DNA from: Planctomycetota bacterium
GTDB lineage: Bacteria > Planctomycetota > UBA8742 > UBA2392
Direction of reading: 5' to 3'
NCBI GenBank assembly: GCA_020425605.1
Contig: JAGQRH010000005.1
Coordinates: 75,850 to 139,849, forward strand
DNA length: 64,000 bases
Positions 1 through 64,000 of the stretch are shown here, in pieces. Both the position numbers and the translations under genes were made by a program. The stretch's first letter is position 1. The number at the start of each line of letters is the position of its first letter. The notes below the pieces were generated by a model. That model worked only from the letters and a program-made list of their open reading frames with translations, had not been told where the DNA came from and ran no database searches.

Positions 1-101
1 GGCCTGCAGCATTGCAAGCCGAGACCGGTAGTTGACCTCATGTTGCATTGGGGCGGCAAGGGGCTAAATTCACCTCGTCCACCAGCGGAAGGCGTTTTTT
101 C

Positions 102-548
102 ATGGATATCCACGGCATGCTCGCCCCAGAGCGCATCATTATGAACCTCGGCAGCAGCACGAAGCGCGATGCGCTGGTTGAGATCGTAAGCAATCTTGGG
201 GAATCGGAGGGCGTGACGGACGTTGAGGCGCTCAAGAAGGCGATCCTCGAGCGTGAAGAGATCATGTCTACCGGGGTCGGGCTCACCATCGCCGTGCCAC
301 ATGCCAAGCTGGCAAGCGTGAAGACCTTCACGCTGGGGTTGGCGCGTTCCGAAAAGGGCATCGACTACGACAGCCTCGACGGACAGCCTGTACGGATCAT
401 CGTGACGATTGCAGCACCGGACAATGACCAGAATACGTACCTGCGCGTGCTGGCGGCCGTGATGCACGTGCTCCGGAACGAAGAGCAGCGCAATGCCATC
501 CTTGCTGCCAAGACGCCGGACGAAGTCATCAAGGTCTTCAAGAGCTAG
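102..548 (+). CDS. ptsN: PTS EIIA-type regulatory protein (PtsN/EIIA-Ntr-like)
   Basis: ORF 48..548 trimmed to ATG 102 (MDIHGMLAPERII). PTS EIIA-2 layout with candidate phospho-His in TIAVPHAKL and RIIVTIAAP strand. Confidence 0.7.
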   Translation: MDIHGMLAPERIIMNLGSSTKRDALVEIVSNLGESEGVTDVEALKKAILEREEIMSTGVGLTIAVPHAKLASVKTFTLGLARSEKGIDYDSLDGQPVRIIVTIAAPDNDQNTYLRVLAAVMHVLRNEEQRNAILAAKTPDEVIKVFKS

Positions 549-559
549 AGACAGCCCTG

Positions 560-907
560 CTACTGCTGCACACCCAGCGCGTTGCCTTCGGAGTCCCAGA
601 AGCTGGCGAACTTGGTTGGGCCTTCCTGCTGGATTTTGCCCACCTTGACGCCCTTTGCCTCAAGTGCCTTCAGCGTCTCTTCAATGTTGTCTGTCTTGAA
701 GTAGGGCATCGGGCCGTGGCCGACGTCTTTGCCGTCTGTCTCGCTTGGGTGAAGGGCGATATTGACGCCTGCTGAATCCAGCCGCAGGGCCGCGTAGTGG
801 GGCGGCGCGCTGAACAACACGCTGCAGCCCAGCATCTCCGTGTACCACTTGAGTGCGCGGTCGAAGTCGCTGGTCCACATCATGACGTGGCTGAATCCGC
901 TGAACAT
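560..907 (-). CDS. VOC/glyoxalase-bleomycin resistance family protein
   Basis: ATG 907 preceded by GGAGAA. FSHVMMWTSDFDRALKWYTEMLG and C-terminal FWDSEGNALG are typical VOC modules. The longer ORF start would overlap the PNP gene. Confidence 0.7.
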   Translation of the reverse strand: MFSGFSHVMMWTSDFDRALKWYTEMLGCSVLFSAPPHYAALRLDSAGVNIALHPSETDGKDVGHGPMPYFKTDNIEETLKALEAKGVKVGKIQQEGPTKFASFWDSEGNALGVQQ

Positions 908-944
908 GGCTTCTCCAGACTTGCGGGCGATGCAAACTTCGCCT

Positions 945-1775
945 CTACAGGCTTCCAACCAAAGACTTCACGATCTTCGTCAGCTTCGGCTCGGCTGATC
1001 CTGCTGTCTTGATGATGGTGTCGATGTCGGCTTCTTCGAGGTGGTCCGGGTCGCACATGTCCGTGCAGATGCTGAAGGCGACGACCCGCATGCCCATGTG
1101 GCGTGCGGTAATTACCTCGGGCACGGTGGACATGCCGACCACGTCCGCGCCGAAGTTGCGCAGCATGCGATACTCGGCGCGCGTCTCCAGCGTCGGTCCC
1201 GTTACCCAGACGTAGACGCCTTCGCGCAGTTCCAGCCCGTGTTCCTTGGCCGCGGCGTGCGCCTTCTTCTTCAGTTCGGGGTCGTAGGGGCGGGACATGT
1301 CCGGAAAGCGCGGGCCGATAGATTCATCATTCGGCCCAAGCAGCGGGCTCGTGCCCACGAGACCAGGCAGGTTGATGTGATCGTCGATCACCATCAGGTC
1401 GCCGAGCTTCCAGTCGAGATTCAATCCACCGGCGGCGTTGCTGAGCACGACGGTGTCGCAATCCAGTGCCTTCAACAGCCGCACCGGGTAGACGATGTCC
1501 GCGAGGCTGTGGCCTTCATAGAAGTGAAGACGGCCTTCGAAGACGTAGACGTCCGTGCCGTTCAGCTTGCCGGCGACGAATTCGCCTCCGTGGCTCTGCA
1601 CGCTGGCCTTGGCCATGCCCGGGATTTCGCCGAACGCGATGCGCACGTCGGCTTCCACTTCCTTGCCGAGCGCGCCCAACCCCGTACCGAGCACGATGCC
1701 GACTTTGGCGCGGACTTTCGTCTTGCCGTGAATCGACGTCACGGCTTCCTCGAGTTGTTCTTTGAGAGATGGCAT
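945..1775 (-). CDS. punA: purine nucleoside phosphorylase (trimeric PNP/MTAP family)
   Basis: Motifs VLGTGLG, GRLHFYEG, SNAAGGLN, VGMSTVPEV. Length 276 aa. Confidence 0.85.
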   Translation of the reverse strand: MPSLKEQLEEAVTSIHGKTKVRAKVGIVLGTGLGALGKEVEADVRIAFGEIPGMAKASVQSHGGEFVAGKLNGTDVYVFEGRLHFYEGHSLADIVYPVRLLKALDCDTVVLSNAAGGLNLDWKLGDLMVIDDHINLPGLVGTSPLLGPNDESIGPRFPDMSRPYDPELKKKAHAAAKEHGLELREGVYVWVTGPTLETRAEYRMLRNFGADVVGMSTVPEVITARHMGMRVVAFSICTDMCDPDHLEEADIDTIIKTAGSAEPKLTKIVKSLVGSL

Positions 1776-1788
1776 CTGGACTCCGAAG

Positions 1789-2079
1789 TCAGGTCTCTAG
1801 CTTTGATCGCAGCGTGGTTTCATCCATGCCGCTGATGGCCACACGCTTATCCTGACTGGCGTGGCCTGAGACAAGCTCAATTTCGCGGGCGGCGATGCCT
1901 AGCACGGTCGAGAGCAGGCGTACGACGCCTTCGTTTGCGCGCCCCTTCTCGGGTGGGTCTTTGACCTGAATCTTGAGGGCGCCGCCGTGTTCGCCGACGA
2001 TGCGGGCCTGCTTTGCCTTGGGGCGCACGCGCAGCCTCAGCAAGATACGCCCGTCGCGGGTTTCAAGATCGAGGGCCAT
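1789..2079 (-). CDS. DUF167/YggU family protein
   Basis: Start moved to ATG 2079 (MALDLETRDG), 3 nt after the upstream TAG. ALKIQVKDPPEKGRANEGVVRLLSTVLGI matches the YggU signature. Confidence 0.7.
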   Translation of the reverse strand: MALDLETRDGRILLRLRVRPKAKQARIVGEHGGALKIQVKDPPEKGRANEGVVRLLSTVLGIAAREIELVSGHASQDKRVAISGMDETTLRSKLET

Positions 2080-2081
2080 GG

Positions 2082-3098
2082 CTACTTGTTCTTCAGCGCC
2101 TCGATGACCCTGATGAATTCCGCTACGTTTTCGCGGCTCTTCTTGAGCAGCGACTTGCCACCAGGGCCGTGATAGTCCTTCTCGGCCAGCAATTCTTCCC
2201 AGTTGTCTAACTGGCCACAACCCAGGTGATTCAGTGTTAGCGTCACATCGGCCCAGCCGCCGGTCACGTAGAGAGACTTCGGCCAGAACTCTTTCATCAC
2301 CTGAATTGCAGCCCGCTGCTTGAGGTAGTTGGGCGTGTATTCCTGCTTGAGGTCGTTCTGTTTGGAGCCTGTGTTCCCGACGAGAAACTGCCAGCTAAGG
2401 ACGTTCTCCGGGTGTTCCTCGATGTTCTTTTCAGCCTTGTACAGGTTCAGCCATTCACGCCGCGCGGTGAGCAGCCAGGCCGTCATCATTGGCGGGACAT
2501 CTTCGCTGCCGGTTATACTGTTGGTGTCGACCAGCTTCTCGAGTTCGCGCCGAACCTTGCCCGCGTCCTTGGCTGCATCGGCCCATTCGTCCTGGGCTTC
2601 CTTCTCGGTCTTGAACCCGCCGTAGTGCTGCAGCGCGACCGCCATCATGCGGTAGTAGTAGGCCTTGCCAGACTTGATCTCGTTGGCGAGGTTCAGCAAC
2701 TCGGGCGTTCCGATCTCGTTTTCCTTGCGGACCGTGTGCCCGACGTCCTTGAGCTTTCGCTCGGCCTCTTTGTACATCCCGAGACGCAGCAAATAGATGC
2801 CCTCAAGGTAGTCCCGAACACTGACGTGGACCTCGTTGACATGCTTCGTCATCGCCTTTCGCTCGTCCGCATCGACGTAGCTTTTCAGGATCTCACGGTA
2901 GCGTCTTAGAGCCGTCGGGCCGTCAACGGCCACCGCGGTATCCTCCGGCTTGTCGTCGGTTGATTCCACGTCATCAGGCTGTTTGCCGTCTGTGGCAATT
3001 CGCTGCTTGACGTCTGCCTTTTCAATGCGTGGAAACACCTGCGCAAAGGCTGCGCCGGCGAAAAGGCAAATGGTAAGCATCAGGTAAATACGAGGCAT
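2082..3098 (-). CDS. secreted hypothetical protein
   Basis: ATG 3098 with AAGGAGG upstream. Signal peptide MPRIYLMLTICLFAGAAFAQV. Helical repeat-like body with no domain recognised. Confidence 0.6.
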   Translation of the reverse strand: MPRIYLMLTICLFAGAAFAQVFPRIEKADVKQRIATDGKQPDDVESTDDKPEDTAVAVDGPTALRRYREILKSYVDADERKAMTKHVNEVHVSVRDYLEGIYLLRLGMYKEAERKLKDVGHTVRKENEIGTPELLNLANEIKSGKAYYYRMMAVALQHYGGFKTEKEAQDEWADAAKDAGKVRRELEKLVDTNSITGSEDVPPMMTAWLLTARREWLNLYKAEKNIEEHPENVLSWQFLVGNTGSKQNDLKQEYTPNYLKQRAAIQVMKEFWPKSLYVTGGWADVTLTLNHLGCGQLDNWEELLAEKDYHGPGGKSLLKKSRENVAEFIRVIEALKNK

Positions 3099-3108
3099 GG
3101 GGTCCTCC

Positions 3109-5013
3109 TTAGTCACTCAGGCCGTAGCGCTCCATCTTCTTGCGCAGGCCGAGCCGTGAGAGTCCCAGCATTTCTGCGGCACGGGACTTGTTGCCTTTGG
3201 TACGTTCGATTGCTTCCACAATCTTGCGTTTTTCGACGTTTTCCACGACGTCTTTCAGGCTTCCGCCGCTTTCCGCCAGCGATTCTTCTTCAGCCATCTG
3301 GCGCAACTGGGGGCTGAGCAGCGCTGCGTCGATCTTCTTGCCGTCTGACAAAGCGACCATCTTCTTTACTTCGTTCTCAAGCTCGCGCACGTTTCCGGGC
3401 CAATTGTAGTTCAGCATTGCGCGCAGCACGCCGCGATCCATCTTGATGTCGGGATAGCCCGCTTCTTCGGCGTCCTTCTTCAGGAACGCATCCACGAGCA
3501 TCGCGATGTCTTCCTTGCGCTCGCGAAGGGGCGGCAGCTTGATGGTCACCACATTGATACGGAAAAAGAGGTCCTGCCGGAACGCGCCCTTGCGCACCTG
3601 GTCAGACAGCTCCTTGTTCGTCGCACACACGAGGCGGAAGTCGACCTTCTTGCTCTGCTTGCCGCCGATCGGGCGAATCTCGCCCTCTTCAAGCACGCGC
3701 AGCAACTTGGCCTGCATCGATGGGCTGATCTCGCCGATTTCATCCAGGAAGATCGTGCCGCCGTTGGCCATGCCGAACAGGCCCATCTTGTCGCGCTCGG
3801 CGCCGGTGAACGCGCCTTTCACGTAGCCGAACAGCTCGCTTTCGAACAGCGTATCGGGAAGCGCGGCGCAGTTTTCGGCGACAAAGCGGCCCTTGTTTGC
3901 GCGGCTGGAATTGAAATGCAGCGCGCGGGCGATCAGCTCTTTGCCCGTGCCCGGCTCGCCGAGAATCAGCACCGGCACCGGCAGGTCGGTGATCTTGTCG
4001 AGCATGCGGAAGACTTCCTGCATACCCGCGCTCTTGCCGATGATCTCGCTGTAGTCGTGGTGGAAGTTCGGCATCTCGCGCTTTTCGGCTTCCATGCGCA
4101 GCGCGGTCAGCTCGGCGGTTTGCATGTCGAGCTTTGCCTCAAGCTCTTTGCGGATGCCTTCCAGCTCGGTCTCGAAGTTCTCGATCTTGTATTCCAGCGC
4201 CTCTTCGTTGCGGCGGGATTCAGCCGCACCCATCAGCACGGCCGTGAGGTTGGCCGCGTTTTCCAGCAATTCGACCTGCGCATCGCTGAGGTCAGCTTCC
4301 TTGCTTTCGCGCTCAACATACAGCACACCGGTCAGACGCTCGCCGGCTTTCAGCGGTATGTAGACGCATGGCGGGTGTGAGGCTGTGCGCGGCTTCACCT
4401 GGGTTTTAGCGCGCGGGGTAAGCAGCTTGTTGGCGGCCGTCATGAAATTGCCCGGCAACTCGTCGGTGGGGGTGCCGCTGATGAAGTTGAAGAACGCGCG
4501 CCCCCTGGCGTTACCTTCGTCGTCGGCTACCGCGATCACGACACGCACGCCGGGGATCAGGCGACCGATGAACTGCGCCGCCGAATCCAGCAGCGCCTTT
4601 GCGGTGTCCTCCACCGCCGCATGGGCAAAACCGGCAAGCGCGTCTGCAATGCCGATCTGGAAAGTCGGGGCGCCGGGCTTTGCGTTGATCGGCTCCATCG
4701 CGTTCTTGGTTTCGAACGCGCTGGATTCTTCCGAGAAGAGCGACAGCTTGGCCAGGCCGATCTGGAAGGTCTCGCCGTACTGGATGGCTTGCTCAAGCAC
4801 AGGCTCGCCGTGCATGTACGTCCCGTTGCGGGATTTCAGGTCGCGCAGCACCCAGGTTTTGTCCTGCTGCTGCTCCAGCACGCAATGGTGGCGGCTGGCC
4901 TTTTCGTCCGTGACCATGATGGTGTTGTCAGGCGCGCGTCCAACGGAAACCTCTGACCCAGCCAGCTGGTAGTGGTTGGTGTTTCCCTTTTCCTCAACGA
5001 CAACGAATGGCAT
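3109..5013 (-). CDS. sigma54-dependent transcriptional activator, FHA-GAF-AAA+-HTH architecture
   Basis: N-terminal FHA (VSVGRAPDNTIMVTDEKASRHHCVL...SRNGTYMHGEPV). Central GAF-like region and coiled coil. Sigma54-interaction AAA+ (GEPGTGKE, ESELFGY, GAFTGA, FLDEIGE). Fis-type HTH (GNKSRAAEMLGLSRLGLRKKMERYGL). Confidence 0.9.
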   Translation of the reverse strand: MPFVVVEEKGNTNHYQLAGSEVSVGRAPDNTIMVTDEKASRHHCVLEQQQDKTWVLRDLKSRNGTYMHGEPVLEQAIQYGETFQIGLAKLSLFSEESSAFETKNAMEPINAKPGAPTFQIGIADALAGFAHAAVEDTAKALLDSAAQFIGRLIPGVRVVIAVADDEGNARGRAFFNFISGTPTDELPGNFMTAANKLLTPRAKTQVKPRTASHPPCVYIPLKAGERLTGVLYVERESKEADLSDAQVELLENAANLTAVLMGAAESRRNEEALEYKIENFETELEGIRKELEAKLDMQTAELTALRMEAEKREMPNFHHDYSEIIGKSAGMQEVFRMLDKITDLPVPVLILGEPGTGKELIARALHFNSSRANKGRFVAENCAALPDTLFESELFGYVKGAFTGAERDKMGLFGMANGGTIFLDEIGEISPSMQAKLLRVLEEGEIRPIGGKQSKKVDFRLVCATNKELSDQVRKGAFRQDLFFRINVVTIKLPPLRERKEDIAMLVDAFLKKDAEEAGYPDIKMDRGVLRAMLNYNWPGNVRELENEVKKMVALSDGKKIDAALLSPQLRQMAEEESLAESGGSLKDVVENVEKRKIVEAIERTKGNKSRAAEMLGLSRLGLRKKMERYGLSD

Positions 5014-5111
5014 TCGGGCGCGCGCTCCGCAGTGTGTGTATCAGTGAAGATCACGGCGTGGAGCCCGTCAAGGAGTGGTGGAAACTTTGTTACCACGTCA
5101 CGGAAGCCCGC

Positions 5112-5474
5112 CTAAACCAGCTCACGGCCTTCCAGTGGTGTGCCGCAGTACATGCAGGTCACCGCGCGTTTGCCGTTGGTCTTGCCGCAATTGCTGCACT
5201 GCTGTGGACCCGACTGGGGCTTGTACTTGCCGTCGAGTCGGCCGTCACTGAGGTCGACTTCCGTGACGATTTCACGGAACTCATCCTCGCTGAACACGCC
5301 CTTCTTCGAGCAGATCTCGAGCAGCGAGCGAATGATCAGCGTCTGGCGCTCAATCGCGTCTTCAAGCCGCGCCATCGCGTTCTCGGCGCGGCGGGCTGAG
5401 CCCTCTGCATCGGTTGCTGCATGCGCGGCCTGTCGCGCGGCGCCGTAAGAGTTGTGAACCCATCCGTAGTACAT
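5112..5474 (-). CDS. small zinc-ribbon protein (hypothetical)
   Basis: Start moved to ATG 5474 with GGAAGGAGG 6 nt upstream. C-terminal CSNC-X10-CMYC zinc ribbon. Confidence 0.55.
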   Translation of the reverse strand: MYYGWVHNSYGAARQAAHAATDAEGSARRAENAMARLEDAIERQTLIIRSLLEICSKKGVFSEDEFREIVTEVDLSDGRLDGKYKPQSGPQQCSNCGKTNGKRAVTCMYCGTPLEGRELV

Positions 5475-5563
5475 GTCTGCCTCCTTCCACTCAGCATACC
5501 CCGGCATCGCGACATCGCGATTGCAACGACGTGCGTGATTTGGAACGGCCACTGCGTTGGCGT

Positions 5564-6601
5564 CTATGCCCGTGTCGCGCTCAAGAGCCTCGCGGAGCGT
5601 GCGCGCGGGTTGTTGTGGATCTCGTCGCCCGTGGGGCGCGTTCCGTCGATATCCACGCCCGAATAGAGGCCTGCCTTCAGCCCGCTCAGAAGCGCGTCAT
5701 GCACCCGCTTCTGCTCACCGCTGTGGAACGTGATGAAGGCTGCTCGCCCGCCCGGGTTCAGCAGATACGGCAGCGTACGCAGCAAGTGCTCGAGATTCGC
5801 GACCTCGCGGTTCACGGCCATGCGCAGCGCCTGGAACACACGTGCGGCCGGGTGCTGGTCGCGCGCCGAGCGTTTCTTGTAGCTCTTCAGCCCGTAGGCG
5901 CGCAGCACGATGTTCACCAACTCGCCGGTGCGCGTCGGGCATCCGAGCTTGATGGCCGCGGCAATCGCCTCCGCACGCGGCTCGTCGCCCAGCTCAGTCA
6001 GCATCGCGGCCAGCGCTTCTTCATCGGTGTCGGCGATCAACTGCGCGGCCGTGATGCCACGCGTAGGGTCCATCCGCATATCCAGCGGCGCGTCGCGCTT
6101 GAAGCCGAAGCCGCGCTCCGGGTCGTCCAGCTGCATGCTGGAAACCCCGAAGTCCGCCAGAAGGCAGTCGACGCCGGTCAGTCCCTCGGCCGCGAGCACG
6201 TTGCCGATTCCCGCAAAATTCGTGTGGTGGGCCGAGATCTGGATCCCGCTGGCAGCCAGACGCTCGCTCGTCCGCGCCAGCTCATTGGCGTCGAGGTCGG
6301 TCGCGATCACCCGCGCACCCGCCAGCGCCAAGGCCGCCGAATGACCGCCGTAGCCCAGCGTGCAGTCCAGCGCGACTTCGCCTGCTTTGGGTGCCAGCGC
6401 CGCCAGCACTTCGCGAAGCATCACCGGCACATGGGTGCCCGCCGGCGTACGCCCGGCCGCGCGGACCTTGGCCACCTCGTCGGGGTACTTGTCCGGCGCG
6501 AGCTCCTTGTACTTCTCTTCGAAGCGCTTCGGATGCGTGCCCTGGTAGCGTTTGCGCCTTGGTGGCTTGCCGGGTGCGTCGTTCGTGAGTTCTTCGGTCA
6601 T
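5564..6601 (-). CDS. rsmH: 16S rRNA (cytosine1402-N4)-methyltransferase RsmH/MraW
   Basis: HVPVML, LDCTLGYGGHS SAM site, DFGVSSMQLD, FHSGE motifs. Confidence 0.9.
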   Translation of the reverse strand: MTEELTNDAPGKPPRRKRYQGTHPKRFEEKYKELAPDKYPDEVAKVRAAGRTPAGTHVPVMLREVLAALAPKAGEVALDCTLGYGGHSAALALAGARVIATDLDANELARTSERLAASGIQISAHHTNFAGIGNVLAAEGLTGVDCLLADFGVSSMQLDDPERGFGFKRDAPLDMRMDPTRGITAAQLIADTDEEALAAMLTELGDEPRAEAIAAAIKLGCPTRTGELVNIVLRAYGLKSYKKRSARDQHPAARVFQALRMAVNREVANLEHLLRTLPYLLNPGGRAAFITFHSGEQKRVHDALLSGLKAGLYSGVDIDGTRPTGDEIHNNPRARSARLLSATRA

Positions 6602-6735
6602 CGCGCGAGCTTAACACAGCCTTGGCGCAAAATACGCCCGCCGATGCCGATATCTGCACATGGATACACCGCATCCACTCAAACCCGTGCAAACTGCCCT
6701 GACGCGCGTTATCTTCGCGCAAAAGGGGGACCGCC

Positions 6736-6963
6736 ATGGCAGACAAAGAAGAATTGAAGAAGGCACTCAAGGCTTTCAAGAAGCGCCTGAAGGTGTACCA
6801 GGAAGACTCCGGCAGCAGCGCGCCGGCCAGCCACCTGAGCCGCGAGAAGGCCACCATCACCGCCATCAACCCGCCGGACCAGTACCCCAAGGAAGTCTGG
6901 GAAGCACTGGTCGAGAAAGGCCGCCTGAAGAAGGTCGGCCACAACATGTACTCACTGGCTTGA
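6736..6963 (+). CDS. small hypothetical protein (75 aa, Lys-rich N-terminus)
   Basis: ATG with AAGGGGGA upstream. Followed directly by a nested hairpin. Confidence 0.5.
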   Translation: MADKEELKKALKAFKKRLKVYQEDSGSSAPASHLSREKATITAINPPDQYPKEVWEALVEKGRLKKVGHNMYSLA

Positions 6964-6970
6964 GCAAACA

Positions 6971-7040
6971 TTCACCACAGAACACGCAGAGACCACAGAG
7001 CAAAGCGGTTCTCTGTGAACTCTGTGTTCTCTGTGGTGAA
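6971..7040. repeat. nested imperfect palindrome (REP-like element / terminator)
   Basis: Outer arms TTCACCACAGAACACGCAGA (6971-6990) vs TCTGTGTTCTCTGTGGTGAA (7021-7040). Inner hairpin CACAGAG(6994-7000)/CTCTGTG(7011-7017). Confidence 0.5.
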
Positions 7041-7054
7041 GAGAGGCTGAAACC

Positions 7055-7651
7055 ATGGACCAGTTGATCGTCGGCGTGAACCTGTTTGCGATCTGCCTTG
7101 TACTGGCGCTGATGGAGGTGCACATCGAGGGCCCGCACGGCTGGGCCACGACGCTGCCCACCTGGCGCTTCGACCGCCCGTGGCTGCGCAAGCTGACCAA
7201 CGGCAAGCCGATCACCGGCTATCACGTCTACATCAACCTGGTCATCCTCGGCTTCCTGCACTATCCGCTGATCGCCTCCAAATGGACCTTCGTGGGCGAG
7301 CTGCGCATCATCAGCCAGTACCTGATGGTCGCGGTCTGGTGGGATTTCCTCTGGTTCGTCTGCAACCCGTACTTCGGCGTGCGACGCTTCAAGAGCAAGA
7401 ACGTCTGGTGGCACAAACAGTGGATCCTCGGCGTGCCGATGGACTACCCGATGGGCACGATCAGCAGCGCGGCCGTGTGGTTCTGGGCCGACTGGCTGCG
7501 CCCGGCGTCCGGCACCAGCATTATCGAGTGGGCCAAGCTGCTCGGCATCGTCGTCGGCCTGACCGCGCTCACGGCCGTGTTCATGCATCTGATCGGCCGA
7601 CACAAACCCGGCACACCAATGCCCCCGAGCGAAGAGCCCAAACCCGCCTAG
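7055..7651 (+). CDS. integral membrane protein, Trp-rich (hypothetical)
   Basis: About 5 hydrophobic segments (VNLFAICLVLALM, YINLVILGFLHYPLI, YLMVAVWWDFLWFV, AAVWFWADWL, LLGIVVGLTALTAVF). Confidence 0.6.
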   Translation: MDQLIVGVNLFAICLVLALMEVHIEGPHGWATTLPTWRFDRPWLRKLTNGKPITGYHVYINLVILGFLHYPLIASKWTFVGELRIISQYLMVAVWWDFLWFVCNPYFGVRRFKSKNVWWHKQWILGVPMDYPMGTISSAAVWFWADWLRPASGTSIIEWAKLLGIVVGLTALTAVFMHLIGRHKPGTPMPPSEEPKPA

Positions 7652-8178
7652 GCCGCGTGGGCCGGGTCTCGTCCTTTGGCTTTCTCCGGCTGCGGTTGTG
7701 GCTGTACGGGCGCGGGCGTCTTTGCCTGATTCGTTGGCATGTCGGCGCGGCGGGCGTTCGGCTGTGGCGCGGGCGGTTTGACGCTGTCGGGCTGGGCCGT
7801 GTCTTCAGCCTGCGTTTCGGGCGCGTGCTCGGCCGCGCTTTCGGGCTGCTCGTCCTCGGTTGCATTCAGGATGAACTCGTCTTCGGCCGCGGCGACCATG
7901 GCGTCGCGCTTTTCGCGCAGTGTGCGGACCAGCATCACGGCGCGCAGCCCGACACTTGGCGGGACCTGCCAGCGTGGGGGGTTGCCGTCGGGGATCGGTT
8001 TGCGCCTGCGCTCAGCGAGTTCGGCCTCGTAAAGCTGCGCGGTCGAGCCGACCACACGGATTTCATCCAGCAGCTCGCGCAGGCGCGGATTGATCATCTC
8101 AAGCGCCCGCTCACGCGCCACGGAATCGGCCTCAGTAGCAGGTTTGGCAGGCCAGCGGCGATAACGTTTGTTTGACAT
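7648..8178 (-). CDS. hypothetical protein with acidic/Pro-rich C-terminal half
   Basis: Only long ORF here with non-shadow composition. Converges on the 7055 gene with a 4-nt overlap. Confidence 0.45.
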   Translation of the reverse strand: MSNKRYRRWPAKPATEADSVARERALEMINPRLRELLDEIRVVGSTAQLYEAELAERRRKPIPDGNPPRWQVPPSVGLRAVMLVRTLREKRDAMVAAAEDEFILNATEDEQPESAAEHAPETQAEDTAQPDSVKPPAPQPNARRADMPTNQAKTPAPVQPQPQPEKAKGRDPAHAA

Positions 8179-8196
8179 CAGTAGGCTCCAGGGTTT

Positions 8197-8985
8197 TCAC
8201 ACCCAAAGCCTACACCACCATTGCGACATCCAGGGCCGCGTTGGACGTACCCAACCACCCGCAAAGCCGCCCTGGTGGCGGAAAGAAAAAACTTCGACAG
8301 CTTCTTGGGCGACCACCGTAGGGGCGGCCTCATGCCCGCCCGACGAAGCCTCAACGAAGTCGGGTGCCGGGCCTGCGTGCATCTCTGCAGCAAAGGCAAC
8401 ATCTCCCCGGGGCTTTGCTGCCAGGGTTATGCTGGCCCCGCAGGGGCGCTCTACGGTAGCCGGGGGCGTGAGCCCCCGGAGCCGGTCATGGCAAGATGGC
8501 GCGCCCAAAGGGCCGCCTAGAGCGTACCCCCCAACCGCAGACACCGAACCGTCCGCGTTCCGTTTCATTCCATGCATCGTGAGAATCTCGTCCAGTTCCT
8601 CGTCGAACGTCTTCTCCGCGTGATGCTGCTCCTGATTGCGGATGTAATCGCGAGTCCGGTCCAGCAGCGACGCGCTGACGGAAAACACGCCATACCCGTC
8701 CTGCCATCCGAATTCCTGCGTCGGCCATTTCTCATGAATCCAGCGTGAAGTATTGGTCTTGATGTCGCGCATCAGGTCGGCGATCGATTGGGTCATCGAC
8801 AGCCCGATCAGCAGGTGCACGTGGTCGGCTATGCCGCCGCCCTCGATCAGCTTGCACTGGCGTTTGTCGCAGACGCCGTGGATGTACTTGAAGAGCTCAA
8901 GCTTGATGTGGGGCGTAATCAGCGGTTTGCGGTCTTTGCAGGCGAAGACCGCGTGGATGCGGACGCTGTGGTAGGTGGAGCCCAT
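8197..8985 (-). mobile_element. IS200/IS605-type Y1 (HUH) transposase, REP-associated (RAYT)-like
   Basis: HUH motif ADHVHLLIG and catalytic Tyr motif RDYIRNQEQHH. Only the first ~150 codons look like the fold. The ORF then runs ~110 more codons through GC-rich hairpins. Confidence 0.8.
8320..8480. repeat. cluster of GC-rich hairpins (REP-like) inside the 3' third of the RAYT ORF
   Basis: GGGCGG/CCGCCC 8322-8341. GCAGCAAAG/CTTTGCTGC 8388-8421. GCCCC-gca-GGGGC 8435-8447. CCGGGGGC-GTGA-GCCCCCGG 8460-8479. Confidence 0.4.
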
Positions 8986-9098
8986 CGCGGGATTGTAGCC
9001 TGCAGGCGGCCCTCCGGGCGCGCGATTTCGCGGCTAACCGGTCCGGGGGCTCAGATGCTCGAACCACCAAAATCCCGGCGTTGACGCACCGGGCTATT

Positions 9099-9281
9099 TC
9101 ATGTTGCCGCCTCCAGCGGCTGCTGGTTTATGCGGTGGGACTGCACGGCCCGTCCCAGCAGCATGCCCGCAGACGCCGGGCTCTTGATGCCGAGGATGTA
9201 GCGTGCGTAGAACTTGATCGGGCAGGTCATGTAGGCAGTGAGCTTGCTCGGGCTCAGCTGCGTGAGTATTCGTGTTTCCAT
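9099..9281 (-). pseudogene. N-terminal fragment of a PD-(D/E)XK (RecB/Cas4-like) nuclease
   Basis: 60-aa ORF. LSPSKLTAYMTCPIKFYARYILGIK resembles the conserved N-terminal Cys-containing helix of PD-(D/E)XK nuclease family proteins, but no nuclease core follows. Confidence 0.35.
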
Positions 9282-9368
9282 AGCGTTCTCCCTATTTCGT
9301 TCAATGGCAGTGTTGGTTTGCCTAACGAGCTAAACTGTCCCGGCAAAGAGGACTCAGAGAACTCTCCG

Positions 9369-10067
9369 ATGGATGAGCGTTACGTTGAGAGACGCAGGGA
9401 TCTTGATCGCGTGTTCGAACGGGCTAAGCCCATCGAACAGGAGCCCCAATACGTTGACTCTCCCTCGGGCCGGTATCGCCTTGCGGTGACTACCTATTCG
9501 ACGGGACCCAAGTCTTGGAACGTCTGTCGAGGGATCGTCACGGAGGTCGCCAGCGGTGATGTCATCGCTGATGTGAAGCGAAACATCGGTGGCTTCTCGA
9601 ACACGTGGGTGGAACACCCGAACGGCAATGAGTACCTATTGTGTGGCGAGGACTACCAAGGATACAGCACCATCAACTTAACGAAGCGGCAGGTCCACGT
9701 GTACTTTCCCGAGGCGGGATACACTGGCGGCGGATTTTGTTGGTCACAGCCAATGCCCTCCCCGGACAAACTGATGCTCGCCGTTGAGGGCTGCTTCTGG
9801 GCTGCCCCGTACGACCTCGTGTTCTATGACTTTAGGGAACCGGACTCTCTCCCGTACCGAGAACTGAAGCGAGTCGAGGACTCCATGGAGGTAAAGGGTT
9901 GGGCGGACAACGACACATTCGTGATGACTCAAGAGTTCGAAGTTCGTAAGGCGGATGGCGTTCGTTACGACACACTCGACAGGGCTGAGCAGGAACGATT
10001 GAACACAGATTCGTCTTTGGTCGACTACATCTACCCGGAGATTCAGGTTCCACGGCCACCTGCCTAA
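9369..10067 (+). CDS. orphan hypothetical protein (233 aa) in a lower-GC islet
   Basis: ORF 9081..10067 trimmed to ATG 9369 (MDERYVERRRD). Codon usage is visibly less GC-biased than in neighbours. No domain recognised. Confidence 0.5.
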   Translation: MDERYVERRRDLDRVFERAKPIEQEPQYVDSPSGRYRLAVTTYSTGPKSWNVCRGIVTEVASGDVIADVKRNIGGFSNTWVEHPNGNEYLLCGEDYQGYSTINLTKRQVHVYFPEAGYTGGGFCWSQPMPSPDKLMLAVEGCFWAAPYDLVFYDFREPDSLPYRELKRVEDSMEVKGWADNDTFVMTQEFEVRKADGVRYDTLDRAEQERLNTDSSLVDYIYPEIQVPRPPA

Positions 10068-10132
10068 GACTCGTCATTGGCGTCGGAACCGGGACGAACG
10101 GGACAGTCCCGCCCGTCCCGATTGCTGATAGG

Positions 10133-10327
10133 TCAGGCCGCCAATGCCTGCTGGACGGTCAGCCTGCCCGCCTTGATCTCGTTGAGGTGGCCGATGACGG
10201 TGCTGGCCTGTGCACGGTCGAGGTGCTCCAGCCTGCGGCCGAAGAGGCGGTTGCAGAGGCTCTCCGCGAACGTGAAGTCCACGCCCATCGGCTTGAGTTC
10301 GCCGACCAGGCCCTTGATGAAATTCAT
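10133..10327 (-). CDS. small hypothetical protein (64 aa)
   Basis: ORF only. Faint resemblance to phage GemA-like C-terminal helices (RLFGRRLEHLDRAQASTVIGHLNEIK). Not firm. Confidence 0.3.
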   Translation of the reverse strand: MNFIKGLVGELKPMGVDFTFAESLCNRLFGRRLEHLDRAQASTVIGHLNEIKAGRLTVQQALAA

Positions 10328-10403
10328 TTGCTTCTCGCTGACAGCGGCAGATTTCGCTGTGGGCCGAGCCAGACTTGGCCGGGAAGTGCCGGTTACGACG
10401 AAA

Positions 10404-11678
10404 CTACGCGTCCTTCAAAGCTGCCGCCTGGCCGTAGTACCTTGGCTCGATTAGGGCCTTTACGTGGACCTCTGAATCCGCGTACTCGATGTCGAGGATT
10501 TTGCCGTGCTGCTGCAGGTAGGCTAGCAGCTTGCCGTTGCCGGCTGAGAAGGTCCAATCCAGGGCGGTTTCGCGCTCTTCGACCACTTCCTGCACCTTCG
10601 TTGCGAGCGCCTTCAGCCCCTCGCCGGTTTTGGCGCTTACGTCTACGTACTCCGGGTGCAGCATGTGCAGGTGGGTCAGCTGCGGCTGGTCCATCACGTT
10701 GTCGATCTTGTTGAACACCATCAGCGTGCGACGCCCGTCCGCGCCGATTTCGTGCAGCACGTTGTTCACGGCCTCGATCATCTCAACGGCCGCGGGGTGG
10801 CTGGCGTCCACGACATGCAGCAGCAGGTCGGCGTGCAGCACTTCTTCCAGCGTGGCGTGAAAGCTGGCGACCAGCCTGTGGGGCAAATTGCGGATGAAAC
10901 CGACCGTGTCGCTCAGCAGCACCTTGTGGTCCGGCAGCTTCCAGACGCAGGTGCGGGTGTCCAGCGTGGCGAACAGCTTGTCCTCGACGAATACGCCCTC
11001 TTCGGTCAGCGCGTTCATCAGAGTGCTTTTGCCGGCGTTGGTGTAGCCGACGATCGACACCTGAAACAGCTCGAAGCGGCGCTCGACCTCGGTGGCGCGG
11101 CGCTTGTTGATTTCGTCCAGCTCGGACTTCAGCTTGCTGATGCGGTTGCGCAGCAGGCGGCGGTCGACTTCGATCTGTCGCTCACCGGCGCCACCGACGG
11201 CGCCCAGCCCGCCTCGCTGGCGCTCAAGGTGGGTCCAGAGGTTCTTCAGGCGTGGCAGCTCGTACTCGGCCTGCGCCAGTTGCACCTGCACCTTGGCCTG
11301 CCGGGTGCGGACGTGCTGCCCGAAGATGGCGAGAATCAGCTCGGTGCGGTCGAGGACGCTGGCCTTGACCTCGTCCTCGAGCGCGGACTGCTGGTTGGGG
11401 CGCAGCTCGTTGTCGAACACGACGATCTTGGCGCCGGTTTCTTCGACAAGCGCCGCGATCTCGGCCGTCTTGCCCTTGCCCACGTAGGTGCGCGGGGTGA
11501 TCTGCTGCATCTTCTGGTAGGCCTTGCCGACGACCTGCATGCCGGCCGTCTCAGCCAGCGCCTCAAGCTCATCGAGCGGGTCGTCGCCGAACGGCTCGTC
11601 TTCACGCACGGTGGCGCTGACAAGGACCGCAGGGAGTTCGTTGTAGGTGATCTGGTCGAGGATTGTGCGGTCGGTCAT
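10404..11678 (-). CDS. hflX: GTPase HflX
   Basis: Start moved to ATG 11678 (MTDRTILD). HflX N-domain (DRTELILAIFGQHVRTRQAKVQVQLAQAEYELPRL). G1 GYTNAGKST, G3 DTVGF, G4 NKID. Confidence 0.9.
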   Translation of the reverse strand: MTDRTILDQITYNELPAVLVSATVREDEPFGDDPLDELEALAETAGMQVVGKAYQKMQQITPRTYVGKGKTAEIAALVEETGAKIVVFDNELRPNQQSALEDEVKASVLDRTELILAIFGQHVRTRQAKVQVQLAQAEYELPRLKNLWTHLERQRGGLGAVGGAGERQIEVDRRLLRNRISKLKSELDEINKRRATEVERRFELFQVSIVGYTNAGKSTLMNALTEEGVFVEDKLFATLDTRTCVWKLPDHKVLLSDTVGFIRNLPHRLVASFHATLEEVLHADLLLHVVDASHPAAVEMIEAVNNVLHEIGADGRRTLMVFNKIDNVMDQPQLTHLHMLHPEYVDVSAKTGEGLKALATKVQEVVEERETALDWTFSAGNGKLLAYLQQHGKILDIEYADSEVHVKALIEPRYYGQAAALKDA

Positions 11679-11847
11679 GGAATCGGGGTCTCGCGTACGG
11701 CCTGTTAGCAGCATAACGCGGGGGTGTTGCAGGGGTAAGGGCAGTTCACGGTCGACAGTTGACAGTCGACGGTCGGCCCGTCTTTTTCCCCAACGATTCC
11801 CGTCGAAGGTGCGTATAAGTCGGTAGTTACGTACAGAGGATGCCCAA

Positions 11848-13782
11848 TTGGCCATAGCATTCTACATCGAGTACCCGCGCATCACGGCCGTGGAGATTAC
11901 CGGCTCGGCGCGGAAGCCGAAACTAAAGCGCGTGGAAGTGGGCGATCTGCCTGAGCCGCGCAACGAAGACGGCACGCTGATGGTGGACCGTCAAGGCTAC
12001 CTCAATGAGCAGGTCTCGGCCTTCGTGAAGGACCGCAAGCTGTCCGGCGGCAAGGCCATCCTGCTTGCAGGGCCGGAAGCCATGCGCTACCGCGAGGTCA
12101 AGCTGGCCTTCAGCGACAAGCGCAACATCGACAAAGTGCTGCAGTACCAGGTCGAAGGCCTGATCCCGAACATTCCGATTGAGCAACTGACCGTCGGCTA
12201 CAACATTCTGCAGAACGAGCCGGATGGCGCGCGCCTGCTGGTTCACGCGGCCGACAAGGATTACATCCGACAGCGCATCATCGCGCTGGAAGAAGCAGGC
12301 TGCACGGTTGATGCCGTGGACAGCAACCTGTCCGGCACTATGAACATCGGGCTGCTGCATGAGGCGTTTGCCAAGGGCTCAGCGCCTGCGCTCTGGCTCG
12401 ACTTTGCAGGTACCAGCGCGACGGTTGCGGTGGTTCACGACGGCGAAGTTCAGACGGCGCGCGTGTTTCTGGCCCCGTATCTGGCAGGCGCCAGCGGCGC
12501 GACAGCCACGGCCGAAGAAGCCAAGGCGGCCGGCAAGAAGGCCGCTGCCGAAGCGGAGCGACGTGCGCGCGAGTTTGAAGCGGGCGACCTGGACCAACTC
12601 GATCACATGGACATGGACGAAGAGTACGTGCTGGATACCTCAGCCACGGACTCGGCGACCTTGCCGAAGTCGGAGAGTGTGAACATCGGCGAGGCCGAGG
12701 TCGCGGACCGCATCCGGCACATGAGCCGTGACGAGCTGCAGAAGTTCATCACGCGCGTGGCGGTTGAGGCCAAGCGCACGATGCTGATTTCGCGCTTCGA
12801 CGCGGACCCTGAGCGTGTGGTTGTCTCGGGCCTCGGTGTCGCGGGCGACGAGCTGGCCGGGCTGCTGGGCGACGAGCTGGGGATTGACGATGCGCGCGCC
12901 ATCGAGCTGGTGGATGCAGTCAACCCGCCCGGCAACTCGATCGACACGCCGGACGTGGGCGAGCTTTCCTACCTGTGCGGCACAGCGCTGAAGGGCGTCG
13001 GGCGCGACTATACGGGGATTGATTTCCGGTACGGTGACCTGGCGGCCGGCACGCTGATGGACTACGCGAAGACGCCGCTGGCCTTCACTGCGACGCTGGT
13101 ACTGCTGTTCGCGGGTATCATGTTCCTGATCAGCTACACCCACGCGCGGCAGTATGAGCGCGACATCGCCGCACTGCGCGACCAGGACCTCGGGCCAAAG
13201 TACTTCTTCACGGCTGCGTTCTTCCACACCAAAAAGGCTGACGAGAAGTCTGCACCTTCGGCAGCGCTCAAGAAGCTGCGCGATTACCCGGACATGTCGG
13301 ATGACCCAGGCAGCGAGATCCGGCTTGCGCATAAGCGTATGAAAGACACGCAGGCGATACTTCAGGGCCTTACCACAGACCTTTATGCACGACCGCACCC
13401 GGCAGATCTGATTTTGGTCGAGATTCTGAAGACCATCCAGAATGCCAAGCCGAGCTACGACTTTGCGCTGATGCGTTGCGACATTCTCGAGTCCGGTGTG
13501 ACGATCCAGTACATGGCATCAATCACTGAAACACCGGCCGAGCGACTACGGGCAGGTGCGCCCGAGCAAAAAGAAGCGGACCGCATGTTTTATGCCTTCC
13601 GTGACCTTGCTGACGCGCACCCTGAGTGGTTTGAGGGCGCGCCAACGCAGGATGAGGGCAGCAAGACTCAAGTCGGGCCGGAAGGCCGTGAGGCGAACCA
13701 GATGACACTGAAGTTGAAGCTCAAAAAGATCGAGCCGCCAAAGAAGAAGCCCGCGACCGCGCCCAAGACAGGAGCCAAGTAA
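11848..13782 (+). CDS. PilM/GspL-like actin-fold assembly-platform protein with TM segment and large C-terminal domain
   Basis: TTG start. N-terminal ~210 aa follow the PilM/GspL layout (ITAVEITGS..., LLAGPEAMRYREVKLAF, LLVHAADKDYIRQRIIALEEAGCTVDAVD, LWLDFAGTSATVAVV). Acidic linker. One TM (LAFTATLVLLFAGIMFLISY). Confidence 0.5.
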   Translation: MAIAFYIEYPRITAVEITGSARKPKLKRVEVGDLPEPRNEDGTLMVDRQGYLNEQVSAFVKDRKLSGGKAILLAGPEAMRYREVKLAFSDKRNIDKVLQYQVEGLIPNIPIEQLTVGYNILQNEPDGARLLVHAADKDYIRQRIIALEEAGCTVDAVDSNLSGTMNIGLLHEAFAKGSAPALWLDFAGTSATVAVVHDGEVQTARVFLAPYLAGASGATATAEEAKAAGKKAAAEAERRAREFEAGDLDQLDHMDMDEEYVLDTSATDSATLPKSESVNIGEAEVADRIRHMSRDELQKFITRVAVEAKRTMLISRFDADPERVVVSGLGVAGDELAGLLGDELGIDDARAIELVDAVNPPGNSIDTPDVGELSYLCGTALKGVGRDYTGIDFRYGDLAAGTLMDYAKTPLAFTATLVLLFAGIMFLISYTHARQYERDIAALRDQDLGPKYFFTAAFFHTKKADEKSAPSAALKKLRDYPDMSDDPGSEIRLAHKRMKDTQAILQGLTTDLYARPHPADLILVEILKTIQNAKPSYDFALMRCDILESGVTIQYMASITETPAERLRAGAPEQKEADRMFYAFRDLADAHPEWFEGAPTQDEGSKTQVGPEGREANQMTLKLKLKKIEPPKKKPATAPKTGAK

Positions 13783-14381
13783 TGGAAGGCAACGAAGGCT
13801 CCAAGTACATGACGATCTACATCGTGGCCTGCTTCGCGCTCGCGATGGTGGCCTTGATGGGCTACAAATTCGCCAACCAGGATCGCGAGGAACTCTCGAA
13901 CGAGTACGTGGACCTCGCCGGCAAGTTCGCGGACATGAGTGCTGCCTACGCGCCGAACATCAACGACTACTACCGCAAGGTTGAAGACGGGCTGATCAAG
14001 CCGCCTGACCAGAAGATGATGGACGCCACGCAGGTCACGCTGACCAAGCTGGCCGAGGATTCGCTGATCAAGGACGGCTCCGGCGCGGATGACCACCTCG
14101 ACATGGGTTCGATGAAGGAAAAGGTCGTCAACAAGCTCTACATCGAATACAGCCTGCAGGTCGAGCTGAAGAACGTGACCCAGACGCAGTGGGCGGTGTT
14201 CCTGTCTCAGTCACAGCACGCTACGCGTGAGTATGCGAGCCTTGAGTCCATAAAGATCGCGCGCAGTGAGAACCGCTATGCGCGTATCGATATCTCAAAG
14301 GACCACAGTTCCGACTACAGCCTGTGGAACGTGACGATCAATTTTGTGTGGTACGGGCCGCTCAACAAGGAAAAGGCCTAG
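13782..14381 (+). CDS. bitopic membrane protein, PilO/GspM-like by position and topology
   Basis: ATG overlaps the upstream TAA (TAATG). N-terminal TM (IYIVACFALAMVALMGY) followed by a coiled-coil and alpha/beta region. Confidence 0.4.
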   Translation: MEGNEGSKYMTIYIVACFALAMVALMGYKFANQDREELSNEYVDLAGKFADMSAAYAPNINDYYRKVEDGLIKPPDQKMMDATQVTLTKLAEDSLIKDGSGADDHLDMGSMKEKVVNKLYIEYSLQVELKNVTQTQWAVFLSQSQHATREYASLESIKIARSENRYARIDISKDHSSDYSLWNVTINFVWYGPLNKEKA

Positions 14382-14396
14382 GACCGTTTCGATGCG

Positions 14397-14436
14397 AAAA
14401 ACAAACCCCGCCGTTGCCGGCGGGGTTTGTTTTTTG
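14397..14436. terminator. bidirectional intrinsic terminator
   Basis: AAAACAAACCCCGCCG-ttgc-CGGCGGGGTTTGTTTTTT between convergent genes. Confidence 0.75.
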
Positions 14437-14441
14437 GATGG

Positions 14442-15818
14442 CTACTTGGTCAGGTCTCGTACTCTGACCTTGGCGCCGTCGCGAAGCAATGATTGGCCGC
14501 GCACGACGATCAGCGCGCCTTCTTTGACGCCCTGGTTCTTGCCCGCATTGGCCGGCGCGGCTTTCAGCTCAAAGCTGCCTTCGCTGTTTACGCCGCGTCG
14601 GCGGGATACGTCGATGCGTCGTGCGGTCCCGGTATCCGGCTCTTTGCCCGGGTCTACCACCCAGATGACTTCGGCATCGCCCACAATGGCTGCACCCGGC
14701 ACGAGCAGTACCTGCTTTTCGACGTTGGTTGAAATGCGCGCGTCCACCCACATGCCCGGCCGGGTGGCCAGCAACTCTCCCTTGCGTACGCGCTCGGCCG
14801 TCGAGGTGATAGCCTTGCGCGAGTCCGGGTCCATCTGCTGCAGCATCGCCTTGTGGGCGCCTTCGGCGTCAACGTCTTCAGGCTGAACGATGCGCACGGT
14901 GGCAACGATCATGCCGCGTGTCTGGTCAACGATCGGTGACACGCGGTCGACGTAGCCGAGGAAACGGGCGTTGGGGAATGCCGTAACGGAAAGCAGGACG
15001 GCCTGTGCCGTGTCCAGGTCGACCTTTTCCATCAGCCCGAACAGGCCGATGGCCGGGATGCGCTTTGGCTCGCGCAGGTCTTTCAGGCCGGCTTCGGCGA
15101 CGTCGAGCTTGACTTCAAGCTCGCGGAAGTCCGCGATGCGGAACGCCAGTGCGTTGGCGCCCACAAGCTCATTCGCGCGGATGTTGCGCTCGGTGATCAC
15201 GCCGGCGATCGGCGCCTTGATGACGGTGTAGGCGAGCTGCAGTTGGTTCACGGCCAGTTCGCCGCGGGCTTTGTCGAGTGCGAGGCTGGAGGTCTCGACC
15301 TGGTTGGCGGCCTTGTCGAATTCGAGTTTGGCGGCTTCGTACGCGTCCTTGCTGTAAAGGCGCGAGGCTTCGGGATTCTTTGGGTCGAAGTACTTCTCGA
15401 TGCGTTCAAAGTCGCTGCGCTTCTTGGCGGCGTCGAGCATGTCCTTGCGATGCGCAAGTTCGGATTCCTGCACGGCAAGCATGGAGGCCGTGACCTGCAA
15501 CTCGACTTTGCCGCGGTCGAGGCGCGCGAGCACCTGTCCCTGCTGTACGTGATCGCCGACGTCAACCAGCACGTCGTTGGCGACTTCGCTGATCTGGGCG
15601 TACACATCCGCCAGCGTATGCGCCTCGATGCGGCCGGTGCTGCGCTCGAACTCGGAGATGTTGTCCCGACGGGCCGGGACTACCTCTACGAGTGGGTCCT
15701 TGCGCTCGACTTCTTCGCCGTTCCCGCCCCATTTGCCCTTACCGCCGTAGTCGCCACCGCCGCACGCCGAAACGAGCAGCAATAGGGCCACGCCGATGAA
15801 TGCAGTCTGTTTGCCCAT
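14442..15818 (-). CDS. efflux membrane-fusion (HlyD/RND adaptor) lipoprotein
   Basis: Start moved to ATG 15818. Lipobox LLLVSAC. Lipoyl half-motifs VGDHVQQGQVLARLD and IKAPIAGVITERNI flank a long coiled coil. Confidence 0.85.
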   Translation of the reverse strand: MGKQTAFIGVALLLLVSACGGGDYGGKGKWGGNGEEVERKDPLVEVVPARRDNISEFERSTGRIEAHTLADVYAQISEVANDVLVDVGDHVQQGQVLARLDRGKVELQVTASMLAVQESELAHRKDMLDAAKKRSDFERIEKYFDPKNPEASRLYSKDAYEAAKLEFDKAANQVETSSLALDKARGELAVNQLQLAYTVIKAPIAGVITERNIRANELVGANALAFRIADFRELEVKLDVAEAGLKDLREPKRIPAIGLFGLMEKVDLDTAQAVLLSVTAFPNARFLGYVDRVSPIVDQTRGMIVATVRIVQPEDVDAEGAHKAMLQQMDPDSRKAITSTAERVRKGELLATRPGMWVDARISTNVEKQVLLVPGAAIVGDAEVIWVVDPGKEPDTGTARRIDVSRRRGVNSEGSFELKAAPANAGKNQGVKEGALIVVRGQSLLRDGAKVRVRDLTK

Positions 15819-15831
15819 AAGGCTCCGAAAG

Positions 15832-16476
15832 CTAGGTATCTTCCAGCGTGCGCGCCAGCGTATTCGCCATGATTGCCATTGCACCGGCGAGTGATTCCAG
15901 GCTCAGTGCGCCACCCATGCTATCTACGGCCGGGACGTGTACGAACCCGTAGGCAAAGCCCTCACCAAACAGGTGCGCCGCGCGATAGAACAGGTGATTG
16001 CACAGGTAGCCGCCTGCGTCGTGGGACAGCTCCGCCTGATAGCCGCCTTCTTGCAACGACTGTTGCAGCAGTTCCGCCGGAAATGTCGCTGGCAGCGTGG
16101 CCGGTGCGCCCGGCACGATTTCTTCGGCGCCCTGTACGCGACCGGAATTGTCGGCCCGTTTCGCGCCGTCGCGGTTGCGGGCGGTTGCCTCGATGTACAG
16201 CTTGGCGGGCTTGTCGCCGATGTTCTTGCCTTCGCGGAAACTCCCGCTTTCGCCGGCGCTGCCATAGACGCCGAAGCTGATGGCCGCGTGTGGCTCGTAT
16301 TCGACGACGGCCTTCTCGAATGCCTCAAATGCTCCCTGGTAGGTCACGGGTATCAGTGCAAGGCGCACGCCGGTTTCGAACATCCCTTCATCGCGGGCGT
16401 AAACCAGTGCGTCCCATGAAGGGTTGGTTGCGAAATCACCGAATGGCTCAAAGCCGCTGAGCAGAACGCGGGGCAT
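15832..16476 (-). CDS. pcp: pyroglutamyl-peptidase I (peptidase C15)
   Basis: ATG 16476 overlaps the upstream stop (TAATG). VLLSGFEPFGDFATNPSW, catalytic Cys in DAGGYLCNHLFY, His in GFVHVP. Confidence 0.85.
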   Translation of the reverse strand: MPRVLLSGFEPFGDFATNPSWDALVYARDEGMFETGVRLALIPVTYQGAFEAFEKAVVEYEPHAAISFGVYGSAGESGSFREGKNIGDKPAKLYIEATARNRDGAKRADNSGRVQGAEEIVPGAPATLPATFPAELLQQSLQEGGYQAELSHDAGGYLCNHLFYRAAHLFGEGFAYGFVHVPAVDSMGGALSLESLAGAMAIMANTLARTLEDT

Positions 16477-16874
16477 TACTTCCGATCGATCTTGAAGCCT
16501 ATGACGCGCCATCCCGCGGGCTCTTTGCGGAATGCGAAGTGGAGCGTGAAGTTGTCGTGACCCTTGGCCGTGGCGGGTGCGAGGCGGACTTCGTCGCCTT
16601 CGTCCTTCTCGTCTTTCTGGCCGCCATCGCCGTGTTCGAGGCCCTTGTAGTCATTCATCAGGTCTGCGAAATCAGGGTTACTGGCGATGGTACGCAGGCT
16701 GTCCATGCTGAGTGCGTTGGGATCGCAGAGCTCGTACGCGCCCAGCTGGTCGCCCTTGGCGAGGCGCTCCATAAACGTGTCGGCCACGCTGCGGCATGAG
16801 GCGAGTTCAGCACCAGGGCCACAACCGGCTATCAGCAGGCCGAGCAACAGAACTGCTATGATTGCTTTACGCAT
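16476..16874 (-). CDS. lipoprotein (hypothetical)
   Basis: Start moved to ATG 16874. MRKAIIAVLLLGLLIAGC lipobox. Confidence 0.6.
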   Translation of the reverse strand: MRKAIIAVLLLGLLIAGCGPGAELASCRSVADTFMERLAKGDQLGAYELCDPNALSMDSLRTIASNPDFADLMNDYKGLEHGDGGQKDEKDEGDEVRLAPATAKGHDNFTLHFAFRKEPAGWRVIGFKIDRK

Positions 16875-16917
16875 GGGGGCATTCCTCACTTCAGCAGTCT
16901 GAGTTATAGCGGTTGTC

Positions 16918-17667
16918 ATGGACCAGAAAACCCCAGGCAGGCTTGCAGGGCTGCGCATCGCCGTAACTCGCGAAGAGCCGGGAGAGTTGGCCGGTTTGCT
17001 GGGTGCCGAGCGCGCCGAGGTAATCCATTGTTCACTGATACGGATTGTCGGCCCGATTGACGCTACGGAACTGGATACATGCCTGGACCACATCGGTGAC
17101 TATGCCTGGATCACGTTCACCAGCAGCAATGCTTTGCGGATGACCATTCAGCGCGGACGGGCGCTCGACGGCCCCAGCGTGGCGTGTGTCGGCGAATCCA
17201 CGGCGGCCACGGCGCGGGAGGCGGGGTTGCAGGTCGCGCTCATACCTGAGCGCAGGCACGTGAAAGGGTTGATCGAGGCAATGGCCGCGCAGTCCGGGCG
17301 TGGAAGGGTACTGTATCCGCGCAGTGACATTGCCCCCGGTACGCTGAAAGAAGGACTTCAGGCGTTGGGGTATCAAGTCGATGATCCGGTGGCGTACGGG
17401 AACGAGCCGGACATGGACGGTGTGGAAACGCTTGGCAAGGCGCTCGAACAGGGCCTTGATGCGATTGTCTTTGCTTCGCCAAGCGCGGTGCGGGCGGCGA
17501 TCGCCCCACTTGGCCATGCCGGATTGTCAGGTCTGCAGATCTACAGCATCGGGCCAACCACCAGCGCGGCAATCCGGGAGAACGGGCTGCAGGTCGCAGG
17601 CGAGGCAGCCGGGCACACATTGAGTTCACTCGTGGACGCCGTCATTGAGGGTCAGCGCAATGGATGA
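16918..17667 (+). CDS. hemD: uroporphyrinogen-III synthase
   Basis: HEM4-type two-lobe pattern (LRIAVTREE, WITFTSSNALR, AIVFASPSAVRA, IYSIGPTTS). Confidence 0.75.
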   Translation: MDQKTPGRLAGLRIAVTREEPGELAGLLGAERAEVIHCSLIRIVGPIDATELDTCLDHIGDYAWITFTSSNALRMTIQRGRALDGPSVACVGESTAATAREAGLQVALIPERRHVKGLIEAMAAQSGRGRVLYPRSDIAPGTLKEGLQALGYQVDDPVAYGNEPDMDGVETLGKALEQGLDAIVFASPSAVRAAIAPLGHAGLSGLQIYSIGPTTSAAIRENGLQVAGEAAGHTLSSLVDAVIEGQRNG

Positions 17668-18430
17668 CCCGGCGTCCGCCGAGCAGGTCCAGACGACCGA
17701 GCCGTCCCATGCGCCGAAGCGCGGGTTGCTCGGGGCGTTGTTCTGGCCCTTGCGCTTGTTGAAGCGAATGTACGCCTGGGTGGTGGGCTGGGCCGATACA
17801 AAGTTCGGCGCGCCTGCGCTGGTGGTGCTCGCGTTTGCTGAAGCGAGCTTTTTCCCGATCCCGCCGGACCCGCTGCTGATCGCGCTCTGCCTGGGCAAGC
17901 GCAAACGGTCACTTTGGTTCGGTCTGGCGTGCACCGTGGCGTCCGTGCTGGGCGGAATCCTCGGCTGGTATATCGGGCAGGCTCTGTTCCACAGCGTGGT
18001 CGACGTCATCCATAGTGTCGGATGGGGGCCCAGCTGGTTCGGTACGGTTGCAGCTGCCAAAGAGTTGAGCGCGGATCAGGTGGCAGCACTTCCGCGCGCG
18101 GGTGAAGTGATCTTCTACCCGGACGGATACTTCTACATCGTGCAGCAGAAGTTTGAGCAGAATGCTCTCTTGGCCTACTTCAGCGCGGCGCTGAGCCCGA
18201 TCCCGTACAAGGTCTTCACCATCGCGGGCGGGGTGTTTCAGGTCAGCCTGCCGTTGCTGGTCGCAGGCAGCATTGCCGGGCGCGGGCTTCGCTTCATGAG
18301 CTTGGCCCTGTTGATCCACTTGTTCGGCGACAAGGTGCGCCCGATCATTGAGAAGTACTTTGAGTGGATCACAATCGGTCTGTGCGTACTGCTTGTGCTG
18401 TTCTTTGTCGTGCTCAGGTATGTGATGTAG
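17660..18430 (+). CDS. YqaA/DedA-related membrane protein
   Basis: ATG 17660 overlaps the hemD end. AEASFFPIPPDPLLIAL signature plus multiple TMs. Confidence 0.7.
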   Translation: MDDPASAEQVQTTEPSHAPKRGLLGALFWPLRLLKRMYAWVVGWADTKFGAPALVVLAFAEASFFPIPPDPLLIALCLGKRKRSLWFGLACTVASVLGGILGWYIGQALFHSVVDVIHSVGWGPSWFGTVAAAKELSADQVAALPRAGEVIFYPDGYFYIVQQKFEQNALLAYFSAALSPIPYKVFTIAGGVFQVSLPLLVAGSIAGRGLRFMSLALLIHLFGDKVRPIIEKYFEWITIGLCVLLVLFFVVLRYVM

Positions 18431-18524
18431 CATCGGCATCTTGCCGATGTAGTGCGCACGCGCTTCCAGCGTGTGATCGAATCGGCTGGAAGCCGAGCAA
18501 TACGACATCACCTGGAAGGCGATG

Positions 18525-19697
18525 CTACGGCATCCAGATGGCCATCGGGCGGCCGGGGTAGAGGCGCAATTGGGCCTGTATCTCGGCGCGCATCTGTTCG
18601 GCCATCGCCTGTTCGACCTTCGGCTTCACGTCTTTCGCGTTCATGCCCAACAGTGCGCCGAGCCCGACCTGGCGCCCGTACTCCACGACCGTGAGATTGT
18701 CGGAGCCTGCAAGCCGCTCGGCTTCCTTCTTCGCATCTTCGAAGTAGCCGATCTTGTCGATCAGCCCGATTTTCTCGGCCTGACGCGCGCTCATGACTCG
18801 ACCGTCGGCGTAGGACTCCCAGTCCTTGCTCAGCTGGCCTCCGCGCCCGTCCTTGACGATCTGCTTGAAATGGGTGTGCATCTCGTCGACGAGATCCTGA
18901 AGTAGCGCACGGCCCTCTTTGTACTCGTCGCTTTCGGGGTCCGCGAACATGCTGCCCATGGTCTTGTTGTCGCCCGCCTTGATAGTGGCGTCTTCGCCCT
19001 TCACAACTTCCGTCAGTGTGCCGTGGAAGTTGAAGCCCTGGATGATCACGCCGATGCTGCCGGTCAGGGTGGTCTCGTTGGCCACAATGTAATCGGCCGG
19101 CGCGCTGATGTAGTAGCCACCGCTGGCCGCCAGGTCCTTCATGTAGACGACCACAGGCTTCTTGGTGTCCTTCTGGAACTTCACGATCTCGTGGTGGATG
19201 AAGTCGCTGGCAGTTACACCGCCGCCGGGGCTGTTCACTTCAAGGATCACAGCGTGCACGCTGTCATCCGCCGCGGCCTGGTGCAGGCTGTCCGTTACCA
19301 GCGCAACCGGGTCCACGCCGCCGCCGAACAGGCCGCCGCCTCCGCCCTCCATGATTACGCCGTCGACACTGATCACCGCGATCTTGCCTTCACCACCGGA
19401 TTCACGCTGGTATTCAACGACGCCATGCGGGTTTGTATTACCGCCGCCCAGAATGCCAAGCCCGCCGACCATCGCGAGAAGAATGAGCAGGTTGAATCCG
19501 ATCACACCGATGAACACCAGCAGGCCCAGTGTGCGCCATATGCCTGTTCGCGGCCGTGACATGCGGTACGGCTGCATCGGCGGCGCCATCTGCGGCCCGG
19601 GTGCCGGTGGTGGCATGTGTGCGAAGTTCGGTGGCGGCGGCGGGGGTTGATATCCGCCGGTGCTTGGCGTCTTCGGATCGGGTGGGGGATTGGTCAT
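18525..19697 (-). CDS. sppA: signal peptide peptidase SppA (S49, 36K type) with Pro-rich N-terminal tail
   Basis: ILEVNSPGGGVTASD and DLAASGGYYISAPAD. About 45-aa Pro-rich cytoplasmic tail, then one TM. Confidence 0.85.
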   Translation of the reverse strand: MTNPPPDPKTPSTGGYQPPPPPPNFAHMPPPAPGPQMAPPMQPYRMSRPRTGIWRTLGLLVFIGVIGFNLLILLAMVGGLGILGGGNTNPHGVVEYQRESGGEGKIAVISVDGVIMEGGGGGLFGGGVDPVALVTDSLHQAAADDSVHAVILEVNSPGGGVTASDFIHHEIVKFQKDTKKPVVVYMKDLAASGGYYISAPADYIVANETTLTGSIGVIIQGFNFHGTLTEVVKGEDATIKAGDNKTMGSMFADPESDEYKEGRALLQDLVDEMHTHFKQIVKDGRGGQLSKDWESYADGRVMSARQAEKIGLIDKIGYFEDAKKEAERLAGSDNLTVVEYGRQVGLGALLGMNAKDVKPKVEQAMAEQMRAEIQAQLRLYPGRPMAIWMP

Positions 19698-19699
19698 GG

Positions 19700-20137
<438 letters not shown>

Positions 20138-20150
20138 GTCCGCTTTCAGC

Positions 20151-21026
20151 TTAGCCGAGCAGGAACTGTTCTTTGGCGTTGTAGCTGCTTCTTACGAACG
20201 GTCCGCTGGCAACCTTCGGAAAACCTAACGCGAGAGCCTCGTCGCGGATTTCATCGAATTCACGGGGCTCATAGTACTTCACGACTTCGGCGAGGCCGGG
20301 TTCTGGCTTCAGGTATTGGCCGACCGTGAGCATATCGACGCCAACACTGCGAAGCTCACGAAAGGTGGAACGCAGCTCGTTGCGCGTTTCGCCCAGTCCA
20401 ACCATCAGCCCGCTCTTGGTGATCATCTCGGGCGCACGCTGCTTTGCACGTCGCAGCGTGTAAAGGCTGCGGTCGAAGCGTTTGCTGGGCTGGATTGCCT
20501 TGAAGAGTGAAGGCACGACTTCGATATTGTGGTTGTAGATGCGAGGGGCAGCGTCAATCACCGTGTCGATCTGCCAGTCAATTGCCTGGAAGTCCGGCGT
20601 AAGGACTTCGATGGTGGCGTCGGGCAGCGCGGCTCGGACGGCGCTGATGACGGCCGCCCAGTGCGCGCTTCCGCCGTCTTCGAGATCGTCCCGATCAACG
20701 CTGGTGATGACTACGTGTTCGAGCTTCATCGCGGCCGAAGTCTCAGCCAGTCGGCGAGGCTCGTCCGGATCCGGCGGCATGGGTGGGCGTCCCGACTTCA
20801 CGCTGCAGAATTGGCAACGGCGCGTGCAGACGTCTCCGAGAATCATGAACGTGGCAGTGCCGTGCGCGAAGCACTGCGCCTTGTTGGGACAATTGGCCTC
20901 TTCACACACAGTATGCAGCCGCTGGTGGTCGAGCAGGTCATCCAATGGCTTCTGGCCCCTACTGCGGGGCAGGGGTCGCTTGAGCCATGGCGGGAGGCGG
21001 CGGTGCGGCTGTTTGGTTGCTTCCAT
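20151..21026 (-). CDS. lipA: lipoyl synthase
   Basis: [12 protein letters not shown] auxiliary cluster and radical-SAM [10 protein letters not shown]. Confidence 0.95.
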
Positions 21027-21132
21027 TCGGAGAACTATACCGGTTTGGGATTAGTTCGTGCCAGTCCCCCGTTTGCACTGGCGGCGGGTTTGACTATCCT
21101 CTCCGCCCGCCCAACAACGGCAGGAGAAGTTA

Positions 21133-22260
21133 ATGGACCTCAAAGGTCGTCTACAGACGCTCGCTACCCTCGAATCTCAATACCCTCACGTCCTTTCCGT
21201 TTACCTGCGGTGCAGGGATGGCGGGCGTGACCGTCGCAAAGAGAACCTGATCTTTATCAAGAACCGGGCCGCCGAAATCGAGCGCGTACTCGGCGACGAC
21301 AAACGCGGATTGGACTTCCTTCGCGAAGGACTTGCGCAGGTTGAACTGATTCGCAAGCAGGATCTGAACAACAACGTGATCGGGCTGGCGCTCTTCCTTC
21401 AGGGCGGCAAGGTAATCGACCGGTTTGAAACTTCGATTCCCTTTGAAGACCAGATGGCGTATCGGCGCTTTCCATTCGTCAGCCAGCTTGCGTTCATCGG
21501 CGAGGAATTCGAGCCTTACGCGGTCGTCCATCTGGACAGCCGCAGCGCACGGGTCTTCGAGATCGCACTGGGTGAGCTGGTGGACAGCAGCGACATCAAG
21601 AGCGAAGTTCACCGTCGTATTCACCGGGGCGGATGGTCGCAAATGCGCTTCCAGCGCGGCATTGAGGGTGAGAAACACGCCCACATCCAGGAGGTAGCGC
21701 AGGCGCTCACGGACCTGGTCGGCAAGCATCGCTACAAGCGCATCGTGGTCGTAGGGCCGGACAAGTCACGCAGTATTCTTCGTGAGTGCCTGACGCCGGA
21801 TGTCGCGCGACGTGTTATCGACGGCGAACGCGTGGACTCCCGAGCGGCGGATCATGAGCTGTTGCAGACAGCTGTCGACTACTTCCGCACCGCCGAGGAC
21901 ACGGAAGAGAACACAAAAGTTGAACGCGTGATCCGCGAGATTCACTCAAGCACCATGGGTGTGTCGGGGCTTGAGGATACGCTCACGTACCTCGCCCGCG
22001 GTCAGGCGTATGAAGTACTGCTGCCGGCCGACCTGAAGATGCAGGGTGCACAATGCAACGCCTGCGGCATGATCTTCAAGGAACAGAGCAGCACCTGCTA
22101 CGCCTGCGACAGCAAGGACATCTCGGGTGTTGACCTGAAGGAAGTGGTCACGCGTACGGCGGTGAAGTTCGGCACCAAGCTGGAGTTCATCAAGGACCAC
22201 GATTTCAAGACCAAGCTGGGCGGCGCCGCGGCGTTGTTGCGCAGCCCGCGCATGAGCTAG
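21133..22260 (+). CDS. bacterial eRF1/Pelota-like protein (baeRF1-type) with Zn-ribbon insert
   Basis: AGGAGA RBS. VHRRIHRGGWSQMRFQRGIE parallels the eRF1 HGRGGQSALRFARLR loop. C-domain has CNAC-X12-CYAC and ends GGAAALLR as in eRF1/Pelota. Confidence 0.65.
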   Translation: MDLKGRLQTLATLESQYPHVLSVYLRCRDGGRDRRKENLIFIKNRAAEIERVLGDDKRGLDFLREGLAQVELIRKQDLNNNVIGLALFLQGGKVIDRFETSIPFEDQMAYRRFPFVSQLAFIGEEFEPYAVVHLDSRSARVFEIALGELVDSSDIKSEVHRRIHRGGWSQMRFQRGIEGEKHAHIQEVAQALTDLVGKHRYKRIVVVGPDKSRSILRECLTPDVARRVIDGERVDSRAADHELLQTAVDYFRTAEDTEENTKVERVIREIHSSTMGVSGLEDTLTYLARGQAYEVLLPADLKMQGAQCNACGMIFKEQSSTCYACDSKDISGVDLKEVVTRTAVKFGTKLEFIKDHDFKTKLGGAAALLRSPRMS

Positions 22261-22274
22261 CATTCATGGAAATG

Positions 22275-22304
22275 AAACGCGGGGGCCGTTGGCCCCCGCG
22301 TTTT
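22275..22304. terminator. bidirectional intrinsic terminator
   Basis: AAACGCGGGGGCC-gtt-GGCCCCCGCGTTT. A second palindrome ACTAGTAC-tcgg-GTACTAGT follows at 22307-22326. Confidence 0.65.
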
Positions 22305-22321
22305 GCACTAGTACTCGGGTA

Positions 22322-23764
22322 CTAGTCCAGCGGATCGCCGATCAGCGCCGCGACCTGCTTATACTTTTCCTGCACTTGATCGCGCGTGCCGGCCTCAAGG
22401 TTCAGTCGTACCAGCGGCTCCGTATTGCTGGCGCGCAGGTTGAACCACCACTCGGGATAGCTGACCGTGACGCCGTCCAGCTGGTCGATCTCAGCGTCCT
22501 TGAAGGTCTCCTGCACCCTCGCAAAGACCTCTTCCTTGTCCTTTACCTTGAAGTTGATCTCGCCGGTCTGGCTATAGCGGCGGATGGGCTTGATCAATTC
22601 GCTCAGTGGCTCGCCGCTCAGGCCCATTGCGTTCAGGACCTCAATGACGGCAATGATGGCACTATCCGCGTAGAAGTTGTCCTTGAAGTAGTAGTGTCCT
22701 GCAAGCTCACCGCCGAAGATGCAGCCGACCTTGCGCATCGTTGCCTTCATGTAGCTGTGGCCGACGCGTTCCCGCAGCGGCCTGCCGCCGGCGGCCTCGA
22801 CTACCTCCGCTACCGCGCGGCTGGAGCGCAGGTCATACAGCACGGCCGCGCCTTTGTGGCGCTTGAGCAATTCCTGGCCGAGCAGCGCGGTGATCATGTC
22901 CTGTCCAACGGGCGTCCCGGTTTCGTCGATGAACACAGCCCGGTCGGCGTCGCCATCCAGTGCAATACCGAGATGACACTCGTTGTCCTTCACCAGCTGG
23001 CAAAGCGCCTTGAGATTATCGAGCCTGCTGGGGTTGGCTTCATGGTTCGGGAACGCGCCATCAAACTGGGCGTTGATCACGACCAGCTCAAGCCCGAGCG
23101 AGCGAAGAATACCCAAGTAGATCCCGCCCATGCCGTTGGCTGGATCGATAGCGACCTTCAACTTGTCCGGCGTCCGTTTCACAAACCGGCGCACGTGCTG
23201 CACATAGCCCTGAAACATGCGCGGGTTGAGGCCGAACGGCGCGGCAATGGGATTCTCGTCCGGCGCCGGTGGCAGCAGGGAAACAGACGGGTCGGCCGAC
23301 CACTTGGGCGGCGGCTCTGGGGCGGCCTTGGCAATTTCTTCGATGTCGGTAAGGCCGGTGTCGTATGCGATGGGTATGGCGTCTTCGCGGCAGAACTTAA
23401 TGCCGTTGTAGCGCGCCGGGTTGTGGCTGGCGGTGATCATCGCCCCGCCTTGTGCCGGCTTTTCCCGACCTGCTACGGCCCAATACAGCATGGGCGTACT
23501 GCAGGGCCCGATGAATTCAGACTTCGCGCCGCCGGTTGCCAGGCCGTCCATGAACGCGGCGGCGAGTTCCGGCCCGCTGGGGCGTGCGTCGACGCCTATC
23601 AGCACGTGTGGGTGCTCACTGTCTTCGCCAAGCAACTTGGCGAAGCCATAGCCGATCCGGAATGCAATCGGCGGATTCAGCTGGTCGGGTACCGTCCCAC
23701 GGACGTCGTACGCCTTGAAAAGACCCATGTGGTTCTCCGGACGTCGCCCAGCATAGGTCGCCAT
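22322..23764 (-). CDS. phosphomannomutase/phosphoglucomutase (alpha-D-phosphohexomutase)
   Basis: TASHNPARYNGIKF phosphoserine loop, GIALDGDADR metal site, GGELAGHYYF. Confidence 0.9.
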   Translation of the reverse strand: MATYAGRRPENHMGLFKAYDVRGTVPDQLNPPIAFRIGYGFAKLLGEDSEHPHVLIGVDARPSGPELAAAFMDGLATGGAKSEFIGPCSTPMLYWAVAGREKPAQGGAMITASHNPARYNGIKFCREDAIPIAYDTGLTDIEEIAKAAPEPPPKWSADPSVSLLPPAPDENPIAAPFGLNPRMFQGYVQHVRRFVKRTPDKLKVAIDPANGMGGIYLGILRSLGLELVVINAQFDGAFPNHEANPSRLDNLKALCQLVKDNECHLGIALDGDADRAVFIDETGTPVGQDMITALLGQELLKRHKGAAVLYDLRSSRAVAEVVEAAGGRPLRERVGHSYMKATMRKVGCIFGGELAGHYYFKDNFYADSAIIAVIEVLNAMGLSGEPLSELIKPIRRYSQTGEINFKVKDKEEVFARVQETFKDAEIDQLDGVTVSYPEWWFNLRASNTEPLVRLNLEAGTRDQVQEKYKQVAALIGDPLD

Positions 23765-23840
23765 GCGTGATGCGCCACAGCCTGCGCCTTTACATTAATC
23801 GTTGCAGCGGCATGATTCCCGCAGAGCACGGGAGACTGAA

Positions 23841-24860
23841 ATGAGTGACATCCGGGGCCGAGACTTCATCCGGCTTGCTGACTTTGAAACGCCGCAAATC
23901 GACGACATTCTCAACCTCGCCGTAGAGATGAAACGCGAGCAGCGGACCTGGAGCCTCAAGGGCAAGACCATCATCATGCTGTTCTTCAACAGCAGTCTGC
24001 GTACTCGAACCAGCTTCGAAATCGGTGCGGCCCAACTCGACGCACAGCCCGTGGTTCTGAACGTCGGACAGGACGCCTGGAACCTCGAATGGCAAGAAGG
24101 CGTGGTCATGAACGGCAACAGCCCGGAGCACATCAAGGATGCTGCCAAGGTGCTGTCACGCTACGGCGATATTCTGGCTGTGCGCAGCTTCCCTCTGCTG
24201 AAGGATTACCAGCAGGACCGGCTGGACCCGATCCTGAGCTCGTTCAGCAAATACGCTTCTGCGCCGCTCATCAACCTGGAGTCGGCCGTTGAGCACCCGT
24301 GCCAGGGCCTGGCCGACCTGATGACCCTGCGCGAGATCTTCAACCACAACACTAAAGGCAAGAAGGTCGTGCTTTCCTGGGCGCCGCACGTGAAGGCGCT
24401 GCCCTTGGCCGTGCCGCACAGTTTCCTGCTGGCGGCCGCAATGGGTGGATGTGACATCACGGTAGCCCACCCGCAGAAATTCGAGCTTGAAGAAGCCGTC
24501 ATGAAACAGGCCACAGGCATTGCCGCGAAGACCGGTGGCAGCGTAAAGATCTCGCACGATCAGGATGAAGCGTTGAAGGGTGCAGAAGTTGTGTACGCCA
24601 AAAGCTGGCTCAGCCTGGAGCACTATGGCAACCCAGAGGCGGAGATGGCCTATCGTGCAACGCTGCCCAGCTGGACCATCAGCGAAGAGAAGATGGGACT
24701 AACCAGCCGGGCCAAGTTCATGCACTGCCTGCCAATCCGCCGCAACGTCGTGGCCACCGACGGCGTGCTGGATCACGACGATTGCGTCGTGTATCAGCAG
24801 GCCGAAAACCGGCTGCACGCCCAGAAAGCCCTGCTGGTGAAGATGCTGGGCGCCGACTAG
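23841..24860 (+). CDS. argF: ornithine/N-acetylornithine carbamoyltransferase family
   Basis: Start moved to ATG 23841. FFNSSLRTRTSFE, HPCQGLAD, FMHCLP. The SxRTR context resembles the acetylornithine-type enzymes. Confidence 0.8.
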   Translation: MSDIRGRDFIRLADFETPQIDDILNLAVEMKREQRTWSLKGKTIIMLFFNSSLRTRTSFEIGAAQLDAQPVVLNVGQDAWNLEWQEGVVMNGNSPEHIKDAAKVLSRYGDILAVRSFPLLKDYQQDRLDPILSSFSKYASAPLINLESAVEHPCQGLADLMTLREIFNHNTKGKKVVLSWAPHVKALPLAVPHSFLLAAAMGGCDITVAHPQKFELEEAVMKQATGIAAKTGGSVKISHDQDEALKGAEVVYAKSWLSLEHYGNPEAEMAYRATLPSWTISEEKMGLTSRAKFMHCLPIRRNVVATDGVLDHDDCVVYQQAENRLHAQKALLVKMLGAD

Positions 24861-24990
24861 CGCTCATTGCCACGTACGGTTGTGCTTGGATTTTCGGGAT
24901 ACCTTGCGGTCGCGAGGTGTTACATCGTAGTAGCTACGTTCACGGCGTTCGGCGAACCGCGCGCCAATCATTGTTCCTCAGGAGAATTGC

Positions 24991-26121
24991 ATGCGCCTTT
25001 CCCATGTAGTTGGTGCGCTGCTTCTCGCCGGGTTGCTGGCTCCTGCACTGCTCGCCGCTGAGGGCGGCGCGGTCAAGTGGACCAGCGACTTTGAAGCGGC
25101 CAAGAAGTCCGCCGCCGAGCAGAAGAAGCGCCTGTTCATCGAATTCACTGCCGTTTGGTGAGGTCCCTGCAAGCAGCTGGCAGCTGCTGTCTGGAACCAG
25201 GAAACAGTCGCCACGCGCCTCGAGAAAGACTACATCGCCGTCATGATCGACGTGGATGCAGACGAGGTAGTGCCGGCCAAGTACGACGTCAGCGCGATGC
25301 CGACGCTCGTGATCACCGATGCGGAAGGCAATGAGCTCGCGAAGTCCGTGGGTGCGCCATTCAGCGACCCCGAAGGCGCAATCAAGTGGTTCGACGAGAT
25401 TGGCGCCAAGATCGACGCCTTTGCAGGGCTTCAGACGAAGTGGGATGACAGCAAGCACGCCGATGCGGCAATCGGTGAGAAGTTTGCCGAGGCTGCTTCC
25501 GCGCTGGGCAAGGCCAAGCAGGCGATTGAGGTCTACAACGTACTGATTGAACTCGCGGGGGAAGACAAGGCTAAGGCGGGGGCGTTGCACATCCTCGTCG
25601 CGAAGATGCTGCTGGAAGAGTCCAACCTCGACGGCGCAAGTGAGCACGCCGAGACGGCGAACAAGCTACTGCCCGAAGAGGGCGATGCCCGCATTGACCT
25701 GGACATGCTGCGTGCGCAGATTCTGATGTGGTCCGGCGACTCGGCCGGCGCTCGCAAGCTGTGCGAGAAGCACTACGAAGCGCTGCTGAAGGCTGCAGAC
25801 CCGCGTGCTATGGATCTGGCTGACACCTATCTAGGCACGACAGAATCCGACGATGAACAGGTGATCGCGAAGACTGGTCGCGACATGTACCTCAAGCTTG
25901 CCGAAGTGTTCGTCAAGCACGAACGCGTCTGGGAACTGAAAGTATACGCGGCCTACTACGGCCTCTCCTGCAATCAGGAGGAGGCTGCTGTGAAAGAGCT
26001 GAAGGAAGTGATCGAAAAGGGCAAGGGCGACTGGGTCAAGATCGCGAAGAACGTCCTCGAAGGTCACGAGAAGAAGGAAGCCGACAAGGACGGCGATGAG
26101 GACAGCGAAGAAGAAGACTAG
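24991..26121 (+). CDS. secreted thioredoxin-fold protein with in-frame TGA (candidate Sec) in the W-U-G-P-C motif, plus helical-repeat C-domain
   Basis: ATG 24991 (AGGAGA upstream) and a signal peptide. Thioredoxin_7-like FIEFTAVW-TGA(25159-25161)-GPCKQL...MPTLVITDAEGNEL. Same frame as track ORF 25243..26121, with no other stop. Confidence 0.55.
25172..25188 (+). promoter_or_regulatory. candidate bacterial SECIS-like hairpin
   Basis: AGCAGCU-GGC-AGCUGCU begins 10 nt after the UGA. G-rich apical loop. Confidence 0.35.
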
Positions 26122-26141
26122 CATGCAAGTGGAATCAAGAA

Positions 26142-26166
26142 CGGGCGGCGCGTCTGCGCCGCCCGG
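26142..26166. terminator. bidirectional intrinsic terminator
   Basis: CGGGCGGCGC-gtct-GCGCCGCCCG followed by GTTTCATTT. Confidence 0.6.
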
Positions 26167-26194
26167 TTTCATTTAGTTGCGACTTCCCGTACCG

Positions 26195-27088
26195 CTACTT
26201 TGCCGCTCGCACGAGGTACACCGGACACTTGGCGCGGCGCACAACCTTGTCTGCGACGCTACCGATGAGTGCGCGTTCGACACCGGTTCGACCATGGGTT
26301 CCCATCACGATCAGGTCGCAGTGGTGGGTTTCGGCGTAGGCTGCGATCTTTTTGGCGGGGTCACCGCGCTGCACGGCGCCGATGGTCTCGAAGTTGTTCA
26401 TGAGCTCGGCCGGCAACTGCTTGCGCATTTCCTCAAGCGCGTGCTTGCGGAGCTCTTTCAGGATGATGTGGCGCTCTTCCTCAACGTGGGTGCTGATCAA
26501 CGTGTCGTCGATGGTGTGAAGCACAAAGAGCTCGCCGTCCATGTCCTCTGTGAACGCGATTGCTTTGTCGAGGGCGCGCTTGGACGTGTCCGAAAAGTCC
26601 GTGGGAAACAGGATTCGGCTGAAAGGCTTCGACTTCTTCTTCGGGTGTTTGATCTTGCCCTTGGGCTGCTTGGTCACGATCACATCGCACGAGGCTTCGT
26701 GGACCACGCGATCAGCGATGGAACCCAGAAAGAACCGCGCGACAGCGCCGTGCCCATGCGTGCCGATCACGATCAACTCGGACTTGTGGCGTCGTGCGTG
26801 GTCAGCAATCTCCCGAGCCGGTGCGCCACTCAGCAGATAGCGGTTCAGCTTGCCGTTCTTGAGCCGAACCGTGACCTTGTTCAGCGCCGCTTCGGCACCG
26901 GTCATGAGTTCCTTGCTCAGAGACGCAAACGGATAGCCCGCGTAGGCGTACACCGTCGCGTCCACGACGTTCACGACGTCCAGATTCGCCGAGTAATAGT
27001 CTGCCAGCTCCGCCGAGAGCTTGATGGCTGTCTCCGCTGTATCGCTGAAGTCGGTCGGCACGACGATGCGTTTGAACTTGTTGATCAT
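26195..27088 (-). CDS. tandem universal stress protein (2x UspA domains)
   Basis: Start moved to ATG 27088. Both halves end with the ATP-binding pattern (GTHGHGAVARFFLGSIADRV; GTHGRTGVERALIGSVADKV). Confidence 0.85.
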   Translation of the reverse strand: MINKFKRIVVPTDFSDTAETAIKLSAELADYYSANLDVVNVVDATVYAYAGYPFASLSKELMTGAEAALNKVTVRLKNGKLNRYLLSGAPAREIADHARRHKSELIVIGTHGHGAVARFFLGSIADRVVHEASCDVIVTKQPKGKIKHPKKKSKPFSRILFPTDFSDTSKRALDKAIAFTEDMDGELFVLHTIDDTLISTHVEEERHIILKELRKHALEEMRKQLPAELMNNFETIGAVQRGDPAKKIAAYAETHHCDLIVMGTHGRTGVERALIGSVADKVVRRAKCPVYLVRAAK

Positions 27089-27205
27089 GGTTTGCCCCTT
27101 GGTACGTGCAGCAACAATACAAGTGGCCCGTGTGCCGACAACCGCCTCGCTGCTGCCGGAACAGGCTGATTGCGGGGGGCGGCAGCATCCAATAGCATCA
27201 GCCAA

Positions 27206-27691
27206 ATGGGACCGAGGTTGTCCACATTCATGCTTGCGGCTGTCCTGTTGCTGACTGGCTGCGTCGAGCGCCGTCTGTACGTTCGTTCAGAGCCTGCAGG
27301 CGCGGATGTGTACATCGACGGTGAGTGGATCGGGCGGACGCGGGCTGAAACGGACGACCGGGGACCGCTGTATACCCAGTTCCTGTTCTATGGCACGCGC
27401 GAGTACACGGTGCGCAAACCCGGCTATCAAACGGTCAGCGGACGGATTGAGCTTGAGACGCCTTGGTACGAGTACCCGCCGGTGGACTTCTTTTCAGAAG
27501 TGCTGATTCCCTACCCGATCGTGGATGAGCATGAGGTAAGCGTACAGCTTGAGAAGGCCGAGCCTGCAGACGTGGAAGGACTGTACCGGCGCGCTCTGAA
27601 TTACCGATATGCCTCAAGGCCCGAGGAACGGCTTGAGTACGACTACATGATCCTGCGGGGGCCGCGGGCAGTGGTGCCGAAGAAGAAGTAG
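27206..27691 (+). CDS. PEGA-domain lipoprotein
   Basis: Start moved to ATG 27206. Lipobox LLLTGC. VRSEPAGADVYIDGEWIGRT PEGA motif. Confidence 0.7.
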   Translation: MGPRLSTFMLAAVLLLTGCVERRLYVRSEPAGADVYIDGEWIGRTRAETDDRGPLYTQFLFYGTREYTVRKPGYQTVSGRIELETPWYEYPPVDFFSEVLIPYPIVDEHEVSVQLEKAEPADVEGLYRRALNYRYASRPEERLEYDYMILRGPRAVVPKKK

Positions 27692-27692
27692 C

Positions 27693-29114
27693 GTGACGGC
27701 TGAGCATCTCAAACCATTTGAACGTTTCCGGGGAAAACGCGGGCTGGTAATGGGCCTGGGCGTTTTCGGTGGTGGCATTGAGTCCGCGAAGTTCCTTTCC
27801 AGGTACTGCTCGCACGTTCTGGTCACTGACCTGCGCGATGAGAGCGTTCTGAAAGAGAGCATCGATGCGCTCGAAGGTCTGCGCATCGAGTACCGCCTTG
27901 GTGAGCATCGCAAGCAGGACTTTGAGCAGGCCGACGTGGTGATTCACTCCCCGGCCGTACGCCCCGACAACCCGCTGTTGCAGGCCGCGCGCCACCACGG
28001 CGCCGAAGTGACCATGGAGATGAGCCTCTTCATCGAGGCCTGCCCGGCAAAGACGGTCGGCATCACCGGCAGCAACGGCAAGACCACGACTGCGCTGCTG
28101 GCCTACGAGATGCTGTGCGAAGTCATGCAGCGCGCCCAGCCGGAGCTTGAGGGCAGGTGGGCCGAGCCGGCAGGGGAGCCGCCCCGCGGCAATGGCAAGG
28201 TCTGGCTCGGCGGCAACTGCGGCGAGCCGCTGCTGAACAAGCTGGAGGGTATGACGTCCGACGATGTGGTCGTGCTTGAGTTGTCCAGCTTCCAGCTTCA
28301 GGACTGGCACCGCATCAAGAAGTCCAGCGACATCAGTGTCATCACCAACATCACGCCCAACCACCTTGACTGGCACAAAGACATGGCCGAGTACATCTGG
28401 GCCAAGGCGGCAATTTATGTGTATTCAACCGGCTCGGTGATCTGCAACTCCGAGCGCGATGAGCTTGCTCAATTGCCGCGGCCCAATGGCGTGGAGTTCC
28501 GTGGCTACAGTACGCATGATGCAGTTGCTCCGCGAGAGACCCTACGACTGCCGGGACAATTCAACTGGTCGAATGCCTGCGCTGCCATGGTGGCTTGCAA
28601 GGCAATCTGCGATGCGGATCTAGTGAACGGACTGAAGCGCTTTCGTGGTGTTGAACACCGTCTGGAGTTCTGCGGAGAAGTGAACGGCGCGCGATGCTTC
28701 AATGACAGCATTGCCACCACGCCGGAGAGCACGATTGCGGGCTTGAGCGCGTTTGACTCCGGCGTCCATCTGCTGCTTGGCGGCAGTGACAAGGGTTTGA
28801 GCTACGACGCGCTGGCGAAGATCATTGCCGAACACTGTGGAATCAAGGGTGTGTACCTGCAGGGCGCCAATGCGGATGCTATCGAAGCGGCAATCCTGCG
28901 GACAGGAATGGCCGCGCCACTGACGCGTTTTGCCACTTTCGACGCCGCATGCGACGCCGCGTTTGCCGCGCTGGAACCCGGCGACGTGTTCCTCATGTCG
29001 CCGGCCTCGGCCAGCTTCTATGAATACGCGCCGCACAAGCGCTTCACAAACTTCGAACACCGTGGACGTTATTTCAAAACGTTAGTACAAGCACACGCTT
29101 CGAAAACTACGTGA
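27693..29114 (+). CDS. murD: UDP-N-acetylmuramoylalanine--D-glutamate ligase
   Basis: GTG start. GLGVFGGG, ITGSNGKTTT, LELSSFQL, Mur ligase C-domain. Confidence 0.9.
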   Translation: MTAEHLKPFERFRGKRGLVMGLGVFGGGIESAKFLSRYCSHVLVTDLRDESVLKESIDALEGLRIEYRLGEHRKQDFEQADVVIHSPAVRPDNPLLQAARHHGAEVTMEMSLFIEACPAKTVGITGSNGKTTTALLAYEMLCEVMQRAQPELEGRWAEPAGEPPRGNGKVWLGGNCGEPLLNKLEGMTSDDVVVLELSSFQLQDWHRIKKSSDISVITNITPNHLDWHKDMAEYIWAKAAIYVYSTGSVICNSERDELAQLPRPNGVEFRGYSTHDAVAPRETLRLPGQFNWSNACAAMVACKAICDADLVNGLKRFRGVEHRLEFCGEVNGARCFNDSIATTPESTIAGLSAFDSGVHLLLGGSDKGLSYDALAKIIAEHCGIKGVYLQGANADAIEAAILRTGMAAPLTRFATFDAACDAAFAALEPGDVFLMSPASASFYEYAPHKRFTNFEHRGRYFKTLVQAHASKTT

Positions 29115-29123
29115 ACTTGTCGC

Positions 29124-29591
29124 ATGACGACCAAGATCCTGGCACCACACTACCTGCGTCTCGAGTGCGAAATCCGCGCTGATATGGAGACGGTGTGGCG
29201 CGCCCTTACGGATCTGCATGAGCTTCGCGCATGGTGGGCCGTTCCCGTGATCAGCCACAAACAGGATGTTGGCGGCGGCTTCGAGCTGCGCTACGTCGGA
29301 CGTGATCGCGTGGACAGGTTCGTCTACACCACATGGGACAAGAACTGGCGAATCGGCGGCCGCTGGAGCTACAGCTGGCTGGATGGCGAAGTTGCCGAAA
29401 TGCTGATCCTGACCGAGATTGAAGGCGGCGTGCGCGTCACGATCGAACACACGAATTTCGAAAGTTTCGGCGCCGACCAGCAGCGCATCTTCGGCTACCA
29501 CAAGAGCGAGACACGCGCACGCCTTGAGCGCCTGAAGGCTTGGGCGGAAGTCCGACTTCCGGCTACGCAGGCCCAGATTCCAGTCGTCTGA
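29124..29591 (+). CDS. SRPBCC/AHSA1-like family protein
   Basis: LECEIRADMETVWRALTDLHELRAWW N-terminus typical of SRPBCC ligand-binding folds. Confidence 0.7.
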   Translation: MTTKILAPHYLRLECEIRADMETVWRALTDLHELRAWWAVPVISHKQDVGGGFELRYVGRDRVDRFVYTTWDKNWRIGGRWSYSWLDGEVAEMLILTEIEGGVRVTIEHTNFESFGADQQRIFGYHKSETRARLERLKAWAEVRLPATQAQIPVV

Positions 29592-30197
29592 TTACTTCGC
29601 TTCGTCCTTCTCGACGTCTTCGCCCAGTTCACGGGCGATCTCGCGGTCGAGCTCCTCGCGCGTCAGCTTCTTTCGCTCTTCGGTGTTCACGCCGATCATC
29701 TGGTCGATCTCGTCGTCCGTGACCAGTTGCTCGCCGGCGACGCTGTCTGTCTCAAACAGTGAGTCCTTGCTCATGTCCAGGAAGAGGTCCATGCGCTGGC
29801 TCATGGTGTCGGCCTGCATCATGGCGTGCTCGAAGTTCTTCTGCGTCGCCTCAAGATCGGTAGTCTTGTAGACCTCGTTGATGCTCTTGCTGACCACGCC
29901 CATGGATTCAGCGAAGACGCTGAAACTCTCGGCCTGGTTCTTCATCTGGAAGGCCGCCTCGATCGTCAGCAACTGGCGCTCAAGCATGCGGCGCTGGAAC
30001 GTGGTGGCCTTGAGCGACTTGCGCACGAACGCGAGCTGGTCAGCCGCGCCGATGCGTGCGGCCTCGCGGGCCTTGCCCAGCCATTCTTCTTCGCTCTTGC
30101 TGAGCTCTTTCATCTGGCGGCGGATGCGCTGGATGCCCTTCTTGATTTCCATATCGCGCGCGATGCGTCGCTCTTCTTTGGATTTGAATATGCCCAT
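29592..30197 (-). CDS. ESCRT-III/PspA-superfamily protein C (201 aa)
   Basis: MGIFKSK N-terminus. Basic helical hairpin region (EEWLGKAREAARIGAADQLAFVRKSLKATTFQRRMLERQL). Acidic C-terminal half ending in an amphipathic helix (REELDREIARELGED). Last gene of the operon. Confidence 0.6.
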   Translation of the reverse strand: MGIFKSKEERRIARDMEIKKGIQRIRRQMKELSKSEEEWLGKAREAARIGAADQLAFVRKSLKATTFQRRMLERQLLTIEAAFQMKNQAESFSVFAESMGVVSKSINEVYKTTDLEATQKNFEHAMMQADTMSQRMDLFLDMSKDSLFETDSVAGEQLVTDDEIDQMIGVNTEERKKLTREELDREIARELGEDVEKDEAK

Positions 30198-30259
30198 TCG
30201 TCAGCCTTTCTTGTCCTGCGAGCAGTCTAACTGTTTTTGCCTGCCCGGTCCGCAGGGTT

Positions 30260-31078
30260 TCATTCCACGACGTGGTAGTTGGCTTCGCCTTGTGCGAGGC
30301 GCTTCTTCGTGTGGCTGGTCATACGTTCGGACTTGCGGATCGCTGCCTCGATGAAGTCGCGGTGATCGCGTAGTCGGCCGCCCAGGTAGGCACGGGCGAA
30401 GCGGGCCCTGTCAGTCGCCGTCACCAGTGACGCGGGAGCCGAATGCAGCAGCGCGGCAACGTCTTTCACGCGCCAGCGCCGGGTTACGCGCTTGCGGATG
30501 TCAGCCCGGTTCAGGTCCGTCACGTACAGCTCGTCGTCGTGGCCCACGCGAATATGCACGAGGTAGAAATCGCGATGATTCACCCCGCCGTCATGCATGC
30601 GGCGCAGGATCCGACCCAGCTCAACGGTGAGCTGCCAGCGGCGCGCGGGCTGCGGGCACTCAGTGAATTCTTCCAGCAACAGCTTCTGCAGGCTTCTCGG
30701 TGCGCTTAGCCCGACGGTCAGCAGCGCCGCGCGTTTGACGACACCGCTCTCGACTTCCTCAATGCACGCGGCGGGGCGCATGGTCGGCACGCGCAGTTCG
30801 TGCAGTCGTTGAAGCACGTGCCATTCGCGTGAGGCGGGGGAATCGAAACCCCGGGCGAACAGGCCCGCAAAACGGGGCTCAGGCTCGATCTCGCGGTATA
30901 GCTTCAGGTAGAGGGTAGTCCCGGCGGCGGTGACCAACCGGTAGGTCTGTCGCGACTCGAGCCGGGCCTTGATGGTTTCAAGGTCGCCCCTGGCGGCCAG
31001 CGCATTGACATCCAGCAGGCCCTCGGACTCCAGCTCGGAACGCAGCGCGGGGTCAACCAGCAGGCGGGTCTCTCGCAT
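30260..31078 (-). CDS. protein-kinase-like enzyme, Kdo/WaaP (lipopolysaccharide kinase) family
   Basis: TLYLKLYRE (N-lobe Lys), catalytic loop GVNHRDFYLVHIRV, metal-binding LYVTDLNRA. Confidence 0.7.
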   Translation of the reverse strand: MRETRLLVDPALRSELESEGLLDVNALAARGDLETIKARLESRQTYRLVTAAGTTLYLKLYREIEPEPRFAGLFARGFDSPASREWHVLQRLHELRVPTMRPAACIEEVESGVVKRAALLTVGLSAPRSLQKLLLEEFTECPQPARRWQLTVELGRILRRMHDGGVNHRDFYLVHIRVGHDDELYVTDLNRADIRKRVTRRWRVKDVAALLHSAPASLVTATDRARFARAYLGGRLRDHRDFIEAAIRKSERMTSHTKKRLAQGEANYHVVE

Positions 31079-31084
31079 CAGCGG

Positions 31085-32323
31085 CTAGTCGTCCTCAACG
31101 CTCCAGTCGAGGTAGCGTTGCATCTCCTGCGGGCTGGTGCCCGGCCGGATGTAGGTCTTTGCGCGTTCAAAGTCCGCGAGTGTCAGCGGGCGTACTTTCA
31201 CCTGGTAGTTGCGCGTAGCGGCGAGTCCGGTGTCGATCAGGTCGGGCAGGTCCTCGTTCAACTGGCCGATCATCTGCGACGTCGCCTGCTTGCAGAGGCG
31301 CTCGATTTCTCGGCCGGAATAGCCGACCGTGTCGTCGATCAGTTCCTTGAGGTCAAACTCAAGCTGATAGCCCTTCTTCAGAAGCTGGATGCTGAGGATG
31401 GCTTCACGTGTCTCTTCATCGGGCAGCGGAATCAGGATCTGCTTCTCGAAGCGGGACATCACGGCTGCGTCAATTTCCCACGGCCGGTTGGTTGCGGCGA
31501 TGGTGAGCACGAAGATGTCGCTGCGGCCTTTCTCGGCCAGCCCGTCAAGCTCGGCCAAAATGGTCGAAAGAATGCGGCGCTCTGCCCCGGTCTGCTCGGA
31601 GTCGCGGTTGCTGGTCAGTGACTCGAATTCGTCGAGGAACACGACGCTGGGGCTGTTGTCGCGCGCGGCGCCATAGATCTCGCTGATGATCTTGCTGCTT
31701 TCGCCGAAATACTTGCTCAGCACGCCGCTGACTTTCACGTTGAAGAACAGCGCCTGGCCTTCGGTGGTGACCTTCAGGCTATTGCTGGTGGCCGCTGCAA
31801 GCAGGGTCTTGCCGGTGCCCGGCGGGCCGTAGAACAGCATGTTTCGGAAGGTCGTGATCTTCACGCCCTCGGGTGGCTTCGCGAGCGACAGGCCGAGCGT
31901 GTACTTGATGTCGCGCTTGGTTTCTTCAAGTCCACCGATATCGTCCCAGGTGATCGTGCTGGTGTGGACCAGCGCCGAGACGGCTTCGCTGATGTTGCTT
32001 TCGGGCTCGCCAGCGGTGGTTTCGTGGCTGCGATTCTCATCCACGTGGCTGCTGGGGGGAGACGGCAGCTTGGCCTTGCCGCTTTCCGGCTTCTCGATGC
32101 CGACTTCGCGCAGGCGCCGGGCGAAATCTCGGTACTCGATTGCCTTGCGCTTCCGGGCGTACTCCATGCTGCGCGACTGGGCGTGCTCGGCAAACTTGAA
32201 CATGGTCTTGCTGGCCGACTCGAAGTTCGCGGCGGCCGTCTCCGAATCGCCTGCCTTCCAGGCCATCTTGGCCTTGTGCAGGGCGTCGTCGCAGGCGCGT
32301 TTGAGTTTGGGTCCTAAGTCCAT
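31085..32323 (-). CDS. MIT-domain + single AAA+ ATPase, Vps4/CdvC-like
   Basis: N-terminal three-helix segment (LKRACDDALHKAKMAWKAGDSETAAANFESASKTMFKFAE...RKRKAIEYRDFARRLRE). Walker A GPPGTGKT, pore loop SKYFGES, Walker B VVFLDEFES, SRH ATNRPWEIDAAVMSRFEKQILIPLPDEETR. Confidence 0.8.
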   Translation of the reverse strand: MDLGPKLKRACDDALHKAKMAWKAGDSETAAANFESASKTMFKFAEHAQSRSMEYARKRKAIEYRDFARRLREVGIEKPESGKAKLPSPPSSHVDENRSHETTAGEPESNISEAVSALVHTSTITWDDIGGLEETKRDIKYTLGLSLAKPPEGVKITTFRNMLFYGPPGTGKTLLAAATSNSLKVTTEGQALFFNVKVSGVLSKYFGESSKIISEIYGAARDNSPSVVFLDEFESLTSNRDSEQTGAERRILSTILAELDGLAEKGRSDIFVLTIAATNRPWEIDAAVMSRFEKQILIPLPDEETREAILSIQLLKKGYQLEFDLKELIDDTVGYSGREIERLCKQATSQMIGQLNEDLPDLIDTGLAATRNYQVKVRPLTLADFERAKTYIRPGTSPQEMQRYLDWSVEDD

Positions 32324-32345
32324 CTTGTTCCGAAGCGTTGGTCGA

Positions 32346-32450
32346 CTAGTGCGTGTACGAGTAGCTAAAGAACATCACTGCGAGCGTCGCACAAAGTACG
32401 AACAGCAGGAACACCCATTCTTCAGTTCGGACTTTGCGACTCTTGAACAT
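32346..32450 (-). CDS. 34-aa transmembrane micro-ORF (not in ORF track)
   Basis: ATG 32450 to TAG 32346. MFKSRKVRTEEWVFLLFVLCATLAVMFFSYSYTH has one TM. It fills most of the 180-nt gap between operon genes. RBS is weak. Confidence 0.3.
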   Translation of the reverse strand: MFKSRKVRTEEWVFLLFVLCATLAVMFFSYSYTH

Positions 32451-32503
32451 CAGTAGCTCACAGGTTCCAAGTCCACTACGGAAGCATGCGCTCCCGAACG
32501 GCC

Positions 32504-33121
32504 CTAAATTGTTCCTTCTTCGGATTCAAGCTTGGCGCGCAACTCCGTTTCGGCCTTGAGTGCCTGGTCAAAGTCGCCGCCTTCTTCGGCTTCGTTGATG
32601 GTGTCGATCTCGGACAGGAAGCGCACCTTCTCAGGATCGCTGTCGTCCATGTCACCCTCGACCTCAAGCCCAAGGTCATCGAGCGTTGCATTCAGCTCGT
32701 CCATGTAGGCTTCCTCGTCGATCTGCTGCAGGGCCAGCTTGGCATCGAGCCCGCTGCTGCGGATACGCTGCAGGAGCTTGTTGACGCCGTCCTTGTCTTT
32801 GCGTTTCTCGAGACGCTCGAGACCGCGCACGTACTTCTTGAGCGCGATACCCTCAAGGTTGCTGACCTTGGCGGCCCGGCGCTGGAAGGCGAAGTCGTAC
32901 TTGATGTCCTTCAGCTCTTCCCAGACGTAGTCGACTTCGATGCTGTTGCCCTCGCGGCGCGCGCGCTTGATCTGTTCAATCAGCGACGCCTGGCGCGTGC
33001 TGAGCTTGCGCATCTCCATGAAATACTTGCGGCGCTCGCGCTCGACCTCGCGCAGCTTGACCTTCAGCTTCCGCAGGTCGACCTTGCTGCCGAACAGGCT
33101 GGCAAAGAATTCGGATACCAT
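32504..33121 (-). CDS. ESCRT-III/Snf7-like protein B (205 aa)
   Basis: Snf7/CHMP4-like N-terminus MVSEFFASLFGSK. Basic hairpin region. Acidic C-terminal half. Terminal ETELRAKLESEE resembles a MIM1 helix. Confidence 0.6.
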   Translation of the reverse strand: MVSEFFASLFGSKVDLRKLKVKLREVERERRKYFMEMRKLSTRQASLIEQIKRARREGNSIEVDYVWEELKDIKYDFAFQRRAAKVSNLEGIALKKYVRGLERLEKRKDKDGVNKLLQRIRSSGLDAKLALQQIDEEAYMDELNATLDDLGLEVEGDMDDSDPEKVRFLSEIDTINEAEEGGDFDQALKAETELRAKLESEEGTI

Positions 33122-33124
33122 CGG

Positions 33125-33796
33125 CTACTCCACCTGCGCTTCCGGCTCATTCCGGGAATTGTCTTCTTCGTCATCGCGCGCGCTTTCGCGGCGCATGATT
33201 TCTTCCTCGATCTCGCGCAGCTCGGCATCGGTCGTGCGCGCGGGCGGGGGCGCTTCGCCCATGATTTCCTTTTCCAGCTTGCGCAGCTCGTCCTTGTCCT
33301 TGTTCGTGAGCACGTCGTCGCGGCTCTGGATCACGCCTTCGCCGGTATTGACCGAATCGCGGAACTTCTCCATGCCTTCTTCGAAATCGAGCATCACGCG
33401 TTCCACCACGCTCTGTTCGATCCCGCGCAGGTCCATTGCTTCCATGGCCTGGATCTTGCCGACCAGGTTCATGTGCAGCTCGATGTTCTTGTTCAGGATG
33501 TCGGCCTTCAGCTTCAGGTTTCCCATCTGCGTGCGCGTGCGTTTGATCTGAAGCAGCACGAACTCTTTCTCGCGGTCGCCGACGCGGCCGGACTTGATGT
33601 TCTCCATGCTCGCGCGCTCAGACAGCTCCAGGCGCGCGAGTTCCTGGCGCGTCTTGCGCAGCTCGACTTCGTTCTGGGTGATCAGCTCGTCGAGGTGCTC
33701 TAGCATCTCCCGCGTGGAATGGGCGTCCTTGATCACCTGCTCGGCGTCGCCGGAAGTGCCTCGCAGCATCTGCTTGATTTGGTCCAGTAGGCTCAT
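33125..33796 (-). CDS. ESCRT-III/PspA-superfamily protein A (223 aa)
   Basis: ATG directly follows the upstream TGA (TGAATG). MSLLDQIKQML N-terminus, long heptad helices, acidic tail with DAELREIEEEIMRRE. Confidence 0.55.
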   Translation of the reverse strand: MSLLDQIKQMLRGTSGDAEQVIKDAHSTREMLEHLDELITQNEVELRKTRQELARLELSERASMENIKSGRVGDREKEFVLLQIKRTRTQMGNLKLKADILNKNIELHMNLVGKIQAMEAMDLRGIEQSVVERVMLDFEEGMEKFRDSVNTGEGVIQSRDDVLTNKDKDELRKLEKEIMGEAPPPARTTDAELREIEEEIMRRESARDDEEDNSRNEPEAQVE

Positions 33797-34573
33797 TCAG
33801 GCCCTTACACTTTCAAATCGGTCGCGCTGGATAATCAGGTCGCCGCCCACCGTCTTTACATCTATGCCCGGTGTACGCTCGGCGTACAGCATCGCGCGGT
33901 CTGTGACAAGGTCACGTCCCACGGCCGTGCGAGTGGCGAGGTCATCGATCAGGATAAATCCGCCCGGTTCCTTCAGCTCATCGGCTGCAGAAAGCGCGGC
34001 ATCGACACGTGCGACCTTCTGGTCGATGGGCTCCGGGTCGAAGAGATTCTCAAACAAGGCAGGCAGGATCGCGCCATCTCCCGGCGGAGTGACAGACCAG
34101 CCCGGATCGGCATACTCAATCAGCGCCGCGCGCCAGTTCGGGCCGCCGCTAAGGGCTCGCATCAACTCGTCGCTGTGGCCGACTTCAATACTGTCGCGGA
34201 CGCCGGCTATGCCCATGATGAAGTAGATGTCCGGCCGAAGTGGCGCGAGTGACCAGCGGACAGTTTCGTGGATTGTCTCGGGTGTAAAGCGGCGTTTTGT
34301 GAACGAAAAGTCCAGCACGACGCATACCTTGACGGTGGCCAGGCCCAGCATCGGCTTATGCAGCAGGCCGACGCTCTCTCGGCGGGTAAAGTTGCCCGTG
34401 CCTGAAGGAGAAAGGTCACCTGAGCGGTAACTGCGGCGGCTGACTCGATTTGGGTCAAAATCGTAGAGGGAACCTTCGGCCGGATGAGGCAACATGCGCT
34501 GGCGCACAATGCGCGATTCGAGCCCGGAAAAGAGGCTCTGCATGGCAGACAGCGAATTGCTTCGATCGGTCAT
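33797..34573 (-). CDS. hypothetical protein, first gene of the ESCRT-like operon (possible degenerate vWA-like alpha/beta fold)
   Basis: ORF 33797..35200 trimmed to ATG 34573 because the upstream part overlaps the divergent ABC gene. VCVVLDFSFTKR is reminiscent of a DxSxS/T MIDAS strand. Confidence 0.5.
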   Translation of the reverse strand: MTDRSNSLSAMQSLFSGLESRIVRQRMLPHPAEGSLYDFDPNRVSRRSYRSGDLSPSGTGNFTRRESVGLLHKPMLGLATVKVCVVLDFSFTKRRFTPETIHETVRWSLAPLRPDIYFIMGIAGVRDSIEVGHSDELMRALSGGPNWRAALIEYADPGWSVTPPGDGAILPALFENLFDPEPIDQKVARVDAALSAADELKEPGGFILIDDLATRTAVGRDLVTDRAMLYAERTPGIDVKTVGGDLIIQRDRFESVRA

Positions 34574-34603
34574 AAGTCCCTGTCGATGGCCGACTTCGCA
34601 TTG

Positions 34604-34609
34604 AGTATA
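34604..34609 (-). promoter_or_regulatory. candidate -10 box (TATACT) for the ESCRT-like operon
   Basis: The only AT-rich patch in the 132-nt divergent intergenic region. About 30 nt upstream of ATG 34573. The -35 is weak. Confidence 0.25.
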
Positions 34610-34705
34610 GCTAATTTTGTCGTCGTTACAGGGGCGGCGAGTTGCGGTCGGCCCGGCACGGCCCACAATGGGGCGCAGCCCGGGAGGCGACTTGGAAGGT
34701 AGCAG

Positions 34706-36553
34706 TTGGCGGAAACGTATCACGACGACGATGAATTTCTGGGCAAGGCGTACGACGCCAGGCTGATCAAGCGCCTGATTCCCTACGCGCGTCCATACCT
34801 CGGCCTGGTTCTGTTCGGGACGTTTTTCATGCTGTTCGCGGCCGCATGCGAACTTGGCATCCCGCTCATTGTTAAGGAAACCATCAACGGTCCTTTCACG
34901 GTGCTGGGAGAATCCGCCACCGGGGAGGCTGCAAAAGAGGCGGCCTGGACGAAACTGGGCTGGTTCGCGTTTGGATTCATGGGGCTGGTTGTCATCCAGT
35001 TCTTTGCGCGTTTCGGCAACACCTACCTGTTCCAGAAGCTCGGGCAGAAGGCAGTGCTGGATTTGCGACAGGACGCCTATGCGCACATCCAGCGCTTGCC
35101 ATTGCGGTTCTTTGATCGAAACCCCGTAGGCCGACTTGTCACGCGCGTCACCAGTGACGTGGAAGCGATCGGCGAAGTGTTCGCTTCCGGGCTCGTCCAA
35201 CTCGCCGGTGATGCGCTGACGGTGCTTGGAGCCTTGGCCCTGATGCTGATGCTGAGCTGGCAGCTTGCGCTGTTTGTCGTGGGCGCAATCCCGGTCATGG
35301 CACTGCTGACGTGGATTTTCCGCGGGCGTGCACGAGGCTCATTCCGTGAAATGCGGGTCAAGCTTGCCGTCGTGAACAGCTTCCTGAACGAGACGATCCA
35401 GGGTTGGCGCATCACCCGCATTTTCGGCACCGAGAAACAGATGGCGAAGAAGTTTGATGAACGCAGTGCCGACTACCGCGAGTCAACGTACCGAACAGTC
35501 TTCAACTTCAGCATCTTCTTCCCGATCGTCGAAATCGCGGGAACCATCTGCGTGATGCTGGTCGTGTGGTGGGGGACGCGCAGCATTTTCAACCAGACGC
35601 TCGACTACGGCACCTTCTTCGCCTTCTTCCTCTACACACCGATGATGTTCCGGCCGATCCGGGAAATGAGCGAAAAGTACAACGTGCTGCAGAGCGCGAT
35701 GGCCAGCGCCGAGCGGCTGTTCCGGATTCTTGATACCAAGAACGATGTTGCCGACCCGGCCGAGGCGAAGGCGCCGCCCATCACCGGCGAAATCGAGTTC
35801 CGCGACGTGTGGTTCAGCTACAACGCAACGGATGACAGCGAGCCCGAATGGGTGTTGAAGGGCGTGAGCTTCAAGGTGCCCAGCGGCTCATCCATGGCGC
35901 TGGTGGGTGCGACCGGCAGTGGCAAGACAACCATCATCAGCCTGTTGATGCGTTTCTACGACATCCAGAAGGGCAGCATTCTCATTGATGGCGTGGACAT
36001 CCGCGAAATGTCCAAGGCGCACCTGCGCGAGTCCTTCAGCCTTGTGCTGCAGGACGTGTTCTTGTTTGCGGGCACAGTGCTGGACAACGTGCGCCTCGGG
36101 CATTCAGAGATCTCACGCGAGCAGGTTGAGAAGGCGGCACGCATTGTCCACGCGCACGAGTTCATCATGGGCCTCAGGGATGGTTACGACGCGGTCGTTG
36201 CCGAACGCGGGGCGACCTTCAGCGCCGGGCAGCGACAACTACTGGCATTCGCGCGGGCGCTGGCATTTGAGCCGAAGATTCTGGTGCTGGACGAGGCCAC
36301 ATCGAACATAGACAGCGAAACCGAGGCGCTGATTCAGGATGCGCTGACGCAGATGATGCACGGACGCACGGCCGTCGTCGTCGCCCACCGCCTCAGCACC
36401 ATTACCGACAGCGACAACATTCTCGTGCTGCATAAGGGGCAGGTCGTTGAACAAGGCAGCCATGCCGAGTTGCTCCAGCAGGGCGGTCGTTACGCCAAGC
36501 TCTACCAGCTGCAGTTCGCCAACGGCACCAAAGCCGAAACCAAGGCGGGGTAG
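34706..36553 (+). CDS. ABC exporter, fused permease/ATPase (MsbA/type I exporter-like)
   Basis: TTG start. Six N-terminal TMs. Walker A GATGSGKTT, signature FSAGQRQLLAFARAL, Walker B ILVLDEATS, H-loop VVAHRLST. Confidence 0.9.
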   Translation: MAETYHDDDEFLGKAYDARLIKRLIPYARPYLGLVLFGTFFMLFAAACELGIPLIVKETINGPFTVLGESATGEAAKEAAWTKLGWFAFGFMGLVVIQFFARFGNTYLFQKLGQKAVLDLRQDAYAHIQRLPLRFFDRNPVGRLVTRVTSDVEAIGEVFASGLVQLAGDALTVLGALALMLMLSWQLALFVVGAIPVMALLTWIFRGRARGSFREMRVKLAVVNSFLNETIQGWRITRIFGTEKQMAKKFDERSADYRESTYRTVFNFSIFFPIVEIAGTICVMLVVWWGTRSIFNQTLDYGTFFAFFLYTPMMFRPIREMSEKYNVLQSAMASAERLFRILDTKNDVADPAEAKAPPITGEIEFRDVWFSYNATDDSEPEWVLKGVSFKVPSGSSMALVGATGSGKTTIISLLMRFYDIQKGSILIDGVDIREMSKAHLRESFSLVLQDVFLFAGTVLDNVRLGHSEISREQVEKAARIVHAHEFIMGLRDGYDAVVAERGATFSAGQRQLLAFARALAFEPKILVLDEATSNIDSETEALIQDALTQMMHGRTAVVVAHRLSTITDSDNILVLHKGQVVEQGSHAELLQQGGRYAKLYQLQFANGTKAETKAG

Positions 36554-36603
36554 GCACTAGCCGACTCACGAGGGCCGGGGCTTGTTCGCGGGCAGGGCCT
36601 AGG

Positions 36604-37611
36604 CTACCCCACAACCCTAGCGTATGCGGCTTTCGCCCGATCGATATCGCCCGTTCCATGCACCAGCGCACGCCCGTCGCGATAGAGTGTGATGGTCAGG
36701 CCCTCGAAAGCGGCCCGCAGCAAAAAGTCGTTTTCGGTAGAGAGCTTTGCCGCATGGCGAATACGTTCCCGCACGGCTGCGTAGTCGAACGTGCCTTCTG
36801 GCGTGATTTGGACGCTGTCCCGGCCGCAGAGTGCGGTGTGCTTTGTTGCGCGCCTGCCATCGAGCCATGGATAGTCGTGCCAGGCGCAGGTGGGGCAGTC
36901 GGGCCGCGGCGTTGACGCGTCCAAAATCGTGCGTTCGCCGCTCCAGACGTCGACCGTCATCATCTTCGAGATCAACGCTGTAGAGTTGCCTGACATCAGC
37001 TTCAGCGCCGCGCCGCTGGCCCATGCTACGGCCTGCAGAACGGCTGGCATGATGATGCCCGTGGTGTCACAGGTTTCGCCACTGGCCGCGGGCTGCTCTT
37101 CCAGCAGGCAGCGCAGGCAGGCGGACTTGCCGGGAATGATCGGCATACAGGTCGCCCGCGACGACACGCAACCGGCATAGAGCCACGGAATGTTTCGTTT
37201 GATCGCAAGATCGTTGATCAGGAAGCGGGCTTCAAAGTTGTCTGTGGCGTCGAGTATCAGTGTCGCCTGCTCACCCAACTTCGCCGCGTTTCGAAAGTTG
37301 AAGTCGGTGACCTTTGCGCGCACTGTTACGCCGCTGTTCACACGCTCAAGCTTGCGTCGGGCCGCCTCGGCCTTGGGTAGTGCGTCACGTACATCCTGCT
37401 CATCGAAAAGGGATTGGCGTTGCAGGTTGCTGGTCTCGACGATGTCGCGATCGACGATCGTCAGTCTGCCAACGCCTGCGCGCACGCAGAATTCGGCCAG
37501 GTGCGTGCCGAGCGCTCCGCAACCAACCAGCAGGACCCGCGAATCACGAATGCGCTGCTGGCCCTCGGGGCCGATCGGTGCGAACAGCTCTTGCCTGGAA
37601 TAGCGGGACAT
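36604..37611 (-). CDS. ThiF/MoeB/HesA-family E1-like adenylyltransferase
   Basis: Start moved to ATG 37611 (MSRYSRQELF). LLVGCGALGTHLAEFCVRAGVGRLTIVDRDIVETSNLQRQ. Cys pairs CLRC and CPTC. Confidence 0.85.
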   Translation of the reverse strand: MSRYSRQELFAPIGPEGQQRIRDSRVLLVGCGALGTHLAEFCVRAGVGRLTIVDRDIVETSNLQRQSLFDEQDVRDALPKAEAARRKLERVNSGVTVRAKVTDFNFRNAAKLGEQATLILDATDNFEARFLINDLAIKRNIPWLYAGCVSSRATCMPIIPGKSACLRCLLEEQPAASGETCDTTGIIMPAVLQAVAWASGAALKLMSGNSTALISKMMTVDVWSGERTILDASTPRPDCPTCAWHDYPWLDGRRATKHTALCGRDSVQITPEGTFDYAAVRERIRHAAKLSTENDFLLRAAFEGLTITLYRDGRALVHGTGDIDRAKAAYARVVG

Positions 37612-37615
37612 GCGG

Positions 37616-38224
37616 CTAGTCTTGCGCCTTCTGCGCAGCCCGCAAGGCCCCGAAGTAAGGGATAATGCTGAGCACACTGACCAGCCCGGTCACGCCGATC
37701 AGCGCCATGTTGAGCGGCTTGACCCAGCTCTCGATCCACGGCCAGTAATGACAGAAGAACTCTAGCCAGCATAGCGCAATGAACACAAGCGTCTGAACCA
37801 GCGTCTTCAGCTTGCCCCAGAAGTTTGCGCCCAGCACGACACCGAGATTCAGAGCCGACGGCCGCAGATAGACGTGCTGTACAAACTCGCGCACGACAAA
37901 TGGCAGCACGAACCAGATCGGGTAGGCACCGGACAAACCAAGCGCCGCCCACACCATCACGAAGAAGACGGCGTCTGCCAGTGGGTCAAAGATCTTGCCA
38001 AGGTCGGACACCTGCTTCTGACGGCGCGCGAAGTAGCCGTCACAGAAATCGGTGAACATCGCCAGCCCGCCGGCCCAGCCGCCAACCCACAAGCCCCAGT
38101 ACGTCTGAGTCATGAAGCAGTAGGCACACACCGGCGCCAGCGCGAAACGCGCAAACGTGAACACATTGGCCAGTGTCCAGAAGCGAAAGCTGATGGGTCG
38201 GTCTGTCGCAAGAATGCCGCTCAT
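37616..38224 (-). CDS. CDP-alcohol phosphatidyltransferase (PgsA-like)
   Basis: DFCDGYFARRQKQVSDLGKIFDPLADAVFF fits DGx2ARx8Gx3Dx3D. Multi-TM. Confidence 0.85.
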   Translation of the reverse strand: MSGILATDRPISFRFWTLANVFTFARFALAPVCAYCFMTQTYWGLWVGGWAGGLAMFTDFCDGYFARRQKQVSDLGKIFDPLADAVFFVMVWAALGLSGAYPIWFVLPFVVREFVQHVYLRPSALNLGVVLGANFWGKLKTLVQTLVFIALCWLEFFCHYWPWIESWVKPLNMALIGVTGLVSVLSIIPYFGALRAAQKAQD

Positions 38225-38541
38225 GAGTGTGAAGCTTCCATCAACGGCGTGCGCGCATCAAGCACCCAGATTTTTCCGTCGCCATGGCGCCCGGTTCGGC
38301 AGGCTTGCATCAGGGCATCCAGCACGCGCCGGAGGTCATCAGGAGTCACTGTGAATTCGATTCGCACGCGGGGCAGGAATGCTACGGCAAAGCGGTCGTC
38401 CTTGTAGTCCTTTAGATGATCCTTCTGGCGGCCGTATCCACGTGCCTCAGAGTGAACAACGTCCGAGACGCCCGATTCCGCCAGTGCTCGCAAGCATGCA
38501 TCCAGCTTGAAGGGTTTGATGACTGCAACGACCTGGCGCAT
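38221..38541 (-). CDS. P-II family nitrogen-regulatory-like protein
   Basis: AVIKPFKLD, T-loop-like RGYGRQKDHLKDY, GDGKIWVLD. ATGA overlap with the pgsA-like gene. Confidence 0.8.
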   Translation of the reverse strand: MRQVVAVIKPFKLDACLRALAESGVSDVVHSEARGYGRQKDHLKDYKDDRFAVAFLPRVRIEFTVTPDDLRRVLDALMQACRTGRHGDGKIWVLDARTPLMEASHS

Positions 38542-38682
38542 GGCTGCCATGCTGGCACCCCAAAGATGACCTGCCGAAACGACTGTCATAGCGACAGCGA
38601 CTTCTACCACCCCTACGCTCAGGGGTCAACGTAACTCTCTATATGGGCGTTAGTTATGCGCGCCTTCGTACGCAAGCACAGT

Positions 38683-38698
38683 ATGGCATTGCCTTTGC
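38683..38698 (+). promoter_or_regulatory. candidate sigma54 (-24/-12) promoter
   Basis: TGGCAT-tgcct-TTGCA with correct GG-N10-GC spacing. The -12 element lies ~28 nt upstream of ATG 38725. Confidence 0.45.
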
Positions 38699-38724
38699 AC
38701 TTCTGTGGCCAGTGAAGGTGCTGT

Positions 38725-39096
38725 ATGAAGGTGTCGCAACATTCGGTTCTGCTGGTGGATGACAATGTCGGCCTGCGTGCCGGGCTTGCCACCGTCCTGG
38801 AAGACGAGGGGATTGAGACCCGCCAGGCTGAACGGGGCGACGAAGCGATCCGATTGGTGCAGGAGTTTCGCTTCGACCTCGTGGTGCTTGATCTGAACCT
38901 GCCGGACATGACAGGCGTCAGGGTCTACACGAGCGTCCAGCAGGAACTGATCAGGCCGCAGTGCATCTTCATGACGGCCGAGGCGAGTGACGAGTTGATC
39001 GAGCAGGCACTGAGGCTCGAGCCGCTGCGCCTGCTTCGAAAGCCGTTTGAGCTGAACCTGTTCCGCGACCTGGTACGCCGGGCGATCGCGAACTGA
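38725..39096 (+). CDS. single-domain response regulator (CheY-like receiver)
   Basis: VLLVDDN, phospho-acceptor LVVLDLNLPDMTG, KPF. Confidence 0.85.
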   Translation: MKVSQHSVLLVDDNVGLRAGLATVLEDEGIETRQAERGDEAIRLVQEFRFDLVVLDLNLPDMTGVRVYTSVQQELIRPQCIFMTAEASDELIEQALRLEPLRLLRKPFELNLFRDLVRRAIAN

Positions 39097-39103
39097 GAAA
39101 GAC

Positions 39104-39529
39104 ATGAGCTTGAGTCGCATACCAAATCAGCCAGGCGAGAACCCACCCGTCACGAAAGTGATCGTGGTGCAGACGCCGCTTGGTCTGGTGAAGCTGGCCG
39201 TGCCGGTCTCGGGCGATTCCGACGGTCAGGATCCTTTGCAGGTTGCAATGAGCGCCTTTCAGGACGCGGTAGACCGCGGCGCGGAAGACCCGTTGACTGA
39301 GACTCTGCTGCACCTGAAGGAAATGTCGGATGCCGGCACTACCCAGCCACTGGTATTGGGGCTGGCGATCCTGAAGCAGATGGCGGACAAGAACATGCTG
39401 CCGCCTATGAGTGTGCTGATTGAAGGCACTGGGATCACGCCGGCATTCGTGCAATCAGCACTGGAAGAAGTCACGCCGCGTGAGCAGCGCGGAATCATCG
39501 ACAAACTTGATTCGATCTACCTGAACTAG
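39104..39529 (+). CDS. hypothetical protein (141 aa)
   Basis: ORF with a 7-nt gap after the response regulator and an 18-nt gap before groES. Confidence 0.5.
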   Translation: MSLSRIPNQPGENPPVTKVIVVQTPLGLVKLAVPVSGDSDGQDPLQVAMSAFQDAVDRGAEDPLTETLLHLKEMSDAGTTQPLVLGLAILKQMADKNMLPPMSVLIEGTGITPAFVQSALEEVTPREQRGIIDKLDSIYLN

Positions 39530-39547
39530 ATTCGCGGAGAGCAACAA

Positions 39548-39844
39548 ATGGCAACGAACGTTCGTCCACTCAACGACAAGGTGCTCATCGAGCGCGCCAA
39601 GGCCGAAGAAAAGACCAAGGGCGGAATCATCCTGCCCGACAGCAGCAAGGAAAAGCCGAAGGAAGGCAAGATCGTTGCGCTCGGTCGCGGCAGGCTCAAC
39701 ACAGAGACCGGCGAATGGCTGCCGTTCCAGGTGAAGAAGGGCGACAAGATCCTCTTCAAGAGCTACGCCGGTACCGACGTCAAGATCGACGGCAAGGACT
39801 ACATCCTGATGAGCGAAGAGGAAATCCTCGCCGTCATCGAATAA
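39548..39844 (+). CDS. groES: co-chaperonin GroES
   Basis: RPLNDKVLIERAKAEEKTKGGIILPDS... 98 aa. Confidence 0.95.
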   Translation: MATNVRPLNDKVLIERAKAEEKTKGGIILPDSSKEKPKEGKIVALGRGRLNTETGEWLPFQVKKGDKILFKSYAGTDVKIDGKDYILMSEEEILAVIE

Positions 39845-39880
39845 CCCACTAACCAGCGCAATCCGATAAAGGACGCATAC

Positions 39881-41563
39881 ATGTCAGCCAAACAGATCGT
39901 ATTCGACCAGGACGCACGCGAACGTATTCGCAACGGCGTGCGCAATCTCGCCCGCGCAGTCAAGACCACCCTCGGCCCCCGCGGCCGCAATGTGGTAATC
40001 GAGAAGTCCTACGGCGCCCCGACCGTTACCAAAGACGGCGTTACCGTCGCCAAGGAAATTGAGTTCAAGGACCCGTGGGAAAACATGGGCGCCCAGATCG
40101 TCAAGCAGGTCGCCAGCCAGACCAGCGACAAGGCCGGCGACGGGACCACGACTGCGACCGTGCTCGCCGAGGCGATCGTTGACGAAGGCCTCAAGAACGT
40201 CGCGGCCGGCGTGAACCCGATCGGCCTGCGTGATGGCATCAACAAGGCAATCCAGCACCTGGTGAAGCAGCTCAACGCGAAGTCCAAGGCGATCAGCACC
40301 AGCGCCGAGGTTGAGCAGGTCGGCACCATCGCCGCCAACGGCGACGCCGAAATCGGCAAGATGCTTGCCACAGCCATGGACAAGGTCGGCAAGGACGGCG
40401 TGATCACAGTCGAAGAGGGCAAAGGCCTCGAGACTGAAGTGGAGTGGGTCGAGGGCATGCAGTTCGACAAGGGCTACGTGAGCCCGCACTTCATCAACGA
40501 CCGTGCCAACATGCGCACCGAGTTTGAGGACGCCTACATTTTCCTCTACGACAAGAAGCTGAGCAGCATCAAGGACATGATGCCGCTGCTTGAGCAGCTT
40601 GCACGCGGCCAGAAGTCGGTCGTGTTCATCGCCGAAGATATTGAAGGCGAAGCACTGGCGACTCTCGTGGTCAATAACCTCCGCCAGGTTCTCAAGTGCG
40701 CGTGCGTAAAGGCGCCCGGATTCGGCGACCGCCGCAAGGCCATGCTGGAAGACATCGCCACGCTGACCGGCGGCAAGGTCATCAGTGAAGAAATCGGCAT
40801 GAGCCTTGAGACCACGGGGCTCGACACGCTCGGCCGTGCAAAGCGCGTCCTGATCGAGAAGGACAACACCACGATTATCGAAGGCGCGGGCACAGCCAAG
40901 GATATCAAGGCGCGCATCGACCAGCTCAATGGCGAAATCGAGCGTACCACCAGCGACTACGACCGTGAAAAGCTGCAGGAGCGCGTCGCCAAGCTCGCGG
41001 GCGGCGTCGCAAAGCTGAAGGTTGGCGCAGCCACGGAAGTTGAGATGAAGGAAAAGAAGGCCCGCGTCGAGGATGCGCTGCATGCAACCCGCGCAGCCGT
41101 TGAAAGCGGAATCCTTCCGGGTGGCGGCGTTGCACTGCTGCGCCTGTCCGAAGGTATGGGCAAGATCGGCGACACGGAAGGCGAGAAGATCGGCGTCGAC
41201 ATTGTACGCCGTGCCTTGAGCGCGCCGCTGAAGCAGATCGCCGCCAACGCCGGGCTGGATGGCAGCGTGGTCGCCATGAAGGTCCTTGAGAAGAAGGACT
41301 TCAACTGGGGCTACAACGCAGCTACCGACACATACGAAGACCTGGTCAAGTCAGGCGTGATTGACCCGGCGAAGGTCACCAGCACCGCGCTTCAGAACGC
41401 GGGCAGCGTGGCAACACTCGTGCTTACCACCAATGTCGCGATCAGCGAGATCCCGCAAAAGAAGGAAGCGGGAGCCGGTGCCGCAGCAGGAATGGGCGGC
41501 ATGGGTGGAATGGGCGGTATGGGAGGCATGGGCGGAATGGGTGGCATGCCCGGCATGATGTAG
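39881..41563 (+). CDS. groEL: chaperonin GroEL
   Basis: [12 protein letters not shown], full-length Cpn60, GGM-repeat C-terminus. Confidence 0.97.
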
Positions 41564-41583
41564 AATCTACGCACGATTCAAAA

Positions 41584-41611
41584 CCAGGGGCGGCCGATTG
41601 GCCGCCCCTGG
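41584..41611. terminator. bidirectional intrinsic terminator
   Basis: CCAGGGGCGGCC-gatt-GGCCGCCCCTGG. Confidence 0.7.
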
Positions 41612-41773
41612 TCATTCACCCTTTGTGGGATCATTGCTCTCGGACGCCTTCTCGTTGTCCTTTCCGGATTGCCTGGATGCCAAGACAATCACGGCGAGTA
41701 TGCCCACAAAGAGGATGGTCCCGCCGATGATTGGGATGGCGTTGCCGAGTATCCAGTCGAGCGCCTGTTGCAT
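41612..41773 (-). CDS. small membrane protein (53 aa)
   Basis: ATG 41773 overlaps the ltaE stop (TAATG). One TM (AIPIIGGTILFVGILAVIVLA). Confidence 0.45.
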   Translation of the reverse strand: MQQALDWILGNAIPIIGGTILFVGILAVIVLASRQSGKDNEKASESNDPTKGE

Positions 41774-42804
41774 TACCCCAGTATGTCTTTCCACGCGACC
41801 AGTGCACGTTTGACGTCTTCACCGTCGACATCGTTGTGCGTGACCATACGCCAGCGCGTGCCGAGGTAGAGTGCCAGCACCTGCTTTTCGCGCAGACGTT
41901 CAAGCCACGCATCGAACTCGCCTTCCCGGCCGGGAATACTGAAATACAGAATGTTCGTCTGTACGGTCGCCAGATCGAGCTCGACACCCTTCATGCCATT
42001 GAATCCTTCTGCAAGCGCTCTGGCATTGGCGTGGTCGTCTTTCAGTCGGTCAATCATCTTCGTGATGCTGACGATACCGCAGGCCGCAAGAAGACCACTC
42101 TGGCGCATGCCGCCGCCGAGTTGCTTGCGCAGGTAGCGTCCACGCTCGATATCGACCCGCGAACCGACAAGCACACTGCCCACCGGCGACGCCAGCCCCT
42201 TGCTGAGGCACACGCTGATGGTGTCGAAGGGGGCGCACATTTCCTTCAGTGATTGCCCGGTGGCGACATGCGCGTTCCAGAGGCGCGCGCCGTCGAGGTG
42301 GTACTTAAGGCCATAGCGCTTCGCGACCTCAGCCAGGGCGAGCACGTTCTCATTCGGTACAATCGTGCCACCTGCCGCATTATGCGTGTTCTCGACCGTG
42401 ATCAGCGCAGTGCGCGGATTGTGAATGTTGTTGGGGCGAATCAGGCGCTCGACTTCCGCCGGATCCATGACGCCCATCTTGCCGTGAACCGGTCTGACCT
42501 GGGCCTGCGCAATCCGCGCAAGAGCGCCGCTTTCATTGTTGTAGGTATGCGCGCCGAATTCGCAGATCAGCTCGTCACCGGGTTTGCAGTGCAGTGCAAT
42601 GGCGATCTGATTACCCATTGTGCCGCTGGGGACGAACAGCCCGGCCTCTTTGCCTAGCAGCTCGGCCGTCATCTCCTCGAGCTTTCTGGCTGTCGGCTCA
42701 GTGCCGAGGACGTCGTCGCCCAACTCTGCCTTGGCCATCGCCGCGCGCATTTCGGGGGTAGGCAGTGTGACCGTGTCGCTTCGAAAGTCAGATAGCTGGT
42801 GCAT
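41773..42804 (-). CDS. ltaE: low-specificity L-threonine aldolase
   Basis: [28 protein letters not shown]-Lys region [14 protein letters not shown]. Confidence 0.9.
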
Positions 42805-42848
42805 ATTCGCCTCTTTCGTGCTGCCGGGCGCAATCTACATTCACGGGC

Positions 42849-43823
42849 ATGGCGAATAAGCCTCGAATCCGGCTGATCTTTACCGGCGGCACCATCAGCA
42901 TGCGCGACGACGCCGGCAAGGGCGCCGTGCCGGTGCTGTCCGGCGCGGACCTGCTGAAGGACGTGCCCGGCCTCGATGAGTTCTGCGAGGTAGATGTTCA
43001 CGACTTCGGCCAGCTTCCCGGGCCGCACATGACGCCGCAGCGAATGTTCGAGCTGTCGAAGCTCGCGTCCAAGTCGTTCGACGAAGGCTTTGACGCGGTG
43101 GTGCTGACCCACGGAACGGATACGCTGGAAGAAACGGCGTACCTGATGGAACTCCGCCATGAAGGCCCGCAGCCGATCGTGTTCGTCGGGGCCATGCGCA
43201 CCAGCAGCCAGTTGTCGTGGGACGGCCCGATCAACCTGTTTGAGGCCTGCCGAGTTGCCGCCGACCCGCGCTCGCGCGATCGAGGCGTGATGGTAGTGAT
43301 GAACTCGACTGTGTTCGCGGCCGCCGAAGTGACGAAGACCTACACCGAGGCGCTGGACACCTTCCAGTCGCCAGACATCGGCCCTCTCGGCACGTTCGAC
43401 GGCAAGGACCTGCTATGGCTGCGCAAGCCCCACCGCAAGCCGCTGCTGGGGGATGCGCTCGACTATCGCGTCGGCCTCGTCGTTGCCAGCGCCGGCGACG
43501 ACGGCGGGCTGATCGACCATTGCGTGAAGCGCGGCGACAAGGGGCTCGTTATCGAAGCCCTCGGCCGTGGAAACCTTCCACCACCGATGGCTGCTGCCGC
43601 AAAACGTGCTGTGGATGCGGGTCTGCTGGTGGTGCTCACTTCCCGCTGCTGGGGTGGACGCGTCAGCGGGACTTACGGCTATGATGGCGGTGGCGCGCGA
43701 CTGAAGGAAGCGGGCCTCGTGTTCGCGCCCGGTATACCCGGTCACAAGGCGCGCATCCTTACCATGGCAGCTTTCGGCGCGGGCTTCGGCCCGCAGGAGT
43801 TGAAGGCATGGCTGGCGGAATAG
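42849..43823 (+). CDS. L-asparaginase (type I-like)
   Basis: [10 protein letters not shown] (Thr nucleophile), [12 protein letters not shown]. Confidence 0.85.
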
Positions 43824-44497
43824 AGGGCGCCGACGTGCTGATCACGGCCGGGCCAACTCACGAATACCTGGATGACGTTCGCTACCTCGGCAATCCGAGC
43901 ACTGGGCGTATGGGCCTTGAGCTGGCCGAGGCCGCACGAAACAGGGGTGCCATCGTTACCATGGTGATCGGGCCGTGTCAGCTCATGCCTCCGCCCGGCA
44001 TCCACTGGATATCGGTCACCAGCGCCACAGAAATGCTGGCTGCGGTCAAAGAGCGTTTCGATGAGAGCAAGGTGTTCATCGCCAGCGCTGCCGTAAGCGA
44101 CTACCGCCCGGCCGTTCGAGTAGAGGGCAAGGAGAAGAAAGGCCCGAAGAAGAAGACACTCGAGCTGATCAAGAACCCTGACATCCTGAAGACGGTTACG
44201 CGCAAGCGTCGCAGCGACCAGGTGATCGTCGGATTCAGCCTGGAATCGAGCAACCTGCTCAGAAACGGCCGCAAGAAGATGACTGCCAAGCGCTGCGACC
44301 TGATGGTCGTCAACAGCCCCGGCCATTTTGGCGATGCGCGCGAACATGTGTGGGTGCTGAACAAGCGTGGCGTGGTGAAGGAAGTTCCGCCTTCGAACAA
44401 GAAGGCAATCGCCGAGCAGGTCATCGCGCTGGTGGACGCAAGCCTGCGCCGGGAACTGCTTCCGGTCACGCAACGCTTCGAGGAGCTGAAACTGTGA
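43808..44497 (+). CDS. coaB: phosphopantothenate--cysteine ligase, stand-alone CoaB domain
   Basis: VLITAGPTHEYLDDVRYLGNPSTGRMG, IASAAVSDYRP. No N-terminal CoaC flavoprotein half. Confidence 0.8.
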   Translation: MAGGIEGADVLITAGPTHEYLDDVRYLGNPSTGRMGLELAEAARNRGAIVTMVIGPCQLMPPPGIHWISVTSATEMLAAVKERFDESKVFIASAAVSDYRPAVRVEGKEKKGPKKKTLELIKNPDILKTVTRKRRSDQVIVGFSLESSNLLRNGRKKMTAKRCDLMVVNSPGHFGDAREHVWVLNKRGVVKEVPPSNKKAIAEQVIALVDASLRRELLPVTQRFEELKL

Positions 44498-45375
44498 TGC
44501 GCTTCTTTGCCTTTGAAGTGGACGGTGACTCGCGACTCGGCGTTGAGCGTGACGGCGTGCAGCATGACATTACGCGCGGCGCGGTGCGTGATTTCGGGAA
44601 GCGCCTGCTGATTGAGTTCATCGCCTCCGACGAGCTGGATGCCTTGATCAGCAGTGTCGAAGGGCAGTCAGTTCTGATTGAAGAAATGCCGACGCACTTC
44701 AACTGGCTTCCGCCGATCCCGCGACCGGGCAAGATCCTGGCCATGGTGCAGAACTATCGCAAGCACGCGGCCGAGTTCGGCAACGAAGCGCCGCCAGCAC
44801 CGGTCTGGTTCGGCAAGATTTCCAGCTCATTGACCGGCCACCTGACCGACATCCGCATACCGCACTGGGTGGACGGCCGGGTGGACCATGAAGTCGAGCT
44901 TGCCGTCGTGATTGGAGGGCGGGCCAAGGAAGTGCTGCAGGATGGCGCGCTCGCGTTTGTCGCTGGCTATACGATCGCGAACGACATGAGCGCGAGGCGG
45001 ATTCAGAAGGACGACCGCGAGAACAAGCACCCGTGGCTGCGCTGCAAGAACTTCGACACATTCACGCCGATGGGGCCGTACTTTGTTCCCGCGCGCTATG
45101 TGCCGGACCCGCAAGTGTTGTCGATCAGGTGTCGCGTGAACGGTGAGACACGTCAGAACGCCACCACGGCCGACATGGTTCACCCGGTAAACAAGATCAT
45201 CGCGGAGATGTCGCGCTGGATGACGCTGGAGCCGGGCGACGTTATCTGTACGGGCACACCGGAGGGGGTCTACAACCTCCGCGACGGTGACCTGTGCGAG
45301 TGCGAGATCGCAGGGCTGGGCACCCTGCGCAATCCGGTGCAAAGACCGACGGGGCAGTCTGGCGGAGTGAGTTGA
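44497..45375 (+). CDS. fumarylacetoacetate hydrolase (FAH) family protein
   Basis: Start moved to ATG 44497 (TGATG overlap with coaB). HEVELAVVIG, ANDMSARR, ICTGTPEGV. Confidence 0.85.
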   Translation: MRFFAFEVDGDSRLGVERDGVQHDITRGAVRDFGKRLLIEFIASDELDALISSVEGQSVLIEEMPTHFNWLPPIPRPGKILAMVQNYRKHAAEFGNEAPPAPVWFGKISSSLTGHLTDIRIPHWVDGRVDHEVELAVVIGGRAKEVLQDGALAFVAGYTIANDMSARRIQKDDRENKHPWLRCKNFDTFTPMGPYFVPARYVPDPQVLSIRCRVNGETRQNATTADMVHPVNKIIAEMSRWMTLEPGDVICTGTPEGVYNLRDGDLCECEIAGLGTLRNPVQRPTGQSGGVS

Positions 45376-46400
45376 TCGACACAGGGTTTCGTGACTACGC
45401 CAAAGCGGCCGAGCTGCTGAAGAGCGGCAAACGGTTTGTCATCGGCGGTCATCCCATGATGGATGGCGACGCCATAGGCAGCCTGTTCGCGCTTTACTAC
45501 GCGCTGACGGCGGCCGGACGCGAGTGCCTCGCGGTCACTCAGGACGATGGTCTTGGCAAGTATCAGTTCCTCGACAGCGGCGGGCGCTTGAAGCGACTTG
45601 CTGATCTGCCCGGCGCTTTCGAAGGCTACGACACGTGCATCGTCGTGGACTGCGGCGCGCAGAGCCGTGCCCGCGCGATTCTGGAGCGCCTGGCGCCCGG
45701 CACCAGAATCGTCAATCTCGACCACCATATCGACAACCCGGGGTTTGGTGACGGCGTCGTCGTGATCCCCGACGCCAGCAGCAGCGGTGAAGTTATCTAC
45801 AACGTTTTGAAGACCGCCGGGATTCCGTTGACCAAAGCGGCCGCGGAGGCCCTGTTTACGGCCATCGCGACAGACACCGGCCGTTTCAGCTTCAGCAACA
45901 GTACGCCGGACAGTTTCCGGATCGTGGCGGAGTTGATCGAGCAGTTCGACCTGGACGTCGCTTCACTGGCGGGCCAGATCTATCGGGTGAAGACGCCCCA
46001 GCGGCTGAAGATGGAAGCGATGGTAGCCCAGAGCATCGAAACACGGATGGACGGCAAGGTTGTGATTGCCCGTGTGTCTCGCCGCATGCTTGATGAAACC
46101 GGCTGCACCGAGGCCGAGGCGAACGAGATGATCGTGATTCCCAAGTCGCTGAAGGGGAGCATGGTTTGCATCCTGTTCCGCGAAATGGGGCCACTTGAGC
46201 TGAAGGTAAGTCTGCGTAGCGAGGGGCAGATGGCAGTCAACGACATCGCCGCACAATTCAACGGTGGGGGACACCTGCGGGCTGCCGGGCTGCAGGTTCA
46301 CGGACGTCCGGTCGCAGAAGCCGAATCAGAAATCGTGGAGGCCGTCACGTCAGCCCTTGAGTCCACGTTGAAGGAAACTGGCGGCAAGATCATTGTCTGA
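45372..46400 (+). CDS. nrnA: DHH/DHHA1 phosphoesterase (NrnA-like oligoribonuclease/pAp phosphatase)
   Basis: TTG 45372 overlaps the FAH stop. GHPMMDGDAIGS, VVDCG, LDHHIDN, GGGHLRAAG. Confidence 0.8.
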   Translation: MIDTGFRDYAKAAELLKSGKRFVIGGHPMMDGDAIGSLFALYYALTAAGRECLAVTQDDGLGKYQFLDSGGRLKRLADLPGAFEGYDTCIVVDCGAQSRARAILERLAPGTRIVNLDHHIDNPGFGDGVVVIPDASSSGEVIYNVLKTAGIPLTKAAAEALFTAIATDTGRFSFSNSTPDSFRIVAELIEQFDLDVASLAGQIYRVKTPQRLKMEAMVAQSIETRMDGKVVIARVSRRMLDETGCTEAEANEMIVIPKSLKGSMVCILFREMGPLELKVSLRSEGQMAVNDIAAQFNGGGHLRAAGLQVHGRPVAEAESEIVEAVTSALESTLKETGGKIIV

Positions 46401-46446
46401 GCTTTCCACACCCTTGCTTGTCGCCTGCTGCAGGTAGACTCGCAGC

Positions 46447-47268
46447 ATGCCCAGATCCCGTTCCGATCTTGCACGTCAGCTTCGCGGCCATGTGGAACTG
46501 TTGGCTGCGGGCGGCATGCGTGAAGTCGGACTCAGTCCGGAGGCACGCAAGATGTCGCCCAAACCTCGCCCAAAGAAGTCCGCGGCGGCAAAGCCGGGAG
46601 CCGTACCTGCGAAGAACGCGTCGGCTGTGGGGTTCAAGCCCGTGATTGTCTCTTCCGTTGCGCTCGAAGAGTTGCAGGACTTCGACAGTGAACCATCTCG
46701 CGCCCTGCAACCAGTAGCCGAGGAAGTGCGCGTCTGCGGCAAGTGCAAGCTGTGTGAGTCACGAACGCAGACAGTCTTTGGAACAGGCGACCCGCGCTCG
46801 CCACTGATGGTGATCGGCGAAGCGCCCGGCGGCGACGAGGACGTGAAGGGGAAGCCCTTCGTCGGCCGTGCAGGCAAGCTGCTGACGGACATCATCGAAA
46901 AGGGCATGAAGTACAAGCGCGAGCACGTGTACATCGCCAACGTGCTGAAATGCCGCCCGCCGGGGAACCGCAACCCGGAGCCTGAGGAAATTGAGGCTTG
47001 CCGCAGCTATCTCGAGCGCCAGATTGAGATCATCCAGCCGAAGGTGATCCTCGCCGTAGGCCTGTTCCCGGCGCAGTGGATGACCGGCAAGAAGATCGCC
47101 ATCGGTAAGCTGCGCGGGCAGGTGCATGAGGTCAATGGGCGCAAGGTCATCTGCACCTACCACCCCGCCTATGTTTTGCGCAATTACACCGTCGAGACTC
47201 GCAAGAAGGTGCACGAGGACGTCTTGCTCGCCGTGGAGCTGCTTGGCCCCGGGCCGCTTGTCAGTTAG
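46447..47268 (+). CDS. family-4 uracil-DNA glycosylase with basic N-terminal extension
   Basis: [54 protein letters not shown]. Confidence 0.85.
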
Positions 47269-47357
47269 CGCAAACGCAGCGTGGGGGTAGTCGTTTCAAC
47301 TGACATCTGCGGCGCGGCGATTACGGCCACGCCGGGTTCCCTAAGAGAGGAGCGATT

Positions 47358-48215
47358 ATGTCGCATAGTGTCCGCATGGTTGCGGCGATCATCGCCGTTA
47401 CGTTATTCGGGCTGACATTCGCCGGTGGCCAGGCGAAGGGTGGTGACAAGGAGGGCGACAAGCTCGGCAAGCCAGATGAAGCCGGCAAGTTGGTCATGCG
47501 CGGGACAATGGAAGACGTGCCGCTCAGCGAATTGGTCCAGCTGTATTCGACCTACAGCGGGCGCGCATTGGTATATGACCCAAAGAAGATGAGCGGCAGC
47601 GTTACATTCGTTGCCCCGCATGACGGCACAAGCCCCACGGCCGAGGACGCTCTCCGCGGCGCTCTCAATCAGTTCCGACTCACATTGGTCTCGCAGGGAC
47701 CGTTCGATGAAATTGTGCCAATGGCGGAGATGTGCACCATGGCCGAAGTTGTCACTCGAGAAGAGCTGAGGGATATGCCTGCGCTGCGGCCGGTTCGCAC
47801 TGTGGTTCAACTTCGCAACGTAGACGCAGGTGTGGCACGCGCTGCCCTTCAGAACCTGCTGTCACGCCAGGGTGGAACCGTCAATCCGGTCGAGTCCATA
47901 GAGAATGGCAAACTTTCGAACGCTGTAATCGTCTGCGACTTCGCAAAGAACGTGCGAGACATGCTAAAGGTCCTTGATGCGCTCGATGGTGATTCTTCCG
48001 TTGAAAGCAGGGTGATCCGCCTCAAACACGTCAAAGTTGAGGACATATTCACCGCTGTTCAGACTGCGAGCAGGTATTCCGGCGGAGTATCTTCCAACCA
48101 GATGACCGTCGGCACGTCGCCGAGTTTGAACGCATTGGTGATCACAGGCGCAGCAGGCTCGGTTGACCGTGTTGCCCAGGTTGTCGCCCAGCTCGATGTT
48201 GAGTCAGGTAACTGA
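47358..48215 (+). CDS. secretin N-terminal-domain protein (N0 + 2x Secretin_N) lacking the beta-barrel
   Basis: Signal peptide. N0-like MEDVPLSELVQLYSTYSGRALVYDPK...VTFVAP. Two repeats end NAVIVCDFAKNVRDMLKVLDALD and NALVITGAAGSVDRVAQVVAQLD. Real stop at 285 aa. Confidence 0.6.
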   Translation: MSHSVRMVAAIIAVTLFGLTFAGGQAKGGDKEGDKLGKPDEAGKLVMRGTMEDVPLSELVQLYSTYSGRALVYDPKKMSGSVTFVAPHDGTSPTAEDALRGALNQFRLTLVSQGPFDEIVPMAEMCTMAEVVTREELRDMPALRPVRTVVQLRNVDAGVARAALQNLLSRQGGTVNPVESIENGKLSNAVIVCDFAKNVRDMLKVLDALDGDSSVESRVIRLKHVKVEDIFTAVQTASRYSGGVSSNQMTVGTSPSLNALVITGAAGSVDRVAQVVAQLDVESGN

Positions 48216-48252
48216 TGGTTGCAGTGTCGGCCGCGTCCACTACAACGGCGGC

Positions 48253-48393
48253 ATGAGAATCGTAGAAATCGCATTCTTCTCGGCGGCGGCGATCATGGGC
48301 GTGATCACCGCCGTTGCAGTTTTCACGCTGATCAAGCGCGTTGAGCGCGATAAGAAGGCTTCGGACGCAGCGGAAAAAGAGGCTACTCGTTGA
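48253..48393 (+). CDS. small membrane protein (46 aa)
   Basis: ORF 48163..48393 trimmed to ATG 48253. One TM (IAFFSAAAIMGVITAVAVFTLI). Confidence 0.35.
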   Translation: MRIVEIAFFSAAAIMGVITAVAVFTLIKRVERDKKASDAAEKEATR

Positions 48394-48943
48394 AGATCTG
48401 GGCAGTGAACGTGTAGATATCGGTGGACGTTTCTTTCCACGCGTCCTTCGGCAGTGCGGCCTTGCGGCAGGTTTCGGCCAGGAATTCTTCCCGACCCCAG
48501 CCCCACTCGACGGCCACTTGCGGTAGCAGCACACCTGAGAAGTGCCCGCTGCGAATCAGCAGCCCATGCAGACCGGGAGTCACGTCCCTCGCGTGCGTCT
48601 TCTTCATCGGCGACAGCACGCTGATTTCATACTTCAGCCCGGCCAGCTCGGGTTCGCGGACAGGGTCAAAGCGTGGGTCACGCGTCCCGGCCGAGATTCC
48701 CAGGTCGATCAGCAAGTCGCCCAGCGGCCCGTCGCCGATCATGTGACCGATGCACCCTCTAAGCGCGCCGCTGCTTTCATGAATCGTTACAAACGCGCCG
48801 AATGGTTCCGCTAGCCCGCCAGTGAACGCCTCCGGATGCTGCAGGCGACGCCCGGTGCGTACGAACGTTTCCAGGCTACGCCGGGCGAGTTTCAGGCCTT
48901 CGCGCCCTTCGGCTTCTGTCAGTGGGTCTGTCACGTTCGTCAT
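48383..48943 (-). CDS. AMMECR1-domain protein (AmmeMemoRadiSam system protein A-like)
   Basis: FGAFVTIHESSGALRGCIGH, TRDPRF. Confidence 0.85.
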   Translation of the reverse strand: MTNVTDPLTEAEGREGLKLARRSLETFVRTGRRLQHPEAFTGGLAEPFGAFVTIHESSGALRGCIGHMIGDGPLGDLLIDLGISAGTRDPRFDPVREPELAGLKYEISVLSPMKKTHARDVTPGLHGLLIRSGHFSGVLLPQVAVEWGWGREEFLAETCRKAALPKDAWKETSTDIYTFTAQIFNE

Positions 48944-49048
48944 TCACATTGTCCTTGCCGTTTTTGCCCGGGCGAATATGCTCCGGACCTTCGCATCATA
49001 GGGCGCACCGTTTGGCGCCGAAAGCACGCCGCAAGCCCAGAGAGAGAC

Positions 49049-49798
49049 ATGGACATCATCGTTTGCATTCGCCGTGCGCCTACCACCGATGCCCGCATCA
49101 AGCCGGGCGCTGACGGCAAAACCTACGATCCTGCAGGCGTAAACTTCGATATCAGCGAATATGACAAGTTCGCGATCGAGGCAGGTATTGCGCTGAAGGA
49201 AAAACATAGCGGCCAGGTCACGATTGTTTCGGTCGGGCCTTCCGCGGCCACAAAGGAGCTTCGTACCGCCATCGCGATGGGTTGCGACGCGGCGCATCTT
49301 CTCGTGAGCGACGCACAGCATGATTCCTACGCGCTGGCTCAGGTCCTTGCGGGCAAGATCAAGGAGCTGCCGCATGACATCGTTCTGTTCGGCTGGGCTT
49401 CTGTTGACGGTCAGTCGGCTTCCACGGGGCAGATGGTGGCGGAAATGCTGGGACTGCCCAGTGTCAGCGTCGCGGTTGCACTGGAAGTTGTAGACGGCAA
49501 GGCCAGCGTGGACCGCGTCGCGGCGCACGGCAATCGCGAGCGCTATGAGATCAATCTTCCGGCGGTCGTCACCTGCACCAAAGGGCTGAACAAGCCCCGC
49601 AGCGCGAACATGAAGGGCATCATGGCGGCCAAGAAGACGGCCGTCCCGGAAACACCGGCCAATGCCCCGGCCGACGGAGTTGCGGTCGTGAAGATGGACC
49701 CGCCGCCGCCCCGCGCGGAAGGCAAGATCGTCGGCAAGGGCGCTGAGGCTGTCGGAGCGCTGGTGAAGGCGCTGCGCGAAGAGGCCAAGGTAATCTGA
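49049..49798 (+). CDS. etfB: electron transfer flavoprotein beta subunit
   Basis: Start moved to ATG 49049 (MDIIVCIRRAP). EYDKFAIEAG, VSVGP, DIVLFGWASVDGQS. Confidence 0.9.
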   Translation: MDIIVCIRRAPTTDARIKPGADGKTYDPAGVNFDISEYDKFAIEAGIALKEKHSGQVTIVSVGPSAATKELRTAIAMGCDAAHLLVSDAQHDSYALAQVLAGKIKELPHDIVLFGWASVDGQSASTGQMVAEMLGLPSVSVAVALEVVDGKASVDRVAAHGNRERYEINLPAVVTCTKGLNKPRSANMKGIMAAKKTAVPETPANAPADGVAVVKMDPPPPRAEGKIVGKGAEAVGALVKALREEAKVI

Positions 49799-49819
49799 GC
49801 AGTATTGAGGAAGAGCAGC

Positions 49820-50800
49820 ATGCCGAATGACGTACTGGTGTTCGTGGAATTCGCGGATGGCTCGCCAACCAAGGCAGGTCTGCAGGCGCTTGGCGCCGGC
49901 AGCAAGCTTGCGACGGAACTTGGCGGACAGGCCATCGCGTTGGTTATCGGTAGCGCGACGGCCGAGTTAGGCAAGCATGGGGCATCGCGCATGCTCGTTG
50001 CCGGCGGCGACGCGGTAGCGAGTTACAGCCCGGACGGTTTTGCCCGCATTGTTTCCGAGCAGGCGGCGGCAACAGGTGCGGCCGCAGTGCTCGCCAGTGC
50101 AACACCGATGGGCAAGGACTTCATGGCCCGTGCGGCGGCGATGTCGAAGTGCGGACTTGCGGCAGACTGCACCGAGTTGAAGTCCGAGGGCGGCAAGCCC
50201 CGCGCTGTCCGGCCTGTTTACGCAGGCAAGGCTCTGCAGACTGTAGAAGCGCCGGGGCCCCTGTGGGCCACACTGCGCCCGAATGTGTTCGCCGAAGTTT
50301 CCAGTGACAACGCAGCCGCGGCTGAGACTGTCGCGGTTTCGTTTGGTCCCGGCGACCTGAAGGCGGTTGTTAAGGAAATTCTCGCCGGAGTGAAGGGCAA
50401 GCTGGACGTCGCAGAGGCCGAGATTGTGGTCAGCGGCGGCCGTGGACTGAAGGATCCGGCCGGTGAGGGCAAGCAGAACTGGGAGAACCTGGAGAAGCTT
50501 GCGGAGCAACTCGGTGCAGCAACCGGTGCGTCGCGTGCGGTGGTAGATGCAGGTTGGCGCCCACACGGTGAGCAGGTCGGCCAGACTGGCAAAACCGTCA
50601 GTCCCAAGCTCTATGTTGCCTGCGGGATATCGGGTGCGATCCAGCACCTCGCAGGAATGAGCGGTAGCAAGGTGATCGTCGCAATCAACAAGGATGAAAA
50701 CGCGCCGATCTTCAAGGTGGCGGACTTCGGCATAGTCGGCATGGTCGAAGATGTCGTGCCTGCGCTGACTGCTGCGCTCAAAGAAGCAATGGGCAGCTAG
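49820..50800 (+). CDS. etfA: electron transfer flavoprotein alpha subunit
   Basis: ATG 49820. C-terminal FAD site VVSGGRGL...[16 protein letters not shown]...[13 protein letters not shown]. Confidence 0.9.
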
Positions 50801-51222
50801 TTTCCCAAAATTCACTTGAGTCGCATCCGCCCCATTGACCATGGGCGCGTGGGTGATTGTCGACCACTTATCCACAAAGCATGGGGAAAATGGGTTTGGG
50901 TGTGTCGGAATGCTTCAATGTGAAGAACGTCCGCAAGTTACAAGCTATACTTTATAAAGTGCGTCGCTACCAACACACCCTAACTCTCGTCGAGTTTGTA
51001 TGTTAGCGCCCACCATGACTCAGATCGCCTCGGCGTCCCTAAGCGCGTCTTCTTCGCCCCATCTTTGCATACCCCCTTGGAATTGGGCATCCGACGCACT
51101 GACTGACACCTTCTCCACATTCTCTGTGGGAAGAACGGGGTTGCTTTCTGACACACCCAAAGTCGCTTGTGCAAGGCTTCACGGACGATAACCTGACCGC
51201 TCGCAGGGTCATTGGGGGCAAC

Positions 51223-53511
51223 ATGGCACGCGCAGGCAAGAAACCGAAGTCGCGCAAGACGGCCAGTACCTCTGGCCGTAAGCACGTTTCGAAAAAGCCT
51301 GCCGGCAAGCCAGCAAAGAAATCCTCCGCGAAAAAGCAGGCGAAGAAGGGCACGAAAAAACCCGCAAGGAAGCCTGCCAAAAAGCCCGCAGGCAAATCTG
51401 CCAGCAAGCGCGCAAAGAAAATGGCGAAGAAGAAGTCGTCGCCCAAAACAGCAGCGAAACCCGCAGGCCGCAAAGCCGCCGCCGCACCAAAGAAGAAGTC
51501 TGCATCCAAGAAGTCGCAGGTGACCAAGGTTCGCAAGCGCGGGAGTTCCAAGCCGACAGCCAAGGCGTCCAAGCCGGCAGCGGCAAAGCCTACAGCCCCG
51601 TCGTACGTGCGGTCCGGAATGCGCAGCACCACGGACATCGTGCGCGTGCGCGCCCGTTTCACGGAGCCGCTACGGCGCTTCAGCCCGTATGAGAATCTGC
51701 GCGACCTGATCCAGGGCCAGGCGGAAAAGTACGAGGATCGCACCTTCCTGATCTTTGAAGACGACGGTCGCGAATACAGTTACCGCACGCTCGACACGCA
51801 AACGACGAAAGTCGCGAACGTGCTGCATGACCTTGGAGCACAGAAGGGCGCACGGGTCGTCCTGCTGCTTGAAAACTCGCCGGACTTCGTCTTCGCATTC
51901 CTCGGGGTAATGAAGGGCGGCTTTATCGCCGTCCCGATGAACCTGCGCCTCGAGGACGAGCGCCTCAGGTTTCTTCTGGAAGACTGTGGCGCGAGCACGG
52001 TTATCACCAGCGCCGCGCAATGGGAGCGCATCTCGCCCTTGCTGGGCTCCCTTCCGGGGCTTGCGTCCGTGCTGGTCACAGGCAAGACCGACAAACTGGA
52101 AAGCGTGGGCATTGAGGGCAACCACCTTGTTGAGCACGAAGGTGCGGGCGCGCAATACCGCATCCTGGACTTTCACGGTTGCCTGAACGCCGCCTCCGAC
52201 GAGTTGAAGACGACCAGGCTTGGTTGGTGGGATGAAGCCCAGATCGTCTACACGGGCCACCACCTCGACCAGCCTCGCGGTGCGATCCTGCAGCATCGCC
52301 AATTCATGACATCGGCGCGCTGGCTCGCGATCTGGCTCAACCTTGACTCAATGCAGCGCTTCATGAGTGTTCTGCCGTTGTTCCATGCAAACGCGCAGAT
52401 CGTCACGCTGTTCACGCCTCTGCAGATCGGTGCAAGCGTCGTCTTGTCGCGAGAGTTCAGTGTCTCGCGCGTATGGAAAGCCGTTGAGCGCTACCGGGTT
52501 ACCAGCTTGTCGGCAGTGCCCAGCATGCTCGGCATTCTGACCGATCGTGAACTGTCTGAGGCAAAGGGCGCACGTCCGAGCACTGATTCGAGCTGGCCCG
52601 CCCCGCATGAGAGCCCCGGAACGCTTGCGCAGCGCGACGACCAGGACGCCCGCGAGCGCGGACTGGCGAGGGCGCATGATATCAGCAGCCTTGAACGAGT
52701 CCTTTGCGGCGCAGCACCATTGCCCACGGCCGTTCAGAAGCTCTTTGAGCAAGTCTTCCTGGTACCGGTGATTGAAGGCTACAGCATGGCCGAGACGACC
52801 TGCTTCGCGATGCTGAACCCGGGCAATGGTACTCGCAAACTCGGCTCAGTCGGTGTTGCGGTCGGTGACAAGGTGGCCGTGCAGAGCAACGAGATGCATC
52901 CGCGACCCCTGACCGACGATTGGTTGCCCATGGCGCTGCCCCGTATGAACCCGGCAGTGTTCCCGACAGCAGAAGTTGGAGAACCGGGTGAGATCTGTGT
53001 GTGGGGCGAGAACGTCCTAAAGGAGTACTTCCAGCGCCCCCAGGTGAACCCTGAAGCGTTTGCTGGTGGCTGGTTCCACACCGGTGATATTGGCTACCAG
53101 GACAGCGAGGGCTTTTTCTACGTACTTGGCCTGAGGGGCGAGGAGATCGAACGCGACGGCGTGCGATTCATGCCGCGCGAAGTCGATGAGCAGTTATTCA
53201 CGCACTCGCAGGTTGAGCAGGCCGCCACCGTTGCAGTGGAGGCTTCGTCAGGCTCGACGGCGACAACCTGGATCGTTATGCGCAAGGGCACGTTCCCGGG
53301 CGGGCCCGAAGATGGTCGCTTGCCGAAGGACGATGCGCAGAGCAACGAGATGCGCGAAGAGATCCAGGCCTACCTCTCGCAGAAGCTCTCGGAGAAGAAA
53401 CACCCGACGTCAATCATGTTCGCACGCGAGCTGCCCAGCGACGTTACGGGCAAAACGCGGATCTTCGACCTGAAGCAACTCGCCGCGCGGCAGAATGAGC
53501 AGTCCAAGTAA
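51223..53511 (+). CDS. AMP-dependent acyl-CoA synthetase/ligase with ~125-aa histone-H1-like Lys/Ala/Pro N-terminal tail
   Basis: ATG 51223. KKPAxK-type low-complexity tail. Then an adenylate-forming fold: GYSMAETT (A5), WFHTGDIGYQDSEGFFYVLG (A7), GKTRIFDLK (A10). The A3 P-loop is degenerate (YTGHHLDQPRGA). Confidence 0.8.
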   Translation: MARAGKKPKSRKTASTSGRKHVSKKPAGKPAKKSSAKKQAKKGTKKPARKPAKKPAGKSASKRAKKMAKKKSSPKTAAKPAGRKAAAAPKKKSASKKSQVTKVRKRGSSKPTAKASKPAAAKPTAPSYVRSGMRSTTDIVRVRARFTEPLRRFSPYENLRDLIQGQAEKYEDRTFLIFEDDGREYSYRTLDTQTTKVANVLHDLGAQKGARVVLLLENSPDFVFAFLGVMKGGFIAVPMNLRLEDERLRFLLEDCGASTVITSAAQWERISPLLGSLPGLASVLVTGKTDKLESVGIEGNHLVEHEGAGAQYRILDFHGCLNAASDELKTTRLGWWDEAQIVYTGHHLDQPRGAILQHRQFMTSARWLAIWLNLDSMQRFMSVLPLFHANAQIVTLFTPLQIGASVVLSREFSVSRVWKAVERYRVTSLSAVPSMLGILTDRELSEAKGARPSTDSSWPAPHESPGTLAQRDDQDARERGLARAHDISSLERVLCGAAPLPTAVQKLFEQVFLVPVIEGYSMAETTCFAMLNPGNGTRKLGSVGVAVGDKVAVQSNEMHPRPLTDDWLPMALPRMNPAVFPTAEVGEPGEICVWGENVLKEYFQRPQVNPEAFAGGWFHTGDIGYQDSEGFFYVLGLRGEEIERDGVRFMPREVDEQLFTHSQVEQAATVAVEASSGSTATTWIVMRKGTFPGGPEDGRLPKDDAQSNEMREEIQAYLSQKLSEKKHPTSIMFARELPSDVTGKTRIFDLKQLAARQNEQSK

Positions 53512-53527
53512 CTAGTGCCAAATACGA

Positions 53528-53553
53528 AACCGGCGGCCGCAAGGCCGCCGGTT
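53528..53553. terminator. bidirectional intrinsic terminator
   Basis: AACCGGCGGCC-gcaa-GGCCGCCGGTT. Confidence 0.7.
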
Positions 53554-53567
53554 CGCGTTGCCGCCCC

Positions 53568-54779
53568 TTAGTAGATGGTCTTGATTTCGGAGCCCGGGTA
53601 CATGGTGTGCAGGATGCGGTCGGCGTCCCAGCCTGCTTTGGCCATGCCGCGCGCGCTCCATTGGCACATGCCGCAGCCGTGGCCGTAGCCTTTGCCGGTG
53701 AACTCCCATTCGTCGCCATTCTTCACGGCGGAGAAGTTGGTGCTGAACAGGCCAAGTGCCTGGCGTACAACGAATGCGTCCGCAATTTTGTGATGGCCCG
53801 TGCGATCGTAGAGTTTGATGGTGATCGCATGACCGCTTTCGCTGGTTTCGCCTGCGTCGATACGGATGACATCACTGGGGGAGAGTCCCTTCTCGATGAA
53901 TCGGGCGCGTACCTCTGCCGCGCTCATGGTGACATTCCAAGTGGCCTTGGGACTCTCCTTGTCGAATTCGCCAAGGTCGACACCCATCAACGGCTCAATC
54001 GTTTCCTTGATGCCGAATGCGGTGTACGGGTCGACTGTGTGACCGCCACTGGTGCTGTGGAAGTAGGCCCGGAATCCCTGGCCGTGGTAAGTGAGCACCT
54101 GGCCTGTGGTCTCCTGTCGCGCGGCCAGAACATTGGCCGTCTCGCGCCATAGCTTCGGGTTGTCAGCTGGGCCGATGCCGCCGTACACCTGGTACTGTGT
54201 TGTGTCATCGACGTCCCAGCCGCGGCCTGCGCCACGAGCATGTTCCATCTCAAAGAGCGCGTAGGTGCGTGATGCAACGGCCTGCGCCTTGAGAGCCTCT
54301 ACGGGCCAGCCGGCAATCATCTCCCAGCCGACCACGCCGGCTACATATTGCTCAAGGTCAACGACGTTCACGACTTCCCAGCCGCCGCCGATTGCAACGA
54401 CCCGGAGCTTGCCGCGGTAGATTCTGCCGTCGATGTCAAAGTGAGTCGGGCGTTCCATCGGTTCGATCTCGATACTGGCTGCCGAGCCCAGTTCGCCGGC
54501 CACCACCTTGCCTCCAGCGACGCTCAAGGAGATCTTGCCCTCTGTCTCGACGCGTCGTCCATCGATGGTGACGTAGGCTTTTCCCGCGTCCACCGTGGAC
54601 GTATCTGCCTTGCTGGGTTGCGCCAGCTTGACTCGGATCAGCGGAGCCGCACCATATGTAGGTATCGGCGACAGCAACTCACTTTCGCCCTTGTCACGGG
54701 TGGGCTGTGTGCACGATGCGATCAAGACGGCTAGGATCGAGCTGAACATAAGCGTTGGCAGGGCGTTTACTCGTAACAT
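53568..54779 (-). CDS. SpoIID/LytB-domain lipoprotein (peptidoglycan lytic transglycosylase-like)
   Basis: Start moved to ATG 54779. Lipobox LIASC. AVASRTYAL, YQVYGG, HSTSGGHT, GHGCGMCQWSARGMA. Confidence 0.85.
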   Translation of the reverse strand: MLRVNALPTLMFSSILAVLIASCTQPTRDKGESELLSPIPTYGAAPLIRVKLAQPSKADTSTVDAGKAYVTIDGRRVETEGKISLSVAGGKVVAGELGSAASIEIEPMERPTHFDIDGRIYRGKLRVVAIGGGWEVVNVVDLEQYVAGVVGWEMIAGWPVEALKAQAVASRTYALFEMEHARGAGRGWDVDDTTQYQVYGGIGPADNPKLWRETANVLAARQETTGQVLTYHGQGFRAYFHSTSGGHTVDPYTAFGIKETIEPLMGVDLGEFDKESPKATWNVTMSAAEVRARFIEKGLSPSDVIRIDAGETSESGHAITIKLYDRTGHHKIADAFVVRQALGLFSTNFSAVKNGDEWEFTGKGYGHGCGMCQWSARGMAKAGWDADRILHTMYPGSEIKTIY

Positions 54780-54876
54780 ATGAGGCTCCTGGACAGGCTT
54801 GCGGCATCCATTCGGGCGCCGAGATTGCGACACCTCGTGCCTTTATCGGCCGTAGGGCCTCGCGGGCTTTAGATTT

Positions 54877-57243
54877 ATGGCTTTGCACTTCCTTCAACCG
54901 TGGTTGGTGATGGCCGCAGCCGCGGTCTCGGTCGCTGCGGGGGCCATTGGTTGGCGTACACGCAGGGCCGCACCGATGTTGTTTGCGCTGGCAGGTGCCG
55001 CGTTCTTTCTGGCCGGTGCGCGGCCTCAGGTAGCATCCAAACCCGAGGATGTCAGGCATGCGCTGGTGATTGATGTCAGCGGCTCTATGGCCACTCGAAA
55101 GCTCAATGTTGATGCGCTTGCAGACCTGGAGCTGCCGGCCGGCCACAGCTTCGTGAGATTTGAACTGTCCGATGCTGTGCGCCAGCCAGGTGGTGCACAC
55201 GGCGAAGACACTGACTACGCACGGCTCGCCGACGTGGCTGCGGACCCGCGCATCAATGGGGAGATCATCCTCGTTACGGATGGCCAAGGACCGGTGGAGA
55301 AGCTCTACGCGGCCGTGCACCCGCATCGGCTGATACTGCTCCGTGCACCTCGGCCCGCGGCCCCCGATGCCAGCATCGCCGAGCTCAGCGCGCCAACTTC
55401 GGCCGTACCCGGCACGAACGTTGAAGTCCGCGCGACCCTGCGGTGTGACTTCGACGCGGACGTTCCCTGGAGGTTGCTCGAGGGCGCTAACGAGGTCGCC
55501 AGCGGCGTGCAACGGGTGAGGCCCGGTGTTCCGGCAAACATCAGTCGTGCCTACCTGGTGCCGGGTAGTGGGCTCTCGCGCCTCCGGATGGTTTTGGGCC
55601 TCAAGGATGACCGGGAGCCGCGCAATGACGAGGCTACGGTCGCCATTTTCGCTGGGGGCAAGCGCCGCATTGAATATTGCACGGAGGCCGGCATCCCTGA
55701 GGAAACGGATGCGCTGCTCGGCATGCTGAGAGCCGACGCAGCAAATGGCGTGCACGTCTCATCGATCTTGCCGGTCAGCGCCGTTCAACTGGAGTCTGTG
55801 GACGCACTGATCGTCAACAACCTGGCGTTGCCGCAATCCGGCGCGTCGCGCGAGCAGACCCGGGCGCTGGCAGAATGGGTCAGCAAGGGTGGCAGCCTGT
55901 TCATGCTCGGCAGCGAAGGCGCGTTCGGTCCTGGTGGATATCGGGGCTCGCCGGTCGAAGATGTCATGCCCGTACGCTTCAGGCCGGACGATGCACCGCC
56001 GCATCGCACGCTACTGCTGATGGACGTCTCGTCTTCCATGAATGACCCGCTTGCCGGCGGCGAGACGAAACTTGCTCGCTTGAAGCAGGCCGGTGTGAGG
56101 GTGCTGGATTCTCTCGCTACAGGTGAGCAGGCTGCCGTTGCGGGTTTTCGTGAGCGGATCCGTGGCGAAGTTGTGTTTGCAGATGCCGACAGTCCGGTTC
56201 TGGTCAATGCCGTGGAGGGGCTTCAGGCCGGCGGCTCCACTCATATTGGCACGTCCCTGCAGCAGGCCGTGGATCTATTCGATGGCGCGGCGGAAGGCTC
56301 GCGCATACTCCTGATCACGGACGGGCAGGACGTAGAAAACGCGGGCGAGGACGCGTTTGCAGCGATCTCAGCATCCCTGGATGCGCGCAGTATTCGCCTC
56401 GACATCGTGCTGACCGTGGATGAAGACTTCCCGTGGGTATCGTGGCTAAAAGGCGCAAACACGCACGTCTGGTCGGTGGGGGATGCCGGCTTCGAGGGAC
56501 TGCTGGATACGCTGGACGGTGCACTCGCGAGCGGCGATCAGGAGTGGATCGTTACGCAGCCCGCACCCGTTGATGGAGTCAGTGTCGCGCTGCCGCGCTT
56601 TGTGCGCTGTGCCCTGCGCCACGAGGCTTCGGTGACGCCATCTCTGTCCGTGACGTACTCGGATCGCCCATATCCATTACTTGCCCGGCGGCAGCTCGTG
56701 GGGCGTACGGCGTGTCTGTGTACGAATAGCTGGGGCGGGCCGGGGATGGTCGAGTTCTGGCAGGACGACCATTTTCAGTCCGAGCTTGCGAGCGCGCTGC
56801 AGTTTGTGCTTGGAAATGCCGGCCGGACCAATCTCGTGTTGAATCGAACGCCCGAGGGTGCAGAGCTGGTCTGGACGGGCATCACGGATGCGCCTGAGGC
56901 GAACCTGCGCCTAGAGCCCGCAGGTAGTGCTCGACTGGACTCGCCCGGACGCTGGGTGTTGGATTGGCCCGAGGGCGACGAGTTGCGCGTGTTTGACGGC
57001 GAAAGGCTGCTCCAGCGGATTCCGCTGCCGAGGGCCGTGCCGGCCGAGTTGCGTGTAACCGGTGACGATGAGGTCTTCTTCCGGGTTGCGGAAGAAGGGG
57101 GCATTCGTGTGTTCAGCAGCCTGGACTCGTGGAAGCCAAGGCGTGTAACTGAGTCCGCCGAGGTTCCGCTAGATCTCACCTGGTTGCCCGCATTGGTGGC
57201 GATGCTGCTGCTGTTGACCGGCTTTGCCTTGCGCCGCCGATAG
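54877..57243 (+). CDS. BatA-like membrane protein with two vWA domains
   Basis: N-terminal MALHFLQPWLV plus 2 TMs. MIDAS strands ALVIDVSGSM and LLLMDVSSSM. C-terminal TM anchor. Confidence 0.75.
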   Translation: MALHFLQPWLVMAAAAVSVAAGAIGWRTRRAAPMLFALAGAAFFLAGARPQVASKPEDVRHALVIDVSGSMATRKLNVDALADLELPAGHSFVRFELSDAVRQPGGAHGEDTDYARLADVAADPRINGEIILVTDGQGPVEKLYAAVHPHRLILLRAPRPAAPDASIAELSAPTSAVPGTNVEVRATLRCDFDADVPWRLLEGANEVASGVQRVRPGVPANISRAYLVPGSGLSRLRMVLGLKDDREPRNDEATVAIFAGGKRRIEYCTEAGIPEETDALLGMLRADAANGVHVSSILPVSAVQLESVDALIVNNLALPQSGASREQTRALAEWVSKGGSLFMLGSEGAFGPGGYRGSPVEDVMPVRFRPDDAPPHRTLLLMDVSSSMNDPLAGGETKLARLKQAGVRVLDSLATGEQAAVAGFRERIRGEVVFADADSPVLVNAVEGLQAGGSTHIGTSLQQAVDLFDGAAEGSRILLITDGQDVENAGEDAFAAISASLDARSIRLDIVLTVDEDFPWVSWLKGANTHVWSVGDAGFEGLLDTLDGALASGDQEWIVTQPAPVDGVSVALPRFVRCALRHEASVTPSLSVTYSDRPYPLLARRQLVGRTACLCTNSWGGPGMVEFWQDDHFQSELASALQFVLGNAGRTNLVLNRTPEGAELVWTGITDAPEANLRLEPAGSARLDSPGRWVLDWPEGDELRVFDGERLLQRIPLPRAVPAELRVTGDDEVFFRVAEEGGIRVFSSLDSWKPRRVTESAEVPLDLTWLPALVAMLLLLTGFALRRR

Positions 57244-57266
57244 CAGGGTGCAATAGCCGCCCGCGA

Positions 57267-57476
57267 CTAGAGCTCATCGACGATGCACTCGATGATGTCG
57301 TTGCCCAGCTTGCGGAATGCCTTGCTGAGTTCGCCATGCAGGTCGCCCGTGCCATGCCTGATCTGCGCGTGGATCACGGCCGTTACCAGCCTGACACCGC
57401 TGCTGTAGTCATCCCAGCGCACGTTGAACTGAGCCATTGCGCGGGTCTTGATACCCGCCTTGTCGCGAATCGCCAT
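57267..57476 (-). CDS. small hypothetical protein (69 aa)
   Basis: ORF only. Reasonable composition. No domain recognised. Confidence 0.4.
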   Translation of the reverse strand: MAIRDKAGIKTRAMAQFNVRWDDYSSGVRLVTAVIHAQIRHGTGDLHGELSKAFRKLGNDIIECIVDEL

Positions 57477-57541
57477 TGGAGCCTCCGGGTTTAAAACGAA
57501 CGGGTCGGCGCCAGCGCCGACCCGTTCCGAATCTGTTTGTG

Positions 57542-59176
57542 CTACTTGCCGCCGGCGTTGCGCTTGGTGTTGCCGTAAGCCTTGAACACGTAGCCGTCTT
57601 TGGTGCCAAGGTAGATGGCCCGGTCACGCTCTTCCATGCTGCCGCGAACGAACGCGAAATCAGCAAGGTTCAGGTTCCACTCCGGGCGCTCGAGTCGGCC
57701 GGTGTCGAGATCCAGCACATGCAGCTCACGGCTGATGGTGCGCAGTGCATCCTCGTCGCGCACGATGCGGCCGTCAGCCTTCATCCGGGCCTTTTCGCTG
57801 TCACTGAGGAAATCTTCGAATTCCTCGTACAGGATGTAGGCGCGATTGTCGTGCAGCATCAGCACCTGCTGGCCGACATCCGGCTCGCTCCAGATCGGGT
57901 CGACTTTCCAGGCGGTCTTTGGGTCGCCGTCTACCAGGTGATAGACCGGGCGGTCGTTGGGCACATCGATGACTTCGTAGCGGTAGGCGCACAGCTTGCC
58001 CGGGCGGGTCGCGGCGCGCTTGACCATGGTCTTGCCATCCGGGCCCACGACGTCACGGTCGTAGAGCTCCAGAGTGTGCACGAACACCCAGTTGTCTTCG
58101 ACGAACACCTTGCCGTACGGGATACCGTCAGTTGTAAGCACCCAGGCCGCTTCGCCTGACTTCTGCCATGCGAACAGCTGGCCGATGTCGCTGCCGACGA
58201 AGCACAGGTCATCCTTGATCACGGGCGGAGTGCGCGAGTGCGCCTCGAGGTAGGGGTTCGCACGGAACTCGCCACTTTGGGCGTCGACCATATACAGGTA
58301 GTTGTTGTTGTTCACGAACGCGACAGTTTCGCGGTCTGCGGCCGGCTGCATGGCGATCTGCATGAACTTTTCGCTCACGCCCTGGCCTACTCGCGGGAAG
58401 GTCCAGCTGTCGGCGCCCTCACCGTTGCCGCGAGAGCCCATCGGCAGGCCGCGCAAGGCATTGCTGTTCGTGGCAGGCACAAACACGTGGGAATCGTTGC
58501 TGCTTGGGGCTGCGCTCGGGAACACATCGCCCTCGAAACGGCCCTGGCTGACGAGGCGTGATTCGCCTTCACGCGGGCTGGCCATGCGGTCGTAGCTCTG
58601 GTACTGGCCGTCGCGGTTCATGAACACGATGACACTGCGTGTCGGCATCGGGTCATAGTTTACCCGCTGCTCGAGTACCGTCTTCCAGTGCAACGTGAAG
58701 TCGTATGCGTCGATACTCCAGATGTGGTTCTGGCCCTTGTCGGCATCGACAACGATGATTTCGTCACGCACGTCATCATGGATCACGTGTAGCTCGCGGA
58801 TGACCACGGGCTGACGGCGCTGCGGGCCCGTCAGGTCGTAGTATTTCATGCGCAGGGGCAGCTCAGCCAGTTGGGCGGCGTAGTAGCTGCTCGGCTGACG
58901 CGTCGTCGGGTCGCTCGCATACAGGTTGTTGATGCGGCTGCGTTCGCGGCGTTCGCCGGGAGTCTTTGCATCATTGTCGGACCGGTCAGCAGACGACTCG
59001 TCACGACGCCTGTTGGGGTCGTTCTCAAGACGCTCATCGCCACCGCCCCACAACGAACCGGTCGGAATGAAAACCGGGCCGCAACCGACGGCGAAGAAAG
59101 TAAGGGCGAGGCAGCCCAGGCCCAGCGCTGTGCTGGATACACGCAAGCGCAGGCGCCGAATTGGATTCTGCGGCAT
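57542..59176 (-). CDS. lipoprotein with PQQ/BamB-like beta-propeller repeats
   Basis: Start moved to ATG 59176. Lipobox FAVGC. Repeated ...Y(L/V)...D...G...W blades (YLYMVDAQSGEFRA, LFAWQKSGEAAWV, IYLGTKDGYVFKAY). Confidence 0.6.
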   Translation of the reverse strand: MPQNPIRRLRLRVSSTALGLGCLALTFFAVGCGPVFIPTGSLWGGGDERLENDPNRRRDESSADRSDNDAKTPGERRERSRINNLYASDPTTRQPSSYYAAQLAELPLRMKYYDLTGPQRRQPVVIRELHVIHDDVRDEIIVVDADKGQNHIWSIDAYDFTLHWKTVLEQRVNYDPMPTRSVIVFMNRDGQYQSYDRMASPREGESRLVSQGRFEGDVFPSAAPSSNDSHVFVPATNSNALRGLPMGSRGNGEGADSWTFPRVGQGVSEKFMQIAMQPAADRETVAFVNNNNYLYMVDAQSGEFRANPYLEAHSRTPPVIKDDLCFVGSDIGQLFAWQKSGEAAWVLTTDGIPYGKVFVEDNWVFVHTLELYDRDVVGPDGKTMVKRAATRPGKLCAYRYEVIDVPNDRPVYHLVDGDPKTAWKVDPIWSEPDVGQQVLMLHDNRAYILYEEFEDFLSDSEKARMKADGRIVRDEDALRTISRELHVLDLDTGRLERPEWNLNLADFAFVRGSMEERDRAIYLGTKDGYVFKAYGNTKRNAGGK

Positions 59177-59236
59177 TAACGGACACTCGGATTGATGCCA
59201 GGGGGCTACCGGATTCTCACTTGCCTGCACGCGACG

Positions 59237-59488
59237 TCAACCGTTGTCGCAATCACGCAGGTTGATTTTGTGCTTCTGCTCGTAGCTGCGAAGGGTCTCA
59301 ATGCGCTCCAGATCTTCCTCGATCCGGTTCACAAGCTTGAAAATGTAAGGCCGACCCTTCAAGCGGTTCTTCAGGTCGTCGACCATCTTGTCCCACGAGC
59401 CCATGTACAGCTCATCCCTCAGGACCAGCAACATCTTCGCCTCTTCCGAGAGCGCTTCATAATAGGTTTGGTGGGCAGGCTCGACCAT
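59237..59488 (-). CDS. small hypothetical protein (83 aa)
   Basis: ORF with coding-like composition. Helical. Confidence 0.45.
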   Translation of the reverse strand: MVEPAHQTYYEALSEEAKMLLVLRDELYMGSWDKMVDDLKNRLKGRPYIFKLVNRIEEDLERIETLRSYEQKHKINLRDCDNG

Positions 59489-59638
59489 TGATCCTCTGTA
59501 ATGGATTGTCCACGAACGGACTGTCCATGATGAACTGTAACTGACACTCTATAGCTTGTATATATTCCTCGTCAAATACCGGGTTGGAGCCTGCTGGTCC
59601 TCCCGCTAACCTCAGGCTATCCAGCCCAGGAGTCTTCC

Positions 59639-60514
59639 ATGGCAGGTCCTGCCCCACAGCAAGCTCAGCAGCCATATGGCGTGCCCAATCAGCCGATGCC
59701 TCAGTATGCGCCTCCCGGGCGTCAAAAGGGCAGTGTCGCACCGAAGGTCTGGGGAGTGATTCTGTTGATATTCGGGTTGTTCGCGGCGTTCAGCTTCATC
59801 AGCAGCCTGGTGACCCTTGGCGGCGGCATCTCGGGGTCTACCTTTGCACCCGGGTTGTCCCCCGAAGTTAAGCAGGAAATGGACCGGATGACGGCCCAGA
59901 TGATCAGCGACATGAAGGGGCGCTGGAGTTTCTGGCTGAACATGGCCGGCGAGGGGCTTGTTATGGCCTTATCGTTTTCGGCCGGAATCTGGCTCGTCAT
60001 CAAGCCGAAGCCGCTAGGCCGGAAGCTGGCCATCGCAAGGGCACTGCTGGTGCTGTTGCTAGTTCCGGTTGCCGGCTACGAGGGGGTCAAGGCGATTGAA
60101 GGCCAACTCGAATCTCAAGCCCAGATCATGAAGCTGAGTACCGACGACGCCATCAAGAAGCAAGAAGCGTCCAACCCTTCGGCAAACAACGAGCAGGCCG
60201 AGAATCGCCGAAAAAGAGCCGAAGAGACAATGGACTCAATGCAGCCCTTAGTCAGGGGCGCGAGCTATGGTGTGGTGATCGTCACCAGCATCGGCGTGCT
60301 TGTGATCAATTGCCTGCTGCTGTTTTTCATGACTCGACCCGCCGTGAAGGAGTATCTCGAGAGCGTGGAAGAAGGCGGAGACAACTCGATCCCCGGCTAT
60401 GATCCGTCCATGGGTCTGGTCACCGGCCCGCCGCCGGGACCGCCTCACCCGGGGCAGCCGTCGCCTGCGAATCAGCCACCTGAACCACCCCGGCAACAGA
60501 CACCCCCTGTGTAG
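59639..60514 (+). CDS. membrane protein with Pro/Gln-rich termini
   Basis: Four hydrophobic segments. PQ-rich N- and C-terminal tails. Confidence 0.55.
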   Translation: MAGPAPQQAQQPYGVPNQPMPQYAPPGRQKGSVAPKVWGVILLIFGLFAAFSFISSLVTLGGGISGSTFAPGLSPEVKQEMDRMTAQMISDMKGRWSFWLNMAGEGLVMALSFSAGIWLVIKPKPLGRKLAIARALLVLLLVPVAGYEGVKAIEGQLESQAQIMKLSTDDAIKKQEASNPSANNEQAENRRKRAEETMDSMQPLVRGASYGVVIVTSIGVLVINCLLLFFMTRPAVKEYLESVEEGGDNSIPGYDPSMGLVTGPPPGPPHPGQPSPANQPPEPPRQQTPPV

Positions 60515-60580
60515 ACGCGGGGGATTGGCTATAAGCCTTGCCGCCCTTGTTAGGGGCGAACTGACCATTGAGAGGATGAG

Positions 60581-61852
60581 ATGACGACCACGCAGACGAA
60601 GGGTGACATCAAGGACGCTGGGCTCAAGGCCACCGGCATCCAGCGCATTGAATGGGCCGAGGCCGACATGCCCGTCCTTCGCGCCGTGAAAGAGAAATTC
60701 GCCAAGGAACAGCCGCTCAAGGGCATCAAGATGGGCTGCTGCCTGCACGTCACCACCGAGACGGCGAACCTGGTTCGCACGCTCAAGGCGGGCGGCGCCG
60801 AGGTGTTCCTCTGCGCATCCAACCCGCTCAGCACCCAGGACGACGTCGCTGCGGCACTGACCCTCGAGTACGGCATCGAGACATTCGCCATCAAGGGCGA
60901 AAACAACGAGACCTACTACAAGCACCTGAACTCGGTGCTCGACCAGAAGCCCAACGTCACCATGGACGACGGGGCCGACCTGGTGACGCTGATCCTCACC
61001 AAGCGCGCCGAGCTGTCCGAGCACGTGGTGGCTTCCATGGAAGAAACCACCACCGGAATCATCCGACTTCGCGCAATGGAGAAGGAAGGCGTTCTGAAAT
61101 TCCCGGTGATCGCCGTGAATGACGCCGACTGCAAGCACCTGTTTGACAATCGCTATGGCACGGGCCAAAGCACGGTGGACGGCATCATCCGCGCCACCAA
61201 CCGCCTGTTTGCAGGCCGCGTCGTGGTCACGGTCGGCTACGGCTGGTGCGGACGCGGCTTCGCCATGCGCTCGCGCGGCATGGGCGCGCGCGTGATCGTC
61301 ACAGAGATCGACCCGGTCAAGGCGCTTGAGGCTGTCATGGACGGCTTCGAAGTCATGCCGATGGCCGAGGCCGCCAAGATCGGCGACATCTTCTGCACGC
61401 TGACCGGCAACAAGCACGTCATCGACGTTGAGCATTTCAAGTCGATGAAGCCGGGCGCGATTTCCTGCAACAGCGGCCACTTCGATAACGAACTCAATCT
61501 TGCGGGCCTTGCCAAGGTCGCGACCAAGGTCGGCACACCTAAGCCGTTCGTCGACCAGTGGAAGCTGCCGAGCGGCAATACCATCTTCACCCTGGCGGAA
61601 GGCCGCCTGGTGAACCTGTCCGCCGCCGAAGGCCACCCGGCCAACGTGATGGACATGAGCTTTGCCGTGCAGGCGCTCGCCAGTGAGTACGCGGTGAAGA
61701 ACCAGAAGAGCCTCGACAACAAGGTCCACAACCTGCCGCGCGAAGTGGACGAGTGGGTGGCCACGCTGAAACTCGAAACCATGGGCGTCGGAATCGACAC
61801 ACTGACGCCCGAGCAGCAGAAGTACCTCGCCAGCTGGCAGGAAGGCACCTGA
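60581..61852 (+). CDS. ahcY: adenosylhomocysteinase
   Basis: [19 protein letters not shown] site [16 protein letters not shown]. Confidence 0.95.
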
Positions 61853-61870
61853 TCGGGATTGCATCAATCA

Positions 61871-61898
61871 AAAGGCGCTCCCTCGGGAGCGCCTTTTT
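61871..61898 (+). terminator. intrinsic terminator
   Basis: AAAGGCGCTCCC-tcg-GGAGCGCCTTTTT. Confidence 0.75.
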
Positions 61899-61971
61899 GT
61901 CTTCTTGCACTTTGCCCATGCCTTGAATAGTACAGTGTCGAACTACCACACACTCATCCCGGGAGGCCGTC

Positions 61972-62988
61972 ATGGCAAACACGCACGAATTGCCGCCGCA
62001 GGCACAACTCATGCAGTCGATGTTCGGCTTTATGGTTACGAAATGTTTGTCGGCCGTGGCGTTTCACAACGTGCCCGATGCGCTGAAGGACGGGCCGCTC
62101 TATTACACCGACCTGGCGAGCGTGACCGGCACGGACCAGCGCGCACTGCACCGCGTTATGCGCATGCTCAGCTCCGCGGGCATGTTCAAGGAGACTGAGC
62201 CGGGTACGTTCGCGCTGACACCCGCGTCTGAGCTGCTGTGCGCCGACGCGCCGGGAAGCATGCGTGAGATGGCCGTCATGATGACCTCGCCATCGCACTG
62301 GCTGCCGTGGGGGAGGATGGAAGACACGCTCAAGAGCGGCGAATCCGGGCCGCAGCATGCATTCGGCGTCGACTTCTTCGGCTGGTGCCAGCGTGAAGAG
62401 AACAGCGAGCAGTGGGAAATCTTCAACGCAGCGATGACCAGCTTTTCGTCAGGTACCAGCCACGCGGTCGCGGACGCGTTTGACTTTGGCGGCTTCAAAC
62501 ACATCGTTGATATCGGCGGCGGCCACGGCTACTTCCTCAAGACGATCCTTGAGAAAGCGCCGAACGCCAAGGGGACGCTCTTCGACCTGCCGGGCGTGGT
62601 CGAGGGCGCGGATGCCAGGAAGCTCGGCGACCGGATCGATCCGCAGAGCGGCGACTTCTTCAAGGCCGTACCCGCGGGCGGCGACTGCTACACCTTGAAA
62701 CACATCATCCACGATTGGGGTGATGAGCAGAGCATCACGATCCTCAAGAACATTGCCGACAGTATGGCCGCAGATGGGCGCGTATTGCTGGTCGAGACCG
62801 TCATGCCCGACAGCCCGGAGCCGCACCCGGCCAAGTTCATGGACGTGAACATGCTCGCCATGACCGAAGGCGGCTGCGAGCGAACGGAAAAGGAATACAC
62901 CAACCTGTTCGCAAAGGCCGGGCTCAAGCTGGTCAAGATCCACCCAACCGCCAGCCCCATGAGCATCGTCGAAGCAGCGAAAGCGTAG
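61972..62988 (+). CDS. class I SAM-dependent O-methyltransferase (Methyltransf_2 type with dimerisation domain)
   Basis: VDIGGGHGYF motif I, KHIIHDW, N-terminal winged-helix-like dimerisation region. Confidence 0.85.
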   Translation: MANTHELPPQAQLMQSMFGFMVTKCLSAVAFHNVPDALKDGPLYYTDLASVTGTDQRALHRVMRMLSSAGMFKETEPGTFALTPASELLCADAPGSMREMAVMMTSPSHWLPWGRMEDTLKSGESGPQHAFGVDFFGWCQREENSEQWEIFNAAMTSFSSGTSHAVADAFDFGGFKHIVDIGGGHGYFLKTILEKAPNAKGTLFDLPGVVEGADARKLGDRIDPQSGDFFKAVPAGGDCYTLKHIIHDWGDEQSITILKNIADSMAADGRVLLVETVMPDSPEPHPAKFMDVNMLAMTEGGCERTEKEYTNLFAKAGLKLVKIHPTASPMSIVEAAKA

Positions 62989-63015
62989 CATGGCCGGACG
63001 AATGCTGGAGACGGA

Positions 63016-64000
63016 TCAGTCTTTGTAGGACATCAGCTCGACTGTGCGTTTCTCGGCGCCGGCGCCTGATTCGCGTTTGACGAGAATTCCCGGATGCTTT
63101 GACATTACCCAGAGCTTTACGGTGTTGCGGAGGCAGGTGATTTCGATGTAGTCGCAATCGAACTCACCTGCGGCCACTTTGTAGCGCACCTTGGTTACTT
63201 CGGGCTTGTCGCCGTATCCCTTCATCGAATCATCAACGGGGACCCGATAGCCTTCAGGGTAGAGCACCTTTCCGCCATCTATGGAATTCGCGGCCTCCCG
63301 CGGACCTTGGGCCTTATCCTTGGCAACAACTTCAGTGACAAATCCGGTTCCCGAAGTGTCACTGCCCGCGTGGTAAACGCAGTACGTCCAGCTACGGCCT
63401 TCCTTATCAAACATGGAGGAAAGCTCATCTTGCGAGTACAGAGCTGTCTGCGCTGCATCCACTCGTGCACCCAATACGCGCCAGGTTACGGCGTCTTTGT
63501 ACGGTGCGGCCTGATCCGCCAGCTTTTCCGCCTTAGTCCTGCCTTTGCCGGGAGTTTTTCGAAGTGAGTCGTCGTAGTAGACCTTCGCGCCTTTTCGAAT
63601 TCGCAGGATGAAGTCCTGCACCAGCAGGTCGATGTCAGCGTCGCAAAGGGTCCAAAGCTCTTGCGGGTCCTCACACGCGTACAGGCGTTTCAACTCTTTC
63701 TCTGTGACCTCGCTGTCGTCGTTCAGGTCTGCGGCCAGGTATTCTTGCAGGCACAGCAGCCCGGGATACTCGGCGCGTAGAGCCTTCCGTCGGTCCTCGT
63801 GTTTCCCGACTTTGGCGAACGCGACGTAGAACGTCTCCAGCCGTTCCTGCTGTTCCTTGAGACTGATCACCCCGTCGGCGTCAGTGTCGGAGTGCTCGAG
63901 ACACTCCGCTGTTTTCTGACGGATCTCCTCCTCGGTCGGCTGGTCAGCACAATGCGCGGGCGTCATACCAAAGCACAGTAGGGCAAGCACGATTAGGTTT
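63016..64000 (-). CDS. secreted EF-hand protein, 5' end probably outside the window
   Basis: Frame stays open to the window edge. Signal-peptide-like LALLCFGMTPAHCA. EF loops DTDADGVISLKE and DLNDDSEVTEKE. Confidence 0.55.
   Translation of the reverse strand, partial: NLIVLALLCFGMTPAHCADQPTEEEIRQKTAECLEHSDTDADGVISLKEQQERLETFYVAFAKVGKHEDRRKALRAEYPGLLCLQEYLAADLNDDSEVTEKELKRLYACEDPQELWTLCDADIDLLVQDFILRIRKGAKVYYDDSLRKTPGKGRTKAEKLADQAAPYKDAVTWRVLGARVDAAQTALYSQDELSSMFDKEGRSWTYCVYHAGSDTSGTGFVTEVVAKDKAQGPREAANSIDGGKVLYPEGYRVPVDDSMKGYGDKPEVTKVRYKVAAGEFDCDYIEITCLRNTVKLWVMSKHPGILVKRESGAGAEKRTVELMSYKD

Follow-up and report, generated by a model that had tools for sequence, protein, structure and literature searches.

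Small ESCRT-III-type genes beside a gene for a single-ring AAA ATPase are known from the archaeal Cdv system (CdvB paralogues and CdvC) and from Asgard archaea (ESCRT-IIIA/B and Vps4). The subunits of these systems begin with a hydrophobic N-terminus, have a basic core in the form of a hairpin and an acidic tail, and carry an amphipathic helix at the C-terminus; their ATPases have a three-helix domain of the MIT type at the N-terminus and a helix at the C-terminus. PspA and Vipp1 (IM30) belong to the bacterial part of the ESCRT-III superfamily and consist of an amphipathic α0 and a long hairpin. According to a 2025 Current Opinion review (PMC7619361), an ATPase of the Vps4 type 'appears absent in bacteria', and a pairing of ESCRT-III with Vps4 in bacteria is likewise denied in another recent synthesis (Makarova et al.). 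Vps4-like AAA+ proteins were described by Ravi et al. 2024 (PMC11237479, Text S2.2) in Planctomycetes, Verrucomicrobia, Cyanobacteria, Bacteroidetes and Nitrospirae and were interpreted as membrane-proximal; in these operons, a TPR + 6TM protein replaces snf7. The same study reports neighbourhoods of PspA, Snf7 and a third coiled-coil protein in Deltaproteobacteria and Bacteroidetes.

Here we analyzed a 64,000-nucleotide stretch of DNA from a Planctomycetota bacterium (contig JAGQRH010000005.1; hereafter the window), in which a gene arrangement similar to that of the Cdv and Asgard systems recurs, together with features that resemble those of their subunits and ATPases. An operon on the minus strand comprises, in this order, a lead gene, the genes for proteins A and B, an MIT-like AAA ATPase, a kinase and the Snf7-family protein C (Table 1). 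This locus, and dozens like it, hold a Snf7-family gene, two more ESCRT-III-like genes (A tentatively so) and an MIT-like meiotic-clade AAA gene in one bacterial operon, a composition for which no described system was found in the literature searched. We consider it probable that the locus encodes a bacterial membrane-remodelling module of the ESCRT-III/Vps4 type.

In contrast to the Cdv and Asgard systems, the host is a bacterium and C is the only subunit recognisable as Snf7 by sequence. The locus contains neither CdvA nor an ESCRT-II winged-helix gene, its subunits carry no wH fusion, and a kinase gene lies inside the operon. Its ATPase has a strongly divergent MIT-like domain and, to judge from its length, no β-domain. 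The MIM-like motif of B, ExxLxxKL, follows the MIM1 consensus of eukaryotic Snf7/CHMP4 and CHMP2/Vps2 only over its first two-thirds. With respect to PspA/Vipp1, the PspA_IM30 signature is missing from A, B and C, the partners PspB, PspC, PspF, LiaI and Toastrack are missing from the locus, and the ATPase is a classical meiotic-clade AAA protein with an MIT-like domain and not the sigma-54 activator PspF. Unlike in the bacterial operons of PMC11237479, the ATPase is accompanied by a Snf7-family gene and two hairpin proteins, and there is no TPR-6TM gene.

Table 1 Genes of the operon and elements of their products, with positions counted from the first letter of the window.
Feature	Position	Strand	Extent	Remarks
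Lead gene	33797..34573	-	~258 aa	First in operon; start uncertain, most plausibly ATG 34573
Protein A	33125-33796	-	223 aa	ORF confirmed in sequence
A, N-terminal amphipathic helix MSLLDQIKQML	33764..33796	-		Conserved; family consensus MSLLxRIKxM
A, C-terminal helix DAELREIEEEIMRRE	33185..33229	-	residues 190-204	Amphipathic, LxxIExEL-type, not MIM1
Protein B	32504-33121	-	205 aa	ORF confirmed in sequence
B, N-terminal hydrophobic motif MVSEFFASLFGSK	33083..33121	-		Consensus MGFFxxLF; candidate α0 membrane-insertion element
B, C-terminal helix ETELRAKLESEE	32516..32551	-	residues 191-202	Partial MIM1-like (D/E)xxLxx(R/K)L
AAA ATPase	31085..32323	-	412 aa	Vps4-like architecture
ATPase, MIT-like N-terminal domain	32084..32323	-	residues 1-80	
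Kdo/WaaP-family protein-kinase-fold gene	30260..31078	-		Between ATPase and C; Pfam Kdo E = 9e-27
Protein C	29592..30197	-	201 aa	Snf7-family (ESCRT-III proper); overlooked in the preliminary description

Both gene junctions of A could be read directly from the sequence. Its ATG abuts the TGA of the upstream lead gene ('cctgaATGagc'), and 3 nt separate its TAG from the ATG of B (junction gagTAGccgATGgta), with a Shine-Dalgarno-like GGTGGAG directly 5' of the latter. These junctions bear out the 3 nt gap between A and B that had been given in the preliminary description, and the coordinates, the sequences and 112 (B) and 71 (A) homologues confirm that A and B are real, adjacent genes. The lead gene does not correspond to a 467-aa ORF with a TTG start from a mechanical ORF list, which overlaps an ABC-transporter gene on the opposite strand; this gene model was rejected, as ~165 codons at its beginning lie antisense to the transporter gene. 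A 405-aa plus-strand ORF (32486-33703) that runs over A and B was regarded as a shadow ORF of these two genes, which are conserved on the minus strand. A tie to the dcw division cluster via a neighbouring MurD gene was also rejected, because MurD is isolated, with unrelated genes around it on the opposite strand.

Homologues of A and B (39-100% identity) are always adjacent and in unchanged order. A HMMER search with a B profile yielded just 78 relatives among 1.84 billion (1.84e9) representative proteins and reached no known family. Some of these 78 relatives have Cys-rich or coiled-coil C-terminal extensions, which are silent on function. Scanning genome contigs with an A profile returned 16 loci, close relatives only, among them 13 from Planctomycetota or Planctomycetaceae MAGs and one from an 'uncultured bacterium'; all source genomes are MAGs. 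A, B and C occur together in 24 of the 24 loci examined, contig ends excepted, and the order lead-A-B-AAA-C is kept at 39-50% identity. B, the ATPase and C are found together in all loci of sufficient length, with the AAA gene directly downstream of B, or one gene off. The most distant locus (L025) retains B-AAA-C plus a second AAA gene and is missing A. The operon is specific to uncultured Planctomycetota.

Protein C belongs to the Snf7 family. The window copy matches Pfam Snf7 (PF03357) with E = 3.1e-4 and 20.9 bits, under the gathering score of 27.3 bits, and 23 of 34 members of the C family match the same model at E <= 0.01 (best 1e-6). Several of its 512 homologues carry a precomputed PF03357 domain, and Snf7 and CHMP2A are the best profile matches of C in the PDB. 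Aligned by hhalign against the yeast Snf7 core, C, which was the positive control for A and B in this comparison, gave P = 4e-4 over 80 columns, a score reached by 1 of 100 shuffles; against E. coli PspA, hhalign gave background for C. The protein has an N-terminus of the type MGxFKSKEERR, a basic core, an acidic tail (charge +10.1 / -15.3) and a C-terminal LDxEIxxGLxxI helix, whose motif is present in 22 of 39 members compared with 5.4 expected.

For B, neither Snf7 nor PspA_IM30 was matched in Pfam or NCBIfam by the window copy, 57 diverse members or four divergent orthologues (E <= 10). Sequence-profile searches of the PDB with B returned no ESCRT-III chain, and hhalign comparisons with E. 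coli PspA and with the yeast Snf7 core stayed at background level. Comparison of B with C by hhalign gave P = 1.5e-4 to 3.4e-4 over 52-53 columns, at a probability of 38-52% where the usual threshold is 90%. The score of 33.3 exceeded 200 of 200 shuffled controls (0/100 column and 0/100 block-7 shuffles reached it; block-shuffle maximum 31.4, n = 100), and the reversed template scored 16.3. The alignment centres on the α1-tip-α2 region, which was independently predicted by AF2.

B also shares the charge architecture of C. On average over the family, its N-half carries +9.7 and its C-half -16.3 (window copy +9 / -16), a partition near-identical to that of C, so that the basic half followed by an acidic half, noted before for B, is a family-wide pattern. 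The hydrophobic N-terminus noted at the same time proved to be a family consensus, in which F10 is at least 90% conserved; AF2 models this candidate α0 as a helix at residues 3-9 with low confidence, and its mean hydrophobicity is 0.50. The MGFFxxLF of B and the MGxFKSK of C appear to resemble the N-termini of CHMP proteins. To our knowledge, bacteria have no N-myristoylation. At the other end of B, the motif [DE]xx[LIVM]xx[RK][LIVMF] is found in 26 of 47 orthologues, compared with 2.7 expected after shuffling, and lies in a helix predicted at residues 184-199 (pLDDT ~90). None of these 47 orthologues has the L(K/R) with which the full MIM1 ends. The MIM1-like tail of the preliminary description thus holds as a conserved partial motif only, and binding to an MIT domain is putative.

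The AF2 model of B (pLDDT 77.5, pTM 0.66, hairpin pLDDT >90) has helices at residues 3-9, 16-56, 60-106, 110-122, 125-130, 136-149, 163-180 and 184-199. This predicted arrangement of α0, a long hairpin and short helices fits the order of ESCRT-III, in which α0 and a hairpin of roughly 70 Å (α1-α2/3) are followed by short α4 and α5 helices packed against the hairpin and by a helix in the C-terminal tail. A Foldseek search of the PDB gave nothing at E <= 1e-3 (best E = 0.16). Its top 50 matches, all at E >= 0.16, include CdvB, CHMP2A/3, CdvB2 and Vipp1, the best though non-significant neighbours of B, as well as Loki CHMP4-7, CHMP1B and designed helical bundles. Based on the profile match to C, the charge, the N-terminal motif, the half-MIM1, the predicted fold and the conserved ATPase neighbour, the reading of B, a basic hairpin core joined to an acidic tail, as a divergent ESCRT-III-like subunit is credible and reasonably supported.

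An explanation of a different kind would be that A and B are lineage-specific coiled-coil adaptors, which recruit or regulate C and the ATPase in the manner of CdvA, Vta1/LIP5 or further partners outside ESCRT-III, and do not polymerise. Such a role would fit the lack of any significant match of A or B to ESCRT-III or PspA models or structures, the designed helical bundles and other coiled coils among the fold matches, and several properties of A, i.e., the missing basic core, its absence from the most distant locus and weak but recurrent HAAS-domain matches on its helix 4. However, the match between B and C beats all shuffles and sits on the hairpin, B copies the charge architecture and the style of the N-terminal motif of C, and ESCRT-III-superfamily structures, not adaptors, dominate the top Foldseek matches of both A and B. 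We regard an adaptor function as unlikely.

None of the 71 homologues of A carries a Pfam domain. A and five divergent orthologues matched neither PspA_IM30 (E <= 10) nor Snf7, A had no match in NCBIfam, PDB sequence-profile searches with A found no PspA or Vipp1, and PDB profile searches with four A/B alignments returned noise only, e.g., mitofusin, cytochrome b562 and LGE1. In hhalign comparisons, A was at background against the yeast Snf7 core and against E. coli PspA (24 of 60 shuffles equal the real score), and it showed no detectable match to C (23 of 100 shuffles equal the real score). The comparison with E. coli PspA is a low-power test, because A, B and C all remain at background in it. 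A diverse PspA profile from sequences on plasmids was abandoned, since 441 of 462 matches fell into a single identity band of 90-95% and were overwhelmingly from Enterobacteriaceae.

AF2 predicts for A (pLDDT 74; helices 3-10, 17-24, 28-68, 74-124, 129-151, 165-178 and 190-213) a topology of α0, hairpin and 3-4 short helices, as in B. The top Foldseek matches are Vipp1 (7o3w, E = 0.031), PspA (7abk, E = 0.048) and Synechocystis PspA (E = 0.11), with low TM-scores and nothing at E <= 1e-3. The predicted topology of A fits the PspA/Vipp1 order of an amphipathic α0, a long α1-α2/3 hairpin, α4 and α5. The N-terminal helix of A, predicted at residues 3-10, has a hydrophobic moment of 0.74, compared with 0.57 for residues 2-12 of E. 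coli PspA. A had previously been assigned the same charge asymmetry as B, but its N-half is neutral (+1.0, family mean) and just its C-half is acidic (-13.4). The C-terminal pattern D-x-E-L-x-x-I/L-E is only partly conserved in the family, and the MIM1 core expression occurs in 1 of 37 members compared with 1.6 expected.

A direct hhalign comparison of A with B improved with profile enrichment from P = 0.068 through 0.055 and 0.009 to 0.0025. The match is collinear over ~100 columns, from α0 to the end of α2/3, and 3 of 100 block shuffles equal it. A and B had been called paralogues. This kinship is not shown by a match of such marginal strength (P = 0.0025-0.009), since the evidence for A is thinner, with non-significant folds, a marginal match to B and none to C. 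At best, both proteins are very distant superfamily relatives, A being more PspA-like and B more Snf7-like. A is an orphan helical-hairpin protein, possibly PspA/Vipp1-like and only tentatively ESCRT-III-like. Of the ESCRT-III-like pair proposed in the preliminary description, B has therefore gained reasonable support by its match to C, its charge and its motifs, and A stays tentative; neither has a significant Snf7 or PspA_IM30 profile match, which is one half of the refuting outcome named in the preliminary description, but neither is just a generic coiled coil with neutral surroundings.

Rather than from a recent duplication, A and B could stem from anciently separated lineages that came to share one operon, A from a divergent PspA/Vipp1 branch and B from a divergent Snf7 branch. 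The top three folds of A (Vipp1, PspA, Synechocystis PspA) and those of B (CdvB, CHMP2A/3) point in this direction, as do the merely marginal match between the two proteins and the N-terminus of A (MSLLxRIKxM; MALFDKFKALF in some members), which resembles MGIFSRFADIV of E. coli PspA. Neighbourhoods that hold both PspA and Snf7 are also described in PMC11237479. On the other hand, the comparison of A with E. coli PspA is indistinguishable from background, its divergent orthologues fail to match PspA_IM30 even at the permissive cut-off, and the fold E-values are not significant. We hold such a dual origin to be a tentative possibility.

In the ATPase, an MIT-like N-domain of three helices is joined by a linker to a single classical AAA domain of the meiotic-clade type (Pfam AAA, E = 3.8e-34), which a C-terminal helix follows. 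Pfam Vps4_C is matched with E = 0.011, under its gathering score, and NCBIfam CdvC with E = 2.3e-44. HMM scores of the whole protein (CDC48 169, PAN 166 and CdvC 152 bits) do not discriminate between clades. The protein is collinear with Vps4B from residue 7 to 353, and its last 143 aa can be aligned over their entire length with spastin and katanin at 66-67 bits, versus 38-42 bits over ~82 aa, with a 2-residue gap at the RxGR motif, for each p97 domain. Spastin, katanin and Vps4 are all members of the meiotic clade. The translation shows Walker A (GPPGTGKT), Walker B (FLDEFE) and the pore loop KYFGES, and a single arginine stands in place of what we take to be the RR(R) finger motif of Vps4. 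Searched against the PDB as a single sequence, the MIT-like domain gave six matches, six of which are the Vps4B MIT domain (E = 0.039-1.1); as a profile it gave strong matches, mostly to TPR-type repeats, with the MIT domain of Sulfolobus CdvC (2w2u) at E = 0.02. The Pfam MIT model did not match the N-domain.

The kinase-fold gene also matches NCBIfam RfaP (E = 2.2e-36, under the cut-off of that model). In distant loci, the equivalent neighbourhood contains Hanks-type Ser/Thr kinases (Pkinase, with RDD or FHA). Kinases are always nearby, the AAA domain cross-matches the defence ATPases IetA/IteA and TRIP13, and a ParE toxin gene is inserted in one of the clusters (L023), all of which could suggest a cluster for stress response, defence or protein quality control, in which the ATPase unfolds or extracts, the kinases signal, A and B are substrates or sensors, and membranes are not remodelled. 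Yet the matches to IetA/IteA and TRIP13 are limited to the generic AAA core, 0 of the 5 other proteins match PADLOC or PHROGs, the Snf7-family gene is an invariant partner, and the cluster has the GC content of its flanks and keeps a stable setting on the chromosome in a single clade. A function of this kind is very unlikely, and a defence island or prophage was rejected on the same PADLOC, PHROGs and GC results.

A membrane-remodelling module thus remains our preferred reading. Several points count against it: neither A nor B gives a significant match to a curated ESCRT-III or PspA model or to a solved structure, the match between B and C is short, A has neither the basic N-half usual in ESCRT-III nor a detectable link to C, and the MIT call is weak. 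In addition, the ATPase scores no nearer to CdvC than to Cdc48 or PAN and has only one arginine at the finger position. The helical hairpin is moreover a common fold. If the module works as proposed, C and B would bind the cytoplasmic membrane via their hydrophobic N-termini and basic α1-α2 hairpins, and their acidic C-terminal halves would hold them off the membrane until activation. After activation, B and C may polymerise together, and the resulting filaments would bend or constrict the membrane. B, by its half-MIM1 helix at the C-terminus, and C, by its own C-terminal helix, would recruit the ATPase hexamer via the MIT-like domain, and the ATPase would thread the subunits through its KYFGES pore loops, so that the polymer is remodelled or disassembled. 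A might be an accessory subunit, a PspA/Vipp1-like hairpin with an amphipathic N-terminal helix, which co-assembles with the others or nucleates and regulates the polymer and which would be dispensable in the most distant lineage. Regulation or targeting may be supplied by the kinase and by the lead protein, which is sometimes fused to an HTH.

A stronger version, in which Snf7-family C, the cryptic subunits A and B, the MIT-bearing meiotic-clade ATPase and a dedicated kinase form a complete native ESCRT-III/Vps4 machine for ATP-driven membrane scission, is conceivable but doubtful. If true, it might, for instance, serve cell division or budding, or help to form intracytoplasmic membranes and vesicles. 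Planctomycetota have an unusual cell division and complex endomembranes, and FtsZ is not known from their best-studied classes. The pairing would then be older than the archaeal ancestor, or would have been transferred into a bacterial lineage with complex endomembranes, which would reopen the question of its origin; ancient inheritance and archaea-to-bacteria transfer can be tested against each other by a phylogeny of the ATPase and C. Already a module that works as proposed would offer a tractable bacterial model of ATP-coupled ESCRT-III remodelling and a specific candidate for a membrane-scission machine in Planctomycetota, and A and B would be two new protein families missed by current HMM libraries.

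The lead protein has no Pfam match. A conserved domain makes up its C-terminal ~150 aa and is homologous to the lead proteins of two other loci (L001 and L003; E = 8e-9). In distant relatives, the lead orthologues are longer (476-493 aa) and have an N-terminal MerR-type HTH; in the PDB, the one of L003 matches a regulator of the MerR family (E = 4e-4), and those of L003 and L022 give weak MerR matches in Pfam. The HTH present in these lineages recalls the transcription-factor partners of PSP systems.

The operon under study consists of six head-to-tail genes on the minus strand of a Planctomycetota MAG (locus tags KDB90_042xx) and is flanked by unrelated plus-strand housekeeping genes (MurD, an SRPBCC protein and an ABC exporter), with uniform GC content across cluster and flanks. 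The adjacent genes A and B are both deposited as 'hypothetical protein'. As described previously, three bases separate the TAG of A from the ATG of B, and the ATG of A abuts the TGA of the lead gene, the first gene of the operon; a Shine-Dalgarno-like GGTGGAG lies just upstream of the B start codon. Homologues of B (n = 112) and A (n = 71) come from nearly exclusively Planctomycetota MAGs or unnamed metagenome contigs. Since they are conserved at 39-100% identity and occur together with C, a further gene of the operon, across loci, A and B are real genes. According to family profiles, A, B and C were jointly present in 24/24 fetched loci, contig ends excepted, a set that takes in relatives with B identity down to 39-50%. 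A 405-aa plus-strand ORF runs antisense to nearly all of A and B; because conservation falls on the minus-strand genes, it is very probably a shadow ORF of the kind that GC-rich DNA typically produces.

Coordinates of operon genes and further features in the window and in related loci (L numbers)
Feature	Sequence	Position	Strand	Remark
Lead gene	window	33797 to about 34573	-	
A	window	33125-33796	-	223 aa
B	window	32504-33121	-	205 aa
AAA ATPase	window	31085-32323	-	412 aa
Kdo/WaaP-fold kinase	window	30260-31078	-	between ATPase and C
C	window	29592-30197	-	201 aa; absent from the preliminary description
HAAS-matching helix	window	about 33314-33430		residues about 123-161 of A orthologues
Antisense ORF	window	32486-33703	+	405 aa
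baeRF family 10 gene	window	21133-22260	+	
Lead gene region	window	33797-35200	-	
Lead-gene orthologue region	L003	5598-7028		
Lead-gene orthologue region	L022	3856-5337		
Second AAA region	L001	9250-13228		
Second AAA region	L003	12418-16493		
Second AAA region	L022	8853-10067		
Second AAA region	L023	12261-13433		
Second AAA region	L025	10526-11333		
ParE-toxin gene pair	L023	8731-9221		between B and ATPase
Coiled-coil protein gene	L026	7329-7997		222 aa

Among A, B and C, Pfam recognises C alone as Snf7 family. PF03357 matched 23 of 34 C-family members (best E = 1e-6), the best PDB profile matches were Snf7 and CHMP2A, and the C profile aligned with the yeast Snf7 core over 80 columns (P = 4e-4, a score reached by 1/100 block shuffles). 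To judge from these matches, C is a Snf7-family protein, and it is the anchor for reading the cluster as a whole. Comparison of B with C by hhalign gave P = 3.4e-4, and 1.5e-4 with enriched local alignments. The real score of 33.3 (reversed control, 16.3) was reached by none of 100 column shuffles and none of 100 seven-residue block shuffles (maximum 31.4). The alignment runs from the last part of alpha1 through the hairpin tip (B G57 = C G50) into the first part of alpha2, and its turn is also predicted independently by AF2. For A and B, increasing profile enrichment yielded P values of 0.068, 0.055, 0.009 and 0.0025, with about 100 collinear columns; the real score of 23.7 was equalled by 3/100 block shuffles, so that A and B are not shown to be the paralogues they had been taken for. 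A rival explanation regards them as different branches, PspA-like and Snf7-like, which split anciently. The A-C comparison gave P = 0.088 and a real score of 17.8, equalled by 23/100 block shuffles.

Direct family tests of A and B were negative throughout. Neither Snf7 nor PspA_IM30 was found in the two window proteins searched against Pfam and NCBIfam, in 57 diverse B-family members searched against Pfam, or in ten divergent A/B orthologues searched against Pfam at E <= 10. A profile HMM search of all PDB sequences with four A/B alignments did not support Snf7/PspA membership, and hhalign comparisons of A and B with E. coli PspA and with the yeast Snf7 core failed as membership tests. When the B profile was run in a deep HMMER search against 1.84 billion representatives, only 78 proteins were retrieved, none of which belongs to a known family. 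The significant profile-profile match to Snf7 or PspA_IM30 was thus missing in every direct test; the preliminary description had named such an outcome, along with generic coiled-coil folds, as evidence against its own interpretation, and these results therefore count against it. A and B are two protein families missed by current models.

In the AF2 model of B (pLDDT 77.5, pTM 0.66), a short N-terminal helix is followed by a hairpin of 41 + 47 residues (pLDDT >90) and three short helices; the C-terminal part is predicted as an acidic disordered linker, then two confident helices. The model of A (pLDDT 74, pTM 0.49) comprises two short helices at the N-terminus, a hairpin of 41 + 51 residues and three more helices. 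Foldseek searches of the PDB returned no match at E <= 1e-3 for either model. Above this threshold, the top 50 for B included CdvB, CHMP2A-CHMP3, CdvB2, Loki CHMP4-7, Asgard ESCRT-IIIB, CHMP1B and many Vipp1 entries, and the top three for A were Vipp1 (E = 0.031), PspA (0.048) and Synechocystis PspA (0.11). For these predicted models, the rank order is supportive of an ESCRT-III-superfamily reading but inconclusive. Designed helical bundles were interspersed in the top 50 for B, and a rival explanation takes A and B for non-polymerising coiled-coil adaptors.

The charge dipole of ESCRT-III is present in B and C with near-identical family means for the N- and C-terminal halves (B +9.7 / -16.3; C +10.1 / -15.3). 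A, with values of +1.0 / -13.4, lacks the basic core. Thus, the charge asymmetry ascribed to both proteins holds for B but not for A, a correction to observations that were otherwise confirmed overall. Consensus N-termini are MGFFxxLF for B, MGxFKSKEERR for C and MSLLxRIKxM for A, whose N-terminal helix is strongly amphipathic (hydrophobic moment 0.74). The MIM1-like tail proposed for B is borne out in its core, (D/E)xxLxx(R/K)L, which 26/47 B orthologues retain (2.7 expected from shuffling), but none of the 47 carries the full MIM1. C ends in a longer helix, (D/E)xxIxxxLxxI, in 22/39 members (5.4 expected), and A has no MIM1-type motif. Three of six divergent A orthologues gave weak, sub-threshold matches to Pfam HAAS (PF22564; E = 0.0037-0.19) in the same helix; this helical signalling domain, associated with HTHs, was defined in PSP systems.

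The ATPase encoded between B and the kinase gene has a single AAA domain with, as read from the translation, intact Walker A and Walker B motifs and a KYFGES pore loop; its Vps4_C match is sub-threshold. Searched against the whole PDB, its N-terminal 110 residues matched Vps4B MIT domains only, and weakly (E = 0.039-1.1), and an N-domain profile of 11 sequences matched TPR-type repeats and the Sulfolobus CdvC MIT domain (E = 0.02). For the C-terminal 143 residues, end-to-end alignments with spastin and katanin scored 66-67 bits, whereas each p97 domain gave 38-42 bits and could be aligned only with a gap of two residues at the RxGR motif. The C-terminal half is therefore closest to the meiotic clade of AAA ATPases, which includes Vps4. 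Whole-protein HMM scores did not separate CdvC, Cdc48 and PAN, and orthology to Vps4 is hence not established; the architecture, as far as these matches indicate, is Vps4-like. At residues about 289-295 (AVMSRFEKQ), the second region of homology contains a single arginine (S-R-F-E-K), as does the L003 orthologue (LSRFDKK). Vps4, katanin and spastin have RR or RRR at this site, and the single arginine may affect inter-subunit ATP hydrolysis.

Where the window has the Kdo/WaaP-fold kinase, the corresponding neighbourhood of distant relatives contains Hanks-type Ser/Thr kinases, which carry RDD or FHA domains. A protein kinase is therefore a recurrent partner, recalling the phospho-regulation of eukaryotic ESCRT-III. 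The conserved part of the lead gene encodes a C-terminal domain, about 150 aa long, that belongs to no known family, and its orthologues in distant loci (476-493 aa) carry an N-terminal MerR-type HTH (PDB 5gpe, E = 4e-4). Because it overlaps the ABC-transporter gene, a 467-aa TTG ORF considered for the lead gene is probably not the true gene model.

The cluster is best read as a bacterial module for membrane remodelling, of ESCRT-III/Vps4 type. The subunits C and B would bind the membrane, be subject to autoinhibition and polymerise, and their C-terminal helices would recruit the ATPase for remodelling of the polymer; A would serve as an accessory subunit resembling PspA, and regulation would fall to the kinase and the lead protein (HTH-bearing in some lineages). 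Observation extends to the gene-level facts and sequence relationships alone; polymerisation, membrane binding and MIM-MIT recognition are inferred. For B, the ESCRT-III-like interpretation has reasonable support; for A, it is tentative. A rival assignment of the cluster to a defence or quality-control system found generic AAA matches alone in PADLOC and PHROGs. According to a 2025 review (PMC7619361), a Vps4-like ATPase appears absent in bacteria, and Makarova et al. likewise treat the pairing of a Snf7-family protein with such an ATPase as missing there. Ravi et al. 2024 (PMC11237479) report Vps4-like ATPases in Planctomycetes, where, however, a TPR-6TM gene displaces snf7, and occasional bacterial Snf7/PspA + AAA+ neighbourhoods, which differ in composition from the planctomycete cluster. 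No description of the A-B-ATPase-C cluster was found in the literature searched. The larger result is the operon itself, which on the membrane-remodelling reading is a variation on the ESCRT-III/Vps4 theme in bacteria.

In L025, which is the most distant locus and comes from a MAG with the label Pseudomonadota, the order is B, AAA, C, second AAA, and A is missing. B-ATPase-C is therefore the invariant core, to which A has been added in the main clade. The second AAA ATPase of the more distant clusters has a PGRFD-type motif, with weak Vps4_C matches in L022 and L023; after it, L001 and L003 encode two further proteins, one of about 665 aa and the other, a multi-TM protein, of about 285 aa. Neither the second ATPase nor these two proteins were detected within the 64-kb window (tblastn, E <= 1e-3). 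In L023, a small ParE-toxin gene pair is inserted at the B-ATPase junction, which therefore tolerates insertions. Some B-family representatives among P0345-P0374 (275-684 aa) join an N-terminal B core to long variable extensions with repeated CxxC zinc-ribbon arrays (DnaJ_CXXCXGXG-like), low-complexity repeats or long coiled coils, and lack the MIM1-like tail. At L026, a distant locus without an adjacent AAA gene, a 222-aa coiled-coil protein with a Snf7-style N-terminus (MSFLSWLFG) is encoded upstream of the B homologue and matches none of the A, B and C profiles. About 7 kb from the cluster, with no evident operon link, the window also encodes another 'eukaryote-like' fold, a bacterial archaeo-eukaryotic release-factor domain of baeRF family 10 (E = 4e-29; eRF1 domain 2 weak).
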